Of a stretch of 64,000 nucleotides of DNA, positions 1 through 64,000 are shown in pieces (positions within the stretch are counted from its first letter, which is position 1; every line of letters begins with the position of its first letter). A model generated the notes under the pieces. It made no database searches, was not told where the DNA came from, and worked only from the letters and a program-made list of their open reading frames with translations. Source of the DNA: Bacteroidales bacterium (GTDB taxonomy: Bacteria > Bacteroidota > Bacteroidia > Bacteroidales > WCHB1-69); the NCBI GenBank assembly GCA_017554325.1, contig JAFZIP010000005.1, forward strand, positions 197,385-261,384. The letters run 5' to 3'. The position numbers and the translations under genes were made by a program.

Positions 1-615
1 GGCGTAATCCTCCAATTCGCTTTTGATGGAATACAAGCCCAGACGATGTGCAAAGGGAACGTAGAAATAGGAGGTTTCGGAAGCAATCTTCAGCTGTTTC
101 TCCGGCGGCATTGACTCCAGGGTGCGCATGTTGTGCAGGCGGTCGGCCAACTTGATCAGGATCACCCTGACATCCTTCGACATGGAGAGGAAAATCTTAC
201 GGAAGTTCTCCGCCTGGATGGAACTGCTGCGGTCATCGAGCACCAAATCCTCAATCTTGGTCAGGCCATCGATAATCTCCGCCACCAAATCTCCGAACAT
301 GTCCCGCATATCATCCAACGTGTATTCCGTATCCTCCACCACATCGTGCAAGAGGGCGCACACCACGGAGGTCGTACCCAGATTCATCTCCTGACAACAA
401 ATCATTGCCACAGCAATCGGGTGGTAGATATAGGGTTCCCCACTCTTCCGGCGCACACCATTGTGCGCATTGGTGGCCAGCACGAAAGCTTTGCGTATCA
501 GCTTGCGCTGCTCTTCATTCGTTTTATGATAGAGCACGGTCAACAGCTCGCGGTACTTTCGTACAATCATCTTATTTTCGAGCACCTCATCAGGGACGTA
601 GGATTGGGGGGACAT
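1..615 (-). CDS. RelA/SpoT-family (p)ppGpp synthetase/hydrolase, N-terminal HD-domain part (gene continues past the window start)
   Basis: I translated the minus strand from the ATG at 615: MSPQSYVPDEVLENKMIVRKYRELL...RRKSGEPYIYHPIAVAMI...LLHDVVEDTEYT...LIKLADRLHNMRTL. These are HD-hydrolase motifs typical of RelA/SpoT. The ORF is absent from the ORF track because it is open at the window edge. Confidence 0.85.
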   Translation of the reverse strand, partial: MSPQSYVPDEVLENKMIVRKYRELLTVLYHKTNEEQRKLIRKAFVLATNAHNGVRRKSGEPYIYHPIAVAMICCQEMNLGTTSVVCALLHDVVEDTEYTLDDMRDMFGDLVAEIIDGLTKIEDLVLDDRSSSIQAENFRKIFLSMSKDVRVILIKLADRLHNMRTLESMPPEKQLKIASETSYFYVPFAHRLGLYSIKSELEDYA

Positions 616-620
616 GGCTA

Positions 621-697
621 TAGTTTAGAGTTTAGAGTTTATAGTTTAGAGATAATAGTTAGAAGTGAGTAGAGAGGGGTTGGGGGTTGGGGGAGGA
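621..697. repeat. Degenerate 7-nt periodic tract, about 11 heptads (TAGTTTA GAGTTTA GAGTTTA TAGTTTA GAGATAA ... GGGTTGG GGGTTGG)
   Basis: Read directly from the sequence. It lies in the intergenic region upstream of the relA/spoT start and downstream of the S8 protease stop. Confidence 0.7.
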
Positions 698-712
698 ATT
701 AGAAATTGTTAT

Positions 713-2593
713 TTAGTGTTTGATAATCTTTTTCGATACAATTTGTTGGCCGTCGTTGAGGCGGAGAATATAGCAGCCGGAGGGTAAAGCTTGCATGTCA
801 AGTTGGTTGACTCCCGGCAGCACCCGGTTCTTAGCAATAACCCTGCCAGTCAGGTCGTACAGGGCATAATCAATCTGCATGGCATCGCTATTCACAGTCA
901 CATAGCACTGTCCATCGGTCGGGTTGGGGAATATCGTGTACTGGGAGACAGCCGTTTCTGTGTAATCCTCTACGCTCACGGTGTTCAGAGCTTTGAGCAC
1001 GGCCTGGTATGCGTTGATCTTGCCATAGCCGAAACGGTTCACGCCTGCCTGCTCGGTGAAACGGTCCGTGGTGGCCGTCTCATGGATAATCTCCTTCACC
1101 TGTGCCACTGACAGATATGGATTGGCTTGCAAGATCAGGGCCACCACGCCTGCCACAAACGGGCATGACATGGAGGTACCAGACAGGGAGGCAAACTTAT
1201 AGTCACGGCCATTAAATTCCACAGTAGTGACATAGTTACCGCTATAAGTGCTGGTATAAGATGAGATTGCTGACACCACACTCTTTCCCGGTGCGGAAAT
1301 CTCCGGTTTCAGTTCTTCGCCGAAGCCAGGTCCGGAGCTGGAGAAGTCAGCGATGCTTCCGCCATTGGTATATCCTGCACCGTAGGTGTACATAGCCTGG
1401 TGCGCGGCCACGGTGATGATTTCGTCAATATTGGCCGGCGTGCTGATTCCATACTGGTTATCGCCGGCAATCCAGTCAGGGTGTGCGGATGGTTTCACGA
1501 AAGGAACACCTGTGTTGCCCCAAGCCTTGGTAAGCTCAATCACATTCCAGGCATGGAACTCACCTTCGGCAGCCGTTACGGCCAGACCGAACTTGTAGCG
1601 GGTATCCTTCTTCACGATCAGCCGGGCCGCCGGAGCATGATTGTATTCATTTGTGGCTCTAACCTCATAGCGATAGACCAGCGTATCGTTGTTCACCACG
1701 ATAAACGTGTCCAAGGTGGCATCGCCGTTTGCAGTGAAAACATACGGGGTGGATGCGATGATATTATAGGAGTTGTCCATCACCATCATGGAGAACTGGA
1801 ACGGACTGTTAGCAGAGTTCACCATAGAGATAGAAGAGCCCCAAAGGTTGTTATAAGAGTATGGGGTCTGCATATAGGTGCGCATAGTGTCGCCCTGATG
1901 CTGTGTAAAATCGTATTTAATATGGAAGTCCTCATCGCCGTTGTTGCCGGCGGAGGTCACGAACACCACACCTAAGTCGGTGAGGCGGCGAACCTCGTCG
2001 GCCAACACGCCGCTGCCGTCCATGTTATCCAGTGTATAGACGCCCCAACTCATGCTGATGACAAGGCGTTTGCCTTCTTGTTGGGCCACGTTGTACATCC
2101 AGTTCCAAGCGTCAATCACGGCCTGGTCGGTAATGTCAAAAGTGGCGAACAGGAACTCCGCCTCCGGAGCCACGCCACGATAGTGCGTGCCTGCGCCCGC
2201 GCCACCCGCGATGGAGGCGCAGTGCGTGCCGTGATAGCCATAATCGTACGGGTTGATCGTATCGCAGTGGGCGTTCAGCAGTTCTTCCGCACCCACATAT
2301 TCCGTGCCGTAGTCAAATCCCGCCGGAGCCGGGCCAGATTGCTTGTACTGGTCCCATGCACGCAGCACGCGATAGTGGATCATGTTGGTGTCATAGAACA
2401 CCGGATGCGTGTAGTCGAATCCCCAGTCTGTGATGCCGATAATGACTCCTTCGCCCGTAAAGCCCTGGGGCAGGCCTTCGCCAGCCCACACGCTGTCCAC
2501 GCGTCCGTCCGGAACCGCCTTGTCCAGCCACGCCTGCCCGTAGGAGAGCATCATGGCACATAATATCGCAGTAAGTAGTAATGTCTTCTTCAT
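713..2593 (-). CDS. Secreted subtilisin-like (S8) serine peptidase with a T9SS C-terminal sorting domain
   Basis: 626-aa ORF with an N-terminal signal peptide. Catalytic-triad contexts are GITDWGFD (Asp), HGTHCASIAGG (His) and SGTSMSCPFVAG (Ser). The C-terminal ~75 aa (YTIFPNPTDGQCYV...GCYILRL) match the Por secretion tail pattern. Confidence 0.9.
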   Translation of the reverse strand: MKKTLLLTAILCAMMLSYGQAWLDKAVPDGRVDSVWAGEGLPQGFTGEGVIIGITDWGFDYTHPVFYDTNMIHYRVLRAWDQYKQSGPAPAGFDYGTEYVGAEELLNAHCDTINPYDYGYHGTHCASIAGGAGAGTHYRGVAPEAEFLFATFDITDQAVIDAWNWMYNVAQQEGKRLVISMSWGVYTLDNMDGSGVLADEVRRLTDLGVVFVTSAGNNGDEDFHIKYDFTQHQGDTMRTYMQTPYSYNNLWGSSISMVNSANSPFQFSMMVMDNSYNIIASTPYVFTANGDATLDTFIVVNNDTLVYRYEVRATNEYNHAPAARLIVKKDTRYKFGLAVTAAEGEFHAWNVIELTKAWGNTGVPFVKPSAHPDWIAGDNQYGISTPANIDEIITVAAHQAMYTYGAGYTNGGSIADFSSSGPGFGEELKPEISAPGKSVVSAISSYTSTYSGNYVTTVEFNGRDYKFASLSGTSMSCPFVAGVVALILQANPYLSVAQVKEIIHETATTDRFTEQAGVNRFGYGKINAYQAVLKALNTVSVEDYTETAVSQYTIFPNPTDGQCYVTVNSDAMQIDYALYDLTGRVIAKNRVLPGVNQLDMQALPSGCYILRLNDGQQIVSKKIIKH

Positions 2594-2620
2594 AACCTTT
2601 CGTTTTGATGTATATGCTAT

Positions 2621-3268
2621 TTAATCTTTCACTCTGAAATTCAGCACCTGGAGGAAATCCCGGATGTCGGGGTTCTGTTCTTCCAGATTCTTCATTTTAT
2701 CATCCGAACTGTAGATGATTTTCTTCATCTCCATATTCTCATTCACAATAATCTCCAAATCATCCACATTGGTGGTGAAGTGGTTTCTCCAGTACTCCAG
2801 CACCGCCCGCTTGCGCATCTCGAACTGGTCTTTCTGAAAATCATTCAGCACCTCAGCCTTGATCACGCCATCTTCCAGCGTCGGGACCTTGTCTTTGAGC
2901 GGATGGTAGATCATCGGTGTGTTGGAGAACAGTTCATCGAAAAGCTGTTTCCAGCAGGTCTCGAAAACCTCCGGTTCCTGGGCCGGGGCCTCGGCCGTTT
3001 TCTCCGCGGCGGGTGTTTTTTCAGCGGCAGTCAACTGCTGGCCAGCAGTCTCACCTGTTGCAGCGGGTTGCGGGTCGGGGTTCTGCTCCGGCGTCGCGCT
3101 GGCCGCTTGGGCGCGCGGTGTCTCCAGCACACTCTGAATGGACGGGATCGGCTTTATGGGCGGCGTGCCCGGATACTTGAATGTCTGGTTCGAGATTTGC
3201 GGCTTATCGGAAAATGATACGGCTGCCGTACCCGTTTCCGTGGTGGATGCCGTCCCACCCTCTGGGTT
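2621..3268 (-). CDS. dnaX: dnaX, tau-specific C-terminal segment, in the +1 frame relative to the N-terminal ORF
   Basis: This frame is open from 3316 down to the stop at 2621-2623. It encodes a P/A/E/T-rich linker and then a globular C-terminal region (...FETCWKQLFDELFSNTPMIYHPLKDKV...). The only in-frame start codon is a GTG at 3130, so it is unlikely to be an independent gene. Confidence 0.7.
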   Translation of the reverse strand, partial: NPEGGTASTTETGTAAVSFSDKPQISNQTFKYPGTPPIKPIPSIQSVLETPRAQAASATPEQNPDPQPAATGETAGQQLTAAEKTPAAEKTAEAPAQEPEVFETCWKQLFDELFSNTPMIYHPLKDKVPTLEDGVIKAEVLNDFQKDQFEMRKRAVLEYWRNHFTTNVDDLEIIVNENMEMKKIIYSSDDKMKNLEEQNPDIRDFLQVLNFRVKD

Positions 3269-4394
3269 ATTTACGCTCCTGCGATTGCCTCGCCTTCTTA
3301 TAGACGTAATTGGCGTTTATCTGCAAGAGGCACAACTCCACCGATAGTCGCTTGTTGTTGGACATCTTGTAGTTGAAGTCGCACTGGTTGGCGAGTTCCA
3401 TCGCACGCAACAGCAGCTGTTTGTCCACTTTCTGCGACTGTTGCAGCAGCTGGCCTTTGATATTGTCGGAGGTCTCCAACAGCTGCACGGTGGCCGGGGT
3501 CTTGGCCATCAGCAGGTTGCGGAAGTGAGCGGCCAAGCCTGCGATGAAATGCTGGGCTTCAAAACCTTTGGCCAAAATGTCGTCTAACAACAGCAAGGCT
3601 GGCGACGGATCATCGTTGAACAGGAAATCCGTGATCTTGAAGTAGTTGTCCACATCCAGGACGTTGAGATTCTCGATAGTGGCCTTGTAGGTAATCTGCT
3701 TGCCGGTGAAGCTCACCAACTGGTCGAAGATGGAGAGTGCGTCGCGCAGAGCTCCGTCGGCCTTCTCAGCCACCACGTGCAGGGCCTCTTCCTCGGCGGA
3801 AACGCCCTCCTGCTGGGCCACATACTGCAAGTGGCGAACGATGTCCTTCTCGTTGATACGCTTGAAGTCATACACCTGGCAGCGGGAAAGGATGGTAGGG
3901 ATAATCTTATGTTTCTCGGTGGTTGCCATGATGAACTTGGCATACGCGGGCGGTTCCTCCAGCGTCTTCAGGAAGGCGTTGAAAGCGGCACCCGACAGCA
4001 TGTGGACCTCATCGATGATATAGACCTTGTACTTGGCCCCTTGCGGCGGGATGTGCACCTGTTCCACCAGCGAGCGGATATCCTCCACGGAATTGTTGGA
4101 GGCCGCGTCCAGCTCGAACACATTGAACGAGGCCGAGTTGTTGAACGACTGGCACGAGTCGCACTCGTTGCAGGGCTCACAATCCTCTGTCAGCTGCCGG
4201 CAGTTGAGGGCCTTGGCGAAGATACGCGCACAGGTGGTCTTGCCCACCCCTCGCGGCCCGCAGAAGAGGAAAGCCTGCGCCACCTGGCCGGTTTTGATGG
4301 CATTCTTCAACGTGGCGGTGATAGACTCCTGCCCCACCACAGAATTGAAAGTGGTAGGCCTGTATTTTCGGGCGGAAACGATAAAATTATCCAT
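3267..4394 (-). CDS. dnaX: DNA polymerase III subunit gamma/tau, N-terminal clamp-loader domains I-III (375 aa to the TAA)
   Basis: MDNFIVSARKYRP..., Walker A GPRGVGKTTCARIFAKALNC, a Zn module CxxCxxCxxC, Walker B IIDEVHMLS and the sensor SRCQ. I moved the start to the ATG at 4394; the track start at 4430 adds 12 unlikely residues. Confidence 0.9.
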   Translation of the reverse strand: MDNFIVSARKYRPTTFNSVVGQESITATLKNAIKTGQVAQAFLFCGPRGVGKTTCARIFAKALNCRQLTEDCEPCNECDSCQSFNNSASFNVFELDAASNNSVEDIRSLVEQVHIPPQGAKYKVYIIDEVHMLSGAAFNAFLKTLEEPPAYAKFIMATTEKHKIIPTILSRCQVYDFKRINEKDIVRHLQYVAQQEGVSAEEEALHVVAEKADGALRDALSIFDQLVSFTGKQITYKATIENLNVLDVDNYFKITDFLFNDDPSPALLLLDDILAKGFEAQHFIAGLAAHFRNLLMAKTPATVQLLETSDNIKGQLLQQSQKVDKQLLLRAMELANQCDFNYKMSNNKRLSVELCLLQINANYVYKKARQSQERK

Positions 4395-4499
4395 ATTGCA
4401 ACCTTTATAAAACGAGCCGCAAATATACAAAAAAAGGGTTCCTCTTCCAAAAGAACGGAGGTATAAAATTTTTTATATTTTTGCACGTTTTGATATACT

Positions 4500-5423
4500 A
4501 TGGTTAAGAAGAGTTTCAAGTTATTGATTATAATACTGTTAACTGCTTCTGCGGGGGTCTATGCCGCAGACTTTCCTGCGTGTGTTTCGGTATGTTCCAT
4601 CCAAAACACGCAGCCAGGAGACACTGTTCCCGGCAAACAGGCGAAGCCAAAGAAGTCCAAGACCTCCTTCGCGGGCAAGAAGGTGACGTTCGAGAACTTC
4701 GACCAGCAGTACGAGCGCGCCATGCGTTACTACAACAACCAGCAATACCTGTCTGCCGCAGGCCTGTTCGAGGACCTGTATCCGCTCTCCTTGGGCACTC
4801 CCCGCGCCGACACCATCCTCTTCCTGTTCGCCCACTCCTACTACATGAACGGGGACTACGAGATGGCCGCCTTCCATTTCCGCGACTACGTGCGCCGCTA
4901 CCCCAACACGGAGCGCACCGAGGATGCCTTCTACTACGGCACCTCCGCCATCTACAAGACCAGTCCGGACTATTCGCTGGACCAGAGCAACACCGAGTAC
5001 GCCATCGAGCAGATCAAGGCCTTCATTGACGCATACCCCAACAACTCCCACATCGAGGAGTGCAACACCATGCTGGACGCCCTGCGCCTGAAACTGGCCC
5101 GCAAGGATCTGGAGATGCTGATTCTATACTACAACACCGACCACTACGAGGCCTGCCAGATTGCGGCCAAGAACTTCTTCAATGAATATGCATACTCCCC
5201 TTTGATGCCGGAAGCCATCTACTATCTGGTGCTCAACAACTACGAATATGCACGGAAGAGTGTGGAGCGCAAGAAAGAGGAACGCTACAAAGCCTGCCTA
5301 GATGCTTGCAACCGGCTGCTTCTCAACTATGAGGAGACCAAGTACACCAAGGAAGTGGATAGAATATCCAAAGAGGTACAGAAACAATTATCGAAATACA
5401 ATAAAAATTCACAAAATAATTAA
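4500..5423 (+). CDS. bamD: Outer membrane protein assembly factor BamD (TPR lipoprotein)
   Basis: Signal peptide plus a TPR-like region (YERAMRYYNNQQYLSAAGLFEDL..., FRDYVRRYPNTERTEDAFYY...). The bamD-rpoZ-coaBC-recN neighbourhood is typical of Bacteroidales. Confidence 0.8.
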   Translation: MVKKSFKLLIIILLTASAGVYAADFPACVSVCSIQNTQPGDTVPGKQAKPKKSKTSFAGKKVTFENFDQQYERAMRYYNNQQYLSAAGLFEDLYPLSLGTPRADTILFLFAHSYYMNGDYEMAAFHFRDYVRRYPNTERTEDAFYYGTSAIYKTSPDYSLDQSNTEYAIEQIKAFIDAYPNNSHIEECNTMLDALRLKLARKDLEMLILYYNTDHYEACQIAAKNFFNEYAYSPLMPEAIYYLVLNNYEYARKSVERKKEERYKACLDACNRLLLNYEETKYTKEVDRISKEVQKQLSKYNKNSQNN

Positions 5424-5429
5424 CAGATA

Positions 5430-5762
5430 ATGAAAGCTGCAGATTACAAGAAACTGAAAATCGACCTTTTTGCCAAAACGAAAGACATCAGACAATACGA
5501 CAAGGAGACCGACAACTTCTACAAGAGCATTGTGATCATGTCCAAGCGGGCAGACCAGATTGCCGCCGACCTGAAACAGGAGTTCCAGGAGACTTCCCTT
5601 CAATACGCCTCCAATTCCGACACCTTGGAAGAGGTTTTTGAGAACCGCGAGCAGATTGAATTGTCCAAATTCTACGAGCAGCTCCCGAAGCCGACCCAGC
5701 TGGCCTTGTATGAATTCGAGAACGACCAGGTTTATTTCAAGGATCCCGAAGCCAACGAGTAA
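5430..5762 (+). CDS. rpoZ: RNA polymerase omega-like (Rpb6-type) small subunit
   Basis: 110-aa acidic protein in the conserved position between bamD and coaBC. The call rests on size and synteny more than on motifs. Confidence 0.55.
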   Translation: MKAADYKKLKIDLFAKTKDIRQYDKETDNFYKSIVIMSKRADQIAADLKQEFQETSLQYASNSDTLEEVFENREQIELSKFYEQLPKPTQLALYEFENDQVYFKDPEANE

Positions 5763-5768
5763 AAAGCC

Positions 5769-6965
5769 ATGTCCGCGAAGCACATCGTTATCGGTATCAC
5801 CGGAGGCATTGCCGCCTACAAGTCGCTGACCCTGATCCGGCTGTTCAAGAGCAACGGCTACGAGGTCAAGGTGGCGGCCACGCAGCACGCCCTGGAGTTC
5901 GTGACCCCGCTCACCATCGAGACGCTGTCGCAAAACAAGCTGTATGCGGACATGTTCGCTGCAAGCGTAACCCGTGACGTGGAGCACATCAGTCTTGCCG
6001 ACTGGGCAGACTGCATGGTGGTAGCGCCTGCCACGGCCAACATCATCGGCAAGTTCGCGCACGGCATCGCCGACGACGCGCTTTCCACCCTGCTGCTGGC
6101 CACCCGCAAGCCCATCTTCATAGCACCTGCCATGAACGACAAGATGTTTGAGGAACCCACCGTGCAGCACAATATCGACCTGCTACGCCAGAAAGGTTGT
6201 CACATCATCGACCCGCAGAGCGGCTTTCTGGCCTGCGGAAGCACCGGCACCGGCCGGATGGAGGAACCCGAGAAAATCTTCACCATAGTACATCAAACCC
6301 TATCGGTTCCCCAGCGTCTTGCCGGCAAGAAAGTGATGATTACCGCAGGGCCCACCTACGAGCCCATCGATCCCGTGCGTTTCATCGGCAACCACTCCTC
6401 CGGTCTCATGGGCTTCTGTCTGGCCGAGGCCGCAGCCGAGGAGGGAGCAGAGGTCACGCTCGTCACCGGTCCCACGCATCTGACATGCAGCCATCCTGGC
6501 ATCCGCCGGGTGGACGTAATGACAGCCGGAGAGATGTTCGAGCAGTGCATGGCCATCGCCGAGCAGCAGGACATCATGATCATGGCGGCTGCAGTGGCGG
6601 ACTTCACGCCCGCACAGGCTGCCCCGGAGAAGATCAAAAAAGAGCACGACTCCCTTGACCTGCACTTGGTGAAGACCCGAGACATTCTGGCTACCATCGG
6701 CAAGCAGAAACGCAACGACCAATTGCTCATCGGCTTCGCTTTGGAAACAGAACATGAGGTGGAGAACGCCACCAAGAAACTGCATACTAAAAACGCGGAT
6801 GTCATCGTTCTTAACTCACTGCGTGACAAAGGCGCGGGCTTCGGCACCAGCACCAACAAGGTGCTCATGCTCACCCGAGACGGCCAGACGCACGAAAGCG
6901 AACTGAAAGACAAACATGCCATCGCCAAGGACATCTTGGACGTGGCCTGCTCCATCATCAAATAA
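5769..6965 (+). CDS. coaBC: Bifunctional phosphopantothenoylcysteine decarboxylase / phosphopantothenate-cysteine ligase
   Basis: N-terminal flavoprotein domain (IVIGITGGIAAYKS, PAMNDKM) followed by a C-terminal ligase domain (ITAGPTYEPIDPVRFIGNHSSG). Confidence 0.92.
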   Translation: MSAKHIVIGITGGIAAYKSLTLIRLFKSNGYEVKVAATQHALEFVTPLTIETLSQNKLYADMFAASVTRDVEHISLADWADCMVVAPATANIIGKFAHGIADDALSTLLLATRKPIFIAPAMNDKMFEEPTVQHNIDLLRQKGCHIIDPQSGFLACGSTGTGRMEEPEKIFTIVHQTLSVPQRLAGKKVMITAGPTYEPIDPVRFIGNHSSGLMGFCLAEAAAEEGAEVTLVTGPTHLTCSHPGIRRVDVMTAGEMFEQCMAIAEQQDIMIMAAAVADFTPAQAAPEKIKKEHDSLDLHLVKTRDILATIGKQKRNDQLLIGFALETEHEVENATKKLHTKNADVIVLNSLRDKGAGFGTSTNKVLMLTRDGQTHESELKDKHAIAKDILDVACSIIK

Positions 6966-6980
6966 AAAACCGAAACAACA

Positions 6981-7886
6981 ATGAAAAGACTCTGTCTGCT
7001 GCTCCTCCTTGCCCTGTTCTGCGGATGCCTGTTCGCACAAGACTTCCAATGTCAGGTGTCGGTGAACGCAAACCAGGTGACCGGCGGCGTCAACCAGCAA
7101 AGATACAACGACCTGCAACAAAAGATTTACCAGTTCATCAACGACCGCAAGTGGTGCCAGTACAACCTGAGAACCAACGAGCGTATCGAGTGTTCCCTCA
7201 ACATAAGCCTCTCGGAAGTGAGCGGTGATGTCTATAAGGGAAGCATGGCCATCTTGCTGCAGCGTCCGGTTTACAAAGCAAGCTACAAAACCACTTTGTT
7301 GAATTTCCAAGACAAGAACATCCAATTCACCTACGCGGAAGGCGACCCGCTGGAGTATGCCGACAACGTGAACCTCAACCAGTTCACCGCGCTCATCGCC
7401 TACTACCTCAACCTGTTTTTAGCGGTTGAGTTCGACAGTTTCTCCTTGTACGGCGGGGATCCATACTACGCGAAATGCCAAAGCATTGTCAACCTGAACA
7501 CCAGTGCCAAAGAGAAGGGCTGGTCGGTGGCTGACAATGGACAAAGCAACCGATACTGGATTATTGAGAACCTCACCAACGGCACCTACAGCAAGCTGCA
7601 CGATTTCTTTTACCAGTACCACAGACTGGGACTGGATGTGATGAACGAGACTCCTGATGCCGGCCGTGCCGTCATATTGGAAAGCCTACGTCTGCTCCAG
7701 CAGGTAAATTCACAGAAATCAGGTTTGGCACTGGTCAAGATCATCGTGGCGGCCAAGAGCGACGAAATCGTCAACATCTTCAAGGAGGGTATGCCCAGCG
7801 AGAAGACACAGGTCATCAACATCATGAAGCAGCTTGACCCTACCAATTCCTCCAAATACGACGCCATCAACACCGCCAGCAAATAG
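6981..7886 (+). CDS. DUF4835-like secreted protein (conserved partner upstream of recN in Bacteroidales)
   Basis: 301 aa with a signal peptide. The family assignment comes from remembered synteny and sequence flavour only. Confidence 0.5.
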   Translation: MKRLCLLLLLALFCGCLFAQDFQCQVSVNANQVTGGVNQQRYNDLQQKIYQFINDRKWCQYNLRTNERIECSLNISLSEVSGDVYKGSMAILLQRPVYKASYKTTLLNFQDKNIQFTYAEGDPLEYADNVNLNQFTALIAYYLNLFLAVEFDSFSLYGGDPYYAKCQSIVNLNTSAKEKGWSVADNGQSNRYWIIENLTNGTYSKLHDFFYQYHRLGLDVMNETPDAGRAVILESLRLLQQVNSQKSGLALVKIIVAAKSDEIVNIFKEGMPSEKTQVINIMKQLDPTNSSKYDAINTASK

Positions 7887-7888
7887 TC

Positions 7889-9565
7889 ATGTTACAAGCC
7901 CTGCAGATTGAGAACTATGCGCTGATTCGCTCGCTCGACATTACGTTCGACAAGGGTTTCACAGTCATCACGGGCGAAACCGGCGCTGGAAAGTCTATCC
8001 TGATGGGTGCGCTGTCGCTCATCTTAGGCAACCGCGCCGACACGGACGTGCTGTATGACAAGTCGCGCAAATGCATAGTGGAGGGTTCTTTTCTGATTGA
8101 CGATTATCATTTCCAGTCTTTTTTCGAGGAAAACGACTTGGATTATCAGGCCGTGACCACGCTCCGGCGCGAGATCAACGAGCGGGGCAAGTCCAGGGCT
8201 TTCATCAACGACACTCCCGTCAACCTCGCCACACTCAAGACTCTCGCCTCAAGACTCATCGACATACACTCGCAACACCAAAGCCTGCTAATTCAGAACG
8301 CGGGCTTCCGCTTGGACATCGTTGACCAATACGCACAGAACCAGGAGTTGCGCAACCAGTACCGCGACACCCTGTCGGCCTGGAGAAAAGCCGAAAAGGA
8401 GTACGAGGAGCTGAAAAGACAATGTGCCGAAGCCGCTTTGCAACAGGAGTTCAACAATTTCACCATACAGGAAATTGATAACGCCCAGCTCCAACCTGAC
8501 GAGCAGGCCGAACTGGAGAAAAACATCCACCTGCTCACCCATGCGGAGAATATCAAATCGCATCTCTACCAGGCCGCGCAACAGCTCTCCGAGCGTGATG
8601 CGGAGACCATCGTGCAACAGTTGCAATCCGTGCAGCATGAATGCGCCGCTTTGAAGGACATCAGCGACGAATACCAAGAGATTTATAACCGGCTGGACGC
8701 TGCTCTTGTTGAAATAAAAGACATTGCCTACGACATCGTCTGCAAGGAGCAGGCCGTGGAATTGAATCCCAACGAATTAGACCGTTTGAACGAGCGATTG
8801 GATCTGATTTTCAGTCTGCAGCACAAATACCAGACCGACACTATCGAGGAGCTGTTGCAACTCAAGGAAAGACTATTGCAGGAGACGAACCAGTATGCAG
8901 ACCATCGCGAGCAGTTGGCCGCATTGGACAAGCAGCGGGACGAGTTGCACGCGCAGGCCCAGCAGCTGGCCGAGAAGCTCACGCAATCGCGACGGGAGAT
9001 TATTGAGCCGTTGCAGCAGGAGATGGAGGCGAGATTGTACCAGCTTGCACTGCCGGACAGCCGTTTCCTGATCCGACTGACTGGCGACGGAGCACTGCAC
9101 GAGTACGGCCAGGAGTCGGCCGACTTCCTATTCTCCGCCAACAAAGGCGTGGAGCCTGCAGACATCAGCAAGGTCGCCTCCGGCGGCGAGACCTCCCGCG
9201 TAATGCTGGCGCTGAAGTCTGTCATCACCGATTCCGTGCTGCTCCCGACTGTCATCTTCGATGAAATAGACACGGGCATCTCAGGTGAAACCGCCAATCG
9301 CGTGGCCTCCGTCATGCGCGCCTTTTCAGATCGGCACCAGGTGATTGCCATCACCCATCTGCCTCAGATTGCCGCCAACGGCAACCGCCACTATGTTGTA
9401 TTCAAGGAAAACCGCGACGGTCATGCCGTAACTGACCTGCGCGAGATGCACGGTGAGGAGCGGATCAAAGCCATCGCCACACTCATTTGCGGCAGCCAGC
9501 TGACAGAAGCCGCCCTGAACACAGCTCGCGAACTGACCAAGGACAGAAATCAAACCATCTCCTAA
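7889..9565 (+). CDS. recN: DNA repair protein RecN
   Basis: N-terminal Walker A (ITGETGAGKSILMGAL), a long coiled-coil middle, and a C-terminal SMC signature and Walker B (ASGGETSRVMLALK, VIFDEIDTGISG). Confidence 0.93.
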   Translation: MLQALQIENYALIRSLDITFDKGFTVITGETGAGKSILMGALSLILGNRADTDVLYDKSRKCIVEGSFLIDDYHFQSFFEENDLDYQAVTTLRREINERGKSRAFINDTPVNLATLKTLASRLIDIHSQHQSLLIQNAGFRLDIVDQYAQNQELRNQYRDTLSAWRKAEKEYEELKRQCAEAALQQEFNNFTIQEIDNAQLQPDEQAELEKNIHLLTHAENIKSHLYQAAQQLSERDAETIVQQLQSVQHECAALKDISDEYQEIYNRLDAALVEIKDIAYDIVCKEQAVELNPNELDRLNERLDLIFSLQHKYQTDTIEELLQLKERLLQETNQYADHREQLAALDKQRDELHAQAQQLAEKLTQSRREIIEPLQQEMEARLYQLALPDSRFLIRLTGDGALHEYGQESADFLFSANKGVEPADISKVASGGETSRVMLALKSVITDSVLLPTVIFDEIDTGISGETANRVASVMRAFSDRHQVIAITHLPQIAANGNRHYVVFKENRDGHAVTDLREMHGEERIKAIATLICGSQLTEAALNTARELTKDRNQTIS

Positions 9566-9575
9566 ATCATCCATT

Positions 9576-10220
9576 ATGAAAAAAATACTCATCCCGCTTC
9601 TTGGTTTGTTAATACTGGCATCCTCTGCTCAGGCCCAGCGCAACAAGGGACATCAAGTCTCCCGATGGTCCTTCATGACCTCTGTCGGCTATGCCAACGG
9701 CGTGGGCCATATAGACCTGAAATACCCTAACGGCAACCTGGTGAAATCGGTTGACAATAGCATCCCCAACTTCCAGATACACCAACTGCTGGCCTATCAA
9801 TTCGACAATATCTTCACCATGGGCATCGAGACCGGCTTCGACATCTGGCGGCACACTGCTTTCATCCCCGTTTGCCTGAATCTCAGCATCAACATGACCG
9901 ATTACACCAAAGTGGCTCCTATGACCTTCTTGAATTTGGGATGGGGGTTCAAGTGGTACGGGCAGACCAAGCCGGAGAGCACCGACCGAGTGGTTCACGG
10001 CACCAATTGGGGACCCTGCGGGGAATTTGGGTTGGGAATGCGAGTGCGTTTCACAGACAAGCTATCGTTAGTCATTTCCGGCGTTTACAAAATGCAGTTC
10101 TCCAAAATCGGGTATTCCATCGTAGAACCCGATGAGCAAGACTATTCCGACCTCTATCCCAACCAGTATCAAAACACTTTCTACCATTTTGCCGGTGTAA
10201 AAATCGGCTTAGCCTATTAA
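9576..10220 (+). CDS. Outer-membrane beta-barrel protein (small porin-like)
   Basis: Signal peptide ending AQAQ, an alternating beta-strand pattern, and an aromatic C-terminus (GVKIGLAY). Confidence 0.6.
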   Translation: MKKILIPLLGLLILASSAQAQRNKGHQVSRWSFMTSVGYANGVGHIDLKYPNGNLVKSVDNSIPNFQIHQLLAYQFDNIFTMGIETGFDIWRHTAFIPVCLNLSINMTDYTKVAPMTFLNLGWGFKWYGQTKPESTDRVVHGTNWGPCGEFGLGMRVRFTDKLSLVISGVYKMQFSKIGYSIVEPDEQDYSDLYPNQYQNTFYHFAGVKIGLAY

Positions 10221-10232
10221 TAATTATAGTAC

Positions 10233-10427
10233 ATGAAAGAAGAACTCACCTATACTGAAGCTTTCGGGCAGTTACAAGCCATCGTCAAACGGATGGAAGA
10301 TGCTGACATTTCGGTGGACGACCTGGCCGATCACATCAAACAGGCCTCCAAACTGATCAAGATCTGCAAAGACAAGCTGACGAAAATAGAACAAGAGGTC
10401 AACAAAAACATAGCCGAGCTCTCCTGA
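10233..10427 (+). CDS. xseB: Exodeoxyribonuclease VII small subunit
   Basis: 64 aa; the pattern LTYTEAFGQLQAIVKRMEDADISVDDL...CKDKL is typical of XseB. Confidence 0.8.
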   Translation: MKEELTYTEAFGQLQAIVKRMEDADISVDDLADHIKQASKLIKICKDKLTKIEQEVNKNIAELS

Positions 10428-11077
10428 TGTCCACCTTTGACCTGATAGACCACACCATCGAAGCGTACTGCGAGGCGCACACCTCTCCCGAAAGCGAGCT
10501 TCTGTACCGGCTCAACCGGCAGACGAATCTGGAGACGGTGAACCCGCGTATGATCTCCGACCAGCTTCAAGGCCAGTTTTTGACTTTCATTTCCAAGATG
10601 CTCCGACCTGAACGCATTCTGGAAATCGGCACATTCACAGGGTACTCTGCACTGTGCCTTGCAGAGGGGTTAACGGCCACGGGCGAGTTGCACACCATCG
10701 AGGTCAACGTGGAGTACGAGGATCGCATCCGGAAGTACTTCAGCCAGTCGCCGATTGAAAAGCAGATCATCCTGCACATCGGGGACGCGTTGCAAGTGGT
10801 ACCCAAGCTGGATATGACATGGGATTTGGTTTTTATTGATGCAGAAAAGGAGGATTACATGTCGTACTATGAGGCCGTGCTGCCCTCCGTCAGGAAAGGC
10901 GGGTTCATCTTGGCAGACAATGTGCTTTGGAACGGCAAGGTGGTGCAAGAGGCCGTCGGCAACGACCGCGACACCCGGGCCATCCTCGCCTTCAACGACC
11001 ATATCCAAAACGACCGCCGCGTAAGGAATTTACTCCTGCCGTTCCGTGACGGTATCATGATAATCGAAAAGTTGTAA
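10427..11077 (+). CDS. Class I SAM-dependent O-methyltransferase (caffeoyl-CoA OMT / YrrM-like family)
   Basis: [16 protein letters not shown] (SAM motif I), [12 protein letters not shown] and [13 protein letters not shown]. Its start overlaps the xseB stop (TGATG). Confidence 0.8.
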
Positions 11078-11079
11078 AT

Positions 11080-11757
11080 ATGAGAATAGATATACTCACT
11101 CTTTTTCCTGACATGTTCACCGGTGTTTTCGGCAACTCCATCCTCAAGCGGGCGGTGGACAAGGGACATTTGGAACTTCACACACACGACATCCGCAGTT
11201 ACACCACCGACAAGCACCACAAGGCGGACGACTATCCTTTTGGCGGCGGTGCCGGCATGGTGATGATGATCGAGCCCATTGCGCGGTGCATTGAACAGCT
11301 TCAGAGCGAGCGCACCTACGATGCCATCTATCTGATGGCCCCCGACGGCAAGGTCTTCGACCAGCACAAAGCCAATGAGATGTCCATGCTGAACAACATC
11401 ATCCTGCTTTGCGGTCACTACAAGGGTGTCGATGAGCGTGTGCGCGAGATTTTCATCACCGAAGACCTCAGCATTGGCGATTACGTGCTCTCCGGTGGTG
11501 AGTTGGCCGCCATGGTCATCACCGACGCCATCGCACGTGTCATCCCCGGCGTTATCAACGACGGGACCTCCGCCCTCTCCGACTCTTTCCAGGACGACCT
11601 GCTCTCCGCGCCCGTATATACGCGCCCGGCGGACTGGCGCGGACACCGCGTGCCCGACGTGCTCCTTTCCGGCAACGACAAACTGATTGCGGAATGGAAA
11701 ATGGAACAACAACTGCAACGCACTCAACAACGCCGCCCCGACTTACTCGAAAAATAA
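11080..11757 (+). CDS. trmD: tRNA (guanine37-N1)-methyltransferase
   Basis: [13 protein letters not shown]...[13 protein letters not shown]...[11 protein letters not shown]...[11 protein letters not shown]. Confidence 0.93.
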
Positions 11758-13052
11758 TGAACCAGACGTTAGAACATATCGCCCAGAGCCTCACAGCGAG
11801 CAAGCAACCCCGCAAGAAACTCTTGTCGGACAACTGGCATTTCAACGTGTTCTTTTTCCTTCTATTGGCTGCCGCCGCAACACTGCCTTTCTCCACTTGG
11901 ATCATGCTGCCCATCGCCGGCATCCAGCTCGTCAACTGGATTTGGGAATGGAACTGGAAGGAAAAATGGAACACCCTCCGCGAGAATGCATCCCCTTTGA
12001 CCATTTTCGTCCTTCTCTCCATGTATCTGCTGGTCATCTACGGATTCTTCCTCTCCTACAACAAAAGCCGCGCCATGGCCGCATTCGACTGTTATTTGTG
12101 GTTTCTTGTCGCCCCGCTGTTTCTGCTCACCCAAAAGCGGCGCAACCTGACCAACAGCCGGATACACATGATCTTCATGTTCTTCGCCATCTCCACAGTA
12201 CTGCATCTCTGCATCATCTTCTTCATCGCAATCCGCAAATACATACAAACTGGCAACGACGCCTTCCTATACTACCAGAATTTCTCTGTCTTCCGACACC
12301 CCTCCTATCTGGCCATGTACGCCACCTTCTCCTTCTATGTCATGCTGGATTATCTGAACAAGACCCACAAAAGCCTGCCTTTATATTCCAAAATAGGACT
12401 TTACATTGCTATGGCAGTGCTGCTGGCAGGTGTCTTCTTTTTGCAATCCAAAGCTGGAATTCTGGTATTCTGTATTCTGGCGGTTGTGTGGTTCGTGTAT
12501 CTGCTGTTCATACGGAGCACCAACATCGCCGCCGCGCTCAGCGTGGTGATTGTCGTGACCAGCATCGGCATTGTGCTGCACGAAACCCAGATCCTGTCTG
12601 TACACCGTATCAAAGACTCCATTGAGGAGGTGGGCAAATACACACCCGAACATCTTGGTAGTAGTAGCAATCAAATCCGGATCACAGTTTGGAAGTCAAC
12701 CCTGGAAATCTGCAAGAAAAACTTGCCGTGGGGCGTGGGCACTGGTGATGCCACAGACGAACTTAACGTCAACGCCGTCAAGAAGAACTATACCAACCTC
12801 ATCGGTCACCATTATAATGCGCATAACCAATACCTGCAGACGCTGCTCACCACCGGCATCCCCGGCATTATCATCCTGCTGACCTACTGTCTGTATCCGC
12901 TCGTCATCAGCATACGCAAGCGCAACATCCTCTACCAATCCTTCGTCCTCATCCTGATCCTGAACATCCTCGTGGAATCCATGTTCGAGGTCCGGGCCGG
13001 CGTAGATTTTCTCGCCATGATGAATGTGCTACTGTTTTTAAGGAGCAAATGA
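11757..13052 (+). CDS. O-antigen ligase (Wzy_C)-family polytopic membrane protein
   Basis: Many TM segments and the Wzy_C-type motif GHHYNAHNQYLQTLLTTGIPG. I moved the start to the ATG at 11757, which overlaps the trmD stop (TAATG). Confidence 0.75.
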   Translation: MNQTLEHIAQSLTASKQPRKKLLSDNWHFNVFFFLLLAAAATLPFSTWIMLPIAGIQLVNWIWEWNWKEKWNTLRENASPLTIFVLLSMYLLVIYGFFLSYNKSRAMAAFDCYLWFLVAPLFLLTQKRRNLTNSRIHMIFMFFAISTVLHLCIIFFIAIRKYIQTGNDAFLYYQNFSVFRHPSYLAMYATFSFYVMLDYLNKTHKSLPLYSKIGLYIAMAVLLAGVFFLQSKAGILVFCILAVVWFVYLLFIRSTNIAAALSVVIVVTSIGIVLHETQILSVHRIKDSIEEVGKYTPEHLGSSSNQIRITVWKSTLEICKKNLPWGVGTGDATDELNVNAVKKNYTNLIGHHYNAHNQYLQTLLTTGIPGIIILLTYCLYPLVISIRKRNILYQSFVLILILNILVESMFEVRAGVDFLAMMNVLLFLRSK

Positions 13053-13236
13053 GGCAGAAAGGGATAAAAGGGGTAAATGGGGTTAAAGGTGGATTTTTAA
13101 CATTTAATTCTAAATTTTAACAAAATATTTTCTAATAATTAATATATTATTGTCTTTTATTTCATAAAAAGTATATTTTTGCCGGCGTTAAACCAATGGC
13201 GACCCCTGTGGGTGCCAGACAAAAATCATAATAATC

Positions 13237-16200
13237 ATGAAGAAAAGACATGTTTTTCTGTTTCTGTTTTGTGTTTTGACGTGTCGTGTTTTTTCACAAA
13301 CCACCGACATGCGCATTGAGTTGAGCGCGACATCCGTGGCGGCCACGTGCCAAGGCAACGGCGAGATCCATTGTTCTGTAACCTATTCCGACGGCTTGGA
13401 CATCGAGCAGTTGCGCTATTTCTACATCCCGCTTTCGGGCATAGACTCCATTATGGAGACCTCCCTACCCTACATCACGCACCTAAGGCCGGGCAACTAC
13501 ATGGTAAAGGTATCGGCTTTGTGCAACACAGGACTGCCGCAAGGAGACCGATACGTGGTAATTTCAGATTCCGCCGAGATATTGGTCGAATCCGCCTACA
13601 CAATTCCGTCCAGCGGCATGATTTACAACATTTACTCCCACACACTACCCTATGGCATCGTACCTTCCATGGCATGCGAGCCGACGGGGAAGATTCAAGT
13701 CAAGATTCAGGACGGTACATTTCCATACCATTTGGACATCTGGACTGTGACAGACACCGGGCTGGTCTTTTTCAGGGCACAAGATTTCGACACCCTCGAG
13801 CACTTTGGCGCCGACTCGATGCGGTACGATTACCTGCATTACTACACCATCGACAGCCTGCCGGCGGGCACCTATCGGATTATCTGCCACGACGGTTGCG
13901 GTTACCATACGCCTTACTTGCAGGCCATCGTGCCCAAGGTAAAGCATTATGATCACATATACAACCATCAGCTCCGCAACAGTTCCGGAGACCCTGAAAG
14001 TTACAATGTCATTACCTTCAAGGAGCTACGGGACACTTACACCTACGTCGGGCACAACGACGACTACTACCGGCAAACCGGACGGGATTTTCCCTATCTG
14101 TATCGTTTCATCAACCCCACTATCGGCACGGAGAACGACACAACGCCTTGGAAGCAGATCCCCGACTTCGAAAACGCTATTTTCCTATATGACACACTTT
14201 CCGCCTTGCACGACTATGGTGAATTGTGGGAACGTACTGTTATCCTGCAGCTACAGCCACCCTGCGGAGACACGCTTTTCTCCTATCCCTTCACCATCCA
14301 TATTCACGGCCGCAATTATATTGCAGAGGAAAGAGAAACCTTCAATCAAACTAATACATTCGCAGTCTTCGACTATTGCGGGTACACAAACGGAATAATT
14401 GACTACTATCAGAGAACCAGTGGCATCAATGTCAAGCACATCTACGAGGCTTGCCATAGCCTATCAGACAGCGTAGATTGTAAATTTTTCTGGGGATACA
14501 CCTTGAGCGGCGGCATCCCGAACTCGGAAAAGAAATCCGAATATCACACCTATATCACCATGCCCCTGCGACTGCATGTCATCAACACCACAACGGACAC
14601 TGTCGTCACAACAGAAATACTGGAAGATTTTGACTACAGATGGGGTTATCTGATACTGAAGGACCAGAACATGCATGGGGACACGCTCCTCATAGAAATC
14701 ACGGATTATCATCACAACCCCATCATCTCCCAACTTTTCAAATACAAATCCGACACCACCCATCTCACTTCAGGAGGACTACGAGCGTATCTTCATTGGG
14801 TAAAATGGAAATCACCTCAAGTAGAACAATTATGTCCAGATGTGCCACACAGCATTGGCATCGTCTATGAAACTCCGTTTACCGGTAAGATGGTTATAGG
14901 AGATACAACAGGCTATATCTATGACCGGGACACAATCTGTCTGATAGAAAGTCCGGGGAACAATCATTACAACTTCACCGCCATTCCGAACTTATCAGGC
15001 AACTGGACCATCGTACGTGAGCGGCAGGACAATCATGCCATAATTGAAAAGAAAGAGGTTTGGCACAGTAACTCCAATCGCATGGGCATGATACTTACAG
15101 ACACCAATCTGCTACCCGGCCGGTATGTTTGGATTGTCAGGAGAGACTGCCCTTACAACGACACCATTGTGATTGACTTTGACTACAACCTGCCAGTCGT
15201 CAGCGAGTCGCCACAATACATATTCGACACCACATGTACGGCATTGAACATCACCCCAGTCAAGGGGCAGTACAGCAAAGAGGGCATGGAGGTGGAAACC
15301 TTCTTCCAAGTGACGCAGGAAGACTCACTCACGCACAGTGCTTCGGCGGTTCACAAGGGCGGGATGCTGTCCGTCGGCATTCCTGGAACCTATCGGATTT
15401 GCATGTACTCGCTGCCGCTCGACAACGGCACGATATTGGACAAGAACCCGTGTTTTATCACGGACACCGTCATTCATTGGCAATATCAAACCGTGGAATT
15501 GGATTACATTTATGGGCACGTGTGCAATCAGGAGGACAGCATCGGATTTGTTCACGTAAAGGGGAAACACGGTGTCAAGCCTTACTCATACAAACTCTTC
15601 AGCAATCCTAATGGGCAAGGCGAAGGAATTGCCACCAACCAGACAGGCGTATTCGACTTCGTGTCCGTGCGTTTCGGGCAAACAGTTTCCGTTGAAATCA
15701 CAGATGCGTGCAACGCGCACTTTATCACAAACTTGACCATCAGCGACATGGACAAAATCCGGAAATGCTGGACAGACATGCTCTGCAACGACATCACATT
15801 GCCGGAGGGTGACACATGCCATCTGTACGGACTCACGTTGGGTGACGCGCACTATCATTGGCACGGGCCCCATGGATTCAGCAGCCACCAGCGGCAAGTC
15901 TCGTTCGCCATCCGGAGCAGTGCGGATTCCGGCATCTACTACCTCGACATCGAGGGTGCAGGCTGTGGCGTGATGACCGACAGTGTTCTCGTGCGCGTGG
16001 CGGCACGTCCTTGCCCGCAGGCCATTGACTATGACGGCAACATTTACTCATCCATCCGCATTGACGGACTGTGCTGGACGCAAACAAACCTGCGCTCCGT
16101 GCACTACAGCGACGGAAGACCTGTCAACCCGATACACATCTATCAACCATCGCGCTTCAGTCCGGAGGAGACAGTGGACATTTTCGGCATGTTATACACA

Positions 16201-16587
16201 TGGTATGCCACCCTTGACACTGGCACGGTGAGTGCTTCGGAGCACGTCCAAGGCATCTGCCCGGAAGGGTGGTACTTGCCCACTTGCGCACAATATGAAC
16301 GCTTATTGCAACATGGGGCCATGGCTCTGCGCACGCCGGAGTACTGGATCGGCAACGAAGGCGGCACCAACGAAACCGGATTCTCAGCCCTGCCGGCAGG
16401 GTTCTTCAACGGCGCGCGCAACCGTTACGAAAACCTCCTGGGAGAGACACGCTTTTGGGCACTTTGCACACGCTTTTACTCCGAAAACGCCTACTGCTAT
16501 GTACTGAATTTCTTCTGCCAAGAGCTCTCGAACCTCCGCAGCAACCCCTCTGATGCCTACTCTGTACGCTGTGTTTTAGCCGAATAA
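13237..16587 (+). CDS. Large secreted protein (1116 aa) with a C-terminal FISUMP (Fibrobacter succinogenes major paralogous, TIGR02145-like) domain
   Basis: Signal peptide. The C-terminal ~220 aa match the family pattern (DYDGNIYSSIRIDGLCWTQTNL...YTWYA...ICPEGWYLPTCAQYERL...GFSALPAGF...FWA...YSVRCV). I do not recognise the ~880-aa N-terminal region. Confidence 0.75.
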   Translation: MKKRHVFLFLFCVLTCRVFSQTTDMRIELSATSVAATCQGNGEIHCSVTYSDGLDIEQLRYFYIPLSGIDSIMETSLPYITHLRPGNYMVKVSALCNTGLPQGDRYVVISDSAEILVESAYTIPSSGMIYNIYSHTLPYGIVPSMACEPTGKIQVKIQDGTFPYHLDIWTVTDTGLVFFRAQDFDTLEHFGADSMRYDYLHYYTIDSLPAGTYRIICHDGCGYHTPYLQAIVPKVKHYDHIYNHQLRNSSGDPESYNVITFKELRDTYTYVGHNDDYYRQTGRDFPYLYRFINPTIGTENDTTPWKQIPDFENAIFLYDTLSALHDYGELWERTVILQLQPPCGDTLFSYPFTIHIHGRNYIAEERETFNQTNTFAVFDYCGYTNGIIDYYQRTSGINVKHIYEACHSLSDSVDCKFFWGYTLSGGIPNSEKKSEYHTYITMPLRLHVINTTTDTVVTTEILEDFDYRWGYLILKDQNMHGDTLLIEITDYHHNPIISQLFKYKSDTTHLTSGGLRAYLHWVKWKSPQVEQLCPDVPHSIGIVYETPFTGKMVIGDTTGYIYDRDTICLIESPGNNHYNFTAIPNLSGNWTIVRERQDNHAIIEKKEVWHSNSNRMGMILTDTNLLPGRYVWIVRRDCPYNDTIVIDFDYNLPVVSESPQYIFDTTCTALNITPVKGQYSKEGMEVETFFQVTQEDSLTHSASAVHKGGMLSVGIPGTYRICMYSLPLDNGTILDKNPCFITDTVIHWQYQTVELDYIYGHVCNQEDSIGFVHVKGKHGVKPYSYKLFSNPNGQGEGIATNQTGVFDFVSVRFGQTVSVEITDACNAHFITNLTISDMDKIRKCWTDMLCNDITLPEGDTCHLYGLTLGDAHYHWHGPHGFSSHQRQVSFAIRSSADSGIYYLDIEGAGCGVMTDSVLVRVAARPCPQAIDYDGNIYSSIRIDGLCWTQTNLRSVHYSDGRPVNPIHIYQPSRFSPEETVDIFGMLYTWYATLDTGTVSASEHVQGICPEGWYLPTCAQYERLLQHGAMALRTPEYWIGNEGGTNETGFSALPAGFFNGARNRYENLLGETRFWALCTRFYSENAYCYVLNFFCQELSNLRSNPSDAYSVRCVLAE

Positions 16588-16640
16588 TCACCCTTTAGAT
16601 TTTTTTCTAGAGAGCATAAGCTTTGTTTCATTTTTTTTTG

Positions 16641-16648
16641 TACTTTTG
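16641..16648 (+). promoter_or_regulatory. Bacteroidota -7 promoter box (TACTTTTG) upstream of rpmB
   Basis: Matches the TAnnTTTG consensus, 50 nt upstream of the rpmB ATG. Confidence 0.5.
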
Positions 16649-16697
16649 CCGCCCTTAACAAAGAAGAATATTAATCATTAAAAAACGATAAGAGATC

Positions 16698-16931
16698 ATG
16701 TCAAGAGTTTGCCAGATTACAGGAAAGAAAGCGATAGTTGGAAATAATGTTTCCCACTCCAATATCAAAACCAAAAGAACATTCAAGCCGAACTTGCACA
16801 CCAAGAAGTTCTATGTTCCCGAGTTGGATGAATGGGTTTACCTCAAAGTTTCTGCACACGGCATGCGCATCATCAACAAGAAAGGTGTTTACGCTAGCCT
16901 CGTGGAAGCCGCTGGTAAGGGCATTTTATAA
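16698..16931 (+). CDS. rpmB: 50S ribosomal protein L28
   Basis: [33 protein letters not shown]... is the canonical L28 N-terminus. Confidence 0.93.
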
Positions 16932-16953
16932 TAATCCCTATCGACAAGGCTAC

Positions 16954-16991
16954 AAGCTGTTGTAATGTTGTCATTGCAACAGCTTTTTTTA
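16954..16991 (+). terminator. Rho-independent terminator after rpmB
   Basis: The stem AAGCTGTTG (16954-16962) pairs with CAACAGCTT (16977-16985) and is followed by a T-run. Confidence 0.75.
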
Positions 16992-17058
16992 TTCATGCAC
17001 CATACAATAAAAATCTGTTTCCCTCGTAGTACATATTTGTTCACAGACCTTTCGCATC

Positions 17059-19554
17059 TTGAATATAAGAAAAGCAATATTTCTGGTTTTCATTTTGGTT
17101 CTGACCGCCACAGGATACGGTCAGAAAGCCATTGTAAGAGGTATTGTGCAAGATGAGGAGGGGCAACCCATTGAGAATGTGGTTATTCAGGTACTAGACT
17201 ACAACCTCCAGACCATCACGAGCGACTTTGGGCAGTTCACCATCAACGTGCCCGAAAACGTAGATTTCAGGTTGTACTTCCAGCAAATCAGCCACAAGGA
17301 CACGGTGATAACCATGCATCTCAAGTCCAAGGAGTCGAAGAACATCACGGTGATATTGCCCACCATTGGCAACCGGCTGGAGCAGGTCAACATACAGAGC
17401 AAGAGCGATAACGGCTACATCCGGGTCAACCCGAAGCTCTCGTTCCAGATGCCTTCGCCAGGCGGCGGCATGGAGTCCATCATCAAGATGCTGCCGGGTG
17501 CCTCCTCCGTCAACGAGTTGAGTTCCCAATACAACGTGCGCGGCGGCAACTACGATGAGAACCTCATCTTTGTCAACGACATCCAGATATACCGTCCATT
17601 CCTCATGCGCAACGCGCAGCAGGAGGGCATGAGTTTCGTGAACACCGACCTTGCCGGCAACGTGGTTTTCTCCGCCGGCGGTTTTGAAGCCAAGTACGGC
17701 GACAAGATGTCGTCGGTGCTTGACGTGCAATACAAAGAACCAACCCAATATGGAGGGTCTTTCTCCCTCAGCATGTTGGGGGCTTCGGCGCACGCTGAGG
17801 GACGAGTGGACAGCTGTTTCTCTTTCCTTATCGGCGCACGTTTCAAGTCCAACGCCTACCTGCTCCGCTCCATGCGCATGTCCGGAGACACGGCGGATTA
17901 CAAGCCCACTTTCTTCGACACCCAGATGTTGCTCAAATGGGACATCAACAAGAAATTCAGCATCAGTCTCTTGGGAAACTTTTCGCGCAACAGCTACATC
18001 TACCAGCCCACCAACAAGGACACACGGTTCGGCAGTCTGCAGGACAGCAAGCAATTCCTGGTCTTCTACGACGGTCAGGAGGTTGATCTCTACGAGAACT
18101 ATCTGGCCGGGCTCACCTTCTTCTACCGTCCCAGCGACCGCACCCTCTTCAAGCTCATTCTCTCCTCCTATTATGCCAAGGAAAGCGAGACCTACGACAT
18201 ACAGGGGCAATACTGGCTGAACGACATCGAGCCTGACATGGAGTCAAGCACCGTGCACGTCATTTCCAACCGCGGCTATGGCACCAACCTGGAGCACGCG
18301 CGCAACCACATCACTTCCATTGTCTCCGCCGCCGACCTGCGTGGCGAGCACAGGCTGCCTGCCGCCAACACCCTGTCGTGGGGCGTGAAGGCGCAGAACG
18401 AGATCATCAACGACGTAATCAAGGAGTGGAACATGAACGACTCTTCCGGTTACACGCTCCCCATCTCTTACGTGCCAGTTGGCGAGCCCGTACCTTTGGA
18501 CGATCCCTCCCGTATCCTCACCTTCGGTGAAAACTCCTACCTGAACACATCCAACCACCTGAACACCATGCGGTTCACGGGGTTTATCCAGGACCAGTGG
18601 AACATTGACGGTGACAGCATGACCCACTATTCGCTAAACGCCGGTCTTCGTTTCCACTACTGGACCTACAACAAGCGCGAGTTCACCGTTTCACCGAGAA
18701 TATCCTTCATCTACAACCCGCACTGGAAGAGAGACTGGATTTTCTCCGTGCGCACCGGCCTTTACTACCAGCCCGCCTTCTACCGCGAGATGCGATACCC
18801 CGATGGCACGCTCAACCCAGACATCCTCTCGCAACGTTCATTCCACATCGTGGCTGGCGCAGAATACAACTTCAAACTGTGGCGCAGACCGTTCAAGTTC
18901 ACAGCGGAGGCCTACTACAAGTATCTGGACCACCTCATCTCCTACACCATCAACAATGTTCGCATCACCTACAGCGGCTATAACGATGCCGTCGGGTATG
19001 CCACGGGACTGGACCTGAAGGTCAGTGGCGAGTTCATCCGCGGGCTGGAGTCCTGGTTCGCCGTTTCCATCATGGACACCAAGGAGGATATCATGGACGA
19101 CTTCTATTACGACAAAGACGGCAACCGTATCGAGCCGGGGTACATACCGAGGCCTACCGACCAACGGGTGGCCTTCAATCTCTTCTTCCAGGACCACATA
19201 CCAGGATTTCCGCAATTCAGGGCACACCTCAACTTCGTGTTCGCCAGCGGTTTGCCTGTGGCCTTTGAGAAGTCCGAAGGCTTCCAGCGGGTGCGCGACC
19301 CCAAGTGGTACCGCCGCGTGGACCTCGGATTCTCCTTCATGTTTTTGGAGCAGAGCCGCGACCGCATGCGCAACAAGTCCAAGTTCGTCCGCAGTATCAA
19401 GAACGCCGGCGTGTATATTGAGGTTTTCAACGTGCTCGGAACCAAGAACGTGGCCTCCTATTCGTGGGTGAAGGACATCTACAACCAGCATTACGCCATC
19501 CCCAACACCTTGACGGGCCGGTTGGTGAACGTGAAGTTCGCTGTGGAATTCTAA
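17059..19554 (+). CDS. TonB-dependent outer-membrane receptor with an N-terminal carboxypeptidase-regulatory-like domain
   Basis: Signal peptide, a CarboxypepD_reg-like start (AIVRGIVQDEEGQPIENVVIQV), a plug region, a long beta-barrel, and a C-terminal aromatic residue (FAVEF). Confidence 0.8.
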   Translation: MNIRKAIFLVFILVLTATGYGQKAIVRGIVQDEEGQPIENVVIQVLDYNLQTITSDFGQFTINVPENVDFRLYFQQISHKDTVITMHLKSKESKNITVILPTIGNRLEQVNIQSKSDNGYIRVNPKLSFQMPSPGGGMESIIKMLPGASSVNELSSQYNVRGGNYDENLIFVNDIQIYRPFLMRNAQQEGMSFVNTDLAGNVVFSAGGFEAKYGDKMSSVLDVQYKEPTQYGGSFSLSMLGASAHAEGRVDSCFSFLIGARFKSNAYLLRSMRMSGDTADYKPTFFDTQMLLKWDINKKFSISLLGNFSRNSYIYQPTNKDTRFGSLQDSKQFLVFYDGQEVDLYENYLAGLTFFYRPSDRTLFKLILSSYYAKESETYDIQGQYWLNDIEPDMESSTVHVISNRGYGTNLEHARNHITSIVSAADLRGEHRLPAANTLSWGVKAQNEIINDVIKEWNMNDSSGYTLPISYVPVGEPVPLDDPSRILTFGENSYLNTSNHLNTMRFTGFIQDQWNIDGDSMTHYSLNAGLRFHYWTYNKREFTVSPRISFIYNPHWKRDWIFSVRTGLYYQPAFYREMRYPDGTLNPDILSQRSFHIVAGAEYNFKLWRRPFKFTAEAYYKYLDHLISYTINNVRITYSGYNDAVGYATGLDLKVSGEFIRGLESWFAVSIMDTKEDIMDDFYYDKDGNRIEPGYIPRPTDQRVAFNLFFQDHIPGFPQFRAHLNFVFASGLPVAFEKSEGFQRVRDPKWYRRVDLGFSFMFLEQSRDRMRNKSKFVRSIKNAGVYIEVFNVLGTKNVASYSWVKDIYNQHYAIPNTLTGRLVNVKFAVEF

Positions 19555-19579
19555 GTTGTGAGATAATCTATTTTTTCTG

Positions 19580-19587
19580 TATTTTTG
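19580..19587 (+). promoter_or_regulatory. -7 promoter box (TATTTTTG) driving the riboswitch-controlled transcript
   Basis: TAnnTTTG match 8 nt upstream of the riboswitch P1 stem. Confidence 0.55.
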
Positions 19588-19594
19588 CCGCGTT

Positions 19595-19747
19595 ATACGG
19601 TATGAAGGACAATTGTCCTTCTGGGAAACAGGTGCAAATCCTGTACAGTACCCGCTGCTGTGAATCTCAGCTGTTTTCAAAAAATGATGTCACTGTCGTA
19701 AGATGGGAAGACGTTTTGAAAGAGACAAGTCAGAAGACCGGCCGTAT
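19595..19747 (+). promoter_or_regulatory. Cobalamin (B12) riboswitch aptamer
   Basis: P1 pairs ATACGG (19595-19600) with CCGTAT (19742-19747). The conserved core is GGGAAACAGGTGCAAATCCTGTACAGTACCCGCTGCTGTGA, and the B12 box is AGTCAGAAGACCGGCC (19728-19745). Confidence 0.85.
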
Positions 19748-19834
19748 CACATGTTGTTAACCGCTTCGGGAAATAGGCGGGCCATATATGCCACCGGTTT
19801 TCCAAGCATTGTTTAATCGTAAAATGCCGTGGTA

Positions 19835-20905
19835 ATGCATTACAGACAACTATTCATCAAAATTTCAACACTCTTATTATTCGCTTTTTTTTGTGCAGCG
19901 AGCTGCAATCCTCCCGAGCCGCCCCGCCCCTTGCCTACCGACGCCAGCGCGTACGGGGCATACGTACTCAACGAAGGTCTGTTCCAGCACAACAACTGCA
20001 CCCTCTCATACTATGACTTTGAAAACCAGACGCTGACCCCTGACATCTTCCTGCAAGTGAACCAGCGCGGGCTCGGCGACACGGGCAACGACTTGAAAAG
20101 ATATGGCAGCAAGCTCTATTGCGTGGTCAACAACTCGCACCGCGTGGAGGTGATGGATTTTGAAACTGCCAAGTCCATCAAGGCCATTCCATTGTCGGGC
20201 AAAAGTCCTCGTCAGATTGCCTTTTACCAAGGCAAAGCATACGTCAGCTGCTTCGATGGCGATGTAGTGCGCATTGACACCGCCACCTTGGAGGTAGAGC
20301 AGACCGCACACTCCGGCGCAAATCCCGAGGGCCTCTGCGTGTGCAACGGAAAGCTCTACGTAGCCAATTCCGGCGGGCTCAACAACCCCAACTACGGCAC
20401 CACCGTGTCCGTGTTTGACATCAACTCGCTCACGATGCTCCACAGCATCGAGGTGGGTGTCAACCCGTACAAGCTGGCCGCCGGCGACGACGGTCGCACC
20501 GTCTATGTCTGCACCCGTGGCGATTACATGGAGCAGCACGGCACTTTTTCTTGCATTGATGCACAAACCGACCAAATCACGAGGACGTGGCCCAACATCC
20601 AGAATTTCACCGTTTTTCAAGACAAAGCCTACGTGTATGAAGTGGATTATGCGGCTGAATCCAACCCAGTGAAGGTGCTGAGCCTCACTCAGGAGGACAG
20701 TGTGGCGGAAAACTTCATCACTGACGGCACCGTCATCCAGATGCCCTACAGCATCACGGTCAACCCGCTCAACGGGGACGTCTATATCACCGATGCCTAC
20801 AATTTCACGGTGACCGGAGACGTGTATTGTTTTGACAAAAACGGCAAGAAGAAATTCTCCTTCTCCGCGGGCCTGAACCCGAGTGTGGTGGTGTTCAAGC
20901 AATAG
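19835..20905 (+). CDS. Surface lipoprotein, YncE/DUF5074-like beta-propeller; candidate BtuG-like cobalamin-binding protein
   Basis: Lipoprotein signal (FFCAASC) and repeated propeller-blade-like segments (YVLNEG..., LYCVVNNSHRVEVMD..., KLYVANSGG..., VYITDAYN...). It lies directly downstream of the B12 riboswitch. I chose the ATG at 19835 as the start; the track start is a GTG at 19829. Confidence 0.65.
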   Translation: MHYRQLFIKISTLLLFAFFCAASCNPPEPPRPLPTDASAYGAYVLNEGLFQHNNCTLSYYDFENQTLTPDIFLQVNQRGLGDTGNDLKRYGSKLYCVVNNSHRVEVMDFETAKSIKAIPLSGKSPRQIAFYQGKAYVSCFDGDVVRIDTATLEVEQTAHSGANPEGLCVCNGKLYVANSGGLNNPNYGTTVSVFDINSLTMLHSIEVGVNPYKLAAGDDGRTVYVCTRGDYMEQHGTFSCIDAQTDQITRTWPNIQNFTVFQDKAYVYEVDYAAESNPVKVLSLTQEDSVAENFITDGTVIQMPYSITVNPLNGDVYITDAYNFTVTGDVYCFDKNGKKKFSFSAGLNPSVVVFKQ

Positions 20906-20940
20906 GGGGAGACGACATCACAATTATATTTGGGCAGAAC

Positions 20941-21018
20941 AAAAAAACGAGAGCTTTCGCTCCCGCTTTGGATGTTTTCACAACGGAATAATCCTTATTG
21001 TGAATTGCTTCAAAAGTG
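20941..21018 (-). ncRNA. tracrRNA: tracrRNA of the type II-C system
   Basis: The minus strand reads ACUUUUGAAGCAAUUCACAAU | AAGGAUUAUUCCGUU | GUGAAAACAUCCAAAGC | GGGAGC-GAAA-GCUCUC | GUUUUUUU. The anti-repeat (20997-21017) pairs over 21 bp with one bulged U to the first 22 nt of the CRISPR repeat (GUUGUGAAUUGCUUUCAAAAGU). It is followed by a nexus of the AAUAAGGnnnnnnCCGUU type, as in other Cas9 tracrRNAs, and by a GNRA-capped terminator hairpin plus a U-run. Confidence 0.85.
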
Positions 21019-21021
21019 CAG

Positions 21022-21029
21022 CAAAAATA
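21022..21029 (-). promoter_or_regulatory. -7 promoter box (TATTTTTG on the minus strand) for tracrRNA
   Basis: TAnnTTTG match immediately upstream of the anti-repeat. It predicts a transcription start at about 21015-21018. Confidence 0.6.
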
Positions 21030-21062
21030 CAACTTTTTATTGATAATCTGTTGCAAAATGAT

Positions 21063-21070
21063 TATTTTTG
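21063..21070 (+). promoter_or_regulatory. -7 promoter box (TATTTTTG) for the cas9 operon
   Basis: TAnnTTTG match 25 nt upstream of the cas9 ATG, divergent from the tracrRNA promoter. Confidence 0.55.
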
Positions 21071-21094
21071 CAAAGTATAATACATTTTGCAACT

Positions 21095-24000
21095 ATGAAG
21101 AAAATCCTCGGTTTAGATTTGGGCACCAACAGCATCGGCTGGGCGGTGGTGAATGAAGCGGAAAACGCTAATGAACAATCTGCTATTGTCAAATTAGGCG
21201 CGCGCGTGAATCCATTGACGGTGGATGAACTGACCAATTTCGAAAAGGGAAAAAGCATTACGACCAATGCGGATCGCACCCTCAAACGGAGTATGCGACG
21301 CAATCTGCAACGATACAAACTTCGTCGCGAGAATCTTATTAAAGTGTTGAATGAGCACAGTTTCATCGACGAAGAAACGATTCTTTCTGAAAATGGCAAC
21401 AGGACTACTTTTGAAACATACCGGTGGCGTGCCAAGGCTGCGACAGAGGAAATTTCTTTACAAGAATTTGCTCGCGTGCTGCTCATGATTAACAAGAAAC
21501 GAGGGTACAAGAGCAGTCGTAAAGCGAAATCAACCGAAGAAGGACAACTGATTGATGGAATGGAGATTGCCAAACAACTCTATGAGAAGAACCTCACTCC
21601 GGGACAGTTATCATTACAGTTGCTGCAAAATGGAAAAAAACACCTTCCGGATTTCTATCGTTCAGACTTGCAGGAAGAATTTGACAGGGTTTGGTGCTCC
21701 CAATGCAAGTTTTATCCAGACAGACTAACAAATGATCTAAAAGAAGAATTGTGGGGAAAGAATAAAAAGCAGACATGGGCAATTCTTGAGAAACCATTGA
21801 ATATAGTTGGTATAAGGCGAGAGACAAAAGGAGCCGAATTAAAAGAGGAGAACTATAGATGGAGAAACAAAGCGTTGAATGAACGATTGGATTTGGAAGA
21901 ATTAGCTATCGTTTTGCAGGAAATCAATGGTCAGATTAGTAATGCAAGTGGTTATTTGGGAGATATTAGCGACCGTAGCAAGGCACTTTATTTCAATCAT
22001 CAAACGGTCGGTCAATATCAGATGTCGCAATTGGACAAGAATCCCAATTACAGCTTGAAGAATCAGGTGTTTTATAGACAAGATTATCTGAATGAGTTTG
22101 AAACTATCTGGGAAACACAAGCAAAATATCATAAGGAACTTACTTCAGAACTAAAAAAAGAGATTCGCGACATTGTCATTTTTTATCAGCGTCCACTGAA
22201 ATCGCAAAAAGGATTGATATCGTTCTGTGAGTTTGAAAGCCGACAAGTCGAAGTGGATATTGATGGGAAGAAGAAAATGAAAACTGTTGGCAACCGAGTC
22301 TGTCCAAAATCATCGCCTTTGTACCAAGAATTTAAAATATGGCAAATTTTAAATAATGTTCAAGTTTCAGGTGAAGGCATTAAAAAACGATTCCTGTTCC
22401 AGGAAGAAAAAGAGAAACTGTTTGCCGAATTGAATCACAGGGAAAAATTATCAAAAACAGAAGCCCTGAAACTGCTGTTTGGCAATCCAAAGAATTTGGA
22501 TTTGAATTATAAGGAACTTGACGGAAATCATACTCAAGCAGAATTGTTCAAAGCATATCAGTCTATCATAGAATTAAGTGGACACGGAGAATATGAATTT
22601 GCTAAGTTGCCTTCAGGAAAGGCTCTTGACATCGTTTCGGAAATATTCGATGGATTAGGTTTTAGTACAGCTATCTTGCGTTTTGATTCCTCGCTGGAGG
22701 GTCAGGCTTTGGAGCGCCAGCCCATGTACATGCTTTGGCATCTACTTTATTCTTTTGAAGGCGATAATTCTAATCTTGGCAATGAAAAATTGATAACTAA
22801 ATTGGGCGAACTATACGGATTTGACAAGGAATCCGCAACAGTGCTAGCCAATGTGGTTTTCCAACCCGATTATGGCAGTCTGAGTACAAAGGCCATTCGA
22901 AAAATATTGCCTCATTTGAAGGATGGTTTGGAATACAGTGTAGCATGTGAATATGCTGGATATAGACATTCCAAAGCTTCGCTTACAAAAGAAGAGATTG
23001 AACAAAAAGAACTTAAGGATAAGTTAGAACTACTACCCCGTAATAGTCTTCGTAACCCAGTTGTGGAGAAGATCCTGAACCAAATGGTGAATGTGGTCAA
23101 CTCTATTGTCGATGAGTATGGAAAACCTGATGAAATTCGCATTGAATTAGCAAGAGAATTGAAGAAATCTGCCAAAGAACGCGAAGAAATGACCAAATCC
23201 ATCAACGAAGCCTCTCGTTTGCATGAAGGGTATGTTAAAATCTTGCAGGGAGAACCGTTCTATTTGGATCTTGTTAGCCGAAATGATATAATTCGATACA
23301 AATTATACTTGGAGTTGAAAGACAATGGTTTCAAAACGCTCTATTCCAACACATATATTCCTCAAGAAAAGCTCTATAGCAAGGAGATTGACATTGAACA
23401 TATAATTCCACAAGCCAAATTGTTTGATGATTCATTCTCCAATAAAACCTTGGAATTAAGGCACATTAATTTAGAGAAGAGCAATGCTACCGCATACGAT
23501 TTTGTGCTTGGTAAGTATGGGGAAGATGGTGTACGGGATTACGAAAATAGAATAGAAAGACTTTACAATGACAAAGTTATCTCCAAGACCAAGCGTGACA
23601 AGTTGTTGATGCGGGAGGCTGATATCCCGAGCGGTTTCATCAACCGTGATTTGCGCGACTCTCAATATATTGCTAAAAAAGCCAAAGAAATGTTGGAGGG
23701 AATGGTGCGTTTTGTGGTTCCGACAACGGGCAGTGTTACAGATCGCTTGCGAGAAGATTGGCAATTGGTAGATGTCATGCAGGAACTCAACTGGGACAAA
23801 TACAATCAATTAGGATTAACGGAGGTAATAGAAGGTCGTGACGGTCAGCGGATCAGGCGCATAAAAGAATGGACCAAGCGTAACGACCATCGACATCATG
23901 CAATGGATGCGCTGACCATTGCCTTTACAAAACGCAGCTTCATACAGTACCTGAACAACCTGAACGCACGCGTACAAAAGGGCACGGATGAGTATTTCGA

Positions 24001-25354
24001 TTTGGACATGGTGGAGCTTTCGGATTTAAGCGAAGAGGAACGTGCCTCTGCAATTTATGGTATTGAGAAAAAAGAACTACATCGGGATAATCATGGAAAA
24101 CTGCGATTCAATCCACCCATGCCATTGGATGAATTTCGTGCCGAGGCCAAACGGCAACTAGAAGGCACTCTGATTTCCATCAAGGCAAAGAATAAGGTGG
24201 TGACGCAGAACATCAATGTTTCGAAGAAAAAAACAGGTAAAAATGAAAAGATACAGCTGACACCTCGTGGTCAGTTGCACTTGGAAACTGTATATGGAAG
24301 TGGCAAGCAGTATGTAACTAAAGAGGAGAAAGTTAACGCTGCATTTGATGCTGAGAAGATTATGACAGTGGCTAATAAATCTTATCGTGAGGCATTGTCA
24401 AGCCGCTTGCAACAGTATGATGGAGATCCCCAAAAAGCTTTTACTGGAAAAAACACTTTGGAAAAGAATCCGCTTTGGCTGAATGAACATCATACGGCCA
24501 AAGTTCCAGAAAAGGTTAAAACCGTTTCTTTCGAAAAGATTTATACTGTTCGTAAAGAGATTTCGCCTGAATTGAAACTTGAAAAAGTGGTTGATGTGGG
24601 CGTTCGCAATATTCTTAAAGAACGGTTAGCTGAATTTGGCGGCGATGCCAAGAAAGCCTTCTCCAATCTGGAAGACAATCCGATATGGTTGAACAAGGAA
24701 AAGGGTATTTCAATCAAGCGTGTTACTATCACAGGCATCAGCAATGCTGAAGCTTTGCACGACAAACGCGATAAGGAAGGTAAACTGATTCTTGATGAAA
24801 AAGGGAACAAGCAACCTGTGGATTTTGTCAATACCGGCAACAACCACCATGTGGCCATCTATCGGAAACCCGTGTTGGATAAAAATGGGTTACCTTTGCT
24901 TGATGATGATGGTCAACCCCAATATGAGTTGGACGAGAATATAGTTTCATTTTACGAAGCCACTTCCCGAGCTATGATGGGTCTTCCCATTATAGATAAA
25001 GATTTCAATAAAGAACAGGGTTGGCAATTCCTCTTTACTATGAAACAAAACGAGTACTTTGTATTTCCGCGCTATGATGAAGAAGGAAATATGACTTTCA
25101 ATCCATTAGACTACAGCGAGGAGTGGTACAAAAATCCGGCTAATTACGCTACTATCAGTCCGAATTTGTTTAGGGTACAGAAATTATCTTCCAAATATTA
25201 TGTTTATCGGCAGCATCTTGAAACAGTTGTTGAAGAAAACAATTCTTTAAGAGATATTACGTGGAAAAGAATCACTAATATGAATCATCTGAAAAACATT
25301 CTCAAAGTCAGAGTCAATCATATTGGCAAGATTGTGTCGGTGGGCGAATATTAA
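21095..25354 (+). CDS. cas9: Type II-C CRISPR-associated endonuclease Cas9 (1419 aa)
   Basis: RuvC-I (MKKILGLDLGTNSIGWAVV), an Arg-rich bridge helix (RTLKRSMRRNLQRYKLRRENL), RuvC-II (IRIELAREL), HNH (DIEHIIPQAKLFDDSFSNKTLELRHINLEKSN) and RuvC-III (NDHRHHAMDALTIAF). I chose the ATG at 21095 as the start. Confidence 0.97.
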   Translation: MKKILGLDLGTNSIGWAVVNEAENANEQSAIVKLGARVNPLTVDELTNFEKGKSITTNADRTLKRSMRRNLQRYKLRRENLIKVLNEHSFIDEETILSENGNRTTFETYRWRAKAATEEISLQEFARVLLMINKKRGYKSSRKAKSTEEGQLIDGMEIAKQLYEKNLTPGQLSLQLLQNGKKHLPDFYRSDLQEEFDRVWCSQCKFYPDRLTNDLKEELWGKNKKQTWAILEKPLNIVGIRRETKGAELKEENYRWRNKALNERLDLEELAIVLQEINGQISNASGYLGDISDRSKALYFNHQTVGQYQMSQLDKNPNYSLKNQVFYRQDYLNEFETIWETQAKYHKELTSELKKEIRDIVIFYQRPLKSQKGLISFCEFESRQVEVDIDGKKKMKTVGNRVCPKSSPLYQEFKIWQILNNVQVSGEGIKKRFLFQEEKEKLFAELNHREKLSKTEALKLLFGNPKNLDLNYKELDGNHTQAELFKAYQSIIELSGHGEYEFAKLPSGKALDIVSEIFDGLGFSTAILRFDSSLEGQALERQPMYMLWHLLYSFEGDNSNLGNEKLITKLGELYGFDKESATVLANVVFQPDYGSLSTKAIRKILPHLKDGLEYSVACEYAGYRHSKASLTKEEIEQKELKDKLELLPRNSLRNPVVEKILNQMVNVVNSIVDEYGKPDEIRIELARELKKSAKEREEMTKSINEASRLHEGYVKILQGEPFYLDLVSRNDIIRYKLYLELKDNGFKTLYSNTYIPQEKLYSKEIDIEHIIPQAKLFDDSFSNKTLELRHINLEKSNATAYDFVLGKYGEDGVRDYENRIERLYNDKVISKTKRDKLLMREADIPSGFINRDLRDSQYIAKKAKEMLEGMVRFVVPTTGSVTDRLREDWQLVDVMQELNWDKYNQLGLTEVIEGRDGQRIRRIKEWTKRNDHRHHAMDALTIAFTKRSFIQYLNNLNARVQKGTDEYFDLDMVELSDLSEEERASAIYGIEKKELHRDNHGKLRFNPPMPLDEFRAEAKRQLEGTLISIKAKNKVVTQNINVSKKKTGKNEKIQLTPRGQLHLETVYGSGKQYVTKEEKVNAAFDAEKIMTVANKSYREALSSRLQQYDGDPQKAFTGKNTLEKNPLWLNEHHTAKVPEKVKTVSFEKIYTVRKEISPELKLEKVVDVGVRNILKERLAEFGGDAKKAFSNLEDNPIWLNKEKGISIKRVTITGISNAEALHDKRDKEGKLILDEKGNKQPVDFVNTGNNHHVAIYRKPVLDKNGLPLLDDDGQPQYELDENIVSFYEATSRAMMGLPIIDKDFNKEQGWQFLFTMKQNEYFVFPRYDEEGNMTFNPLDYSEEWYKNPANYATISPNLFRVQKLSSKYYVYRQHLETVVEENNSLRDITWKRITNMNHLKNILKVRVNHIGKIVSVGEY

Positions 25355-25386
25355 AAACATTTTATTAACCTTAAATTTTATCAACT

Positions 25387-26217
25387 ATGAGTAACATCAA
25401 ATTATTTCAAGACAAAAAAATCCGTTCTTCATGGAACGAAGTAGAGGAGCAATGGTATTTTTCCGTGGTGGATGTGGTGGAGGCACTGACGGACTCTACC
25501 AATCCCACAGACTATCTAAAAAAAATGCGAAAGCGTGATGAGGCTTTGGCTCTCTACCTGGGGACAAATTGTCCCCTGGTAGAAATGCTGACAGATACAG
25601 GAAAAATACGTAAAACATTGGCAGCAAATGTTAAAACGCTTTTCCGCATCATCCAATCCATCCCGTCACCCAAAGCAGAACCCTTCAAGCTGTGGCTTTC
25701 CCAAGTCGGCTACGAACGACTGCAAGAGATTGAAAATCCGGAACTCGCTCAAGAACGGATGAAAGAACTTTATGAAAAGAAGGGCTATCCGAAAGATTGG
25801 ATTGACAAGCGCCTTCGTGGTATTGCCATCCGTCAGAATCTGACCGATGAATGGAAGAAACGAGGCATAACAGAAGAAACGGATTTTGCTATTCTGACCG
25901 CCGAAATATCCAAAGCAACCTTCGGTATGACCCCTTCGGAATACAAAGAATTCAAGGGCCTGACGAAAAAGAACCAAAATCTACGCGACCACATGGATGA
26001 TTTGGAGTTGATTTTCACAATGCTGGGGGAACGCGTCACCACCGAAATATCGCAAAAAGAAGAACCCGAAACCTTTGCAGAAAGCAAAAAGATAGCGAAA
26101 CGAGGCGGAAAGGTGGCTGGTGTGGCACGAAAGGAAACTGAAAAAGAATTGAGCAGAAGTGTTTCAACTCCAAATAATTTCCTGCCGCCTTCGAAAAAAG
26201 ATAAACCTTTAACATAA
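25387..26217 (+). CDS. Bro-N domain / DinD-like (DNA-damage-inducible protein D family) protein embedded in the cas operon
   Basis: The N-terminus has the Bro-N pattern (FQDKKIRSSWNEVEEQWYFSVVDVVEALTDSTNPTDYLKKMRKR). The C-terminal half resembles E. coli DinD as I remember it (TDFAILTAEIS...KGLTKKNQNLRDHMDDLELIFTML versus DinD ATDFAIFQNH...KGLKKNQKILDHMGSTELAANLF). It starts 32 nt after the cas9 stop and ends 1 nt before the cas1 ATG. Confidence 0.7.
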   Translation: MSNIKLFQDKKIRSSWNEVEEQWYFSVVDVVEALTDSTNPTDYLKKMRKRDEALALYLGTNCPLVEMLTDTGKIRKTLAANVKTLFRIIQSIPSPKAEPFKLWLSQVGYERLQEIENPELAQERMKELYEKKGYPKDWIDKRLRGIAIRQNLTDEWKKRGITEETDFAILTAEISKATFGMTPSEYKEFKGLTKKNQNLRDHMDDLELIFTMLGERVTTEISQKEEPETFAESKKIAKRGGKVAGVARKETEKELSRSVSTPNNFLPPSKKDKPLT

Positions 26218-26218
26218 T

Positions 26219-27486
<1,268 letters not shown>

Positions 27487-27528
27487 AGAAAAAAGCATCT
27501 CTCAGGATTCGAATTTAGAAGGTTGCAA

Positions 27529-27562
27529 CAAAAAAATCGCTTGAAATCAAGCGATTTTTTTA
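27529..27562. terminator. Bidirectional rho-independent terminator between cas2 and the array
   Basis: A-run, then the stem ATCGCTTGA (27536-27544) pairing with TCAAGCGAT (27547-27555), then a T-run. It could stop cas-operon transcripts on the plus strand and array read-through on the minus strand. Confidence 0.75.
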
Positions 27563-27613
27563 ATTCTAAAAACCTTTGCAACGTACTGATTCCTTGTTGG
27601 TTTTGCAGGATCA

Positions 27614-28108
27614 GATGTTTACGACTGCAAAGATACAAACTTTTGAAAGCAATTCACAACAAAACTCGATTGACAGAACGAACCAAATCGATGTTTACGA
27701 CTGCAAAGATACAAACTTTTGAAAGCAATTCACAACAGATGATGGAGGAATGCCACACACATTATCGATGTTTACGACTGCAAAGATACAAACTTTTGAA
27801 AGCAATTCACAACATGATAATGAACACTTGGAACCGCTTAATAGATGTTTACGACTGCAAAGATACAAACTTTTGAAAGCAATTCACAACTGGCCAAGTT
27901 ATTCGTCTTGCGCCTTTTTGATGTTTACGACTGCAAAGATACAAACTTTTGAAAGCAATTCACAACAGTATTTCTGCAACTCCTGAATTTGCATTCGATG
28001 TTTACGACTGCAAAGATACAAACTTTTATATAAGATTGGCGGCGCCTCGGCAAACCGAGCAAGCTCGTTTGCTCTCGGCTTGCGCAATCTTTGAAAGCAA
28101 TTCACAAC
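27614..28108 (-). CRISPR. CRISPR array: 6 repeats of 47 nt (minus-strand sense GTTGTGAATTGCTTTCAAAAGTTTGTATCTTTGCAGTCGTAAACATC) and 5 spacers of 29-30 nt. The sixth repeat is split by a 64-nt insertion.
   Basis: Repeats lie at 27614-27660, 27690-27736, 27767-27813, 27844-27890 and 27920-27966, all identical, and at 27997-28108 (31 nt + 64-nt insert + 17 nt). Spacers lie at 27661-27689, 27737-27766, 27814-27843, 27891-27919 and 27967-27996. The strand is assigned from complementarity to the tracrRNA anti-repeat and from the canonical GTTGTG repeat start. Confidence 0.95.
28028..28091. repeat. 64-nt palindromic insertion inside CRISPR repeat 6 (copy A)
   Basis: ATATAAGATTGGCGGCGCCTCGGCAAACCGAGCAAGCTCGTTTGCTCTCGGCTTGCGCAATCTT. 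The terminal inverted 7-mers are AAGATTG and CAATCTT, with internal hairpin potential. It splits the repeat between ...ACTTTT and TGAAAGC.... Confidence 0.85.
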
Positions 28109-28139
28109 CATCTCTCTTTCAGTATCGTTATGTTGAAGA

Positions 28140-28463
28140 CTATTTGGGAAGGTATTGCTCAATTAGCTTGTAGAAATCGGGTATCTCTTCGTCGAGGTTC
28201 CATGCAGTTTTTGCCCATGATGTAAACATCACCATCTGCAGATTGTATGGCATATCGAAGTCCTTAAACTTGTGAGCCACATAGGTGGCACATTCACCTG
28301 AGATTATTCCTTCATGCTGGATGTAAACCCTTTCCATATCCCAATACCAGGATGCTGGGAACATGTCAAATGGGCAGGTGTCCTCACCATTATAGTACCG
28401 GCACTGTTTCATCAACTCCAGTTTCGTCATATCCTTACTTTTTTGAGAGTTCATACATGTCAT
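28140..28463 (-). CDS. Hypothetical 107-aa protein encoded between two insertion-bearing CRISPR repeats
   Basis: ORF MTCMNSQKSKDMTKLELMKQCRYYNGEDTCPFDMFPASWYWDMERVYIQHEG...; I recognise no family. Its codon and amino-acid composition look protein-like (W/Y/F/M-rich, not low-complexity). The ATG lies 22 nt downstream of a TAnnTTTG box in the degenerate repeat, and the stop lies 31 nt upstream of repeat 6. Confidence 0.6.
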   Translation of the reverse strand: MTCMNSQKSKDMTKLELMKQCRYYNGEDTCPFDMFPASWYWDMERVYIQHEGIISGECATYVAHKFKDFDMPYNLQMVMFTSWAKTAWNLDEEIPDFYKLIEQYLPK

Positions 28464-28469
28464 TCACAA

Positions 28470-28583
28470 GGTGTTTTCAGACCACAAAAATACCAAACTT
28501 TTATATAAGATTGGCGGCGCCTCGGCAAACCGAGCAAGCTCGTTTTCTCTCGGTTTGCGCAATCTTTGAAAGCAATTCACAAC
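28470..28583 (-). CRISPR. Degenerate seventh repeat carrying the same 64-nt insertion (copy B)
   Basis: Plus strand: GGTGTTTTCAGACCACAAAAATACCAAACTTTT + 64-nt insert + TGAAAGCAATTCACAAC. The right 17 nt are identical to the repeat. The left part is diverged but alignable, and on the minus strand it keeps a TATTTTTG box (28485-28492). Confidence 0.8.
28503..28566. repeat. 64-nt palindromic insertion, copy B (2 substitutions relative to copy A)
   Basis: Direct comparison with 28028-28091 shows it is identical except G->T and C->T in ...CTCGTTT[G/T]CTCTCGG[C/T]TTGCG.... Confidence 0.85.
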
Positions 28584-28608
28584 TAGATATACGCACCAAG
28601 CATGAGCC

Positions 28609-28710
28609 CCTGCGTGCCGTTGGCACGCCATCCCATTAACCCCGCACAGCTTGTCTGTGTGGGGTAGCGCAACGGTCCTCCCTGTCAGCCTGCGTGCCGG
28701 AGGCACGCCG
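28609..28710 (-). repeat. Three-hairpin intergenic element (copy 1, inverted relative to the copy at 55829)
   Basis: Hairpins are GCGTGCC-gtt-GGCACGC, CCCCGCACAG-cttgt-CTGTGTGGGG and GCGTGCC-gga-GGCACGC. Its reverse complement aligns with 55829-55938. Confidence 0.75.
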
Positions 28711-28748
28711 TATCTTGAAGTCGCAATTTGCGACATCAAGAAAATCAC

Positions 28749-28756
28749 TATCTTTG
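28749..28756 (+). promoter_or_regulatory. -7 promoter box (TATCTTTG) upstream of uvrC
   Basis: TAnnTTTG match 32 nt upstream of the uvrC ATG. Confidence 0.5.
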
Positions 28757-28787
28757 CCACCTATTTCTATCCACCACAACCACCCAC

Positions 28788-30572
28788 ATGTCCGAGGTCC
28801 GCGAAAATCTGAAACTCATTCTCAAATCCCTGCCAGAAAAGCCGGGCGTGTATCGGTTTTTAGACGAAAAGGGTACCATCATCTATGTGGGCAAGGCCAA
28901 ACGGCTAAAACGGCGCGTCTCCTCCTACTTCAACAAAGAACACGACTCGGCCAAAGTGCGCCTGCTCGTCACCAAAATCCGCGACATCCAAACCACCGTG
29001 GTCGATTCCGAATGGGAAGCCCTGCTCCTCGAAAACAGCATGATCAAGCAGTTCAAACCGCACTACAACATCATGCTCAAAGACGACAAATCCTACCCCT
29101 GGATTGCCGTCACCAAAGAGGAATTCCCGAGAATATTCCCCACGCGCCACCCCGAGCCTGACAAGATGCAGCTTTTCGGCCCCTACTCTTCCGTCAAACA
29201 GATGAACGTGCTGTTGGACACCATCAACGAGATGTTCCCGCTGCGCAAGTGCCGCCGGCTGGTGCACAACGACCGGCCTTGCATGCAATACCAAATTCAC
29301 CAGTGCGCCGCACCGTGCTGCGGACTCATCTCCGCGGAAGAATACCAGGAGAACATCCGCAAGAGTGTGGATATCATCAAAGGCAACCGGAAGGAGGTCA
29401 TCGGCAAACTCAAAGAAGAGATGATGAAACATGCTGACAAATGGGAGTTCGAGGAGGCCGGCAACATCAAGAAACAGATTGACATCTTGGAAAACTTTGT
29501 AATCAAATCCGTGGTGGTCAACCCGTCGCTCACCAACTTGGACGTGTTCGGCATGGAAGAGGACGAAGATTGCGCCTACATCAGTTTCCTGCGCATCGTT
29601 GATGGCGCCATCGTGCAGGCGCACACGCTGGAGATCAACAACAAGATGGACCGCAGCCAAGAGGATCTGCTCTGGGCCGGCATCCTGGAAATGGACGAGC
29701 GATTAGGCGGCCTATTTTCCGACATCTTAGTGCCTGCGATGCCCACGATCGAAACCGACAAGTGGTCGTTCCAGGTGCCGCAACGTGGCGACAAGCGCAA
29801 GCTGGTGGAATTAGCGGAGCGCAACGCCCATTTCTACATGCTGGAGAAGAAGAAACGACAGGACTTGGTCAATCCCGAGCGCCGGAGCCAGCGCGTGCTC
29901 ATGGCCCTGCAACAAGCATTAGGCATGAAGACCCTGCCCCGCCGCATCGAGTGCTTCGACAACTCCAACACCCAGGGCGAAGAACCCGTGGCCGCTATGA
30001 GCTGCTTTATCGACGGCAAACCTGCCAAGAAAGAATATCGCCATTTCAACATCAAAACCGTGGTCGGCGCCGACGACTTCGCCTCCATGGAGGAGGTGAT
30101 CTATCGCCGCTATCACCGACTACTGGAGGAGGAGAAGCCCCTGCCCGACCTCGTGGTCATCGATGGCGGCAAGGGACAGTTGAACGCCGCTTGGAAATCC
30201 ATCCAAGCTTTGCACATCGAAGACCGCCTGATGATGGTGGGCATCGCCAAGCGACTGGAAGACATCTACAAGGTGGGCGATGAATACCCCATCTATATCG
30301 ACAAGAAATCGGAGGCCCAGAAGCTGCTGCAACATGTGCGTGACGAGGTGCACCGTTTCGGCATTACGCACCATCGCAAGCGTCGGTCCAAAGCCAGCAT
30401 CTCCTCGGTTTTGGACAATGCACCCGGCATCGGCCCCGTGCTCAAACAACGGCTTTTGGGCAAATTCAAGAGCGTGGCCCGCATCCGCGAGGCCTCTCCG
30501 ACCGAGCTTTCCGAGCTCATTGGTCCCGCCAAGGCTGCACAACTGCGGGAATATCTCACTTCTGCACAATAG
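28788..30572 (+). CDS. uvrC: Excinuclease ABC subunit C
   Basis: GIY-YIG N-terminus (PGVYRFLDEKGTIIYVGKAKRLKRRVSSYF), a UVR domain, and the C-terminal endonuclease plus HhH region. I chose the ATG at 28788 as the start. Confidence 0.93.
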   Translation: MSEVRENLKLILKSLPEKPGVYRFLDEKGTIIYVGKAKRLKRRVSSYFNKEHDSAKVRLLVTKIRDIQTTVVDSEWEALLLENSMIKQFKPHYNIMLKDDKSYPWIAVTKEEFPRIFPTRHPEPDKMQLFGPYSSVKQMNVLLDTINEMFPLRKCRRLVHNDRPCMQYQIHQCAAPCCGLISAEEYQENIRKSVDIIKGNRKEVIGKLKEEMMKHADKWEFEEAGNIKKQIDILENFVIKSVVVNPSLTNLDVFGMEEDEDCAYISFLRIVDGAIVQAHTLEINNKMDRSQEDLLWAGILEMDERLGGLFSDILVPAMPTIETDKWSFQVPQRGDKRKLVELAERNAHFYMLEKKKRQDLVNPERRSQRVLMALQQALGMKTLPRRIECFDNSNTQGEEPVAAMSCFIDGKPAKKEYRHFNIKTVVGADDFASMEEVIYRRYHRLLEEEKPLPDLVVIDGGKGQLNAAWKSIQALHIEDRLMMVGIAKRLEDIYKVGDEYPIYIDKKSEAQKLLQHVRDEVHRFGITHHRKRRSKASISSVLDNAPGIGPVLKQRLLGKFKSVARIREASPTELSELIGPAKAAQLREYLTSAQ

Positions 30573-30639
30573 AGGGAGAGCAATTCTTTCATCCTTTATT
30601 TTTTATATATTTGCGGCTTGAAACATAAAACACACCAAT

Positions 30640-32808
30640 ATGAGAAAGTCGCTACTCTTTACCCTTTTGTTCGCAGCCATCTTCAGTATCGCACGCGCCG
30701 ACGGTGGCATGTGGCTGCCCCTGTTCCTGAACTACAACGAGGCTGAAATGCAATCGCTTGGCTTCAAGCTCACCGCGGAAGATGTCTATAGCGTGAACCA
30801 CCACAGCATGAAAGACGCCGTGATGCTCTTCGGCGGCGGTTGCACCGGTGAGCTCATCTCCTCCCAAGGCTTGGTGCTCACCAACCACCACTGCGGCTAC
30901 TCGTACGTGCAGTCGCACAGCACCATGGAACAGAACCACCTGCAAAACGGCTTCTGGGCCAAGAACAAAAGTGAGGAAATCCCCATGGAGGGTCTCACCG
31001 TCACCTTCCTGATCTACATGCAGGACGTGACCGAGCAAGTGCTCCAAGATGTAAACGACCAGATGGACGAGGCTGAACGTAAGATCATCATCGACAACAA
31101 CATAAAAGATGTCATCAAGAAAGCTACCGAAGGCACCACCTACAAGGCTTCCATCAAGCCTTTCTACTATGGCAACCAGTATTTCATGTTCGTGACGGAG
31201 ACCTATAGCGACGTGCGCCTCGTGGGCGTCCCGCCCGAAAGCATCGGCAAGTTCGGCGGCGACAGCGACAACTGGATGTGGCCGCGCCACACGGGTGACT
31301 TCTCCCTCTGGCGCATCTACACCGACAAAGACGGCAAGCCCGCCAAATACTCTCCCGACAACATCCCGATGGTGCCGAAGAAATACTTCCCCATCTCCAT
31401 CAAAGGTCTGGAGCCCAACGACTTCACTTTGGTATTCGGTTATCCGGGCACCACGCGCCAGTTCTTGCTTTCCGACGGCGTGGATGTGGTGGCCAACGTG
31501 CAGAACCCCATCGCCATCGACGCGCGCACCATCCGACTGGACGCCATGAAACGCCAGATGAACCTCGACCCACGCATCCGGTTGATGTACTCCGCCAAGG
31601 CCAACAGCATCTCCAACGGCTGGAAGAAATGGCAGGGCGAGAGCAAGGGCATCCTCGAATGCGATGTCATCGGCAAGAAAAGAGCCCAGGAGGCCGACTT
31701 CCAACGCTGGGTGAACGCCAACGCCGACCGCCAGAAACAATATGGCAGCCTACTCGCCGACATGCGCAAGGTATATCAGGACTTCGCCAAGCAGACCGAT
31801 GCCAGCACTTTCGTCAACGAGTGCGTTTTCGGCCCCGAAATCATCAGCCACATCGTACACCCATACTACAGTCTGCTTGTCTCGCCCATACTCAAAGGAG
31901 AGAATGCCTCATTGGAGTCCAACCGCGAGAATCTCCTCAAGAGGAACCAGTCCTTCCGCGAGAGTTACTGTCTCGATATTGACAAGGAGGCTTTTGTAGA
32001 ACTGTTCACCTACTATTTCACCAAAGAGAAAAAAGAGCTCATCCCTGCTGAACTGCACAAGTACGTGCAAGACGAGGCCACCGTGCGCCAGATGATGACC
32101 GTCCTCTGGGACAAGCAGGCCACCACCGCGCCCTACTTCACCGATAACAACAAGTACATCGACTTTATCAGCAAGGCCAATGCCAAACAGCTTGCCAAGA
32201 CTGCCAATTCGGAATTGGTGAAAATCTACTGCACCATACTGGACGAATATTGGCGCGTGAGAAACCATTACATGGCCGACAACAACCAGCTAGACGCCTA
32301 TTATCGCACCTACGTCAAGGCGTTGATGGAGAAAGACACAGACCGCGTCTTCTATCCGGACGCCAACCTCACGTTGCGTGTTACCTACGGCCAGGTGAAG
32401 GGCTTTGAGCCTGCCGACGGCGTACAATACAATTACTACACCACGTTGGACGGCATCATGCAGAAGGAGAATCCGGATGTATATGATTACAAGGTAGATC
32501 CGAAGCTGAAACAGTTGTGGGAGAAGAAGGACTACGGCCGTTACGCCAACAAGAACGGCGAGCTGCCGGTGGCTTTCATTGCCAGCAACCACACCACGGG
32601 CGGCAACTCGGGCAGCCCAGTCATCAATGCCGAGGGACAGCTGGTGGGCACCAACTTCGACCGCGTGTGGGAAGGCACCATGAGCGACATCTGGTACGAC
32701 GTGAGCCGTTGCCGCAATATCAGTCTCGACGCCCGCTATTTCCTCTTCATCGTCGATAAGTTCGCTGGCGCGAAGAACCTCATTGAGGAGATGGATATTA
32801 TAGAGTAA
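30640..32808 (+). CDS. S46-family dipeptidyl-peptidase (DPP7/DPP11-like)
   Basis: The signal peptide is followed by DGGMWLP. The catalytic His context is LVLTNHHCG and the catalytic Ser context is GGNSGSPVIN. Confidence 0.88.
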   Translation: MRKSLLFTLLFAAIFSIARADGGMWLPLFLNYNEAEMQSLGFKLTAEDVYSVNHHSMKDAVMLFGGGCTGELISSQGLVLTNHHCGYSYVQSHSTMEQNHLQNGFWAKNKSEEIPMEGLTVTFLIYMQDVTEQVLQDVNDQMDEAERKIIIDNNIKDVIKKATEGTTYKASIKPFYYGNQYFMFVTETYSDVRLVGVPPESIGKFGGDSDNWMWPRHTGDFSLWRIYTDKDGKPAKYSPDNIPMVPKKYFPISIKGLEPNDFTLVFGYPGTTRQFLLSDGVDVVANVQNPIAIDARTIRLDAMKRQMNLDPRIRLMYSAKANSISNGWKKWQGESKGILECDVIGKKRAQEADFQRWVNANADRQKQYGSLLADMRKVYQDFAKQTDASTFVNECVFGPEIISHIVHPYYSLLVSPILKGENASLESNRENLLKRNQSFRESYCLDIDKEAFVELFTYYFTKEKKELIPAELHKYVQDEATVRQMMTVLWDKQATTAPYFTDNNKYIDFISKANAKQLAKTANSELVKIYCTILDEYWRVRNHYMADNNQLDAYYRTYVKALMEKDTDRVFYPDANLTLRVTYGQVKGFEPADGVQYNYYTTLDGIMQKENPDVYDYKVDPKLKQLWEKKDYGRYANKNGELPVAFIASNHTTGGNSGSPVINAEGQLVGTNFDRVWEGTMSDIWYDVSRCRNISLDARYFLFIVDKFAGAKNLIEEMDIIE

Positions 32809-32820
32809 AAACATCAAGCT

Positions 32821-34185
32821 ATGATTTCCTTTGAGAACATAGACAAGTTCGACTGGTTGTACGATTTCTACATGAACTATCTGTGCATCATGCACAACCA
32901 TATCTACTACCGTCACTTTTACATCCTCAACCAGGAGAACATCCCCGAGAAAGGGCAACCCACCATCGTGATTGCCAACCACCAGAACGGCATGATGGAC
33001 GCTATGGCCATCTTGCACACCATGTTCCGCGATCGTCGTCAGCCCGTGTTCATCGCGCGTGGCGACATCTTCAAGAAGGACAGCGTGGCCCGCATCCTGC
33101 GATTCCTCAAAATCATGCCCACCTTCCGCAGCCGCGACGGGAACGTGAGCGACGTGAAGAGCAACTTGGCCCTCTACAACCGCGCGGCCCGCGTGCTGCG
33201 CAAGGGCGGCACGCTCGTCATCTTCCCCGAGGCCACGCACCAGAGCGGACATTTCATGAATACATTCAAGAAAGGATTCGCGCGCATCGCCTTCTCCGCC
33301 GAAGAACTGAACGACTTCCAACTCGGTCTCCAAGTACTACCCCTCAACATCCACTACTCCAACTATTTCAACTTCCGCAGCGACCTGATGGTCACTGTGG
33401 GAAAACCCTTCACCTTTGAAGAGTTGTTCGACACCTACAAGGAGAACCACGACAAAGGCTATCTTGCCCTCAACGAGAAGGCCCGCGCCCGCGTGAAGGA
33501 GATCACCCCCGACATCGACATCCCCGAATACTATAACGAAATTGACGCTCTCACCCAGATGATGAGTGAGCCGTTGCTCAAATCCAAAGGGCTCAATCCT
33601 AACAATCTGCCCAACCAGAAGGATGCGGCCATGACCATCATCGCCAACATCCGGCAGTACCGCGACAACGCGCCCGACAAATTCGAGCAACTCATGCTCA
33701 AGATGCGTGAGTACATGTCGTTGTTGAAAAACATGGGGCTGCAGAACTGGATTGTCAACCGCAAACTGTCCATGTTCCGACTGGTGCTTCGTATTTTGTC
33801 CATGATTGTCACCTTCCCGCTATATCTGTTCGGGTTCATCAACAACTACGTGCCACGCGCCATCACGAAGCATTTCACCAACAGGATCAAGGACCCCATG
33901 CTGCACTCCTCGTTCCAGTATGTGCTTGGCACCGTGATCACCTTCCCAATCTTCTATCTGCTGATTTTAGCCATCGTCTGGATTGTCAGCAAACACTTCT
34001 GGATCGCCTTGATCTATGTTGTCCTCACCTTCCTCACCGCTTTCTTCGTACACTACTACAAAATCGCATTCCGCAAGCTGCGCACCTTCTTCCGCGCACG
34101 CTATTTCCGCAAGACTGACGACTACCAACGTCTCTGTCAGCTCAACACGGAAATCAATGAGGAAATGGAGGGGATTATTTTCTAA
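32821..34185 (+). CDS. Lysophospholipid / 1-acyl-glycerol-3-phosphate acyltransferase-family protein with a C-terminal membrane region
   Basis: HX4D motif (ANHQNGMMDA), an FPEATHQSG motif, and C-terminal TM helices. Confidence 0.75.
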   Translation: MISFENIDKFDWLYDFYMNYLCIMHNHIYYRHFYILNQENIPEKGQPTIVIANHQNGMMDAMAILHTMFRDRRQPVFIARGDIFKKDSVARILRFLKIMPTFRSRDGNVSDVKSNLALYNRAARVLRKGGTLVIFPEATHQSGHFMNTFKKGFARIAFSAEELNDFQLGLQVLPLNIHYSNYFNFRSDLMVTVGKPFTFEELFDTYKENHDKGYLALNEKARARVKEITPDIDIPEYYNEIDALTQMMSEPLLKSKGLNPNNLPNQKDAAMTIIANIRQYRDNAPDKFEQLMLKMREYMSLLKNMGLQNWIVNRKLSMFRLVLRILSMIVTFPLYLFGFINNYVPRAITKHFTNRIKDPMLHSSFQYVLGTVITFPIFYLLILAIVWIVSKHFWIALIYVVLTFLTAFFVHYYKIAFRKLRTFFRARYFRKTDDYQRLCQLNTEINEEMEGIIF

Positions 34186-35065
34186 AATTCATCTGGCTCA
34201 ACACCACACCGACTACTACCAGCAGAACGCCGGCACACTTCTGCAGGGTAATGGTTTCTTGGCCAATCAAGGCTGCACAGAACAGCGTAACGATGGGGAT
34301 GGCGTTGGCGAAAACCGACACTTTCGTGACGGTAATCTTCTTTGCTGCAAACGAATAGCACATGTACGCGCCGGAGGAACAGAGCACTGCCAGACAAAGC
34401 AGACTTGACACGTTGCTCCACGACCATACCAGTCCACCCCAATGCCTTAGGTCAAAGATTAACACAAACGGCAGATAGAACGGGATGGCCAGCAGGTTCT
34501 GCATGGTCGTCACGGTAATCGGGCTGTAGGTTCTCAGCATCCGGCTCAACATCACGGAATAGCCTGCGGCGGCCAGCACCGCCACCATGAGGATGGCCAC
34601 ACCCTTGAAGTTGACTTGCAGCGAACCGCTGAAGCCGAAGGTCATGATGAAGACGCCTAGCACGGAGACCACTGTTCCGATGAAGAACTCCGGTTGCAGG
34701 GCCTCGCCCTCCGCAAAGTGCATGGTAATGGAGACCACGATGGGAATCAGGGCAATCATCACTGCCGCAAAACTGGCATCCACGAACATCATGCCGAAAT
34801 CCTCGCCGATGAAGTAGAGAAACGGCTCGAAGAAAGCCAACAGCAGGAACATCTTCCAATCTCCCTTCTGAATTTTTTCCAGTTTGTGCTGGAGTTTGAA
34901 CAGGGTGACAAAGATAAGGGACGCGATGACCAGACGGAGAAAGACGATGGTAAACACGGGGAATCCGCTGTTCAGCAGATGCTTGGTCCACACGAAGCTC
35001 ATGCCCCAGAAGAGCATAGCAATGGTGATGGCAATATAGCCGGCCAGTTTCGGATTCTTTTCCAT
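34175..35065 (-). CDS. EamA/DMT-family transporter
   Basis: 296 aa with about 10 TM helices and a duplicated EamA-like architecture. Confidence 0.75.
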   Translation of the reverse strand: MEKNPKLAGYIAITIAMLFWGMSFVWTKHLLNSGFPVFTIVFLRLVIASLIFVTLFKLQHKLEKIQKGDWKMFLLLAFFEPFLYFIGEDFGMMFVDASFAAVMIALIPIVVSITMHFAEGEALQPEFFIGTVVSVLGVFIMTFGFSGSLQVNFKGVAILMVAVLAAAGYSVMLSRMLRTYSPITVTTMQNLLAIPFYLPFVLIFDLRHWGGLVWSWSNVSSLLCLAVLCSSGAYMCYSFAAKKITVTKVSVFANAIPIVTLFCAALIGQETITLQKCAGVLLVVVGVVLSQMNFRK

Positions 35066-35069
35066 AGTC

Positions 35070-35825
35070 TTATTGGATAGATTTGGAAGCCTGATACAGG
35101 ATAATGGAGGTGGCGACCGCAGCGTTCAGCGACTCGGCCGTAGCCCGATGAGCCGCCGGGGTCGGGATGGTGGTGGGATTGGTGACCAACGCGGCCACTT
35201 CCGGCGAGATGCCATTCGACTCGCTGCCGATGACGATGATGTCGGTGGGCCGGAACGCGAAGTTATGGATAGACTCGCCTTGCAGGAAGGCACCCAGTAT
35301 GCGCTGTTGGTCGGCGCGCGCCCGCAGGAACGGCACGAGCGCCTGCGTGTGCACGTGCACGTGCGCGAATGAGCCCATGGTGGCCTGGATGGTTTTGGGG
35401 TTGTAAAACTCCACGCAGTCGGGCGAGCAGACGATATGGCGGAAGTTGAACCAGTCGGCGGTGCGGATGATAGTGCCCATGTTGCCAGGGTCGGCGATGC
35501 GGTCGAGCACCAGCAGTAGCTCGTTGTTGGGCACTTCGCCCAAATCTTGCCGTTGGCGGGCAATGGCGAGCAGCTCCGGAGGGGTACTCAGGGTGCTGAT
35601 GCGCTCCATGTCCGCCGGAGCCACCAACGTGACGGGCTGCTGCTCCAACATGGCCCAGTTCTGGGCATAGACCTCCTCTGTAGCAAACAATTCCACAATC
35701 TGGAAATCCGACCGCAGCAGCATCTCCACGCTCTTGCGTCCCTCCACAATGAAAAGGCGCTCCGCGTCGCGGAACTTCTTCTGGTGCAGTTTGCGGATTT
35801 CGGAAATCTTATTCTTGCTGATCAT
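35070..35825 (-). CDS. TrmH/SpoU-family RNA 2'-O-methyltransferase
   Basis: LVLDRIADPGNMGTIIRTADWF..., IVIGSESNGIS and SLNAAVATSIILY (SpoU motifs). I prefer the ATG at 35825 over the TTG at 35840. Confidence 0.8.
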   Translation of the reverse strand: MISKNKISEIRKLHQKKFRDAERLFIVEGRKSVEMLLRSDFQIVELFATEEVYAQNWAMLEQQPVTLVAPADMERISTLSTPPELLAIARQRQDLGEVPNNELLLVLDRIADPGNMGTIIRTADWFNFRHIVCSPDCVEFYNPKTIQATMGSFAHVHVHTQALVPFLRARADQQRILGAFLQGESIHNFAFRPTDIIVIGSESNGISPEVAALVTNPTTIPTPAAHRATAESLNAAVATSIILYQASKSIQ

Positions 35826-36249
35826 CGGGAAGAGATTCAAATTCGGTGAACATTTTTTTGTACTCTTCCCGGATAGGAATAGACTGATGTGTGACGCGGT
35901 CGAAACCGGCCAGCACGCTATAGCAGGTGGTCTTCACCGTGCCGGTGCGTGTGTCGCGCAGCTGCTGCATCATCTTGACGCTTTTGTTTCCGATGGAAAG
36001 GACTCGGGTTTCGCAGACAATATGGTCATGGAATTCGATGCCCTCACGGAAATCCATCTCCACGTGAACCAACACCATGTCCATCTCGCGCCAGTCGATG
36101 GGCTTATGGAACACCTCTTCGAAATAAGAGCTGCGTCCAAAATCGAAGTAGTTGCACTGGGCTCCGTTGTTGACATGCACAAACGGATCCAAATCGCTCA
36201 TTCTCACCTGGATGGGAACGGAAAAGTTGTATTTTTCGGTGGTCTGCAT
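35809..36249 (-). CDS. Acyl-CoA thioesterase (4HBT / YbgC-like hotdog fold)
   Basis: 146 aa. The N-terminus VPIQVRMSDLDPFVHVNNGAQCNYFDFGRSSYF is typical of the family. Confidence 0.7.
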   Translation of the reverse strand: MQTTEKYNFSVPIQVRMSDLDPFVHVNNGAQCNYFDFGRSSYFEEVFHKPIDWREMDMVLVHVEMDFREGIEFHDHIVCETRVLSIGNKSVKMMQQLRDTRTGTVKTTCYSVLAGFDRVTHQSIPIREEYKKMFTEFESLPDDQQE

Positions 36250-36291
36250 ATTAAAAAAGGGGAATGTTACTTCCCCGATATTGCGTTATTT

Positions 36292-36368
36292 TAGCTATTC
36301 GCTATTGGCTGTTAGCTATTGGCCTTTAAGCCAACTGCTAATGGCTAATGGCCAACGGCCAATTACAT
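36292..36368. repeat. Degenerate 7-nt periodic tract (TAGCTAT TCGCTAT TGGCTGT TAGCTAT TGGCCTT TAAGCCA ACTGCTA ATGGCTA ATGGCCA ACGGCCA)
   Basis: Read directly from the sequence. The two halves are roughly inverted-complementary. It lies between the rpsT stop and the start of the thioesterase gene. Confidence 0.65.
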
Positions 36369-36614
36369 AGCATTGATTTTCTTCATCAAGCCGGACTTGA
36401 GGTTAGCGGCTTTGTTTTTGTGAATCATGCCTCTCTTGGCGAGTTTGTCAATCATGGAGGTCATGTCAGACAATTTCTGTGTAGCCTCGTTCTTATCCTC
36501 AATAGCACGGATGTCTCTCAGCGCGTTGCGCATGGTTTTGGAATAATAGCGGTTGGCCTGTCTTTTTCTTTCGTTTGCTCTAATTCTCTTAATGGATGAC
36601 TTATGATTTGCCAT
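36363..36614 (-). CDS. rpsT: 30S ribosomal protein S20
   Basis: [33 protein letters not shown]... is the canonical S20 sequence. Confidence 0.93.
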
Positions 36615-36747
36615 TTCTTACTTTGATTTATAATTTTTTACGTTTTAAATTTTCGGGCTGCAAAAGTACACTTTTTTTCAAATAGTTCAAGGGGAGGGAA
36701 AAAATATTTTGCAATGATGTAGAATTCGACCAATAATGCAGAAAATA

Positions 36748-36796
36748 TTCCCCTTCTATTTTAGAAGGGGTGGCCGTAGGCCGGGGTAGTAATATT
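36748..36796 (+). repeat. Short form of the 'CCCCTTCT...GGGGTAGTAATAT' element (left inverted repeat of the DUF559 cassette)
   Basis: TTCCCCTTCTATTTTAGAAGGGGTGGCCGTAGGCCGGGGTAGTAATATT. The reverse complement of 37252-37300 is TTCCCCTTCTAAAATAGAAGGGGTGCCCAAAGGGCGGGGTAGTAATAT. Confidence 0.8.
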
Positions 36797-36808
36797 AGCA
36801 AATATTCC

Positions 36809-37228
36809 TTATTGATTATCTTCGTGCTCATAATGATTGACAATGAAATCTCTCAAATCCTCCAGCACTAGATCCACATGTTGCAGTACATCGTAGTCCG
36901 TTGTGTGGAACACCTTCAATCCCAGTCCTTCCAAAAAATCATCACGCAGAGAATCATAGTCCTCTTTCTCGTTGTGGGATCCTCCATCTATTTCCACCAC
37001 AAGGCCGAGCCGCTTTGCATAAAAATCAACAATGTAGTTCCCGATGACCTTCTGTCTGTCGAAATCAATCCCGTGGAACGATTTCTTGTGAATCTGAAGC
37101 CAGAATGCGATCTCTGCCATATTGCCTGATTTCCGGTTCCTGCGGGCATAGCCCGACAGTTCATGGTTCACAGGAAGATTATGGACATAGTTATCTTTGA
37201 TTTTGTTTCCGTTTATGATGGTTGTCAC
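36809..37228 (-). CDS. DUF559 (Vsr-like endonuclease fold) domain protein
   Basis: 139 aa. FDRQKVIGNYIVDFYAKRLGLVVEIDGGSHNEKEDYDSLRDDFLEGLGLKVFH matches the DUF559 pattern (F.RQ...DF......iE.DG..H......D..R...L...G). Confidence 0.8.
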   Translation of the reverse strand: MTTIINGNKIKDNYVHNLPVNHELSGYARRNRKSGNMAEIAFWLQIHKKSFHGIDFDRQKVIGNYIVDFYAKRLGLVVEIDGGSHNEKEDYDSLRDDFLEGLGLKVFHTTDYDVLQHVDLVLEDLRDFIVNHYEHEDNQ

Positions 37229-37251
37229 TTTAACAAGGATTTCAGATGTTT

Positions 37252-37300
37252 GATATTACTACCCCGCCCTTTGGGCACCCCTTCTATTTTAGAAGGGGAA
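37252..37300 (-). repeat. Short form of the same element (right inverted repeat of the DUF559 cassette)
   Basis: See 36748-36796. Both GGGGTAGTAATAT ends face inward toward the DUF559 gene. Confidence 0.8.
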
Positions 37301-37344
37301 TTACGTTTGCACCATTGACATCTCTCATCTCTAATCTCTCATCT

Positions 37345-39984
37345 CTAATCTTTCAACTCCTCACTCTCCTCCTTTTTCTTTCTCCTTTTCCTCTTGGGTT
37401 TGTCAGCCGAAGCAACCTCTTCGATTTGCTTTTGGGGCATTTCCACATGGCGCACATAGATGTCGCGCTGCGGGAACGGAATCTCCACGTGGTTCTTGTT
37501 CAAGGTATTATAAATCACCTCCTTGACTTTAGCCACGAAGACGGCTTTCTCCTCCACAAGCACCCAGAAGATAACGAACAGATCGACGCTGCTGTCGCCA
37601 AAATCGTTGAAAGCCACGCTCACGCCCTGTTTCATGTCCACGATATACTTGCCCGAAGAGTTCTTCCCCAGCAGCGGCTGCAGGCCCTTGATGAGCATAT
37701 CACGCACCTGGTTCACATTGCTGCCATACGCCACACCCACGGGTACTTTCACCATCACATAGCCATGATTGCGGGTGAGGTTCTTGAAGTTCTTGCTGAA
37801 CAACGCGGCGTTTTGGAAGGCAATCACGCTGCCATCGAGCGTCACGATTTGAGTACTCTGATAGTTGATGCTTTCCACCTTGCCCTGCACGCCGTCACAC
37901 TCCACATAGTCACCCACGCGCAGACGGCCCGTCATGAGGGAGACGCCATAAATGAAGTTCTCCAGCAAGTCCTTCATAGCAAAACCGAGACCAGTGGCCA
38001 AGCCTGCCATGATGATGGAGATGCCACTGCCCGGAACCTCAAGGGTCACCAGGGACGCAACCACATAGATACCCCACACGACAAACGAGATGATATTGTT
38101 GGCCAACGTGATGTTGCTCGGCCCTTTCAACGCATCCTTGTTCCGGCGTTTCTTCAACATCCGATAGAAGGCTTTGATGGCGTAATTGAGATAACGGAAC
38201 AGGAAGAAGAGTTCCAGCACCAGACATATCTTATACAAAGACAACTGTATCAAGCCCGGTTTGTTCAAGAATACAAAGAAGAAAATCTTTCGACACATCG
38301 CCGACATCTCAAAGATGCTCGAGGCCCAGTATATGCTTGCCGGGATGGACAGGACCACCAGAATCGGCAACAGGGCCTTAATCAGGAAATCATAGAACCA
38401 TGTTTGCCCGATGTATTCGCCTTTGGCCATCTTGGGCTGTATCTTCTTGAACATCTTATCCAACTCCGCCTTGTTTTTGATCTCAACCCCTTTCTCCTCG
38501 GCAATCTTGCGGGTAAGCCGATGCGATTCGTACATTTTGGCCAAATCGTAGAAACAGGTGATGGTCTGGATGGCCGCCAACAGGAACGTCCACCACATCA
38601 TGATCTGCACCGCCAACAACACATAGCCGAGCCATGAGGCCACGCACGCCACTATCATGGCGATGAGGGACACCACCGTATAGACCATATCGCTGTCGGG
38701 CAATTTCTCCACCTTGCGCTTCACGACGACAAATTGCCAGATGGTAAACAGCAACAGGATCGGCGGATAAATCAGGTTGACTACATTGTTGGGAATCAAG
38801 ACAATGCGGAAGACAATCACGATGAACGCCATGGTAATGAAAGGCAAATAAGACCGCACACCGGCACGTATCTGTTTATCACTCAAGCGTATCAGCAAAG
38901 ACAACAGAATCACTTCCACCAACCATGAAAATGTAATCATCAGGCTAATGGCCATAAGCACGAAATTCTGTTTGACAAAGAACCTGGCTATCATGATGGA
39001 AATGGCGAAGATGGCCACACCGCAGGCAATCATGACGAACGGACGTTTTCGGTTTGCCTTGAAAAATATCCTCCACTTTTTAGGAAGCAGCCAACGCACA
39101 ATCACATAGCTCAGCAGACTGGCCAAGATGATGTAGAACAGCATGAAGATGGAGATGCCGAAGATAACCGGGCCGCGCCATTCGGAATTGCGTTTCAGCG
39201 GTTTGTATTTGTCATCCACATCCTTCTTGGCAATCAAATAATTCCAACGGAAACGCTTCAGGGTGGTAAAATAATTGCCACTGCCATTCACAAAGATGTT
39301 TTTCTGAATCTTATCGTAGCGAGAAAGGGCGTATGCATTGAGTTTTTCCACACGCTTGGTCACCCGTTCGTAATGTTCCTTGTCGCGTTCGATGCTTTCC
39401 AGCATGGTCTTGTAGTTGTCGCGGAGTGCCGTGGCGTATTCCACGCAGGCCGCACGGTCGTCAAGAGCCTGCTTGTCCAGAATATAGGGCGCAAGTTTTG
39501 ACGTATCGAGCACCATCTTGGGCATTTTCATCCTGATGGAATCCGGCATCTTGGCGATTTCGCCGTTAGGCAGCAATCTGGGAGGCAGGTTCTGCAAAGC
39601 CAGAATAAGGGCGTCATACCGTTCAATCTCCGATTGGATGCGCTCAATCATCTTGTTATAAGGAAGATGGCGATTCTTCAGGGTCCGGTATTGCTCCGTA
39701 GCCTCCTGACAGGCGTAGGCCATATCGAAGGTGAAATCGGAATTCTGCGAATAGAGCATCAGGGCTATCTGGTTGCTTTTCTGCATCATCTCGATCAGCG
39801 AGGCGTGCTGCTCCATGTTCCGCTTGTCGAAGCGGGCCATGAGCTGTTGCTGTTCGTTGTAAGAGCGTTCCAGCTCGGCACGCAGCACGCCGAGGGTCTG
39901 GGGCAGGTTTTTCTCCTTGAGCACGGCATGGGCCTGGAATACGGTGAGCAAACAAATCAGGGCTAATGCGAATATCTTTTTCAT
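37345..39984 (-). CDS. Large mechanosensitive ion channel (MscS/MscK-like) with a periplasmic coiled-coil N-domain
   Basis: Signal peptide, a long coiled-coil region and about 11 TM helices. The MscS core reads GFAMKDLLENFIYGVSLMTGRLRVGDYVECDGVQGKVESINYQSTQIVTLDGSVIAFQN. I chose the ATG at 39984 (MKKIFALALI...) as the start. Confidence 0.85.
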   Translation of the reverse strand: MKKIFALALICLLTVFQAHAVLKEKNLPQTLGVLRAELERSYNEQQQLMARFDKRNMEQHASLIEMMQKSNQIALMLYSQNSDFTFDMAYACQEATEQYRTLKNRHLPYNKMIERIQSEIERYDALILALQNLPPRLLPNGEIAKMPDSIRMKMPKMVLDTSKLAPYILDKQALDDRAACVEYATALRDNYKTMLESIERDKEHYERVTKRVEKLNAYALSRYDKIQKNIFVNGSGNYFTTLKRFRWNYLIAKKDVDDKYKPLKRNSEWRGPVIFGISIFMLFYIILASLLSYVIVRWLLPKKWRIFFKANRKRPFVMIACGVAIFAISIMIARFFVKQNFVLMAISLMITFSWLVEVILLSLLIRLSDKQIRAGVRSYLPFITMAFIVIVFRIVLIPNNVVNLIYPPILLLFTIWQFVVVKRKVEKLPDSDMVYTVVSLIAMIVACVASWLGYVLLAVQIMMWWTFLLAAIQTITCFYDLAKMYESHRLTRKIAEEKGVEIKNKAELDKMFKKIQPKMAKGEYIGQTWFYDFLIKALLPILVVLSIPASIYWASSIFEMSAMCRKIFFFVFLNKPGLIQLSLYKICLVLELFFLFRYLNYAIKAFYRMLKKRRNKDALKGPSNITLANNIISFVVWGIYVVASLVTLEVPGSGISIIMAGLATGLGFAMKDLLENFIYGVSLMTGRLRVGDYVECDGVQGKVESINYQSTQIVTLDGSVIAFQNAALFSKNFKNLTRNHGYVMVKVPVGVAYGSNVNQVRDMLIKGLQPLLGKNSSGKYIVDMKQGVSVAFNDFGDSSVDLFVIFWVLVEEKAVFVAKVKEVIYNTLNKNHVEIPFPQRDIYVRHVEMPQKQIEEVASADKPKRKRRKKKEESEELKD

Positions 39985-40148
39985 TTTTCTATATTTATTT
40001 CTATAACTTGAACTTTGAGGCGGCAAAAATACAAAAACCAATCATTTAACAACGGCATGGGAAATTTCCACCCTTCCGGAAGTCCAAACTCCAAACTCTC
40101 AACTTTTTTCGTACTTTTGCACCCCTCTAAAATCAGGCCCCGAAAAGG

Positions 40149-41576
40149 ATGAAACCATATAAGATTTTCTTATTCATTGTATTGATAATAGGCGCGTTAG
40201 CTGTAGGTTGCCGATTCTTCCCCAAGGATGGGATAAAGATCGGAAACAAGGAGCTACACTTCCCTTCTTTGGACGATGTGCTGGCTGGCGACCAAACCCC
40301 TGACGTGGCCATCAAGGAAATCGACTCCGTGGAGCTGAAGCATCTCAACGATCTGAAGGACACGCTGCAGCAGTACCGCCATGCGGTGACCGAGCTGCCG
40401 GGGCACTTCTACCTGCCCAATGACGACGTCAGCTTCTTCGACCGCTTCTTCGCGCGCGCAGAGCAGGCCCGCGCCAACCACGAGGTGGTGCGCATCCTCC
40501 ACTACGGCGACTCGCAGATCGAGATGGACCGCATCTCGTGCAACATCCGCGCCTGGTTCCAAAAAACGTTCGGCGGTGGTGGCCCAGGCATGGTACCCGT
40601 CATCCAGACCATCCCGTCCTTCGCGGTAAGCCAGTACGCCTCCGGCGACCTGACCATGTACGCCTCCTACGGAGACGGAGCACGCACCAACGGCAACTAC
40701 GGCCTCATGGCCAAGTGCTACCGCATGGGCAGCGGCGCCACCTTCGGAGCCAACGCCTCGCGCCATGGCGACACCGACTCCCGCGTGAAGAAGTTCTCCA
40801 ATATTACCGTGCTCTACAACGACCGCACCGGCAACTTCTCCGCCACCCTCAAGGATCGCAAGAGTTCTTACTCGCAAACGCAATCACCCGGACTCACCGG
40901 CGTGCACACATGCCACTGGCTGATGGACTCCGCCACCACCTCGCTGCAGATTTCCATGCAGGGCTCCGCCGACATCTACGGCATCATGCTGGACGATGGC
41001 TACGGCGTGGCGGTCGATAACATCCCTTTGCGCGGCTCCTCCGGCAACCAGTTTACCCTCATTACCGACACGCTGCTGCGCAGTTGCTACAAACAAGCCA
41101 ACGTGGGCATGATCATCCTGCAATTCGGCGGCAACTCTGTGCCGGTCATCTACAACGACAAGTCGCTGAGCAACTACTGTCAGAGTATCGACAAACAGAT
41201 CAAGCGCGTGCGCAAGACCTGTCCGGATGCCACCATCCTGTTTATCGGTCCCTCCGACATGAGCACGCGGCGCGGCGGCAAGCTGGACACCTACCCCATG
41301 CTGCCGCAACTCATCGACAGTCTGCGCACCATCGCACTGCGCAACCACGCTGCCTACTGGGACATCTACGAGGTGATGGGCGGCCAGGGCTCCATGGTGG
41401 CTTGGGCGCACAACGGGCTCGCCGGCCCCGACTATGTGCACTTCACGCCCGCCGGCGCACGCAAGGTGGGCCAGACGCTCGCCAACAGCTTCGCCACCAT
41501 GTACGAATTCTACCGCACCCGCAAAAACATGCCCAAACAACAATTTGACACCCTATGGACAGCCACCGCAAGATAA
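40149..41576 (+). CDS. SGNH/GDSL-family hydrolase or acyltransferase (AlgX/PatB-like partner of the MBOAT)
   Basis: N-terminal TM anchor and a block I GDS motif (ILHYGDSQIEMD). It shares an operon with a second SGNH protein and an MBOAT protein. Confidence 0.7.
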   Translation: MKPYKIFLFIVLIIGALAVGCRFFPKDGIKIGNKELHFPSLDDVLAGDQTPDVAIKEIDSVELKHLNDLKDTLQQYRHAVTELPGHFYLPNDDVSFFDRFFARAEQARANHEVVRILHYGDSQIEMDRISCNIRAWFQKTFGGGGPGMVPVIQTIPSFAVSQYASGDLTMYASYGDGARTNGNYGLMAKCYRMGSGATFGANASRHGDTDSRVKKFSNITVLYNDRTGNFSATLKDRKSSYSQTQSPGLTGVHTCHWLMDSATTSLQISMQGSADIYGIMLDDGYGVAVDNIPLRGSSGNQFTLITDTLLRSCYKQANVGMIILQFGGNSVPVIYNDKSLSNYCQSIDKQIKRVRKTCPDATILFIGPSDMSTRRGGKLDTYPMLPQLIDSLRTIALRNHAAYWDIYEVMGGQGSMVAWAHNGLAGPDYVHFTPAGARKVGQTLANSFATMYEFYRTRKNMPKQQFDTLWTATAR

Positions 41577-42895
41577 TCACATTTCTGCTGGCGCTGTTCA
41601 TCTGGGGCGCATACTCCGCTTTCGGGCAGGTGGACCTGACCGCCACCGATTCTTTGCCCGATATGCCTACCTGCACCGACACGCTGGTCGTGGATACGAT
41701 TGTCACTTACGTGGAAAATGCCGACGACTTGGACGAGACGCCCGAGGAAACCGAAATCCGCATTGAAATCGACACGCTGTATTGGGAGCGCGACAGCTAC
41801 ACTTTGAAGCATTTCTATGAAAAGCTGGACCGTGTGTTGAAGACCCATCAGGGCCATGTGCACATCATCCAGATGGGTGGCTCGCATATACAGGCCGGCA
41901 CCATGACGCACCGCTTCCGCAAGCATTTGCTGGATGAGTACGACGCACCGCCCGCGGCCCGCGGGTTCATCTTCCCCTACTCCGCCGCCAGCACTTGCAA
42001 CAACCCCAGCGACTACAGAATCGGCAAGGAAAGGCCGTTCAACCTCATCCGCAATGTGTACCAGAGCTACGACTTTCCTCTCGGAGCCTCCGGCATCGCT
42101 GTGTGGAACGCCGACACGCTCAACTCCATCACCATCAGGATGAATGCGCCGGAGTACGACTTCGTGGCCGACACCATCATCCTGCTGGGCAAGGCCTACG
42201 GCTGGCCCATCGACCCCATCCTCAAAGAGGACACCATCTATCATTTCCCCGACAGCATCGACTTCGACAACGACCGCTATTACTTCTACTTCGACCGGCC
42301 CGTAAAGGATTTCACGCTCTATTTCCCGTGCAGCAAGGGAGACACTTTTGTAGTGAACGGCATTTTGCTGAAGAACGGCAGGCCTGGTGTAACCCTCTCA
42401 TCCATCGGGGTAAACGGGGCACAGACTTCCTCTTACTTGCGCTGTAAAAACCTCACCCGCGACATGCAGCTTCTACAGCCCGACCTGGTCATTTTCAACA
42501 TCGGCGTAAACGACGCCTACGGCAGCAGCTTCGACTCGGTAGCGTTCAAGAACAACTACCTGAAGTTAGTGACTCGCATCCGCGAAGCCAATCCCGACTG
42601 CGCCTTCATCTTCGTCACCAACAACGACACGTGGAAGAGGGGGAAGAGAGGGAGATATTATGTGAACAAGACCGGCCCGATGGTGCAGGATGTTATGTAC
42701 CGGCTTGCCGACCAGACGGGCGGAGCCGTATGGGACCAGTTTGCCGTGATGGGCGGACTGAAATCCATGGAAAGCTGGCGCAAGAAGGGCTTGGCGCAGA
42801 AAGACCGCGTGCACTTCACCGCCTCCGGCTACAACCTCATGGGCGACCTTTTCTGGGATGCCTTTATTCGTGAACTTAAAATGGAGAAGAGATGA
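41555..42895 (+). CDS. SGNH/GDSL-like hydrolase-family protein
   Basis: Signal peptide; IIQMGGSHIQAG, a variant block I; FNIGVNDA, block III; DRVHFT, block V. Confidence 0.7.
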   Translation: MDSHRKIITFLLALFIWGAYSAFGQVDLTATDSLPDMPTCTDTLVVDTIVTYVENADDLDETPEETEIRIEIDTLYWERDSYTLKHFYEKLDRVLKTHQGHVHIIQMGGSHIQAGTMTHRFRKHLLDEYDAPPAARGFIFPYSAASTCNNPSDYRIGKERPFNLIRNVYQSYDFPLGASGIAVWNADTLNSITIRMNAPEYDFVADTIILLGKAYGWPIDPILKEDTIYHFPDSIDFDNDRYYFYFDRPVKDFTLYFPCSKGDTFVVNGILLKNGRPGVTLSSIGVNGAQTSSYLRCKNLTRDMQLLQPDLVIFNIGVNDAYGSSFDSVAFKNNYLKLVTRIREANPDCAFIFVTNNDTWKRGKRGRYYVNKTGPMVQDVMYRLADQTGGAVWDQFAVMGGLKSMESWRKKGLAQKDRVHFTASGYNLMGDLFWDAFIRELKMEKR

Positions 42896-44751
42896 ACCTG
42901 GACAGCCTGAAAATATTCCTCACCAACCTCTTCTCGTTCAACGAGCAGTACCCGTTGTTGTTCACGCAGTTCAACTTCTGGGCCTTCTTCGCCTTGGTGT
43001 TCGCATTCTTCTCCCTGTTTCACAGTAAACGGCTGTTGCGCAACGGGTTCCTGTTCTTCGCCAGCGTCTTCTTCTACTACAAGACCTCCGGCCTTTTCGT
43101 GCTCATCCTCATCTTCGACATGATCCTCGACTACTTCCTGGGCATCTTCATGGACCGCTCCAAGCGGCAGGGTGCGCGGAAGTTCCATCTGATTGTGGGT
43201 GTGGTCATCAACCTACTGGTGCTCTGCTATTTCAAGTACGCCTACTTTTTCACGGATGCGTACAACACCATCGTGGGCAGCAAGTACGAGGTCATCAACT
43301 GGCTGGCACAGTGGACCAATGACCTGAGCGGCAAGGACTATTTCGATGCTTCCAAGATCCTGTTGCCGGTGGGCATCTCGTTCTATACATTCCAGAATAT
43401 CAGCTATTTGGTGGATGTCTATAAGCAGAAAATCCACCATGTGTCCAACATATTCGACTTCGGCTTCTATGTCACCTTTTTCCCGCAATTGGTGGCGGGG
43501 CCCATCGTAAGAGCCGACCAGTTTGTGCCGCAGTTGTACAAGAAATTCTTCCTGAGCAGACGGCAGTTCGGCATTGCCGTGTTCTGGATCTTGAACGGCT
43601 TGGCCAAGAAGCTGATTATGAGCGACTATCTGGCCGTCAACTTTGTAGATAGAGTCTTCAACAACCCGTCGTTGTTCACCTCTTTCGAGAACCTGTCGGC
43701 GCTATTCATCTACTCGTTGCAAGTGTATGCCGACTTCTCGGGTTACACGGACATCGCCATCGGCGTGGCCATGCTGATGGGCTTCTATCTGCCCAAGAAC
43801 TTCAACTCGCCGTACAAGGCCGACTCGCCGAGCAACTTCTGGAAAAGGTGGCACATCTCGCTCTCCAAGTGGCTGCAGGACTACCTGTACATTCCGCTGG
43901 GCGGCAACCGCAACGCCACCGTGGGCACCTATCTGTGCATCTTGCTGATCGGGGCGGTCATCATCCTGCTGACCAAGAACGCCCTCATCACGAGCATCAT
44001 CGTGGGGTTGGCGGTCATCCTCACCGTTATCTCCTTGATTAGCAAGAAGGCAAGATTGAAGATCAGCACCAACATCAACATGATGAACACCATGCTGTTG
44101 GGCGGTTTGTGGCACGGCGCGTCGTGGAACTTCATGATTTGGGGCGGTTTGAACGGCTTCGGCATCTTGGGATTCAAGATCTGGCGGCACTTCAAGCAAT
44201 GGCTCCGGAGCTTGGTGTCGTTCGTTATTTTCGGGGCGTTCTTTGCGTGCAACTGGTTCTGGCCCCGTCCGGTGCTGATGATTTTCACCGTGTGGTCGGG
44301 CGTGTTCTTCGCGGGCACGCTCATCCGTTGCATCTACTCGGCCATCTGGCCCAATAGGGATATCAACTGGCTGAATTTCAGCTGGAATGTGTTCATGACC
44401 TTCGTGTTTATTTCATTCACGCGATTGTTCTTCCGTTCGGGTTCCAACCTGGATCCGGCGGTGGCCAACGAGACGGCCTGGAACACGGCCAAGGCGATGG
44501 TGAACAGCATCGGCGGCCACTGGAATGTGGCGGCCATCCCCGACATTTTGGCCAACTATTGGATTGTGTTCACCCTGTTTGTGGTGGGCATGGTCATCCA
44601 CTGGCTGCCGGAGCGTTGGAAGCGCTGGTACCGCGTCAACTTCGCCCTGTTGCCCATCTGGCTCATCGGCCTCATCGTGGTAGTGGCGGTCTTCGTGCTC
44701 TACCAGTTTGTCACCGCCGACCTCCAGCCGTTCATTTATTTTCAGTTCTAG
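42892..44751 (+). CDS. MBOAT-family membrane O-acyltransferase (AlgI/DltB/PatA-like)
   Basis: Polytopic membrane protein with the conserved region FWKRWHISLSKWLQDYLYIPLGGNR and GLWHGASWNF. Its start overlaps the upstream stop (ATGA). Confidence 0.88.
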   Translation: MNLDSLKIFLTNLFSFNEQYPLLFTQFNFWAFFALVFAFFSLFHSKRLLRNGFLFFASVFFYYKTSGLFVLILIFDMILDYFLGIFMDRSKRQGARKFHLIVGVVINLLVLCYFKYAYFFTDAYNTIVGSKYEVINWLAQWTNDLSGKDYFDASKILLPVGISFYTFQNISYLVDVYKQKIHHVSNIFDFGFYVTFFPQLVAGPIVRADQFVPQLYKKFFLSRRQFGIAVFWILNGLAKKLIMSDYLAVNFVDRVFNNPSLFTSFENLSALFIYSLQVYADFSGYTDIAIGVAMLMGFYLPKNFNSPYKADSPSNFWKRWHISLSKWLQDYLYIPLGGNRNATVGTYLCILLIGAVIILLTKNALITSIIVGLAVILTVISLISKKARLKISTNINMMNTMLLGGLWHGASWNFMIWGGLNGFGILGFKIWRHFKQWLRSLVSFVIFGAFFACNWFWPRPVLMIFTVWSGVFFAGTLIRCIYSAIWPNRDINWLNFSWNVFMTFVFISFTRLFFRSGSNLDPAVANETAWNTAKAMVNSIGGHWNVAAIPDILANYWIVFTLFVVGMVIHWLPERWKRWYRVNFALLPIWLIGLIVVVAVFVLYQFVTADLQPFIYFQF

Positions 44752-44769
44752 ATTAGTGTACGGAGAGTT

Positions 44770-44898
44770 GAATTCCCCTTCTTCTCAAGATTTGACGAAT
44801 GAACGAGTGCAGAGGCAAAGCTGGCTTTGACTTTGCCGAGTGAAGAGGAAAAGAAGGCGCAGCCTTCAATGGGTGCCCGAAGGGCGGGGTAGTTGTAT
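44770..44898 (+). repeat. Long form (~129 nt) of the 'GAATTCCCCTTCT...GGGGTAGT' structured element, copy 1
   Basis: Aligns along its whole length with 62974-63102 and shares both termini with the short forms at 36748 and 37252. It sits 19 nt after the MBOAT stop, at the GC-rich to AT-rich transition. Confidence 0.8.
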
Positions 44899-45021
44899 GG
44901 ACATTAAAACTCTTCAATGCTTCGATTTTATTTTTGAATTTTACACAAAATCATCAATTTTTAAAAATAAAATCTGGTTGTATTGTATTTTTTGTATTTT
45001 TGCATTTCAAAATTATGAAGT

Positions 45022-46326
45022 ATGATACAAGAAATCAAGGTAAAAAACTTCATGTCATTCAAAGATGAAATCACATTCAGCTTTGAAGCTACAAAAGACA
45101 CTTTTGCCGAAGATTATCAAGTGGTGGAGGTGGTTCCAGGAGTTCGTTTGTTGCGCTTCGCTATGGTGTATGGTGCCAATGCATCGGGCAAATCGAACTT
45201 GTTGCAAGTAATGGCATTCCTCCGCTATTTCTTTTCCTTCCAGCCCCAAAACGCAAATGATGGAACCCAAACAATTCCTTTTTTGTTGGATAAAACCACG
45301 CCCTCACAACCTTCCTGTTTTGAACTGACATTCTATGTTGGTGACACAAAGTATTGGTATGTTCTAAAATTGGACACCCAGCAAGTCTATGAAGAGAAAT
45401 TGTACATATACAAAAGTTTTCAGCCGACCATGCTGTTCCACAGGGAGTTGACGGATGGCGTGTCTGTTATCCATTTCAATTCTTCTGCACTTAAAGTCAG
45501 TTCAGCCGAGAAAGAAAAAATATCTTTGGAGTGTCTCAAGAACATGTCTGTATTTGCGGCACGGGACAAAGTGAACACAAGGATTCCGGAAATTGATTTG
45601 GCTAATAATTGGATTAAAAAACATATTATGCCTGGCATCATTCCAACGACCAATTTGTTTAACTACGCAGAACGCAGAATCTTGGAGAATCCTGGTTTGC
45701 ATTCGCATATTATTGATTTTATGCGCAAGGCGGATTTCAATATCACGGATATTTCTTCTGATATTGTCCCTCAAGCGATACCGGACGACTACATGGACTT
45801 TTTGCTGAGCGATGAAAACATCCCCCTTCAAGAAAAAGAACGCATGAAAAAAGAGCATACCATTAAACAGCGGAAAACGCTTTTTGAGCACACGGTTTTT
45901 GAGGAACAATCCGCTGAAAAATACACCATGCTTCAACATCAAGAATCTGCAGGCACCATTCGTTCATTCGGCGTTGAAACGACAATTTACGAATGCATAA
46001 AAAACGAAGCATTTCTCGCTATTGACGAAATGGAGAATTCATTGCATCCTCAATTGTTAAAGCTTATCCTGCTGAATTATTTGAGAACCAAATCCCGGTC
46101 GCAATTGCTTATCACAACGCATTATGATCCTTTGCTGAACGATATTTCCAAACCGGATGACCAGCGTATTTTCCGAAAGGACAGTGTTTGGTTTACCGAG
46201 AAAAAGGAGAACGGGCACACAGATGTATATTCATTGGCCGAATTCAGAGGGCTGAATCGACTATCATCCATACAAAAGGCATACAGCAAAGGAAACTTTG
46301 GAGCTTATCCTCAAATCGATTTTTAA
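45022..46326 (+). CDS. AAA_21/ABC-type ATPase (AbiLi-like abortive-infection ATPase)
   Basis: Walker A (YGANASGKSNLL), ESAGT, Walker B (LAIDEMENSLHPQL) and an H-loop (LLITTHYD). A TAnnTTTG box lies at 44995-45002. Confidence 0.8.
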   Translation: MIQEIKVKNFMSFKDEITFSFEATKDTFAEDYQVVEVVPGVRLLRFAMVYGANASGKSNLLQVMAFLRYFFSFQPQNANDGTQTIPFLLDKTTPSQPSCFELTFYVGDTKYWYVLKLDTQQVYEEKLYIYKSFQPTMLFHRELTDGVSVIHFNSSALKVSSAEKEKISLECLKNMSVFAARDKVNTRIPEIDLANNWIKKHIMPGIIPTTNLFNYAERRILENPGLHSHIIDFMRKADFNITDISSDIVPQAIPDDYMDFLLSDENIPLQEKERMKKEHTIKQRKTLFEHTVFEEQSAEKYTMLQHQESAGTIRSFGVETTIYECIKNEAFLAIDEMENSLHPQLLKLILLNYLRTKSRSQLLITTHYDPLLNDISKPDDQRIFRKDSVWFTEKKENGHTDVYSLAEFRGLNRLSSIQKAYSKGNFGAYPQIDF

Positions 46327-46328
46327 TT

Positions 46329-46913
46329 ATGGCAAGACACCTTGAAAACAAAAAACAACAGCATCGTTCGGTCACCATTTTGGGAGAGGGGTTGACCGAG
46401 CAGTACTATTTCACGCACATCCGAACCCTTTTCGGTTATCATTATACGATTAAGCCATACTATTTTTCGGTCACATCGCTCACCGAGATGGACAAGAAGA
46501 TCGCGGAGGCCATTTCCGACGGAGGTTTTGCCATCGCCGTGTTTGATGCTGATGTATCAAACCGCAATGAGGCTGAAAAGAAAAAACTGGAATCCATCCG
46601 GAAAAAGTATGCCAAGAAGAAAAAAGTTGTCCTTTGCGACAGTATGACATCCATTGAATACTGGTTTTTACTCCATTTCGAGAACACGAACCGGCATTTC
46701 AAAGATTCGTCGGCAACCGAGCAGGAACTACGAAAGCATATTGTTGATTATGAAAAGAAAGTAAAGTTCCTTCAAAACCTCAAATGGGTTGCGGATCTGT
46801 GTGCTGATAACAAGTTAGAGACAGCCATAAGCCGCGCCCAGGCGTTTGGCCACAATGGCGAGTCATATTCAGATGTTTACAAAGCATTTGAATTGTTAGA
46901 CAAGCTAAAATAG
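46329..46913 (+). CDS. RloB-like protein (AbiLii-like partner of the ATPase)
   Basis: 194 aa from the ATG at 46329, 2 nt after the ATPase stop. ILGEGLTEQYYF...AIAVFDADV...VLCDSMTSIEYWFLLHF matches my memory of the RloB (PF13707) pattern. The track start at 46188 lies inside the ATPase gene. Confidence 0.65.
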   Translation: MARHLENKKQQHRSVTILGEGLTEQYYFTHIRTLFGYHYTIKPYYFSVTSLTEMDKKIAEAISDGGFAIAVFDADVSNRNEAEKKKLESIRKKYAKKKKVVLCDSMTSIEYWFLLHFENTNRHFKDSSATEQELRKHIVDYEKKVKFLQNLKWVADLCADNKLETAISRAQAFGHNGESYSDVYKAFELLDKLK

Positions 46914-47046
46914 TTACCGTTTTCATATACTCATTTGTTCTATGCTCTTATCAGAGCGTAGTGTCATTCTTGTGCCGCTAAATGTCATTTTTATGCGGTT
47001 TTTTGCTATTTTTGCAGGGTAATTCGTCAACGAAAAAAATCAGAAA

Positions 47047-48009
47047 ATGGCAACAAACATCAAGCTTTCTAAAATCTCGAAAGTGGATCTTCGCGACTGC
47101 TGGGAGAACGAAGCCAGCGACTTCACCCCATGGCTTGCTACGGAGGAAAACATAGCCCTGCTGGCTGATGCCCTTGGCATGAATGAATTGGAGGTGAAGG
47201 CCCAAGAAGAACATGTGGGTCCTTTCCGAGCTGACATTCTTTGTGTTGATCCTGGCACAGACAAACTGGTGTTAATAGAGAACCAGCTGGAAAAAACAGA
47301 CCACAATCATCTGGGACAAATTCTGACTTACGCCGCAGGTCTTGATGCTGTTACCATTATTTGGATTGCCGAGCATTTTACCGAAGAGCATCGCGCAGCA
47401 ATTGATTGGCTTAACCGCATAACTGACAAGGAGTTTAATTTCTTTGGGGTAGAAATTGAACTGATAAAGATTGGCGACAGTCCAGCAGCTCCCATGTTCA
47501 ACGTGATAGCCAAACCCAATGGGTGGAGCAAGGATGTCAAAAATTCCTCCAACAAATCTTCCAATGAGAATCGTACTGGGGTGGAAAATTACAGATATGA
47601 TTTTTGGTCGGCTTTTTGCGATTACATGAAGAACTACCCATCAAAAGTCTTCAAACCTCAGTCTCCCTCTTACAACCATTGGATGAACATAGCGATAGGG
47701 CGCAGTGGATTCAGCATTGCTCTTCTTGTAAACACAAGAGAACAGAAAACGACAGTACAACTTTATATCTCGGACGACATCGAAAAGAGCTATTTTAATG
47801 CTCTTTATGCCCACAAAGACGAGGCAGAAGAAGCCATTGGAGTAAAGTTGGACTGGAGGCGACTTGACGGTAAAAAAGCTTCATCGATAGATTATTCCAA
47901 GAATTTTAACGTGACAGATCCTGCCATGCAAGAAGTAATTTTTGGTTGGTACAAGGAATATACCGAGAAGTTTATCGGATTTTTTAAACCGATAATTAAA
48001 AAGATATAA
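47047..48009 (+). CDS. DUF4268-family protein with an N-terminal PD-(D/E)xK / NucS-like nuclease fold
   Basis: FRADILCVDPGTDKLVLIENQLEKTDHNHLGQILTYAAG has a D...E.Q nuclease-like core. The C-terminal half resembles DUF4268 (YRYDFWSAFCDYM...). A TAnnTTTG box (TATTTTTG) lies about 30 nt upstream. Confidence 0.6.
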   Translation: MATNIKLSKISKVDLRDCWENEASDFTPWLATEENIALLADALGMNELEVKAQEEHVGPFRADILCVDPGTDKLVLIENQLEKTDHNHLGQILTYAAGLDAVTIIWIAEHFTEEHRAAIDWLNRITDKEFNFFGVEIELIKIGDSPAAPMFNVIAKPNGWSKDVKNSSNKSSNENRTGVENYRYDFWSAFCDYMKNYPSKVFKPQSPSYNHWMNIAIGRSGFSIALLVNTREQKTTVQLYISDDIEKSYFNALYAHKDEAEEAIGVKLDWRRLDGKKASSIDYSKNFNVTDPAMQEVIFGWYKEYTEKFIGFFKPIIKKI

Positions 48010-48045
48010 TGGTTTTTGATAGTATTTGAAAAACAACACATTCAA

Positions 48046-49791
48046 ATGGAACGTTATGATATAATACAAACTATTGGCAGAAAGTTTTTAGTGTCAAATG
48101 TGGAAAACAACGAATATAGCTACCAACAGGATTTCGAAGAGCATTTGATTGGGCATATTCGACTTGATATTCGTTTTTTTGACAACGAGAGAAAAGTAGC
48201 TGTTCTAGTTGAGACCAAGAATCGAAAGTTCAAGAAAAAAGATAAAGATCAACTTTTTGATTACGTAAAATTAGAGCAAAAACTTTCAAATAAAACGAAA
48301 ATCATTGCCATACTTGCAGGAACACACGATGATTCATTATGTGTTTGGAAAATTGACAATGGTGATGAAGAATCTCTGGTTGATTCTCAGTTAAAATCGT
48401 TCGAAGAATATGTTTCTTATTTCCAAAAACGAAATATTAACGACAAAACAAAAGTACTAGAAAACACAGCAGCTCTCAACCGTACGCTTCACGATAATGG
48501 AATTCAAGAAGGGCTTCGCAGTCAGTTTGTTGGGACATGTTTATTGGCACTAAAAGAGGGCCTTGTATATGAGAATCTTACCACGAGTCAAATATTGGCT
48601 GGCATCAAGGAAACACTTGGCAAATTGCTAAAAGACAGCGTAGATAGGGCAAACAAAATTTCAGTTCTTGACACAAAGGTTTTACAAGACCAAAATGTGC
48701 AAAATATAGAATCCGAAAGTTTCTGTAAGCTTTTATCTTTCATCAATGATAAGATATTACCATATATTAACGAGGCAAGTACAGAAGGCCACGATATTCT
48801 TAGCTACTTTTTTACTACATTCAATAAATATGTGCAAAAAGGAGACAAGAATCAAGCCTTTACGCCAAATCATATCGCACATTTTATGTGCAAGGTGGGA
48901 CATATTACACGTAACACACGTGTATTAGACCCCACCTGTGGTAGCGGTACATTTTTAGTTCAAGCTATGGCTCAAGCTCTTGCAAAGTGCGAAACAGATA
49001 TTGAGCGCAATCATGTGAAACAAAAACAAATTTTTGGAATTGAAGTTGATGAGAAAGTCTATGGACTTGCAACAACTAATATGCTGATTCACGGTGATGG
49101 TAATTCTAATATTTATTGCGGCTCATGTTTTGAAAAACATAGTTTTATCAACAATGCCAATGTCGACCTTGTTTTAATGAACCCTCCATACAATGCTAGT
49201 AAAAGCCAAGTTGATAAAACCTATGCAAAGAAATGGGGAAAAACCACAACCGATCCCTCTAAAGGGCTATATTTTGTAGAATATATAGCAAACACAGTAA
49301 ACAAAGGTCGGCTTGTAACCCTACTTCCAATGCAAGCTGCCATTGGTGATAAAGGTATAATAGCTCAGATAAAATATTCTTTGTTGAAACATCATACTCT
49401 TGACGCCGTTTTTTCATTCCCATCTGAAATGTTTTACCCAGGAGCAAGCGCAGTTGCATGTTGTATGGTTTTTGAGCTTGGTACACCCCACACTGACAGT
49501 GATCGTGAGACATTTTTTGGCTATTTTAAGGACGATGGCTTTGAAAAGCGAAAAGGTGTAGGGCGTGTTGATGTCAAAGATCGTTGGGAGGATATTGAAG
49601 CACAATGGCTTGACCTATACGAGCACCGGATTACAAAACCTGGATTAAGTGTCACACAAAAAGTTTCCCATCTCAATGAATGGTGTGCCGAAGCATATAT
49701 GGAAACAGATTATTCAACACTTTGCGATGAAGATTTTATATGCAAAATGACTGATTATGCTGCATTTTTAGTTCAAAACGAAAAAATCTGA
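48046..49791 (+). CDS. Fused restriction endonuclease-like domain + N6-adenine DNA methyltransferase (BcgI-A-like type IIB R-M subunit; alternatively an atypical HsdM)
   Basis: The N-terminal ~130 aa carry a PD-ExK-like motif (RLD41...VLVE56TK58). The methyltransferase has motif I (VLDPTCGSGTFLV) and motif IV (LVLMNPPYNASK). I chose the ATG at 48046 as the start; the track start is a TTG at 48016. Confidence 0.7.
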   Translation: MERYDIIQTIGRKFLVSNVENNEYSYQQDFEEHLIGHIRLDIRFFDNERKVAVLVETKNRKFKKKDKDQLFDYVKLEQKLSNKTKIIAILAGTHDDSLCVWKIDNGDEESLVDSQLKSFEEYVSYFQKRNINDKTKVLENTAALNRTLHDNGIQEGLRSQFVGTCLLALKEGLVYENLTTSQILAGIKETLGKLLKDSVDRANKISVLDTKVLQDQNVQNIESESFCKLLSFINDKILPYINEASTEGHDILSYFFTTFNKYVQKGDKNQAFTPNHIAHFMCKVGHITRNTRVLDPTCGSGTFLVQAMAQALAKCETDIERNHVKQKQIFGIEVDEKVYGLATTNMLIHGDGNSNIYCGSCFEKHSFINNANVDLVLMNPPYNASKSQVDKTYAKKWGKTTTDPSKGLYFVEYIANTVNKGRLVTLLPMQAAIGDKGIIAQIKYSLLKHHTLDAVFSFPSEMFYPGASAVACCMVFELGTPHTDSDRETFFGYFKDDGFEKRKGVGRVDVKDRWEDIEAQWLDLYEHRITKPGLSVTQKVSHLNEWCAEAYMETDYSTLCDEDFICKMTDYAAFLVQNEKI

Positions 49792-49796
49792 TTTGT

Positions 49797-50837
49797 ATGG
49801 ATACTAATACTTGGAAATGGTTTAGTTACAGTGAATTATTTACAATTAAGAAAGGAAAACGCCTTATTAAAGCGGATATGGATGACGGTGATATTCCATA
49901 TATTGGGGCTATCGAATCTAACAATGGTATTAGCACATATATTTCCAACAATGAGCATCTACATTCTGCAAATACCATAACGGTTTCTTATAATGGTTCT
50001 ATCGCAGAGGCATTCTATCAGACAAGACCATTCTGGGCTACTGATGATGTAAATGTTTTGTATCCTAAATTCCTTTTGAATAAATACATTGCATTGTTTT
50101 TAACTACAATCATTAATAAAGAGAAATACAGGTTTAACTATGGTAGAAAATGGGACAAAGAATTAATGTTGTCATCAAAAATCAAATTACCCACTAACTC
50201 ATCTAATAATCCTGATTGGCCATGGATAGAGGACTATGTGAAAAATATTTTAATGCCAAAACTACCCCCAAAAGCAAAATCGGTATGGGATTTAAAATAC
50301 AACTCCCAACCTCAATCTCTAAATAGATTACAAATTAAATCAGCTACTTGGAAATGGTTTAGAATTGGAGATTGGTTTTTTAAACCGTATAAGGCAACTG
50401 CATATAATGCGATAGATTTAACTATTTGTAAAAAAGAGAAAAAAAACGCCATTCCCTATATCACGAGAACAGACGAGAATAATGGTCGTAAAGATTATGT
50501 TTTGAACGAAAACTTTGATGACATTGAATATGGGAATGCAATAACGATTGGGGATACTACTGCTACTATTTATTATCAAGAAAATGATTTTATTTGCGGT
50601 GACCACATAGTGATTTTACGTTCTATTCATTTAAACAAATACGTTGCTATGTTCGTTACTTCATTGCTCGATAAGGAACGTTTCAGATACAACTATGGAC
50701 GGGCCTTTAATAAAAAAAATATCGAAAACACAAAACTTAAACTACCAGCCATTCAAAACGCTAAAGGAGAATATGAACCAGATTGGCTGTTCATGGAGGA
50801 ATATATTAAAAGTCTGCCATTTTCTGCTAATATATAA
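49797..50837 (+). CDS. Specificity (S) subunit with two target-recognition domains (HsdS/BcgI-B-like)
   Basis: Internal duplication: TWKWFSYSELFTIKKGKRL...KYRFNYGRKWDKELMLSSKIKLP and TWKWFRIGDWFF...RFRYNYGRAFNKKNIENTKLKLP. It starts 5 nt after the methylase gene. Confidence 0.8.
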   Translation: MDTNTWKWFSYSELFTIKKGKRLIKADMDDGDIPYIGAIESNNGISTYISNNEHLHSANTITVSYNGSIAEAFYQTRPFWATDDVNVLYPKFLLNKYIALFLTTIINKEKYRFNYGRKWDKELMLSSKIKLPTNSSNNPDWPWIEDYVKNILMPKLPPKAKSVWDLKYNSQPQSLNRLQIKSATWKWFRIGDWFFKPYKATAYNAIDLTICKKEKKNAIPYITRTDENNGRKDYVLNENFDDIEYGNAITIGDTTATIYYQENDFICGDHIVILRSIHLNKYVAMFVTSLLDKERFRYNYGRAFNKKNIENTKLKLPAIQNAKGEYEPDWLFMEEYIKSLPFSANI

Positions 50838-51165
50838 CCAATTATCTTTTTCACTATTGCACTACAAATTAACCAACCATGCTTGAGATAGCAGCATCTG
50901 AAACTCACAATATCCGCATTTCTCACAATTTATTCCAGGCTTGTTGAAAACGATGGGGCGGTTGAGAGAATGAGGGTTGAAATACAAGTACTAGATTTTT
51001 AAACCATAGCAGCTGAATTCTGAAGCATCAGACATCGTTGCGCCAAAATAAATTCATTTTTCTGCAAATCTGCATTTATGGCAGAAAACGAAAACTCATT
51101 AAAGATGGCACGATTCTTGTTAAGGAATTGTGTCATTATTTTTAAACTCACATAAATTATAAGCC

Positions 51166-54100
51166 ATGTTAAACAAAGAGAAAGTCCTTTCCTTTTTCCA
51201 TAAGTTGAACTTTAATTGCAAAGATTCTTTACTTCGCCATTTTAAAGATGAATCAAACCAATATAATCTGGCTCCTGTTTATATTGAGCGAAAAGATAAA
51301 GATGGTGAAACGAACCCCAAATATGGTCCCGTCGAAGACATCGCAAATAAACTCGGCGATGAGAATGTGAGAAATATAGCTTTAACCGGACCATACGGTT
51401 CTGGAAAAAGTTCAGTGTTAAGGACATTGATGCGTGATTATCCAAAAGCAAAGTACTTGAGTATCTCGCTGGCGACATTGGAAGACGATACACTATATAA
51501 AGAGTTGATTGATAAAGATAAAGAAGATCAACAAAAAAAGGGAAAAGAAAAAAATGAGAAGAACTTCCGACAAGAAAAGGACGAAATCAACCATCTTATA
51601 GAATATAGTATTCTCCAGCAAATCATTTATAAAGAAAAGGCCAGCAAGCTACGCCAATCAAGATTAAAAAGAATACAAGACATACGACTTCCAAAGGCGC
51701 TCATTTTTGCTGGACTAATTGTTCTTGCTGTCATCGCTACAATTGTGCTATTTGAGCCGAAGTTCCTTATGGTGGAATCCTTGCGCTCCATTTTTTCCTG
51801 CAGCATTGTTTGGGAAAAGGTCTGGGATTTCTTATGTGTAGTTTACTTGGTTGGCATTTCTATATTTTTTATAGGTAAAATCTTTGTCGCCACATACAAT
51901 TCTAAGGTCAACAAACTAAATTTCAAAGACGGTGAAATCAGTATTGCTGAAAACACATCGGTTTTCAACAAACATTTAGATGAGATTATTTATTTCTTTG
52001 AGGTCACAAAGTACAATGTTGTGATAATAGAAGATTTGGATAGATTTGAAACCACTCACATCTTCCTTAAATTACGAGAGCTCAATCAATTGCTAAACTC
52101 ATCAAACTCTGTCGGAAGACGAATCGTCTTTATTTATGCTGTCCGGGATGATATTTTCAATGATACAAACAGGACAAAATTTTTCGATTATATCACAACC
52201 GTAATTCCTGTCATCAACTATTCAAATGCCAAAGACATGTTGTTGAATGCTCTTCAACAGCATAAAGTTAAAGATATTTCGGAATCCACATGTAAAGAGT
52301 TGGGGCTCTACATCGATGATATGAGAATGTTGTACAACATAGTTGATGAGTATATACAATATAGTACAAAACTTGGTAACAGCTTAGAGACCAAAAATCT
52401 TCTCGGAATGATTGTGTACAAAAACTATTTCCCAGATGATTTTTCAGCATTACCCAATCGTGGTGGAGCTGTTTATAAGGTAATCTCTAGCAAGAAGAAG
52501 TATCAGGATGAAGTATTAGAGACATTGCGTCAAAAAAAGAAAGAGCTTGAAGACAAGTATGTTTCTGAGAAGAATAAATATCAATTGACAAATGGCAAAG
52601 AATTGAGGTCGTTATATGTAAATAGGTATTTGTTAGATACAAGATATAAAATATTGTATTTTGTCGATGCAAACAAGAGAGTCTCTCCACAGGAACTAAT
52701 CGATGATGAAAAAAAATTCCAAGAATTGATGAATGATAACTTTAGCCATTATGAATATACTAATTATTATAATGGACGACAAACTGATACTTTGAATTTG
52801 AAATTTGAAAAGGTTGAAAAGCAGGTAGATTCTCAACATGGTTACCTCCAAAGGTTGAACTTTGAGAATGAAGTGATTCGGGAAATTTTGAACGAAATAA
52901 AACAAATAGATGAAGAAATATCCATTTGTCAACAAAAAAACCTTGCGCAATTATTGAATTCATTCGACATAAAAGCATTTCAAAAAGACATTTCTGAGAT
53001 AAAAGATAAAAACAGGCTTGTAGAGTTCCTATTAAAAAAAGGATATATCAACGAGTATTATTATGACTATATATCTTACTTCTATCCTGCTACACTAACG
53101 CCTCAAGACAAAGAGTTCATAACTGACTTGCGAGTAGGACGGAAAAAGGAATATCCTTTCCAACTTGTCAAATTAGACTCCGTTATCGATGAGCTTTCGT
53201 CTGAACTTTATAATAAGGTTGGCATTTTGAATATTTCTCTTATTAAATATATAGCTGATCATTCTGAAGAAAGCAAAGAAATGTCTTCAAGATTGGATAG
53301 AATAATCAAGTGCATTGAAAAACACAAAGAAAAAGATTTTGTTCTTGCCTTATATTCTGAGTTTGATGACTGTGAGGTCGTGTTTGCTCGCCTATTTAAA
53401 AAATGGAAAACTTTTTACAAGGATTGTATTTTCAAGAGAAAAGAAACAAACAAAGAGGAACAAAGTTTGTTGTTTGAAGCTTTTATGAGATATGCTGATC
53501 TTGAAGATATTTCCAAAAACAACACAGATTTTGACAATCAAATCTCTAATTGTTTCGGTTTAATAAATGAAAGATTGAATAAAATAGGGCTAAAGAAAGT
53601 AGAAACATACATTCAGAATAGAAATCTTAAATTCAAGGATTTAATATCGCAGTCATTCAATCCTGAATTCATGAAGTTTATTATAGATGGATGTTACTTC
53701 GAACGAAACAAACAAAATTTATTGAGTATCGTTTCCTTTTTGAACCCGGATTTATTGCAATCATATAAAACAGCAGGCATGACCATCACAAGAAGACTTG
53801 GTAATACTGCTCTTGTTAAAGATATGGACAACAATCTTCTGGAATACATTGGTTGTTTCCCAGAAGAAAGTATTGAGGAATCAGAGGAGAGCCTTTTGTA
53901 TATAATCAACAACTCTGAGATTGATAACTCTGTTGAGGCATATTTAGACAAACAACGCAACAGAATCACTAATCTTTCCGACATTCCAGACAATGATAAA
54001 AAGAGATTGGCTTTGAAAACAAATGTAGTCGAACCAAAGTGGGAGAACATCGAAGGGTTCATTAAAGCGGAACTGGATAATATCAAAACCAAAGAATTGA

Positions 54101-54498
54101 TTTCGTTCATTTCTAAAAACATAGAAGTCATCTCCAACAATGATGTGCCCGTTGAAATGGCCAAACTAATTTGTCGCTTTTACCAAGAGGGGTCCCTTAA
54201 CAAACTTAGTGTTAGTAAAATGATAATGTTTACAATGCGCTTAGACGATGTTGGGGAAAAGATAAGAACCTTTATTAGTCTTACCGGAAAAGAAAACGCA
54301 GATGACGAAATGATAAAGATGTTTTTGAATGCGTTAGGCGGCGTATATAAAGAAATTGCTGTTCAGAAGGGGACAAGACCAAAAATGATGGTTAACGACT
54401 TTAATAAAGAGTTGTTGCAATACTTGGAAAGAGTAGAGTTTATATCCTCATACAAGGAAAAGGACAACATGTATAGAGTAATAACCAAAAATATTTAA
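51166..54498 (+). CDS. YobI/KAP-type P-loop NTPase, 1110 aa, with TM helices inserted in the NTPase domain
   Basis: Walker A (LTGPYGSGKSSVL, aa 75-82), two hydrophobic helices (ALIFAGLIVLAVIATIVLF; VWDFLCVVYLVGISIFFIGKIFV), then Walker B (NVVIIEDLDRFE). A long alpha-helical, K/E/N-rich C-terminal region follows. Confidence 0.75.
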   Translation: MLNKEKVLSFFHKLNFNCKDSLLRHFKDESNQYNLAPVYIERKDKDGETNPKYGPVEDIANKLGDENVRNIALTGPYGSGKSSVLRTLMRDYPKAKYLSISLATLEDDTLYKELIDKDKEDQQKKGKEKNEKNFRQEKDEINHLIEYSILQQIIYKEKASKLRQSRLKRIQDIRLPKALIFAGLIVLAVIATIVLFEPKFLMVESLRSIFSCSIVWEKVWDFLCVVYLVGISIFFIGKIFVATYNSKVNKLNFKDGEISIAENTSVFNKHLDEIIYFFEVTKYNVVIIEDLDRFETTHIFLKLRELNQLLNSSNSVGRRIVFIYAVRDDIFNDTNRTKFFDYITTVIPVINYSNAKDMLLNALQQHKVKDISESTCKELGLYIDDMRMLYNIVDEYIQYSTKLGNSLETKNLLGMIVYKNYFPDDFSALPNRGGAVYKVISSKKKYQDEVLETLRQKKKELEDKYVSEKNKYQLTNGKELRSLYVNRYLLDTRYKILYFVDANKRVSPQELIDDEKKFQELMNDNFSHYEYTNYYNGRQTDTLNLKFEKVEKQVDSQHGYLQRLNFENEVIREILNEIKQIDEEISICQQKNLAQLLNSFDIKAFQKDISEIKDKNRLVEFLLKKGYINEYYYDYISYFYPATLTPQDKEFITDLRVGRKKEYPFQLVKLDSVIDELSSELYNKVGILNISLIKYIADHSEESKEMSSRLDRIIKCIEKHKEKDFVLALYSEFDDCEVVFARLFKKWKTFYKDCIFKRKETNKEEQSLLFEAFMRYADLEDISKNNTDFDNQISNCFGLINERLNKIGLKKVETYIQNRNLKFKDLISQSFNPEFMKFIIDGCYFERNKQNLLSIVSFLNPDLLQSYKTAGMTITRRLGNTALVKDMDNNLLEYIGCFPEESIEESEESLLYIINNSEIDNSVEAYLDKQRNRITNLSDIPDNDKKRLALKTNVVEPKWENIEGFIKAELDNIKTKELISFISKNIEVISNNDVPVEMAKLICRFYQEGSLNKLSVSKMIMFTMRLDDVGEKIRTFISLTGKENADDEMIKMFLNALGGVYKEIAVQKGTRPKMMVNDFNKELLQYLERVEFISSYKEKDNMYRVITKNI

Positions 54499-54597
54499 CA
54501 CGGCTACCTACCCGCCACGCGCGACGAGGTTTTCAAAGCCATCTTCGAGCAGGTGGAGAATTATAAGAAGAATAGTGGCATTTAACAAGTTGATAGT

Positions 54598-55014
54598 ATG
54601 AATTCTGTTATAGTCTGGGCAACGGTTATAAGCCCCATTGTAGGAGTGATTGCGATTGTTGTCGCATTAATTATCGCTCGTCGTTCTTCCAAGGAGACCA
54701 AACAACAGATAGAAGCAGTTTATAACCTCTTGGATGTTTTTGTGGCAACACAAACACCCACCATGATGGAAGCCAAGAGACAATACGAGCAGCAATTGAA
54801 GATATTGGATAATCAGATTGCGGAAGCAACGGAAGATTTGGAAACGGTACACCATCCATTCTTTGGTCTTGGTGGGACGCTAATAGAAGACATAGAAGCA
54901 ATAGAAGAAACCAGAGAACGGAAAATAAAACTTGATAAATTGCAAAAGAAACGGAAAGAGCTCGCCGATCAATACAATTTGATTCAATCGTATTTTGACA
55001 AGGTGAGGAAGTAG
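54598..55014 (+). CDS. Small membrane-anchored coiled-coil protein (138 aa)
   Basis: One N-terminal TM helix (VIVWATVISPIVGVIAIVVALIIA) and then a heptad-rich charged helix. No family is recognised. Confidence 0.5.
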   Translation: MNSVIVWATVISPIVGVIAIVVALIIARRSSKETKQQIEAVYNLLDVFVATQTPTMMEAKRQYEQQLKILDNQIAEATEDLETVHHPFFGLGGTLIEDIEAIEETRERKIKLDKLQKKRKELADQYNLIQSYFDKVRK

Positions 55015-55215
55015 GTACAGGATTTTCTGTTGTCCATACAACCCTATTCCCCGTGTGCCATATAGCCCCATGTATTCCAAAATGGAATATGTGGTTTTCA
55101 TGCCCGCACCCCTCCGGGGTGCGACATCCCCCGCACATCGCCCTACGCCACAAAGCCCGGCAGTCCTGACGGACTGCAGCAAAGACCAAGACCACCCCCT
55201 ATACTCTAAAACTGC

Positions 55216-55758
55216 TCATAGGTCTATAGGGGAGAAAGAACGAATCAGGTCCGCCACAAAGGTATAAGCATCAAACACTTGCCCATCATAGAATATCCCC
55301 TCGGCGGGCGGCAATGCAGTTCGAACAATGAGACCGATTTGCTCTTCGGTTCTGGCAACCCTCTGTTCCAAACGCTCAACCCTTTGATTGATGGCGTACC
55401 CACGCAACAAATAGTCCTTGAGTACAGAATTCGCCCATTGACGGAACATAATGCCTTGTTGCGATTTCACACGATATCCAATGGACAGGATCATATCCAA
55501 ATTATAATACTCAATCTCTCTTGTTATCATGCGTCCCCCTTCTTGTTGAACTGTCGCAAATTTTGCGACGGTTGGAACTCCTTTCAATTCTTCAGATAAA
55601 GCATTATTAATATGTTTGCCAATAGTTTTAATGTCTCTGGCAAATAGCGTTGCCAGTTGTTGACGATTCAGCCACACCGTCTCTTCTTGCAGACGGACTT
55701 CCAACCGGATGCTATTGTCGGGCTGGTAGAGAATGATTTCACCTCTGTTTTGATTCAT
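55216..55758 (-). pseudogene. RhuM-family protein, apparently truncated at the C-terminus (N-terminal ~180 aa only)
   Basis: GEIILYQPDNSIRLEVRLQEETVWLNRQQLATLF...YYNLDMILSIGYRVKSQQGIMFRQWA is the RhuM N-terminal region. Full-length family members are roughly 330 aa as I remember them. Here the frame ends shortly after ...FVADLIRS. Confidence 0.6.
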
Positions 55759-55828
55759 GATTATGCAGTTCTTTGTTTTTTGGTTTGTGGTTTTGTGTTA
55801 TGGTTTGTGTTTGTTCTGTGATTGTAGT

Positions 55829-55938
55829 GGCGTGCCTTCGGCACGCGGGATGTATCAGGGTGCCGTGACCATCATGCAATCCACCCCACACAGACAAGCT
55901 GTGCGGGGTTATTGGGACAGCGTGCTTTCAGCACGCGG
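55829..55938 (+). repeat. Three-hairpin intergenic element (copy 2)
   Basis: Hairpins are GGCGTGCC-ttc-GGCACGC, CCCCACACAG-acaag-CTGTGCGGGG and GCGTGCT-ttc-AGCACGC. It aligns with the reverse complement of 28609-28710. Confidence 0.75.
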
Positions 55939-56247
55939 AGGAGTGCGTGGCCGGAGAGAGCAGCGCTCCCTAATCTCGCGGTGGCGGTCCAAAACGTTCC
56001 AGATGCCGTCCTCGCTGAGGACACCGCACGGCATGTCCGAGGGTAAACGTCCTGCCTCGTCGGCACGACAGTCGGTACGCCACTCCAGACTGCCAAGATA
56101 CTGGTCCAAGGCCTGCAAATCGTCCTGAACAGACTCATACTCATCCAACACAGCGTCCAAACGCTCCAACACATCGTGAACACGCTCCAACCTGCGCTCC
56201 ATCTGCCCGATCCGTTCAATCTGCTCGTCCAATTTTTTTGAAATCAT
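55909..56247 (-). CDS. DUF4298-like small coiled-coil protein
   Basis: 112 aa. QDDLQALDQYLGSLEWRTDCRADEAGRLPSDMPCGVLSEDGIWNVL resembles the DUF4298 pattern. The last ~17 codons run into the repeat element, so the true C-terminus is uncertain. Confidence 0.5.
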   Translation of the reverse strand: MISKKLDEQIERIGQMERRLERVHDVLERLDAVLDEYESVQDDLQALDQYLGSLEWRTDCRADEAGRLPSDMPCGVLSEDGIWNVLDRHREIRERCSLRPRTPPRAESTLSQ

Positions 56248-56325
56248 TTATTAGGTTATTCCTTGGTTTTCAATCTAACACGATTATACTTTAATGTTTA
56301 CAAATAGTTCAAAATCATCCTTGCA

Positions 56326-57642
56326 TCATTTGCACATCTCCTCCACCCCTTTGATCAGCAGGGACACAATGCTGTGATATTGCGTCAGGCTGGCGTTTTC
56401 GGGGGTGTCGTCGGGCTGATGATAGCCGCCGGTCCTGCCGCCCAACGTGTAAACAAACACCGCCGGCATGCCCTTCTTGGCAAACGGATAATGGTCGCTG
56501 TTGGCCGCATTGGGGCGCGACTTGATCTCCTTTACGCTATGCTTCTTTTTGTTTAATTCCACCAAAGCATTATAAAAATCCTTCGTGTTGTCGGCCTGCG
56601 AATTCACCACCATGAATCCGTCATCACCGCCACAGAGGAGGTCTAAATTCAACATCAACTTCACCTTGGAGAAGTCAAACAGCGAATCGCGGACGAAAAA
56701 CGACGAGCCCATCAGGCCCGCTTCCTCGCCGCTGAACGCAACGAAAATGGTCGTGTAGCGCAACGGATGCGCCTTGAAATAGTGCGCCATGTCCAACATC
56801 GTGGCCGTGCCCGACGCATTGTCATGGCAACCCGGGAACATGATATCCTCGCCCATTTGACCGAGATGGTCGTAGTGCGCGCCAATCACCACAATGCTGT
56901 CCGGCACTTCCGTGCCCGGAATGTACGCACACACATTCTGCGTGTTATGAAAACTCAACTCGTTGGTACATCGCAGCTTGATCTTATTGTTCTTTTTCTT
57001 AACCAAGGCAGATTTTACATAACACAATACATATTCACAATTGCTTTTGGCAAATGCAAACGACCACTGCGGTATCTCCTCCACACCCAATATCAGTCCC
57101 TTAAACGGATATGTCCCGTTCCACACGTGCAGATAACGGCACATCTCATCCACTTTTTTCTTAATATTCTGGTCCTCACACCTGCTCATATCCACATACA
57201 ACAAACAGTTGTTGTCCATCTGCTTTTTGTTTTTCTGACAAAACTCCTTGAGCAGGTTAGGACTGACGAGCACCTGTGGATCAATGGGCAACATAACATA
57301 CTCTGCATCCGCCGAATGCGAATAGGGGGCAAACGAAAACTGGCTCCACAACTCCAACGGCTTGCCGTTCAACTCCGCCGACACTTTTCCTTCCATCGCA
57401 TAAACTGTAAAACCATACCGTTCGAAGTAGTCTGAATAATGGAACGGAGCTATCTGCATCCGCTTGAACTGCTCGCGGATATAGTCTGCGGCCACGCCAT
57501 CCCCATTGTACGCATAGCCACGCCCGTGCATGGCAGGCGCGCACAAATCCTGCAAATATTTGCGCACTTGAACGCTATCCTGGGCCTGAAGATTGAAGAT
57601 ATTGAGAATCAGAACAACAGACAGAATGATCGATTTTCGCAT
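56326..57642 (-). CDS. M28-family metallopeptidase (aminopeptidase)
   Basis: Signal peptide plus Zn-ligand contexts VIGAHYDHLG, HDNASGTA, FSGEEAGLMGS and SDHYPF. Confidence 0.85.
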   Translation of the reverse strand: MRKSIILSVVLILNIFNLQAQDSVQVRKYLQDLCAPAMHGRGYAYNGDGVAADYIREQFKRMQIAPFHYSDYFERYGFTVYAMEGKVSAELNGKPLELWSQFSFAPYSHSADAEYVMLPIDPQVLVSPNLLKEFCQKNKKQMDNNCLLYVDMSRCEDQNIKKKVDEMCRYLHVWNGTYPFKGLILGVEEIPQWSFAFAKSNCEYVLCYVKSALVKKKNNKIKLRCTNELSFHNTQNVCAYIPGTEVPDSIVVIGAHYDHLGQMGEDIMFPGCHDNASGTATMLDMAHYFKAHPLRYTTIFVAFSGEEAGLMGSSFFVRDSLFDFSKVKLMLNLDLLCGGDDGFMVVNSQADNTKDFYNALVELNKKKHSVKEIKSRPNAANSDHYPFAKKGMPAVFVYTLGGRTGGYHQPDDTPENASLTQYHSIVSLLIKGVEEMCK

Positions 57643-57650
57643 AATGAAGA

Positions 57651-58751
57651 TTATTTGAGATTATGAAGTGCGTAGCAATAGGCTCCTGTGGTCGTGGCCA
57701 CGCTGGTACCGATGTGGGAAACGGCTATGCCCAGCCGCTTCCGCGTGTCGCAAACAATTTTCTCTTTCGTGCCATAAATGGCAATCTCGCGTTGCTCGCC
57801 CTGTGCAAAGGCCTTGAACTCGGCTTCGTCCTCCAGATTATACACGTACGAAGGAACGCGCGAAAGGGTGTCCCCGCCACGCGTGCGCATCTGCGCGCGC
57901 AACTCCTTGAGCAAGGCTGGCATGTAGTATTTGTGCGACTTGGAAAGCCCGCCGCCGAGCACGATGATGCCGTCCAACATGCACACCGCATGCGCGATGG
58001 CATAGCCGGCCACCTCGCCAAAACGGGCGAAAGCCAACTGTGCCGCCTTCTGGTCACCCTCCAAGATGCCTTCGGCAATTTTGAAAATATCCAAGGAATC
58101 TTTATAGCTGTCTTTCTTCGGGTCGGTGGCTATCATGCGGTAGTTATACAACACTGCGCGCTGCGAAACACCCTCTTCCACAATTAATTCCGGCTCCAGT
58201 TTATGCGGTGTGCAATAGATCTCCGAGCAGCAGTTGTCGCCGATGTACATCTGCTCGAGCGAGGTGATGCCAATGCCGAAGCCGGTACCGAGGATGAATC
58301 CGATGAGATTATGATACTGCTTCACCGAGCCCATCTTCTTGAGCTTGGCGTTTACTTCCGGCAACAAACCAGCCAATGCTTCGCCGTATGTAAACAAATC
58401 CGCATCATTGTTGATGAAGACGGGCATTTTGAACTTGCGTTCCAAAAACGGGCCGAGCGCCACCCCATCCTCAAAGGCCGGGAAATTGGTCAGCCGCGTC
58501 GGGAAAACGCCGTTGGGATAGTCGGCGGGGCCGGGAAAAGCGAAGCTGATGGCCACGGGCTTTTCGGGCAGTTTCTTTATCACTGCTTCAAAACCGCGCA
58601 CCAGATTGCCCAAACACTTGTCCAGATTCTGCGCCTCGGAAGGAAATTCTATGGTATCCACGATGGATTGGTTGCCCCGGATGGCGTTGAAACGGAAATG
58701 GGTGCCGCCGGCGTCCAAGGTAACCACTATTCTTTTATCATTTTCGTACAT
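57651..58751 (-). CDS. ROK-family sugar kinase
   Basis: VTLDAGGTHFRF (ATP-binding N-terminus) and GGGLSK. I chose the ATG at 58751 as the start. It sits in a mannoside-utilisation neighbourhood. Confidence 0.75.
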   Translation of the reverse strand: MYENDKRIVVTLDAGGTHFRFNAIRGNQSIVDTIEFPSEAQNLDKCLGNLVRGFEAVIKKLPEKPVAISFAFPGPADYPNGVFPTRLTNFPAFEDGVALGPFLERKFKMPVFINNDADLFTYGEALAGLLPEVNAKLKKMGSVKQYHNLIGFILGTGFGIGITSLEQMYIGDNCCSEIYCTPHKLEPELIVEEGVSQRAVLYNYRMIATDPKKDSYKDSLDIFKIAEGILEGDQKAAQLAFARFGEVAGYAIAHAVCMLDGIIVLGGGLSKSHKYYMPALLKELRAQMRTRGGDTLSRVPSYVYNLEDEAEFKAFAQGEQREIAIYGTKEKIVCDTRKRLGIAVSHIGTSVATTTGAYCYALHNLK

Positions 58752-58815
58752 AGCAAAAAAATTTCTGCAAAGATACCTTTTTTCGTATTTTTGCAACGCT
58801 TAAAAAACAATCTTT

Positions 58816-60012
58816 ATGAAAAAATCATTATCCCTTGTATCCGTATTCTTCGTCTTCTTGGCCATGGGTTTCGGCGATGCCGCCGGCCAGCTGGTTTCCG
58901 TCGTGGAAAAGGCATTCCACATCTCGCCTTTCTTGGCCTCTTTCGTCTCCTTCGCCGGCATGATCATGTTCGGTGTGCTGTCGGTGCCCACGGGCGTGTG
59001 GCAGTCAAAAACCGGCAAGAAGAAGATGCTGACCATCGGACTTATATTGTTCCTTTTGGGTGCAATTCTGCCCATCATAGCCTTCAACTTCCCCATCATT
59101 TTGCTGGCGGTGCTGTTGATGGGCGCCGGAGCCACCATCTTGCAGGTGTCCGGCAACCCGCTCATCCGTGACGTGTCGCCCGAAGGCAAATACTCCAGCA
59201 TGCTCTCATTCGCCCAGTCTCTGAAAGCCATCGGCACGTTGTCCACCTCGCTCATCCTGGTGCTCATCGGCACCTCGCTGATGAAGTATGGCTGGTTCTC
59301 GTTCACGCCGGAAGGCTCAACGGAGACCGTAGATATGGGATTCCGCATCCTCTTCCCCATCTTCGCCGCTGTGCTGCTCGTGACCCTGATTCTCGTGCTG
59401 CTTTTCGTGCCGAACAATGCCGAAAAAGAGGAGACACAGCCTACCACATTAGGCAACTGCATCAAAGCGTTGGGCATTCCTTACATCCTGATGATGTTCT
59501 TGGGCATCTTTTTCTACTGCGGTGCCGAGGCTTCCATGTTCAACCGCATTCCTTCTATTTTGATTGAAAACAATCCGGGCATCACGCCGGCATTGGGCAA
59601 CATCGTGCTCATCATCGCCCTGTTCGTGGGCCGTTTCTTCGGCGGCGTATGTCTGCGCCATATCAAGCCGGCCGTATTCCTCGTGCTCACCATCCTGGTT
59701 TCCATCATCGGCAATGTGCTTCTGTTTCTGCCGTACAACGCCTTCACCACCTGGTTGAGTTTCATTCTGATCGGTATCGGCTTCGCCAACATCTTCCCGC
59801 TTATCTTCTCCATCAGCGTGGATAAGATGCCGGAGAAGACCAACGAGATTGCCGGTTTGATGACCACGGCCATCGTAGGTGCCGCCATCGTGCCGCTCCT
59901 TACGGGTGCCGCCGCCAACGTGGCTCCGAGATATGCCTTCTTCGTTACGCTGGCCTGCCTGCTCTATTTGGGCTTCGTGGCATTGAAGAATCGTGATACT
60001 GTTAAAGCATAA
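58816..60012 (+). CDS. MFS sugar transporter (FucP / glucose-galactose type)
   Basis: 398 aa with 12 TM helices, adjacent to the GH92 and ROK kinase genes. Confidence 0.75.
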   Translation: MKKSLSLVSVFFVFLAMGFGDAAGQLVSVVEKAFHISPFLASFVSFAGMIMFGVLSVPTGVWQSKTGKKKMLTIGLILFLLGAILPIIAFNFPIILLAVLLMGAGATILQVSGNPLIRDVSPEGKYSSMLSFAQSLKAIGTLSTSLILVLIGTSLMKYGWFSFTPEGSTETVDMGFRILFPIFAAVLLVTLILVLLFVPNNAEKEETQPTTLGNCIKALGIPYILMMFLGIFFYCGAEASMFNRIPSILIENNPGITPALGNIVLIIALFVGRFFGGVCLRHIKPAVFLVLTILVSIIGNVLLFLPYNAFTTWLSFILIGIGFANIFPLIFSISVDKMPEKTNEIAGLMTTAIVGAAIVPLLTGAAANVAPRYAFFVTLACLLYLGFVALKNRDTVKA

Positions 60013-60024
60013 AAGACACATAGC

Positions 60025-62940
60025 ATGAAAAAGATCCTCGTTTTCTGGATAGCGTTCCTCGCAGCTTTCACCGTCACCGCGCAGAGCGAATATGTCAACC
60101 CCTTCGTAGGCACCGCTGAACACGGGCACACGTTTCCCGGGGCCATCGTGCCTTTCGGAGCCATACAGGTGAGCCCCGACACGCGCCTCGACGGCTGGGA
60201 CGGCTGCTCCGGCTACCACTACACCGATAGCCTCATCTACGGCTTCTCGCACACCCACCTCAGCGGCACGGGCTGCAGCGACTATGGTGATGTGCTCGTC
60301 ACCCCGTTCATCGGAGAGCCCTCTATCCACAACGAGGAGTATGCCCTGTCGTTCTCCCACAAAAACGAGCACGCCTCGCCCGGTCTCTACCATGTCATGC
60401 TTAACAACGGCATTTTCGCGAAGCTGACCGCCGGCCAGCGCGTGGCCATGCACAGCTATTCTTTCCCCAAGAAAGGGCAACGCGGCATCATCATCGACCT
60501 GACCCATCGCGACAAGGTGCTGGCTTCGGGCATCACCATTGATGGCAATATGATTTTGGGATTCCGTCGCTCCGAAGCCTGGAACCCCGACCAGTATTGC
60601 GCCTTCTCCATCATTCCTTCCGAGCCAATCCAGAAGATTGAGTTTTACAAAGATGACAAACTTGTAACGGAGAATGATGTGCGCGGCGAGAACTGCAAAG
60701 CCATCGTCTATTTCTCCGAAAAGGTGAAATCCGTTACGCTCAACGTGGCCATCTCCGCCGTGGACATCCAAGGAGCGATTAACAACCAGAAAGAACTTCA
60801 GGACAAGACTTTTGAGCAGGTGAATACGGAGGCTGTGGCTGCCTGGGACAAGGAACTGGGCAAAATCAAGGTCGAGTCCTCCAATAAAGAGTATCTCAAA
60901 ACTTTCTACACTGCTCTGTATCACTGTTTCACCTCCCCGTATCTCTATTCCGACTTGGATGGTCGATACCGCGGACAGGACGGCGAGATTCACAACGGAG
61001 ACCCGAAGCACCAGATGTACACCGTTTTCTCGCTGTGGGACACCTACCGTGCCCTGCACCCATTGTTGAACATCATCGACCGCAAGCGCACCGAAGATTT
61101 CCTTTACACCTTCATGCAACACTACCGCGAGGGCAGCATGCTGCCCGTGTGGGAGCTCTCGGCCCACGAAACCTGGTGCATGATCGGCTACCATTCCGTG
61201 CCCGTCATCTGGGATGCGTACGTCAAAGGCATGCGTCCCTACGATGTGAATGAGATGTTGCGCGCCATGGTGCACAGCGCCACCCTCCACAAGCTCGGAC
61301 GACCCGAGTATGCCCAATATGGCTATATCCCCGGGGATGCCGACAACGAATCTGTGTCCAAAACGCTGGAATACGCCTACGATGATTGGTGCATCGCCCA
61401 GTTTGCCAAAGAGATAGGCAACAAAGAGGTTTATGACGAGTTCATCGACCGCGCCCAGTTCTACAAGAACATTCTGGACCCCGACGGGTTCATGCACGGC
61501 AAAATCAACGGTGGTTTTTCCACTCCTTTTAACCCCACAGAGGTGAACAACTTCTTCACCGAGGCCAACTGCTGGCAATACTCCACCTACGTGCCGCACG
61601 ATGTCACCGACTACGTCTATCTCATGGGCGGCGAAAAAGCCATGGGCGTGTTTCTGGACTCTCTGTTTTACGGCGATTCGAAGATGACCGGCCGTGACCA
61701 GTCTGACATCACCGGCGTGATTGGGCAATATGCGCACGGCAACGAGCCAAGCCACCACGCCGTCTACCTCTACAACTTCGTAAGCCAGCCTTGGAAAACG
61801 CAAGAGCTGACCCGCAAAATCATGACGGAACTCTACACCTCCAAGCCCGACGGACTTTGCGGCAACGAGGACTGTGGCCAGATGTCGGCCTGGTACGTAT
61901 TCAGCGCCATGGGCTTCTATCCCGTTTGCCCCGGGAAGAACCAATACATCATCGGCTATCCACTGTTCGACAAGGTTACGGTTAATCTGGAAAACGGCAA
62001 GAAACTGATTATCACCAAAGACAAAGATCTGCCCTACATACAGTCTGTGCACTACAATGGCGAGGAAATCACCAAATCATACATCACCTACAACCAGATC
62101 AAAGATGGCGGATTGTTGGAATTCAAGATGGGCGACAAGCCCAGCGAGACGTGGGGTGTGGGCTATCTGAACACGCCCAAGGCCATCATCAACCCGACGG
62201 TGACCACAGTGCCCTATTTCTCCACCGACCAGGAGCGTTTCAGCGACAGTCTGACCGTCAGTATCAACCTGTACCAGCGCAATTTGCCAGACGTCGTGCC
62301 CATGTCGGCGCTCACCGACATCTACTACACGACCGACGGCAGCACGCCCGCGCCCACGCACGGCACGAAATACGAAGGTCCCATCACCATCAAAGAGAAC
62401 ACCACGCTGAAAGCCATCGCTTTCAACAAGATTTCCGGGGCCAGCAAGGTAGCCGAGGCCAACTATCGATATTTCAAGAGAGACAAAAAAATGTCCTACA
62501 TCACCAAACCTGCCCAGCATTACTTTGCGGGCGGTGAAGACGGCCTCATCGACGGGCTGCGCGCGAGGGCCAACTGGCGCGTGGGCGGCTGGCAAGGCTT
62601 CCCCGGCGACTTCGAGGGTGTAATCACGTTGGATGAGCCCAAGACGGTACACTCCGTGGCTGTAAGTTGCCTGGAAGACGTGCGGGCCTGGATTTTCTAC
62701 CCCTCCAAAGTGGAAGTTTACATCTCGGACGATGGCGAGCACTACACGCTGTTCGGCACCGCCAACGGCATTGGCTCCGAGAAGTCGGAAGATGCCAAGC
62801 TGCACGAGTTTGTGGTCAAGGGCAACGCCACCGGACGCTATCTCAAAGTGAAAGCATCCAGTTACGGAAAATTGCCCGCTTGGCATATCAGCGCAGGCGA
62901 GCAGTCGTGGATGTTTATGGATGAGATTTCAGTGGAGTAA
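60025..62940 (+). CDS. GH92-family alpha-mannosidase with C-terminal chitobiase-C-like and F5/8 type C (discoidin) domains
   Basis: YVNPFVGTAEHGHTFPGAIVPFGAIQVSPDT is the GH92 N-terminal signature. GNEPSHH and CGNEDCGQMSAWY are also present. IYYTTDGSTPAPTHGTKYEGPITIKENTTLKAIAF marks the CHB_HEX_C-like domain, and a discoidin-like domain forms the C-terminus. Confidence 0.9.
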   Translation: MKKILVFWIAFLAAFTVTAQSEYVNPFVGTAEHGHTFPGAIVPFGAIQVSPDTRLDGWDGCSGYHYTDSLIYGFSHTHLSGTGCSDYGDVLVTPFIGEPSIHNEEYALSFSHKNEHASPGLYHVMLNNGIFAKLTAGQRVAMHSYSFPKKGQRGIIIDLTHRDKVLASGITIDGNMILGFRRSEAWNPDQYCAFSIIPSEPIQKIEFYKDDKLVTENDVRGENCKAIVYFSEKVKSVTLNVAISAVDIQGAINNQKELQDKTFEQVNTEAVAAWDKELGKIKVESSNKEYLKTFYTALYHCFTSPYLYSDLDGRYRGQDGEIHNGDPKHQMYTVFSLWDTYRALHPLLNIIDRKRTEDFLYTFMQHYREGSMLPVWELSAHETWCMIGYHSVPVIWDAYVKGMRPYDVNEMLRAMVHSATLHKLGRPEYAQYGYIPGDADNESVSKTLEYAYDDWCIAQFAKEIGNKEVYDEFIDRAQFYKNILDPDGFMHGKINGGFSTPFNPTEVNNFFTEANCWQYSTYVPHDVTDYVYLMGGEKAMGVFLDSLFYGDSKMTGRDQSDITGVIGQYAHGNEPSHHAVYLYNFVSQPWKTQELTRKIMTELYTSKPDGLCGNEDCGQMSAWYVFSAMGFYPVCPGKNQYIIGYPLFDKVTVNLENGKKLIITKDKDLPYIQSVHYNGEEITKSYITYNQIKDGGLLEFKMGDKPSETWGVGYLNTPKAIINPTVTTVPYFSTDQERFSDSLTVSINLYQRNLPDVVPMSALTDIYYTTDGSTPAPTHGTKYEGPITIKENTTLKAIAFNKISGASKVAEANYRYFKRDKKMSYITKPAQHYFAGGEDGLIDGLRARANWRVGGWQGFPGDFEGVITLDEPKTVHSVAVSCLEDVRAWIFYPSKVEVYISDDGEHYTLFGTANGIGSEKSEDAKLHEFVVKGNATGRYLKVKASSYGKLPAWHISAGEQSWMFMDEISVE

Positions 62941-62973
62941 AGGAGGATAAGAGGAAAAGAGGAAGAAGGAAAA

Positions 62974-63102
62974 GAATTCCCCTTCTGTTTTAGATTTGAC
63001 GAATGAGCGAGGGCAGAGGAAAAACTTGTTTTTGCTCTGCCGAGCGATGAGGAAAAGCAGGCTTGCCTGCAATGGTTGGCCGAAGGCCGGGGTAGTAATA
63101 TG
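62974..63102 (+). repeat. Long form (~129 nt) of the 'GAATTCCCCTTCT...GGGGTAGTAATAT' structured element, copy 2
   Basis: Aligns with 44770-44898. It sits 34 nt after the GH92 stop, again at a GC-rich to AT-rich transition. Confidence 0.8.
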
Positions 63103-63509
63103 AAGAGATTTTTTTGCGGTAAAAATCTATCGTAACGTTTTTTTTCTATTTTTGCTGCATAAAATCAAACATGTTCAGAATCATCCATATTTTTGAATGC
63201 TATTTCCTACATGCCAATATCTATTGGCTGGGTATTTTGGGCTGCTTAGAACTTTGCTCTCTGCCATTATAGCACTTGCCGATGGCAGAGAGGCAGGTAC
63301 CAGAGCAGGGAAATCGCCATTCTTTTCGCACAGGACAACGAAATCCCCGCTGAAACCAGTACCCGTAGGGCATTGACCGACCACACAATCTTGCGTTATA
63401 TCTGTACCGTAAGGCGTGCGCGACAAAACTGCCTCAAAAATAGTGTTTTTTTTGCTGTTTTGCACAGATAATTTGAATTTATTTTATAAAATTTAATATC
63501 GGAAAAAAA

Positions 63510-64000
63510 ATGAAAAAGATTATAGTTTTGGCTTTAACAGCCGCGTTTACAAGCGCAATCCTTATGGGTTGCGAGAAAGACAATGTTAAATCCGCGCGAC
63601 AATCATTGTCTAGGTATTCATTCGATGATATTGATTTAATAATTCAAGAAATGTCAACTTTCCATGCTGATTACATGACATACTTTTTGAATAGTATTTA
63701 TCCAACCATTGAAAGATTAGATTCTTTGTCTTATGATATTATCAGAGAATCTATATGTGATAAGATGCTTGATTATCCATTTAAACATTGTTCCATTTCT
63801 GACTCATTGTGTTATTTAGCGATATCTAACATACCACTTTCTCTTTACTACAATATTATTAATTTCAGTCAATCATCTTATGATTTTAGTCTCTTGAATG
63901 AAATAGAGAGTTTAAAAGATGTGATAGTGACTCTCAACACTGATGCATTATCAGATTTCTTTGTTTCAGTAGACAGCATCATTCCATCTTTTATTGATAA
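63510..64000 (+). CDS. Hypothetical lipoprotein, 5' part (open at the window end)
   Basis: My own translation gives MKKIIVLALTAAFTSAILMGCEKDNVKSARQSL..., with a lipobox LMGC. The frame is open to position 64000 and the region is AT-rich. It is absent from the ORF track because it has no stop. Confidence 0.55.
   Translation, partial: MKKIIVLALTAAFTSAILMGCEKDNVKSARQSLSRYSFDDIDLIIQEMSTFHADYMTYFLNSIYPTIERLDSLSYDIIRESICDKMLDYPFKHCSISDSLCYLAISNIPLSLYYNIINFSQSSYDFSLLNEIESLKDVIVTLNTDALSDFFVSVDSIIPSFID

Follow-up and report, generated by a model that had tools for sequence, protein, structure and literature searches.

A 64-nt Palindrome Splits the Extra Repeat of a Type II-C CRISPR Array

The window analyzed here, a stretch of 64,000 nt, carries a CRISPR-Cas9 locus of type II-C from an uncultured member of the Bacteroidales, in which the cas-distal repeat of the array is split by a 64-nt imperfect palindrome. 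The same palindrome was found in further type II-C arrays, always at the same nucleotide of the repeat. There are two element copies in the window because 361 bp of phage DNA with an intact gene have been captured between two copies of the split repeat. In our assessment, the arrangement is best explained by a single MITE-like insertion into an ancestral array, which disabled a dispensable repeat, together with the gene capture, and we favor this explanation with moderate confidence.

The system and its strand were established by a canonical tracrRNA and the cas genes, which follow each other in the order tracrRNA, cas9, Bro-N gene, cas1, cas2, leader, and array. The tracrRNA gene (20938..21036, minus strand) is located upstream of cas9 and comprises the anti-repeat TTGAAGCAATTCACAAT (21033->20997), the nexus AAGGATTATTCCG, and a terminator hairpin with a T-run. 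Its anti-repeat is the sole repeat-like match outside the array, co-folds with the repeat, and fixes the crRNA sense as the minus strand, toward cas2. The cas9 gene (21095..25354, plus strand; Pfam HNH_4 and RuvC_III) encodes 1419 aa from the ATG at 21095 and was likewise called as 1419 aa in contigs L001 and L020. Between cas9 and cas1 there is an accessory, phage-like Bro-N domain gene (25387..26217, plus strand; Pfam Bro-N, 3e-09; phrog_15286, 2e-107). It is followed by cas1 (26219-27151, plus strand; Pfam Cas_Cas1), cas2 (27148-27486, plus strand; Pfam CRISPR_Cas2), and the leader (27487..27613), which holds a bidirectional terminator-like hairpin at 27530-27561, a self-complementary stretch between an A-run and a T-run. 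The array starts with five ordinary 47-nt repeats and five spacers of 29-30 nt (27614..27996, minus strand).

According to the sequence-only reading, two further repeats (27997-28108 and 28470-28583) are split at the same nucleotide, after ...AAACTTTT, by the 64-nt palindrome, and this can be read directly in the sequence. The inner split repeat, R6, consists of the promoter-bearing part GATGTTTACGACTGCAAAGATACAAACTTTT (27997..28027, minus strand), which is the same as repeat positions 1-31, the first element copy (28028..28091), and a 17-nt tracrRNA-pairing handle (28092..28108, minus strand), which reads TGAAAGCAATTCACAAC on the plus strand and GTTGTGAATTGCTTTCA on the minus strand. The outer split repeat, unit D, has a degenerate promoter-bearing part, GGTGTTTTCAGACCACAAAAATACCAAACTTTT (28470..28502, minus strand), the second element copy (28503..28566), and the same handle TGAAAGCAATTCACAAC (28567..28583, minus strand), which belongs to the true extra repeat and forms the outermost edge of the array. 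Beyond it lie an array-distal flank with GC-rich, REP-like hairpins (28584..28727) and uvrC (28788-30572, plus strand). Since the identical cassette is also present in two metagenome assemblies that are independent of each other (L001, L021), the arrangement is not an assembly artefact. Unit D together with the hairpin-rich flank, read on the plus strand, was considered as a tracrRNA and rejected, since the canonical tracrRNA with nexus and terminator is located upstream of cas9; the flank lacks an AAGG...CCG nexus.

Sequence and Fold of the Element

A 60-mer search with up to 3 mismatches yielded exactly two matches in the 64 kb, with 0 and 2 mismatches, and a match in 0 of 100 shuffles. This agrees with the earlier claims that the two copies differ by 2 substitutions and that there is no other copy in the 64 kb. 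With a covariance model, run with filters off over all 64 kb, the copies scored 97.3 and 91.1 bits, and the next-best match, at 18.9 bits, was the reverse strand of the first copy. Including the handle, the two units form a 90-nt direct repeat with 98% identity (28019-28108 and 28494-28583).

As had been proposed from the sequence, the element folds as an imperfect hairpin on either strand, with a stem of ~24 bp and energies of -26.2 and -26.4 kcal/mol (z = -2.9 and -3.4); the two strands are about equal, so that there is no strand preference. Terminal inverted repeats (AAGATTG...CAATCTT) are present. The Rfam search gave no match for the element at gathering or E<=10 thresholds, and no hammerhead core was seen in its sequence. 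A terminator scan of 27400-28900 found none, and the hairpin is not followed by a U-tract on either strand, the 3' flanks being UGAAAGCAAUU (plus) and AUAUAAAAGUUUG (minus). A Rho-independent terminator was therefore rejected, as the stem is present and the U-tract is absent. An integron attC-like cassette site was rejected as well, since there is neither an integrase nearby nor a GTTRRRY core.

As was stated before, the handle that pairs with the tracrRNA is cut off by the insert from the part of the repeat that bears the promoter; this is evident from the anti-repeat and from a -7-like box in the 3' part of the repeat (crRNA sense). The Bacteroidetes -7 motif has the consensus TAnnTTTG. It is matched by TATCTTTG (complement of 28011-28018 in R6), and unit D keeps the box as TATTTTTG (complement of 28485-28492). 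Each repeat would thus bear its own predicted promoter.

The Element Occurs at the Array End of Related Type II-C Systems

In order to find further copies, sequence collections were scanned with exact words. The scan of 185,579 GTDB representative genomes with 22-mer words gave no copy; its sole match (L019) is limited to the 22-mer, in an unrelated gammaproteobacterial context, and was rejected as chance. Two scans of IMG/VR gave 0 matches to the element. The JGI metagenome scan gave five matches, all five in type II-C arrays at the same nucleotide of the cas-distal repeat. The covariance model detected no copy beyond the known array copies on 25 further loci. As the collection scans required exact words, diverged dispersed copies could escape them, and of the host genome the search covered the 64 kb. 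Within this scope the element is not a dispersed MITE, as CRISPR arrays account for all copies detected, each at the same nucleotide. A common dispersed repeat without array association, which had been named beforehand as a finding that would refute the observation, did not show up in the 64 kb or in the GTDB, IMG/VR, and JGI scans. Of the two steps suggested earlier, a MITE/REP-like insertion and a subsequent duplication, the second is supported; the ends of the element are MITE-like, but no dispersal was seen, as all copies found are in arrays at one nucleotide.

Among contigs of the same species, the array end is visible in eight, and in all of them the element is located at this position in the cas-distal repeat, although their spacer sets are almost wholly different. 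Three other lineages have the element at the same position, with differing repeat tails and downstream genes. The element-bearing arrays comprise four repeat variants and have different neighboring genes. In most arrays the split repeat is the last repeat, and in one lineage (L032/L043) it is the second-to-last one, with a 29-nt spacer beyond. In L040-L044 it is likewise located at the far array end from cas2 and the leader. With regard to the idea of a structured module for ending or insulating the array, the first part is thus strongly supported, as the split repeat is last or second-to-last in all comparison contigs, whereas insulation is not, given the missing U-tract on either strand.

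In L020/L022, L032, and L040, point mutations are found in the handles adjoining the element. Of two diagnostic sites, the L020/L022 element agrees with R6 at one and with unit D at the other, which is what a crossover would produce. The relatives L030 (same Cas2 as L032), L035, L036, and L047 lack the element; in the sister array L030 the extra repeat is split at another site by an unrelated insert of ~87 nt. A connection between the element and the Bro-N gene was rejected, since each occurs without the other: Bro-N alone in L035 and L047, and the element alone in the L031/L032 lineage. Split repeats of this kind are probably cut off by array-finding software and are therefore likely under-counted.

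The Split Repeat Is the Extra Repeat of the Array

The split repeat is the "extra repeat" of the array, which is cas-distal, oldest, transcribed first, and lacks a spacer to serve. Beyond unit D come the chromosomal flank and uvrC instead of an invader-derived spacer, and the "spacer" upstream of R6 is the 361-bp phage fragment. The sequence-only reading had drawn no link between the split repeat and the known II-C extra repeat. Pairing of the intact repeat with the tracrRNA is predicted to comprise ~26 bp (-30.3 kcal/mol) vs. 15 bp (-19.2 kcal/mol) for the split handle.

That the spare repeat decays at the old end of II-C arrays has come into focus recently. [quoted passage not shown] The Results of PMC12080349 name these three strategies only, and an insertion is not among them; in the text of the companion survey neither "insertion" nor "indel" occurs. 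With the extra repeat as characterized there, the split repeat has in common that it is the same repeat, that tracrRNA pairing is weaker, and that promoters lie inside the repeats. In contrast to the strategies listed there, the repeat here is interrupted by a 64-nt palindrome, which follows on the 3' side of a 17-nt handle that is often intact and is conserved at a fixed nucleotide across lineages. Extra-repeat decay in II-C arrays is thus already known, but a palindromic insertion at one fixed nucleotide in several lineages is a different state. In II-A and type VI systems, leader-repeat hairpins are described to block ecrRNA (Liao et al., 2022; EMBO J 2026, PMC13187072). As far as these are set out there, they resemble the present case in that a stable hairpin is tied to the ecrRNA-forming repeat, but, unlike in the split repeat, it is the leader RNA that pairs with the repeat and thereby hides it.

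The insertion would disable the extra repeat, as the distal duplex, the presumed site of RNase III, would be lost and the handle would be moved 64 nt from the -7 promoter box of the repeat. A read-through transcript would therefore be a poor substrate for "extraneous crRNA". We lean toward the view that this disabling effect is merely tolerated rather than selected. A perfect 17-nt handle followed by a hairpin is a clean natural test of the extent of repeat:anti-repeat duplex that is needed by Cas9 and RNase III. With regard to scaRNA-like regulation, the would-be guides beside both handles had no second match in the window with up to 3 mismatches.

Conservation of the Element Within and Between Lineages

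Within the species, the number of segregating sites per column is 0.094 for the element, 0.063 for the leader, 0.079 for the flank, and 0.020 for cas2. The pattern is neutral-like, and the polymorphism of the element is at the level of the neighboring non-coding DNA. None of the 24 pairs of the hairpin is changed on both sides with pairing kept, and the covariation score of the hairpin alignment is not above that of shuffles. The earlier proposal of a functional variant repeat has thus gained no positive evidence, neither from covariation nor from polymorphism.

Between the window and the L032 lineages, the element is 84% identical, compared with ~65% for the leader and 51% for third codon positions of cas2. 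No change is seen in the 5' arm AAGATTGGCGGCGCCTC, not even in L032, a contig whose detection did not depend on the search pattern. A purely neutral ancestral relic should have diverged more, and this points to a sequence constraint or to a later exchange of array ends. Overall, the evidence for a selected function is mixed.

It is possible, although we consider it rather unlikely, that the hairpin is a selected array-end module that blocks production or processing of extraneous crRNA, or that shields the first repeat promoter from outside transcription; it might act, for example, as an RNase III substrate or as a roadblock. Such a role would fit the invariant 5' arm and the conservation between lineages, which is much higher for the element than for the leader or for synonymous sites of cas2. 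It would also fit the constant location at the extra-repeat end and the large drop in predicted tracrRNA pairing energy, and the concept has a precedent in the ecrRNA literature, as far as described there, including PMC12080349. Most substitutions are found in loops, bulges, or helix ends, or give G-U pairs. However, a hand count of ~9 events at 16 unpaired sites vs. ~12 at 48 paired sites is not significant and is biased by the search pattern, compensatory changes are missing, the within-species polymorphism equals that of the flanking DNA, there is no U-tract after the hairpin on either strand, and the close relatives L030, L035, L036, and L047 do without the element. In addition, strains that lack the phage ORF have no evident promoter upstream of the handle, so that the hairpin may never be transcribed in the crRNA sense. 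If the element is selected, it would add a fourth strategy to those described for II-C ecrRNA in the Results of PMC12080349; if it is neutral, it would be a marker of array ancestry that outlives every spacer.

A MITE-Like Insertion as the Likely Origin

The junctions of the element read ...AAACT(TTTG)CATAAGATTG...GCAATC(TTTG)AAAGC, with the termini GATTG/CAATC. The element is flanked by TTT in the ATAT variant or by TTTG in the GCAT variant, and removal of one copy restores an intact repeat. Since the site lies within a T-run, this apparent TTT(G) "duplication" could be a coincidence. The favored course of events would start with one small MITE-like insertion into an ancestral array, with GATTG/CAATC termini and a 3-4-bp TTT(G) duplication. 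Neisseria Correia elements and REP/BIME are present in tens to hundreds of dispersed copies per genome. Like these miniature inverted-repeat elements, the element is short and non-coding, ends in inverted termini, may be flanked by a short target duplication, and folds into a strong hairpin on both strands, but it was found only inside CRISPR repeats and at one position per array. We know of no donor copy or transposase for it.

Alternatively, the element might be mobile, now or until recently, with the CTTTTGAAAG core of these repeats as its specific target; its copies would then be retained only where they do no harm, namely in the extra repeat. The inverted termini and the TTT(G) duplication would agree with this, as would the same insertion point in four repeat variants and the high identity across lineages. 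A hint at horizontal spread comes from the two-base junction polymorphism (ATAT/GCAT), which the L040 lineage has in common with the window species. Nevertheless, no copy was found outside arrays in any collection scanned, arrays have a single copy apart from the duplication described here, no transposase candidate is known, and 60 nt is very small for a mobile element. We therefore regard present or recent mobility of this kind as highly improbable.

After a single ancestral insertion, recombination between repeats could remove spacers and renew the terminal repeat in its left half, whereas the outer edge of the array would stay in place. The element would persist because recombination cannot remove sequence beyond the last homology. 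The spacer turnover among the same-species arrays is consistent with such persistence by position at the array edge.

A Phage Gene Is Captured Between the Two Split Repeats

The 361-bp fragment between the split repeats (28109..28469, minus strand) contains an intact ORF at 28143-28430 (minus strand, stop codon 28140-28142), which encodes 96 aa, or 107 aa from an upstream ATG at 28463. This complete ORF had not been mentioned in the earlier reading. Its closest homologs, with 72-81% identity, are from phages and integrative elements. The DNA homology to these elements breaks off precisely where the repeat begins, a point that falls within the terminator loop of the phage gene, and the phage-side flank of the captured fragment is CAGACGCA in L008/L045. 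The ORF has no Pfam match, its only PHROG match is phrog_19606, which is of unknown function, and there was no Acr match. An AlphaFold model of the 96-aa protein (pLDDT 74) gave no match against the PDB with E<1.

The phage DNA is thus sandwiched between two copies of the whole split repeat, and the -7 box of unit D faces the ORF. Judging from this position, the outer degenerate half-repeat could drive the phage ORF: its TAnnTTTG would transcribe the ORF, and the inner copy would give a 3' end consisting of handle plus hairpin. The locus shows that an array can accommodate an entire phage gene, here placed under a predicted promoter that is derived from a repeat. In same-species contigs without the ORF, the split repeat is present with the same flank as beyond unit D. 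Most likely, these strains have lost the gene by recombination between the two 90-nt direct repeats.

The outer and the inner copy differ at ~8 of 31 positions in the left half and at 2 in the remaining 81 nt. Owing to this left-half divergence, a simple recent duplication does not fit without extra steps. In a hand alignment, the degenerate left half of unit D had 26/33 identity to the L035-type repeat vs. 25/33 to the window's own repeat, which does not discriminate between the two. In order to find out whether the 361-bp fragment entered as an oversized spacer, a PAM was sought; a search of 115 spacers against 50,697 phage records and the fetched MGE loci yielded no protospacer.

It was also considered that the split repeats and the gene are both of mobile-element origin, i.e., that solitary repeat units of the RNA anti-CRISPR kind recombined into the array via repeat homology together with an anti-CRISPR-like gene, whereby the hairpin would serve as terminator or stabilizer of a decoy RNA. 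Phage solitary repeat units and RNA anti-CRISPRs are known (Camara-Wilpert et al., 2023, as cited in PMC13187072). As presented there, such units resemble the split repeat in that the repeat handle is directly followed by a hairpin, and viral contigs with solitary copies of the same handle exist: 28 IMG/VR contigs have the handle, most of them as a single unit, and the viral contig L084 shows the same layout of a 19-nt handle directly followed by a hairpin and a T-run. The ORF family, too, is phage-borne. In contrast, the units described in that literature are located on viruses and have true terminators with T-runs, whereas the present units are part of a host array and have no T-run and a different hairpin sequence. 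Both units lie in a chromosomal array by the cas genes and the 64-mer is absent from the 28 handle-bearing viral contigs, so that a phage solitary repeat unit as such was rejected. Furthermore, none of the viral or MGE loci examined contains the 64-mer or joins the ORF with a repeat unit, and the ORF is without Acr, Pfam, or PDB match. Finally, the split repeat is widespread in arrays without the ORF, which argues that the element predates the gene capture. A mobile origin of the whole is thus very unlikely.

A more far-reaching interpretation, which we consider improbable, is that the split extra repeat constitutes not a scar but a sequence-constrained array-end module, in which the palindrome may keep the two halves one integration site, e.g., by extrusion. 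The adaptation or recombination machinery could then duplicate the split repeat and trap foreign genes, and a captured gene would be expressed from the repeat-borne promoter, with its transcript tagged by a handle that binds Cas9/tracrRNA. If this were true, a CRISPR array would at the same time serve as a small platform for gene cassettes, with a regulatory or anti-CRISPR-like role for the captured phage protein.

The Same Palindromic Element Splits Two Repeats of the Array

The array comprises five ordinary 47-nt repeats, GATGTTTACGACTGCAAAGATACAAACTTTTGAAAGCAATTCACAAC on the + strand, alternating with 29–30-nt spacers (27614–27996). They are followed by a sixth repeat, R6 (27997–28108), with a 64-nt insert between ...AAACTTTT and TGAAAGCAATTCACAAC, and by a degenerate seventh unit, D (28470–28583), with an insert at the identical site. 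The sequence-only reading had described two repeats split at one nucleotide by one 64-nt element, and the sequence indeed reads so. R6 and unit D have a 90-nt stretch in common (98% identity), and the two substitutions reported between the inserts were recovered, whereby shuffled sequence gave no matches. A covariance model of all variants, run with filters off, likewise returned only these two copies in the 64 kb (97 and 91 bits), with the reverse strand of copy 1 next at 18.9 bits. The proposed imperfect hairpin is predicted on both strands as three stacked helices of 7, 7, and 10 bp with nearly equal stability (−26.2 and −26.4 kcal/mol). Since two independent assemblies (L001 and L021) show the identical arrangement, an assembly error is excluded. 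In L022 (4467–4580) and L001 (5881–6467) a split repeat directly follows the leader with no ordinary repeat or spacer between; either the array itself has collapsed completely, or the assembly has done so over strain-variable spacers.

The Insertion Affects the Extra Repeat of a Type II-C Array

Judging by the families of nearby genes and the names borne by Cas2 relatives, the source is an uncultured Bacteroidales bacterium. Upstream of the array lie cas9 (HNH, RuvC), a Bro-N domain gene, cas1, and cas2. Outside the array there is a single repeat-like sequence (20997–21033, minus strand). Because AAGGATTATTCCG and a T-run hairpin come after this match, it is a canonical tracrRNA, divergent from cas9. 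Its anti-repeat corresponds to the + strand of the repeats, so that crRNAs come from the minus strand, running from the uvrC side toward cas2, as GUUGUGAAUUGCUUUCA.... The Bacteroidetes −7 promoter motif is TAnnTTTG, and TATCTTTG, the 3′ end of every repeat in crRNA sense, matches it. These repeat ends would be consistent with type II-C arrays, in which repeats bear their own promoters (PMC13187072).

According to two studies, II-C arrays acquire spacers beside the leader, whereas the far-end repeat is the oldest, is transcribed first and has no spacer; this “extra repeat” is a potential source of “extraneous crRNA” (ecrRNA) (PMC13187072; PMC12080349). In the latter, tracrRNA pairing is weakened by point mutations in 60% of II-C extra repeats (median −26 versus −31 kcal/mol), and upstream terminators and guide hairpins are described as other counter-measures (PMC12080349). 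Insertions are not treated among extra-repeat changes in the accessible portions of that paper or its companion survey; in the window, by contrast, a palindrome is inserted in the repeat itself. As had been proposed, the insertion parts the 17-nt tracrRNA-pairing handle from the −7 box. It also takes away the distal part of the repeat:tracrRNA duplex, whose predicted energy is −30.3 kcal/mol with the intact repeat but −19.2 with the handle, and still weaker pairing is predicted in strains with mutated handles. Overall, the element is an insertion at the array terminus, conserved across a clade of Bacteroidales II-C arrays in which it occupies the dispensable extra repeat; on balance we regard it as a disabling scar there.

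The Element Is Restricted to CRISPR Arrays

A 22-mer from the stem gave one, unrelated, match in 185,579 representative genomes, two scans of IMG/VR yielded no copy of the element, and a scan of JGI metagenomes with both element termini yielded five loci, each a CRISPR array. Thus, the possibility, raised earlier, of a dispersed MITE does not hold for the representative genomes, IMG/VR and JGI data, where copies are confined to arrays. That the element actively targets repeats is most improbable.

Same-species contigs were retrieved via the Cas2 protein of the window, independently of the element. In all eight array ends the final repeat is interrupted by the element at an identical position, and in six of them this repeat directly adjoins the flank found beyond unit D in the window, without the ORF; the spacer sets of the eight arrays are nearly all different. 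No protospacers for inferring a PAM were found for 115 spacers among 50,697 phage records and the fetched MGE loci. The element also occurs in three more lineages, which differ in their repeat tails and downstream genes: L032/L043 (GTTGTATCAGTCTGC..., where the split repeat is second-to-last), L040/L041/L044 (GTTGTTACTGTCTGC...), and L042 (GTTGTGATTGAGTGC...). The uninterrupted state was found as an intact last repeat in the close relatives L035, L036, and L047. In L030 the last repeat is split at another site by an unrelated insert of ~87 nt, and the 64-mer is absent.

The L030 split (4030–4146) falls inside the −7 box; L030 is a sister array and shares its Cas2 protein with L032. Its insert holds two small hairpins, one of which resembles the GGACGC...GCGTCC hairpins of the L032 flank. 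In L026 (2562–3609), of the same species, different DNA follows the extra repeat, with an HTH_3 (XRE-type) gene and a small opposite-strand ORF; the array-distal flank is thus a site of structural variation. GC-rich REP-like hairpins occupy the array–uvrC spacer of the window (28600–28740; CCTGCGTGCCGNNGGCACGCC twice and CCCCGCACAG...CTGTGTGGGG). The copy number of this block is strain-variable, and a 35-nt piece of it recurs 27 kb away (55883–55917, minus strand).

Insertion, Persistence and Duplication Around a Phage Gene

GCAT variants of the element read AAACT[TTTG]CATAAGATTG...GCAATC[TTTG]AAAGC, and excising the element with one TTTG gives back the intact repeat exactly. This pattern would be expected of a small inverted-repeat element with target duplication, whereby the T-run makes the reading ambiguous. 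Of the suggested MITE-like insertion followed by duplication, the TTTG anatomy, with that ambiguity, and the twofold presence of the whole split repeat therefore stood, but dispersal did not. Persistence of the element would need no selection: inter-repeat recombination would delete spacers and swap the left half (the promoter-bearing part) of the terminal repeat for the current consensus, and since it cannot pass the last homology, element, handle and flank would always be retained. Judged by their spacers, L027 and L028 derive from L025 by deletion.

In the window, the element is doubled around a captured phage gene. The 361 bp between the split repeats (28109–28469) contain one complete ORF on the minus strand, i.e., in crRNA sense, which starts by alignment at the ATG at 28430 (96 aa). 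Its family has 13 members among 5.8 billion proteins; it matches phrog_19606, a PHROG of unknown function, contains no Pfam domain, and its structure model (moderate confidence) had no match in the PDB. The nearest relatives (72–81% identical) are phage-encoded, beside portal, capsid, and ADP-ribosyltransferase genes, and further ones belong to small integrative elements that also encode an integrase and a Phage_CRI replication protein; neither the repeat nor the 64-mer was found in these loci. DNA homology to the phage copies extends to the repeat junction and ends within the loop of the phage gene's terminator, so the fragment is phage DNA with exactly one gene. The half-repeat of unit D upstream of the ORF retains TATTTTTG and is thus placed to serve as its promoter; a putative transcript would continue into the R6 handle and hairpin.

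The whole split repeat borders the fragment on each side, and such flanking copies are the signature of target-repeat duplication or of recombination between repeat-bearing molecules. Since the left half of D deviates at about 8 of 31 positions but the remaining 81 nt at 2, recombination with ordinary repeats probably restored the left half of R6 at a later stage. At one diagnostic site the element of L020/L022 resembles that of R6 and at the other that of D, which would fit ORF loss by crossover between the copies.

Evidence for Selection on the Element Points Both Ways

A selected module that blocks ecrRNA or insulates the array is a possible but rather doubtful alternative to the scar. Between the window and the L032 lineage the element is 84% identical with an unaltered 5′ arm, above the leader (~65%) and third codon positions of cas2 (51%; whole gene 80%), and many substitutions lie in the loop, bulges, or internal loop or yield G-U pairs. 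However, none of the hairpin pairs shows compensatory change; unpaired sites have changed slightly more often than paired ones, and the search pattern biases this difference. Within the species, segregating sites per column (element 0.094, leader 0.063, flank 0.079, cas2 0.020) put the element on par with leader and flank, and close relatives exist without it. Of the array-ending or insulating role once considered, the terminal position agrees, but the hairpin lacks a downstream U-tract on both strands and is thus not a standard terminator. Alternatively, array ends may have been exchanged among lineages, which could account for the high identity; the window species and the L040 lineage have a two-base junction polymorphism, ATAT/GCAT, in common.

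Solitary Handles in Viral Contigs and Features of the cas Locus

The handle GTTGTGAATTGCTTTCAAA was found in 28 IMG/VR contigs (L058–L085), mostly as one solitary unit each; in L084 (~3085–3103, minus strand) a hairpin with a T-run immediately follows a 19-nt handle. Solitary repeat units are thus present in phages of this group, with a handle-plus-hairpin layout that resembles the one in the host array. Such units are candidate RNA anti-CRISPRs versus this Cas9 group. Neither the 64-mer nor the ORF occurs in these 28 contigs, and a decoy cassette of a mobile element is an improbable account of the window's arrangement. In about ten human-associated viral contigs of one family, a near-complete repeat precedes a terminator.

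The leader contains a bidirectional terminator-like hairpin (27530–27561). In its homologues (L031, L030, L035) the A-run/T-run frame is kept, and stem and loop vary by lineage (TCGCTTG/CAAGCGA versus GTCGCC/GGCGAC); at equal evolutionary distance the leader stems differ, whereas the stems of the 64-mer are near-identical. The Bro-N gene (276 aa; 25387–26217, + strand; phrog_15286, E 2e-107) lies between cas9 and cas1, where relatives have Bro-N alone, RhuM alone (L036), RhuM and Bro-N (L053–L055), or neither (L031), which suggests a phage-like accessory slot within the II-C cas operon. A cobalamin riboswitch (RF00174, 96 bits; 19581–19760, + strand) lies ahead of a DUF5074/beta-propeller gene just before the tracrRNA. 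The tracrRNA terminator of the window starts with the 16-mer AAACATCCAAAGCGGG, which also precedes a hairpin and T-run in the terminator of a converging thioredoxin-like gene ~200 nt past the array end in L040/L041/L044; this may be coincidence or one terminator type.

Follow-up and report, generated by a model that had tools for sequence, protein, structure and literature searches.

The stretch of DNA analysed here (the window, 64,000 nucleotides) carries a Bacteroidales CRISPR-Cas locus of type II-C, in which cas9, cas1 and cas2 are present without csn2 or cas4. Profile searches matched Cas9 to TIGR01865 (E = 1.5e-152), Cas1 to PF01867 and Cas2 to PF09827. A single extra gene is found in the cas operon, between cas9 and cas1. 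The identification of this gene with PcrIIC1, a PIN-domain nuclease by description (PMC12669027), was considered and ruled out, as the product here is a Bro-N/PDC-S13 protein with no PDB sequence match. The tracrRNA, the array and the features that follow its oldest end are listed below.

~20941-21016, minus strand: tracrRNA as read from the sequence, with putative transcript ends, a TATTTTTG box (21022-21029), an anti-repeat (20997-21015), hairpins and a T-run terminator
27614-27966, minus strand: five canonical 47-nt repeats (GTTGTGAATTGCTTTCAAAAGTTTGTATCTTTGCAGTCGTAAACATC) and four 29-30-nt spacers, at the cas2-proximal (leader) end
27967-27996, minus strand: oldest genuine spacer (GAATGCAAATTCAGGAGTTGCAGAAATACT)
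27997-28024, minus strand: R2, the promoter half of the extra repeat, proximal copy; canonical, containing TATCTTTG
28025-28089, minus strand: X, a hairpin-forming 65-nt insert that splits the extra repeat, proximal copy
28090-28108, minus strand: R1, the 19-nt tracrRNA-pairing half of the repeat, proximal copy; handle of a would-be extraneous crRNA
28109-28139, minus strand: 31-nt tail after the stop codon, a remnant of the gene's native 3' flank, cut within the native terminator
28140-28463, minus strand: ORF of 107 codons from the first ATG, member of a phage-borne family of small five-helix proteins (phrog_19606)
28464-28469, minus strand: start of the captured fragment, which together with 28462-28463 reads TTGTGAAT, identical to R1 positions 2-9
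28470-28499, minus strand: R2', the diverged promoter half, distal copy, with TATTTTTG at 28485-28492
28500-28564, minus strand: X, distal copy, with 2 differences from the proximal X
28565-28583, minus strand: R1, distal copy, adjoining the ancestral uvrC-side flank
28584-28787, no strand assigned: structured intergenic flank from array to uvrC, with hairpin repeats CCTGCGTGCC..GGCACGCC and a content that differs among strains

Each of the five canonical repeats has a TATCTTTG box. The corresponding pattern TAnnTTTG, a Bacteroidetes -7 box, occurs in the sense orientation in every repeat of the window array. Of 51 related consensus repeats, 48 have it in sense and none in antisense. This distribution suggests that each repeat bears a promoter; crRNAs would then be transcribed toward the acquisition end. 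Promoters embedded in repeats have been described for the type II-C arrays of Neisseria, Campylobacter and Flavobacterium, according to work cited in PMC12080349 and PMC10309648. The arrangement is alike in that the promoter of each repeat would drive the unit downstream, while it differs in that one repeat here precedes a protein-coding gene and not a 30-nt spacer. A sigma-70 promoter and terminator scan was uninformative, its model not being suited to Bacteroidetes. Rfam searches at gathering and at permissive thresholds returned nothing for X or for the tail, and only weak CRISPR-DR matches for the repeats.

The split first repeat and its distribution among strains

In six conspecific strains (L102, L104 and L107-L110), all without the ORF, the array has R1-X-R2 as its first repeat, and X is present in this repeat in every strain examined. 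The split repeat is the species' normal first ("extra") repeat and is not tied to the ORF, contrary to the reading given in an earlier note on this DNA. Two copies of X are present in the window and no others, and X is absent from 80 related Cas1 loci, from IMG/VR and from JGI metagenome contigs. The split repeat shows that the tracrRNA-pairing and promoter halves of these repeats are physically separable modules, here with a hairpin between them.

The ORF unit accompanies five spacers in the window strain, L011 and L012, and no spacers in L168, which shows 0 mismatches in 800 nt. The same structure is found in independent assemblies (L011/L103/L167, L012 and L168), and the position of the ORF within the array is not an assembly artefact. 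The junction is absent from the six strains named above, an outcome that the earlier note had itself named as telling against its more exotic readings of the layout. We considered L168 as a case of first-spacer acquisition in a one-repeat array and rejected this. Loss of the five spacers by deletion in an array like that of the window is simpler, since repeats newly copied from R1-X-R2 would contain X, which the other repeats of the window lack. In the strain comparison, the distal copy of the split repeat retains the ancestral uvrC-side flank. The comparison is not rooted, and the difference among strains may reflect either gain of the 475-bp unit or its loss by recombination between the two R1-X copies.

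The two copies of the split repeat have diverged unevenly. R1-X is 98% identical over 90 nt (the second R1-X at 28500-28583), and the proximal R1 has 0 mismatches, being identical to the R1 of all other repeats. R2', in contrast, shows 7 differences from the canonical R2 in 24 positions. This imbalance (2/90 vs 7/24; Fisher p = 2e-4) means that a simple recent duplication in place does not explain the copies. A loose resemblance in L008 led us to consider R2' as the gene's own phage promoter, and this was ruled out, as the tail of R2' matches the repeat at 17/22 positions beyond the consensus box. A search for R2' as the repeat of another array gave no exact match in JGI metagenome contigs.

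The ORF and its phage family

An ORF at 28140-28463 on the minus strand, between the interrupted repeats, had been reported in the earlier note and was recovered; its homologues, together with the NCBI annotation, use ATG 28430, which is in frame with ATG 28463 and gives a protein of 96 aa (28140-28430). This is probably the true start. The TAnnTTTG box that the note had placed upstream is also present at 28485-28492, at 21 nt and not 22 nt from ATG 28463, and at 54 nt from ATG 28430. With small adjustments of this kind, the geometry given in the note holds. The ORF is a genuine intact gene, as indicated by its homologues (13 close and 66 remote), by a dN/dS of 0.04-0.23 and by an AlphaFold2 model with a pLDDT of 94.5.

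The homology and structure search suggested in the same note assigned the protein to the phage-borne family phrog_19606 (E = 2e-7); it also asked for array-linked homologues, and none were found. Structural matches consist only of uncharacterised Siphoviridae proteins, and there was no match in Pfam, NCBIfam or PADLOC and no sequence or fold match in the PDB. Homologue loci L017 and L018 contain portal, terminase and capsid genes. Across 55 viral loci with homologues, the gene directly follows an ADP-ribosylglycohydrolase gene in 50, and in all 55 it is convergent with a gene for an ADPrib_exo_Tox protein. On these grounds the gene is of phage origin and its native setting is a phage module, located after the ADP-ribosylglycohydrolase gene and facing a large head protein with an ADP-ribosyltransferase domain.

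Linkage to cas genes or arrays was seen in none of the 21 homologue loci from other genomes (L001-L010, L013-L021) and in none of the 55 viral loci; the family is absent from all 80 related Cas1 loci, and no homologue lies near a repeat. This lack of recurrent linkage, together with absence from six conspecific strains, indicates that the ORF is not a CRISPR accessory gene, and the suggestion of a CRISPR-linked accessory factor is not borne out. In its host the gene may be a passenger.

A related proposal is that the small phage protein inhibits or tunes Cas9 as an anti-CRISPR or CRISPR modulator, at a level tied to crRNA expression by the array promoter. The protein is indeed a small phage accessory protein of novel fold, its gene sits in a CRISPR array, and the L168 array lacks ordinary spacers. 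Yet the protein resembles no known Acr and matches no solved protein in sequence or fold, the solved AcrIIC structures included, and there is no aca-type HTH neighbour. In addition, its conserved partners are ADP-ribosylation enzymes and not anti-defence loci with known Acrs, the family never occurs near CRISPR elsewhere, and the window strain keeps intact cas genes and five spacers. We therefore consider this proposal very improbable.

Probable origin of the captured fragment and predicted 3' end of its transcript

The captured DNA, of Bacteroidales phage or mobile-element origin, comprises 361 bp (28109-28469) with one intact small gene, and takes up the entire slot between R2' and R1. Its length of 361 nt departs from that of the spacers, which is uniformly 29-30 nt in this array. 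By origin it resembles a spacer, since DNA of a phage family lies between R2' and R1, though X splits both flanking repeats. The earlier note had treated the 31 nt after the stop codon as a spacer-like element. DNA homology to L008, L017 and L001 extends across this tail and ends exactly at R1, and the native terminator GAGGGATGCAGACGCACCCCTCTTTTT is truncated in the captured fragment. Because the 31 nt align with the native 3' flank of the homologues, the match to spacer length is coincidental and the spacer-like reading is contradicted; the repeat handle reported after these 31 nt is present and intact, with R1 measuring 19 nt and not 17. Neither tblastn against INPHARED nor a close-relative scan of IMG/VR found a near-identical donor phage, and the IMG/VR profile scan returned relatives at 43-51% identity only. 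With no donor closer than ~85% DNA identity, the junctions cannot be fixed to the base.

Mobile elements interrupting arrays are known from an IS256 within the type II-C array of Flavobacterium psychrophilum (PMC10309648) and from Tn7-like elements that target repeats (10.1101/2024.10.13.618069). The present case shares with them foreign DNA inside an array, both parts of which can stay transcribed. It differs in that the fragment has no transposase, terminal inverted repeats or short target duplication; it holds a lone 96-aa non-transposase ORF, and the piece, truncated from a phage operon, fills one slot between the two copies of a 90-nt duplicated part of the extra repeat.

We favour, with moderate confidence, the explanation that the ORF is an intact gene in a 361-bp piece of phage or mobile-element DNA in the oldest slot of the array, captured in a strain-specific manner, and that its transcription would be driven by a repeat and would give a crRNA-like 3' end. 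The ORF unit is present in some strains and absent from six, and X is fixed in all; this argues for recombinational capture with duplication of 90 nt of the extra repeat. That the duplicated split repeat brackets the piece points to recombination at this repeat. Among the options listed in the earlier note, capture of a gene by recombination between repeats is accordingly the best supported. The route may have been the single-crossover integration of an R1-X-bearing circle, or an unequal exchange involving the array of another strain. Counting against capture by this route, the foreign DNA occupies the slot completely, a precision more typical of integration by Cas1-Cas2 than of ordinary recombination.

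Under recombinational capture, the distal R2' box TATTTTTG would transcribe the gene in the crRNA sense. Since the gene's own terminator has been lost, read-through into the intact R1 is expected. R1 in the mRNA would pair with the tracrRNA and RNase III would cut the duplex, so that the 3' end of the mRNA would resemble that of a crRNA. Such an RNA would be an 'extraneous crRNA' (ecrRNA) with the 3' untranslated tail of the gene as its guide. Transcription from the repeat promoter and a 3' end of this type are plausible for the ORF mRNA. An mRNA ending like a crRNA had been proposed in the earlier note, and the proposal is reasonable and matches the concept in PMC12080349, although the tail is not a spacer and the processing step is a predicted one.

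Feussner et al. 2025 (PMC12080349) describe ecrRNAs that arise at the 'extra' first repeat in type II-C arrays. The locus resembles this situation in that the oldest repeat keeps an intact tracrRNA-pairing part preceded by non-spacer sequence: R1 at 28090-28108 has 0 mismatches, the gene tail precedes it, and the predicted duplex of tracrRNA with R1-X has an energy of -29.9 kcal/mol vs -31.0 kcal/mol for the normal repeat. Transcription entering from upstream would give a crRNA-like RNA. As PMC12080349 also reports, many related arrays keep R2 and have a mutated R1 in the extra repeat. Three differences stand out. First, what lies upstream here is a phage gene, and a promoter derived from a repeat would feed into the handle. 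Second, the strongly structured native flank (-37.9 kcal/mol) has been replaced by a weakly structured tail (-13.6), a change predicted to promote ecrRNA formation, not to suppress it. Third, the three mechanisms described in PMC12080349 do not include a 65-nt insert within the extra repeat.

The tail and R1 might also form a regulatory crRNA-like RNA of the CreTA, CRISIS or scaRNA type, guiding Cas9 by partial pairing to repress a promoter such as that of the cargo gene. The solitary-repeat-like unit beside a cargo gene in a CRISPR locus is reminiscent of crlRNA systems (10.1101/2023.03.03.530964; 10.1101/2024.12.27.630466), and in CreTA and crlRNA/CRISIS (PMC9458426, 10.1101/2024.12.27.630466) toxin, defence or other cargo in CRISPR-cas loci lies beside repeat-like units. 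The cargo here, by contrast, lies between array repeats and not beside a mini-array, and the system is of type II-C, while the described cases of regulatory RNAs are mostly of type I. Moreover, the tail clearly corresponds to the gene's own 3' flank, and a search of the 64-kb window with the 12-nt seed GAAAGAGAGATG, allowing up to 1 mismatch, found no second match and no guide-promoter complementarity. A regulatory role of this kind is thus scarcely credible.

Cargo genes in related arrays

We analysed 34 related arrays with a visible 5' end, mostly from metagenome-assembled genomes. Six of them (L022, L031, L033, L042, L071 and L097) have protein genes in the first slot or slots, and one further case, L056, has an IS110 remnant in the array. 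The cargo consists of YoeB/DUF2683 and RelE pairs, PDC-S13, PDC-S01 and unknowns. All 14 non-IS cargo genes, from seven loci including the window, are in the crRNA sense (per-locus binomial p = 0.016, two-sided). This recurrence of co-oriented cargo suggests that the position may be selected and not accidental. The earlier note knew of no described system with the layout seen in the window array; in our literature search on genes inside arrays or oversized spacers, nothing relevant was found and co-oriented cargo in the oldest slot was not found described, while the crRNA-like end has its counterpart in the ecrRNA concept.

The boundaries of the cargo vary among these loci. In L042, two related cassettes are cut at different points, directly against repeat ends, and in L022 the duplication consists of the repeat alone. 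Both observations, together with phage DNA that occupies exactly one slot in the window and a duplicated flanking repeat with X included, would fit the integration by Cas1-Cas2 of 361 bp of phage DNA, and not 30 bp, at the split extra repeat, with the gene incidental. If so, the terminal 20-25 nt could still serve as a guide against the donor phage. We know of no documented Cas1-Cas2 integration of prespacers as long as 361 bp. Furthermore, the duplication in L097 is 152 nt long and reaches ~100 nt past the repeat, which is not expected from Cas1-Cas2, and R2' and R2 are far more diverged than the R1-X copies. A PAM search with 37 spacers of the species against all fetched loci produced only 15-16-nt chance matches, so that none of the 37 matched any locus, and the nearest donor relative stands at the ~85% given above. 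Finally, the cargo is always at the oldest end, while spacer acquisition in type II-C takes place at the opposite end (PMC12080349). We regard integration as one oversized spacer as quite unlikely.

The same survey bears on the possibility that the oldest slot is a recurrent landing and expression site, where mobile-element genes are kept in the crRNA sense and expressed by repeat promoters, with the ORF as selected cargo. Besides the frequency and orientation of the cargo, the conserved TAnnTTTG box in the repeats is in line with such a site, as is the presence among the cargo of toxin-antitoxin pairs (YoeB/DUF2683, RelE) and the candidate defence genes PDC-S13 and PDC-S01. In L031, an ORF begins at the first base after the repeat and its stop lies inside the next repeat. 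On the other hand, most strains of the species lack the ORF unit, which is therefore dispensable, and the ORF is orphaned from its conserved phage partners. Some cargo (L022, L042) has promoter-like boxes of its own, the orientation bias could reflect the loss of genes silenced by antisense transcription, and the sample comprises the 34 arrays mentioned. On balance, a dedicated gene-capture site is a tentative possibility. It agrees with recombinational capture on the origin of the DNA and differs from it on selection and function. An extended form, in which pieces of mobile-element DNA with whole genes become joined to the extra repeat in the crRNA sense, perhaps through the adaptation machinery acting on long DNA, and are expressed from promoters in the repeats, and in which tracrRNA and RNase III would trim the 3' ends to yield both a protein and a Cas9 guide against the donor, appears unlikely.

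Taken singly, the capture of a phage gene fragment at the oldest end of a Cas9 array is of modest significance, with an mRNA processed like a crRNA as a plausible side-effect. The broader interest lies in the pattern, as about 1 in 6 related Bacteroidales arrays has whole genes in the oldest slot, facing in the direction in which the repeat promoters fire. Should a full survey confirm the pattern, arrays whose repeats bear promoters would also store and express accessory genes. They would further provide a natural test bed for how 'extraneous' crRNAs arise or are avoided, and for whether Cas1-Cas2 can ever insert long DNA.

As a functional analogy only, the cargo may be compared with integron cassettes. 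The arrays have no integrase, no attC sites, no evidence of cassette mobility and one to three slots only; the likeness lies in promoter-poor captured genes that all point the same way behind a resident promoter and sit at one fixed end of a repeat array.

Layout of the type II-C locus

The window carries a complete type II-C CRISPR-Cas system from a Bacteroidales metagenome-assembled genome. In its array, a small phage-type gene (the ORF) occupies the oldest slot.

Features of the CRISPR-Cas locus (window coordinates)
About 21016-20941, minus strand: tracrRNA with its own TATTTTTG box, anti-repeat (21015-20997) and terminator
21096-25354: cas9
25387-26217, plus strand: Bro-N-domain gene between cas9 and cas1, 276 aa
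26219-27151: cas1
27148-27486: cas2
27614-28583: CRISPR array, crRNA sense on the minus strand
28025-28089: X, proximal (array-side) copy
28109-28139: tail of 31 nt after the ORF stop codon
28140-28463, minus strand: ORF (28140-28430 from the homologues' start codon)
28470-28499: R2', diverged promoter half, with TATTTTTG at 28485-28492
28500-28564: X, distal (uvrC-side) copy
28788: start of uvrC

Read in crRNA sense, the repeat is GTTGTGAATTGCTTTCAAAAGTTTGTATCTTTGCAGTCGTAAACATC. R1, the first 19 nt, pairs with the tracrRNA, and R2, the second half, bears TATCTTTG, which matches the Bacteroidetes -7 box TAnnTTTG. The array comprises five normal repeats and two that are split between R1 and R2 by X, a hairpin-forming insert of 65 nt, the two R1-X copies being 98% identical over 90 nt. 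All layout elements listed in the earlier note (split repeats, ORF, promoter box, 31 nt and tracrRNA handle) are present in the sequence, and misassembly is excluded because independent assemblies share this structure.

In type II-C arrays every repeat has its own promoter, spacers are acquired at the last repeat, and the oldest repeat, first in the array, is 'extra': transcription that enters there from upstream yields 'extraneous crRNA' (ecrRNA); about 60% of extra repeats are mutated, mainly within the first 15 nt (PMC12080349). The related Bacteroidales arrays agree with this description of repeat promoters and mutated extra repeats: of 51 related consensus repeats, 48 carry TAnnTTTG in sense and none carries it in antisense, and many first repeats have kept R2 with a degenerate R1.

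The gene and its native phage setting

Close homologues of the ORF number 13 (45-100% identity), and a library clustered at 50% contributes 66 representatives of the family, most of them about 100 aa long. Its coding potential holds across homologues, with pairwise dN/dS values of 0.04-0.23, and its conserved motifs include CRYYxGE..P, WDMER and MFTSWxK. The AlphaFold2 model of the ORF protein is a confident five-helix bundle (pLDDT 94.5) with no match in the PDB, its only structural matches being uncharacterised Siphoviridae proteins. Sequence searches gave no match in Pfam, NCBIfam or PADLOC, and one in PHROGs to phrog_19606 (E = 2e-7), which has no assigned function.

Homologues were found in phage genomes adjoining portal, terminase and capsid genes (L017, L018), in an element with an integrase (L013), in islands with ADP-ribosylglycohydrolase, HU-HIG and methyltransferase genes (L001-L007), and alone with housekeeping genes on either side (L008-L010). 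The viral IMG/VR loci (L112-L166) share a conserved module, at about 3200-7200 in each, in which an ADP-ribosylglycohydrolase gene is followed by the five-helix gene, convergent with the gene of an ADP-ribosyltransferase-toxin-domain protein. The small gene lies directly 3' of the ADP-ribosylglycohydrolase gene in 50 of 55 loci, and it is convergent in all 55 with the partner of about 1000 aa, a head-associated protein with an ADPrib_exo_Tox domain. Because this phage module is tightly conserved, the analysis suggests that the small five-helix protein works together with the ADP-ribosylglycohydrolase/ADP-ribosyltransferase pair.

The earlier note had asked whether homologues are linked to arrays. 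No CRISPR repeats lie near the gene at any homologue or IMG/VR locus checked, and the gene was not found in any of 80 related Cas1 loci. Given homologues that sit in phage modules and never near CRISPR repeats, the window copy is an orphan, cut off from the conserved ADP-ribosylation module. The earlier interpretation is thus supported in part: gene capture by recombination is retained, whereas a tail that resembles a spacer and a factor dedicated to CRISPR are not; we found no positive evidence for the ORF as an anti-CRISPR.

Fragment borders and strain comparison

The 31 nt after the stop codon, previously read as a crRNA-like 'spacer', are native 3' flank: DNA homology to L008, L017 and L001 runs beyond the stop, across all 31 nt, and ends exactly at R1 base 1. 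In L008 and L017 the matching flank forms a terminator's ascending arm (GAGGGATGCAGACGCACCCCTCTTTTT); in L001 it is where the next gene begins. The window fragment is broken inside this terminator, so the tail has the length of a spacer only by chance, through where the break fell. At the other border, the foreign DNA appears from its similarity to L017 to begin directly after R2', near 28469. Its first eight bases (28462-28469) are TTGTGAAT, identical to R1 positions 2-9, where L017 reads TTTGAATGGA; this may be junction microhomology or chance.

The R1 beside the tail is intact, with a predicted tracrRNA duplex of -29.9 kcal/mol versus -31.0 kcal/mol for a normal repeat. The native upstream flank is strongly structured, folding at -37.9 kcal/mol per 109 nt versus -13.6 for the gene tail. 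Judged from sequence, crRNA-like processing of the gene transcript is plausible, and the mRNA 'ending like a crRNA' proposed earlier would be, in the terms of PMC12080349, an ecrRNA fed by a gene transcript. Positive evidence that tail and R1 form a regulatory crRNA-like RNA was not found.

Other strains of the species, found through exact Cas2 and UvrC protein look-ups, have the same synteny. In six of them (L102, L104, L107, L108, L109, L110) the uvrC-side repeat is R1-X-R2, and the ORF and second R1-X are absent; the array junction described earlier is thus missing from these close relatives. It follows that X is fixed in the first repeat of this species and unrelated to the gene. X was not found outside the species in related loci, IMG/VR or JGI metagenomes, and its ends may carry a 3-nt duplication (AAA). 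The L102 array has 15 repeats and the L104 array one. The ORF unit (captured gene plus duplicated R1-X) occurs with five spacers, as in the window, in L011, L103, L167, four similar contigs and L012, and in L168 it shows 100% identity over 800 nt, followed directly by the leader, with zero ordinary spacers.

The L168 array has just two repeats, both split, with the phage gene between them (sense index 224-810 of 1561-2520), and in L104 (4467-4578) a single R1-X-R2 adjoins the leader, likewise with no ordinary spacers. In L108 (2562-3260) the space between uvrC and the first repeat holds a gene for an XRE-type HTH protein of 89 aa, which has its own TATTTTTG box and lies in crRNA sense with no second repeat copy, so the uvrC-array intergenic region varies between strains. 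In the upstream flank of the array (28584-28787), GC-rich hairpins (CCTGCGTGCC..GGCACGCC) recur, with two copies in the window; other strains (among L102, L104, L107, L109 and L110) have about 160 nt extra of them.

Since the distal copy in the window has kept the ancestral uvrC-side flank and the proximal copy the array side, the strain types differ by a unit of 475 bp, bounded by a direct duplication of 90 nt. Between the R1-X copies 2 of 90 positions differ, a divergence similar to that between strains, versus 7 of 24 between R2' and R2 (p = 2e-4 for the unevenness). This uneven divergence argues against a simple recent in-place duplication. It fits better with an exchange involving a diverged array, or with an older event after which most strains lost the unit as their R1-X copies recombined. 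In the best reading, phage DNA would have been captured by recombination at the extra repeat, with gene expression from R2' and an ecrRNA-type transcript end as passive consequences. The case joins two described ideas, foreign DNA lodged in an array and the ecrRNA concept.

Gene cargo in related arrays

We called arrays de novo in the 80 Cas1-related loci; 34 of the arrays had a visible 5' end (crRNA sense), and 6 of these 34 carry protein genes in the first slot or slots.

Cargo in first-slot positions of related arrays
L022: DUF2683 and YoeB pair
L031, 7419-7715: 68-aa DUF2683 (antitoxin-like) ORF filling a 202-nt slot exactly
L033: 136-aa protein, no assigned function
L042, 8639-11428: three consecutive gene-bearing slots at the old array end
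L071: 140-aa protein, no assigned function
L097: RelE pair, 72-aa protein, PDC-S13 Bro-N protein
L056 (Bacteroides faecis, isolate genome): IS110 remnant

The L031 gene has no accompanying toxin gene; its ATG starts at base 1 after the repeat and its stop is the TGA within GTTGTGA of the next repeat. In L042, related cassettes occupy two of the slots, each consisting of a truncated XRE gene and a 79/81-aa gene and each cut off at a different point directly against the repeat ends; a PDC-S01 AAA_14/DUF4143 ATPase is encoded in the third. The 14 non-IS cargo genes of the seven loci, the window among them, are all in crRNA sense (binomial p = 0.016 by locus), and none occupies a middle or leader-side slot.

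The main rival to passive capture, that the oldest slot is a selected site of capture and expression, gains from the recurrence of cargo in related arrays and from its orientation bias; for the ORF itself, the dispensable ORF unit and the orphaned gene count against it. Insertion of a 'giant spacer' by Cas1-Cas2 fits in part, with an exactly occupied slot and a duplicated repeat, but not with the old-end position or the diverged R2'. Flanking duplications also vary by locus, from the repeat alone in L022 to 152 nt in L097, about 100 nt past the repeat, and a duplication of the latter type would not be a product of Cas1-Cas2 integration. A literature search found no paper on genes in spacer slots. 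What merits further study is that Bacteroidales type II-C arrays repeatedly carry genes at their old end, in one shared orientation.

The Bro-N protein in the L097 array is a PDC-S13 relative. In the window, the gene between cas9 and cas1 also hits this PADLOC candidate defence family (PDC-S13, E = 9e-119), as well as phrog_15286; it is present in all strains of the species, has same-position counterparts in L023, L024, L025, L031 and L032, and is a pseudogene in L094 and L051. Its identity as PcrIIC1 was ruled out, PcrIIC1 being a PIN nuclease. Unrelated to the array finding, a cobalamin riboswitch (RF00174, 96 bits; 19581-19760, plus strand) precedes a gene starting near 19829.
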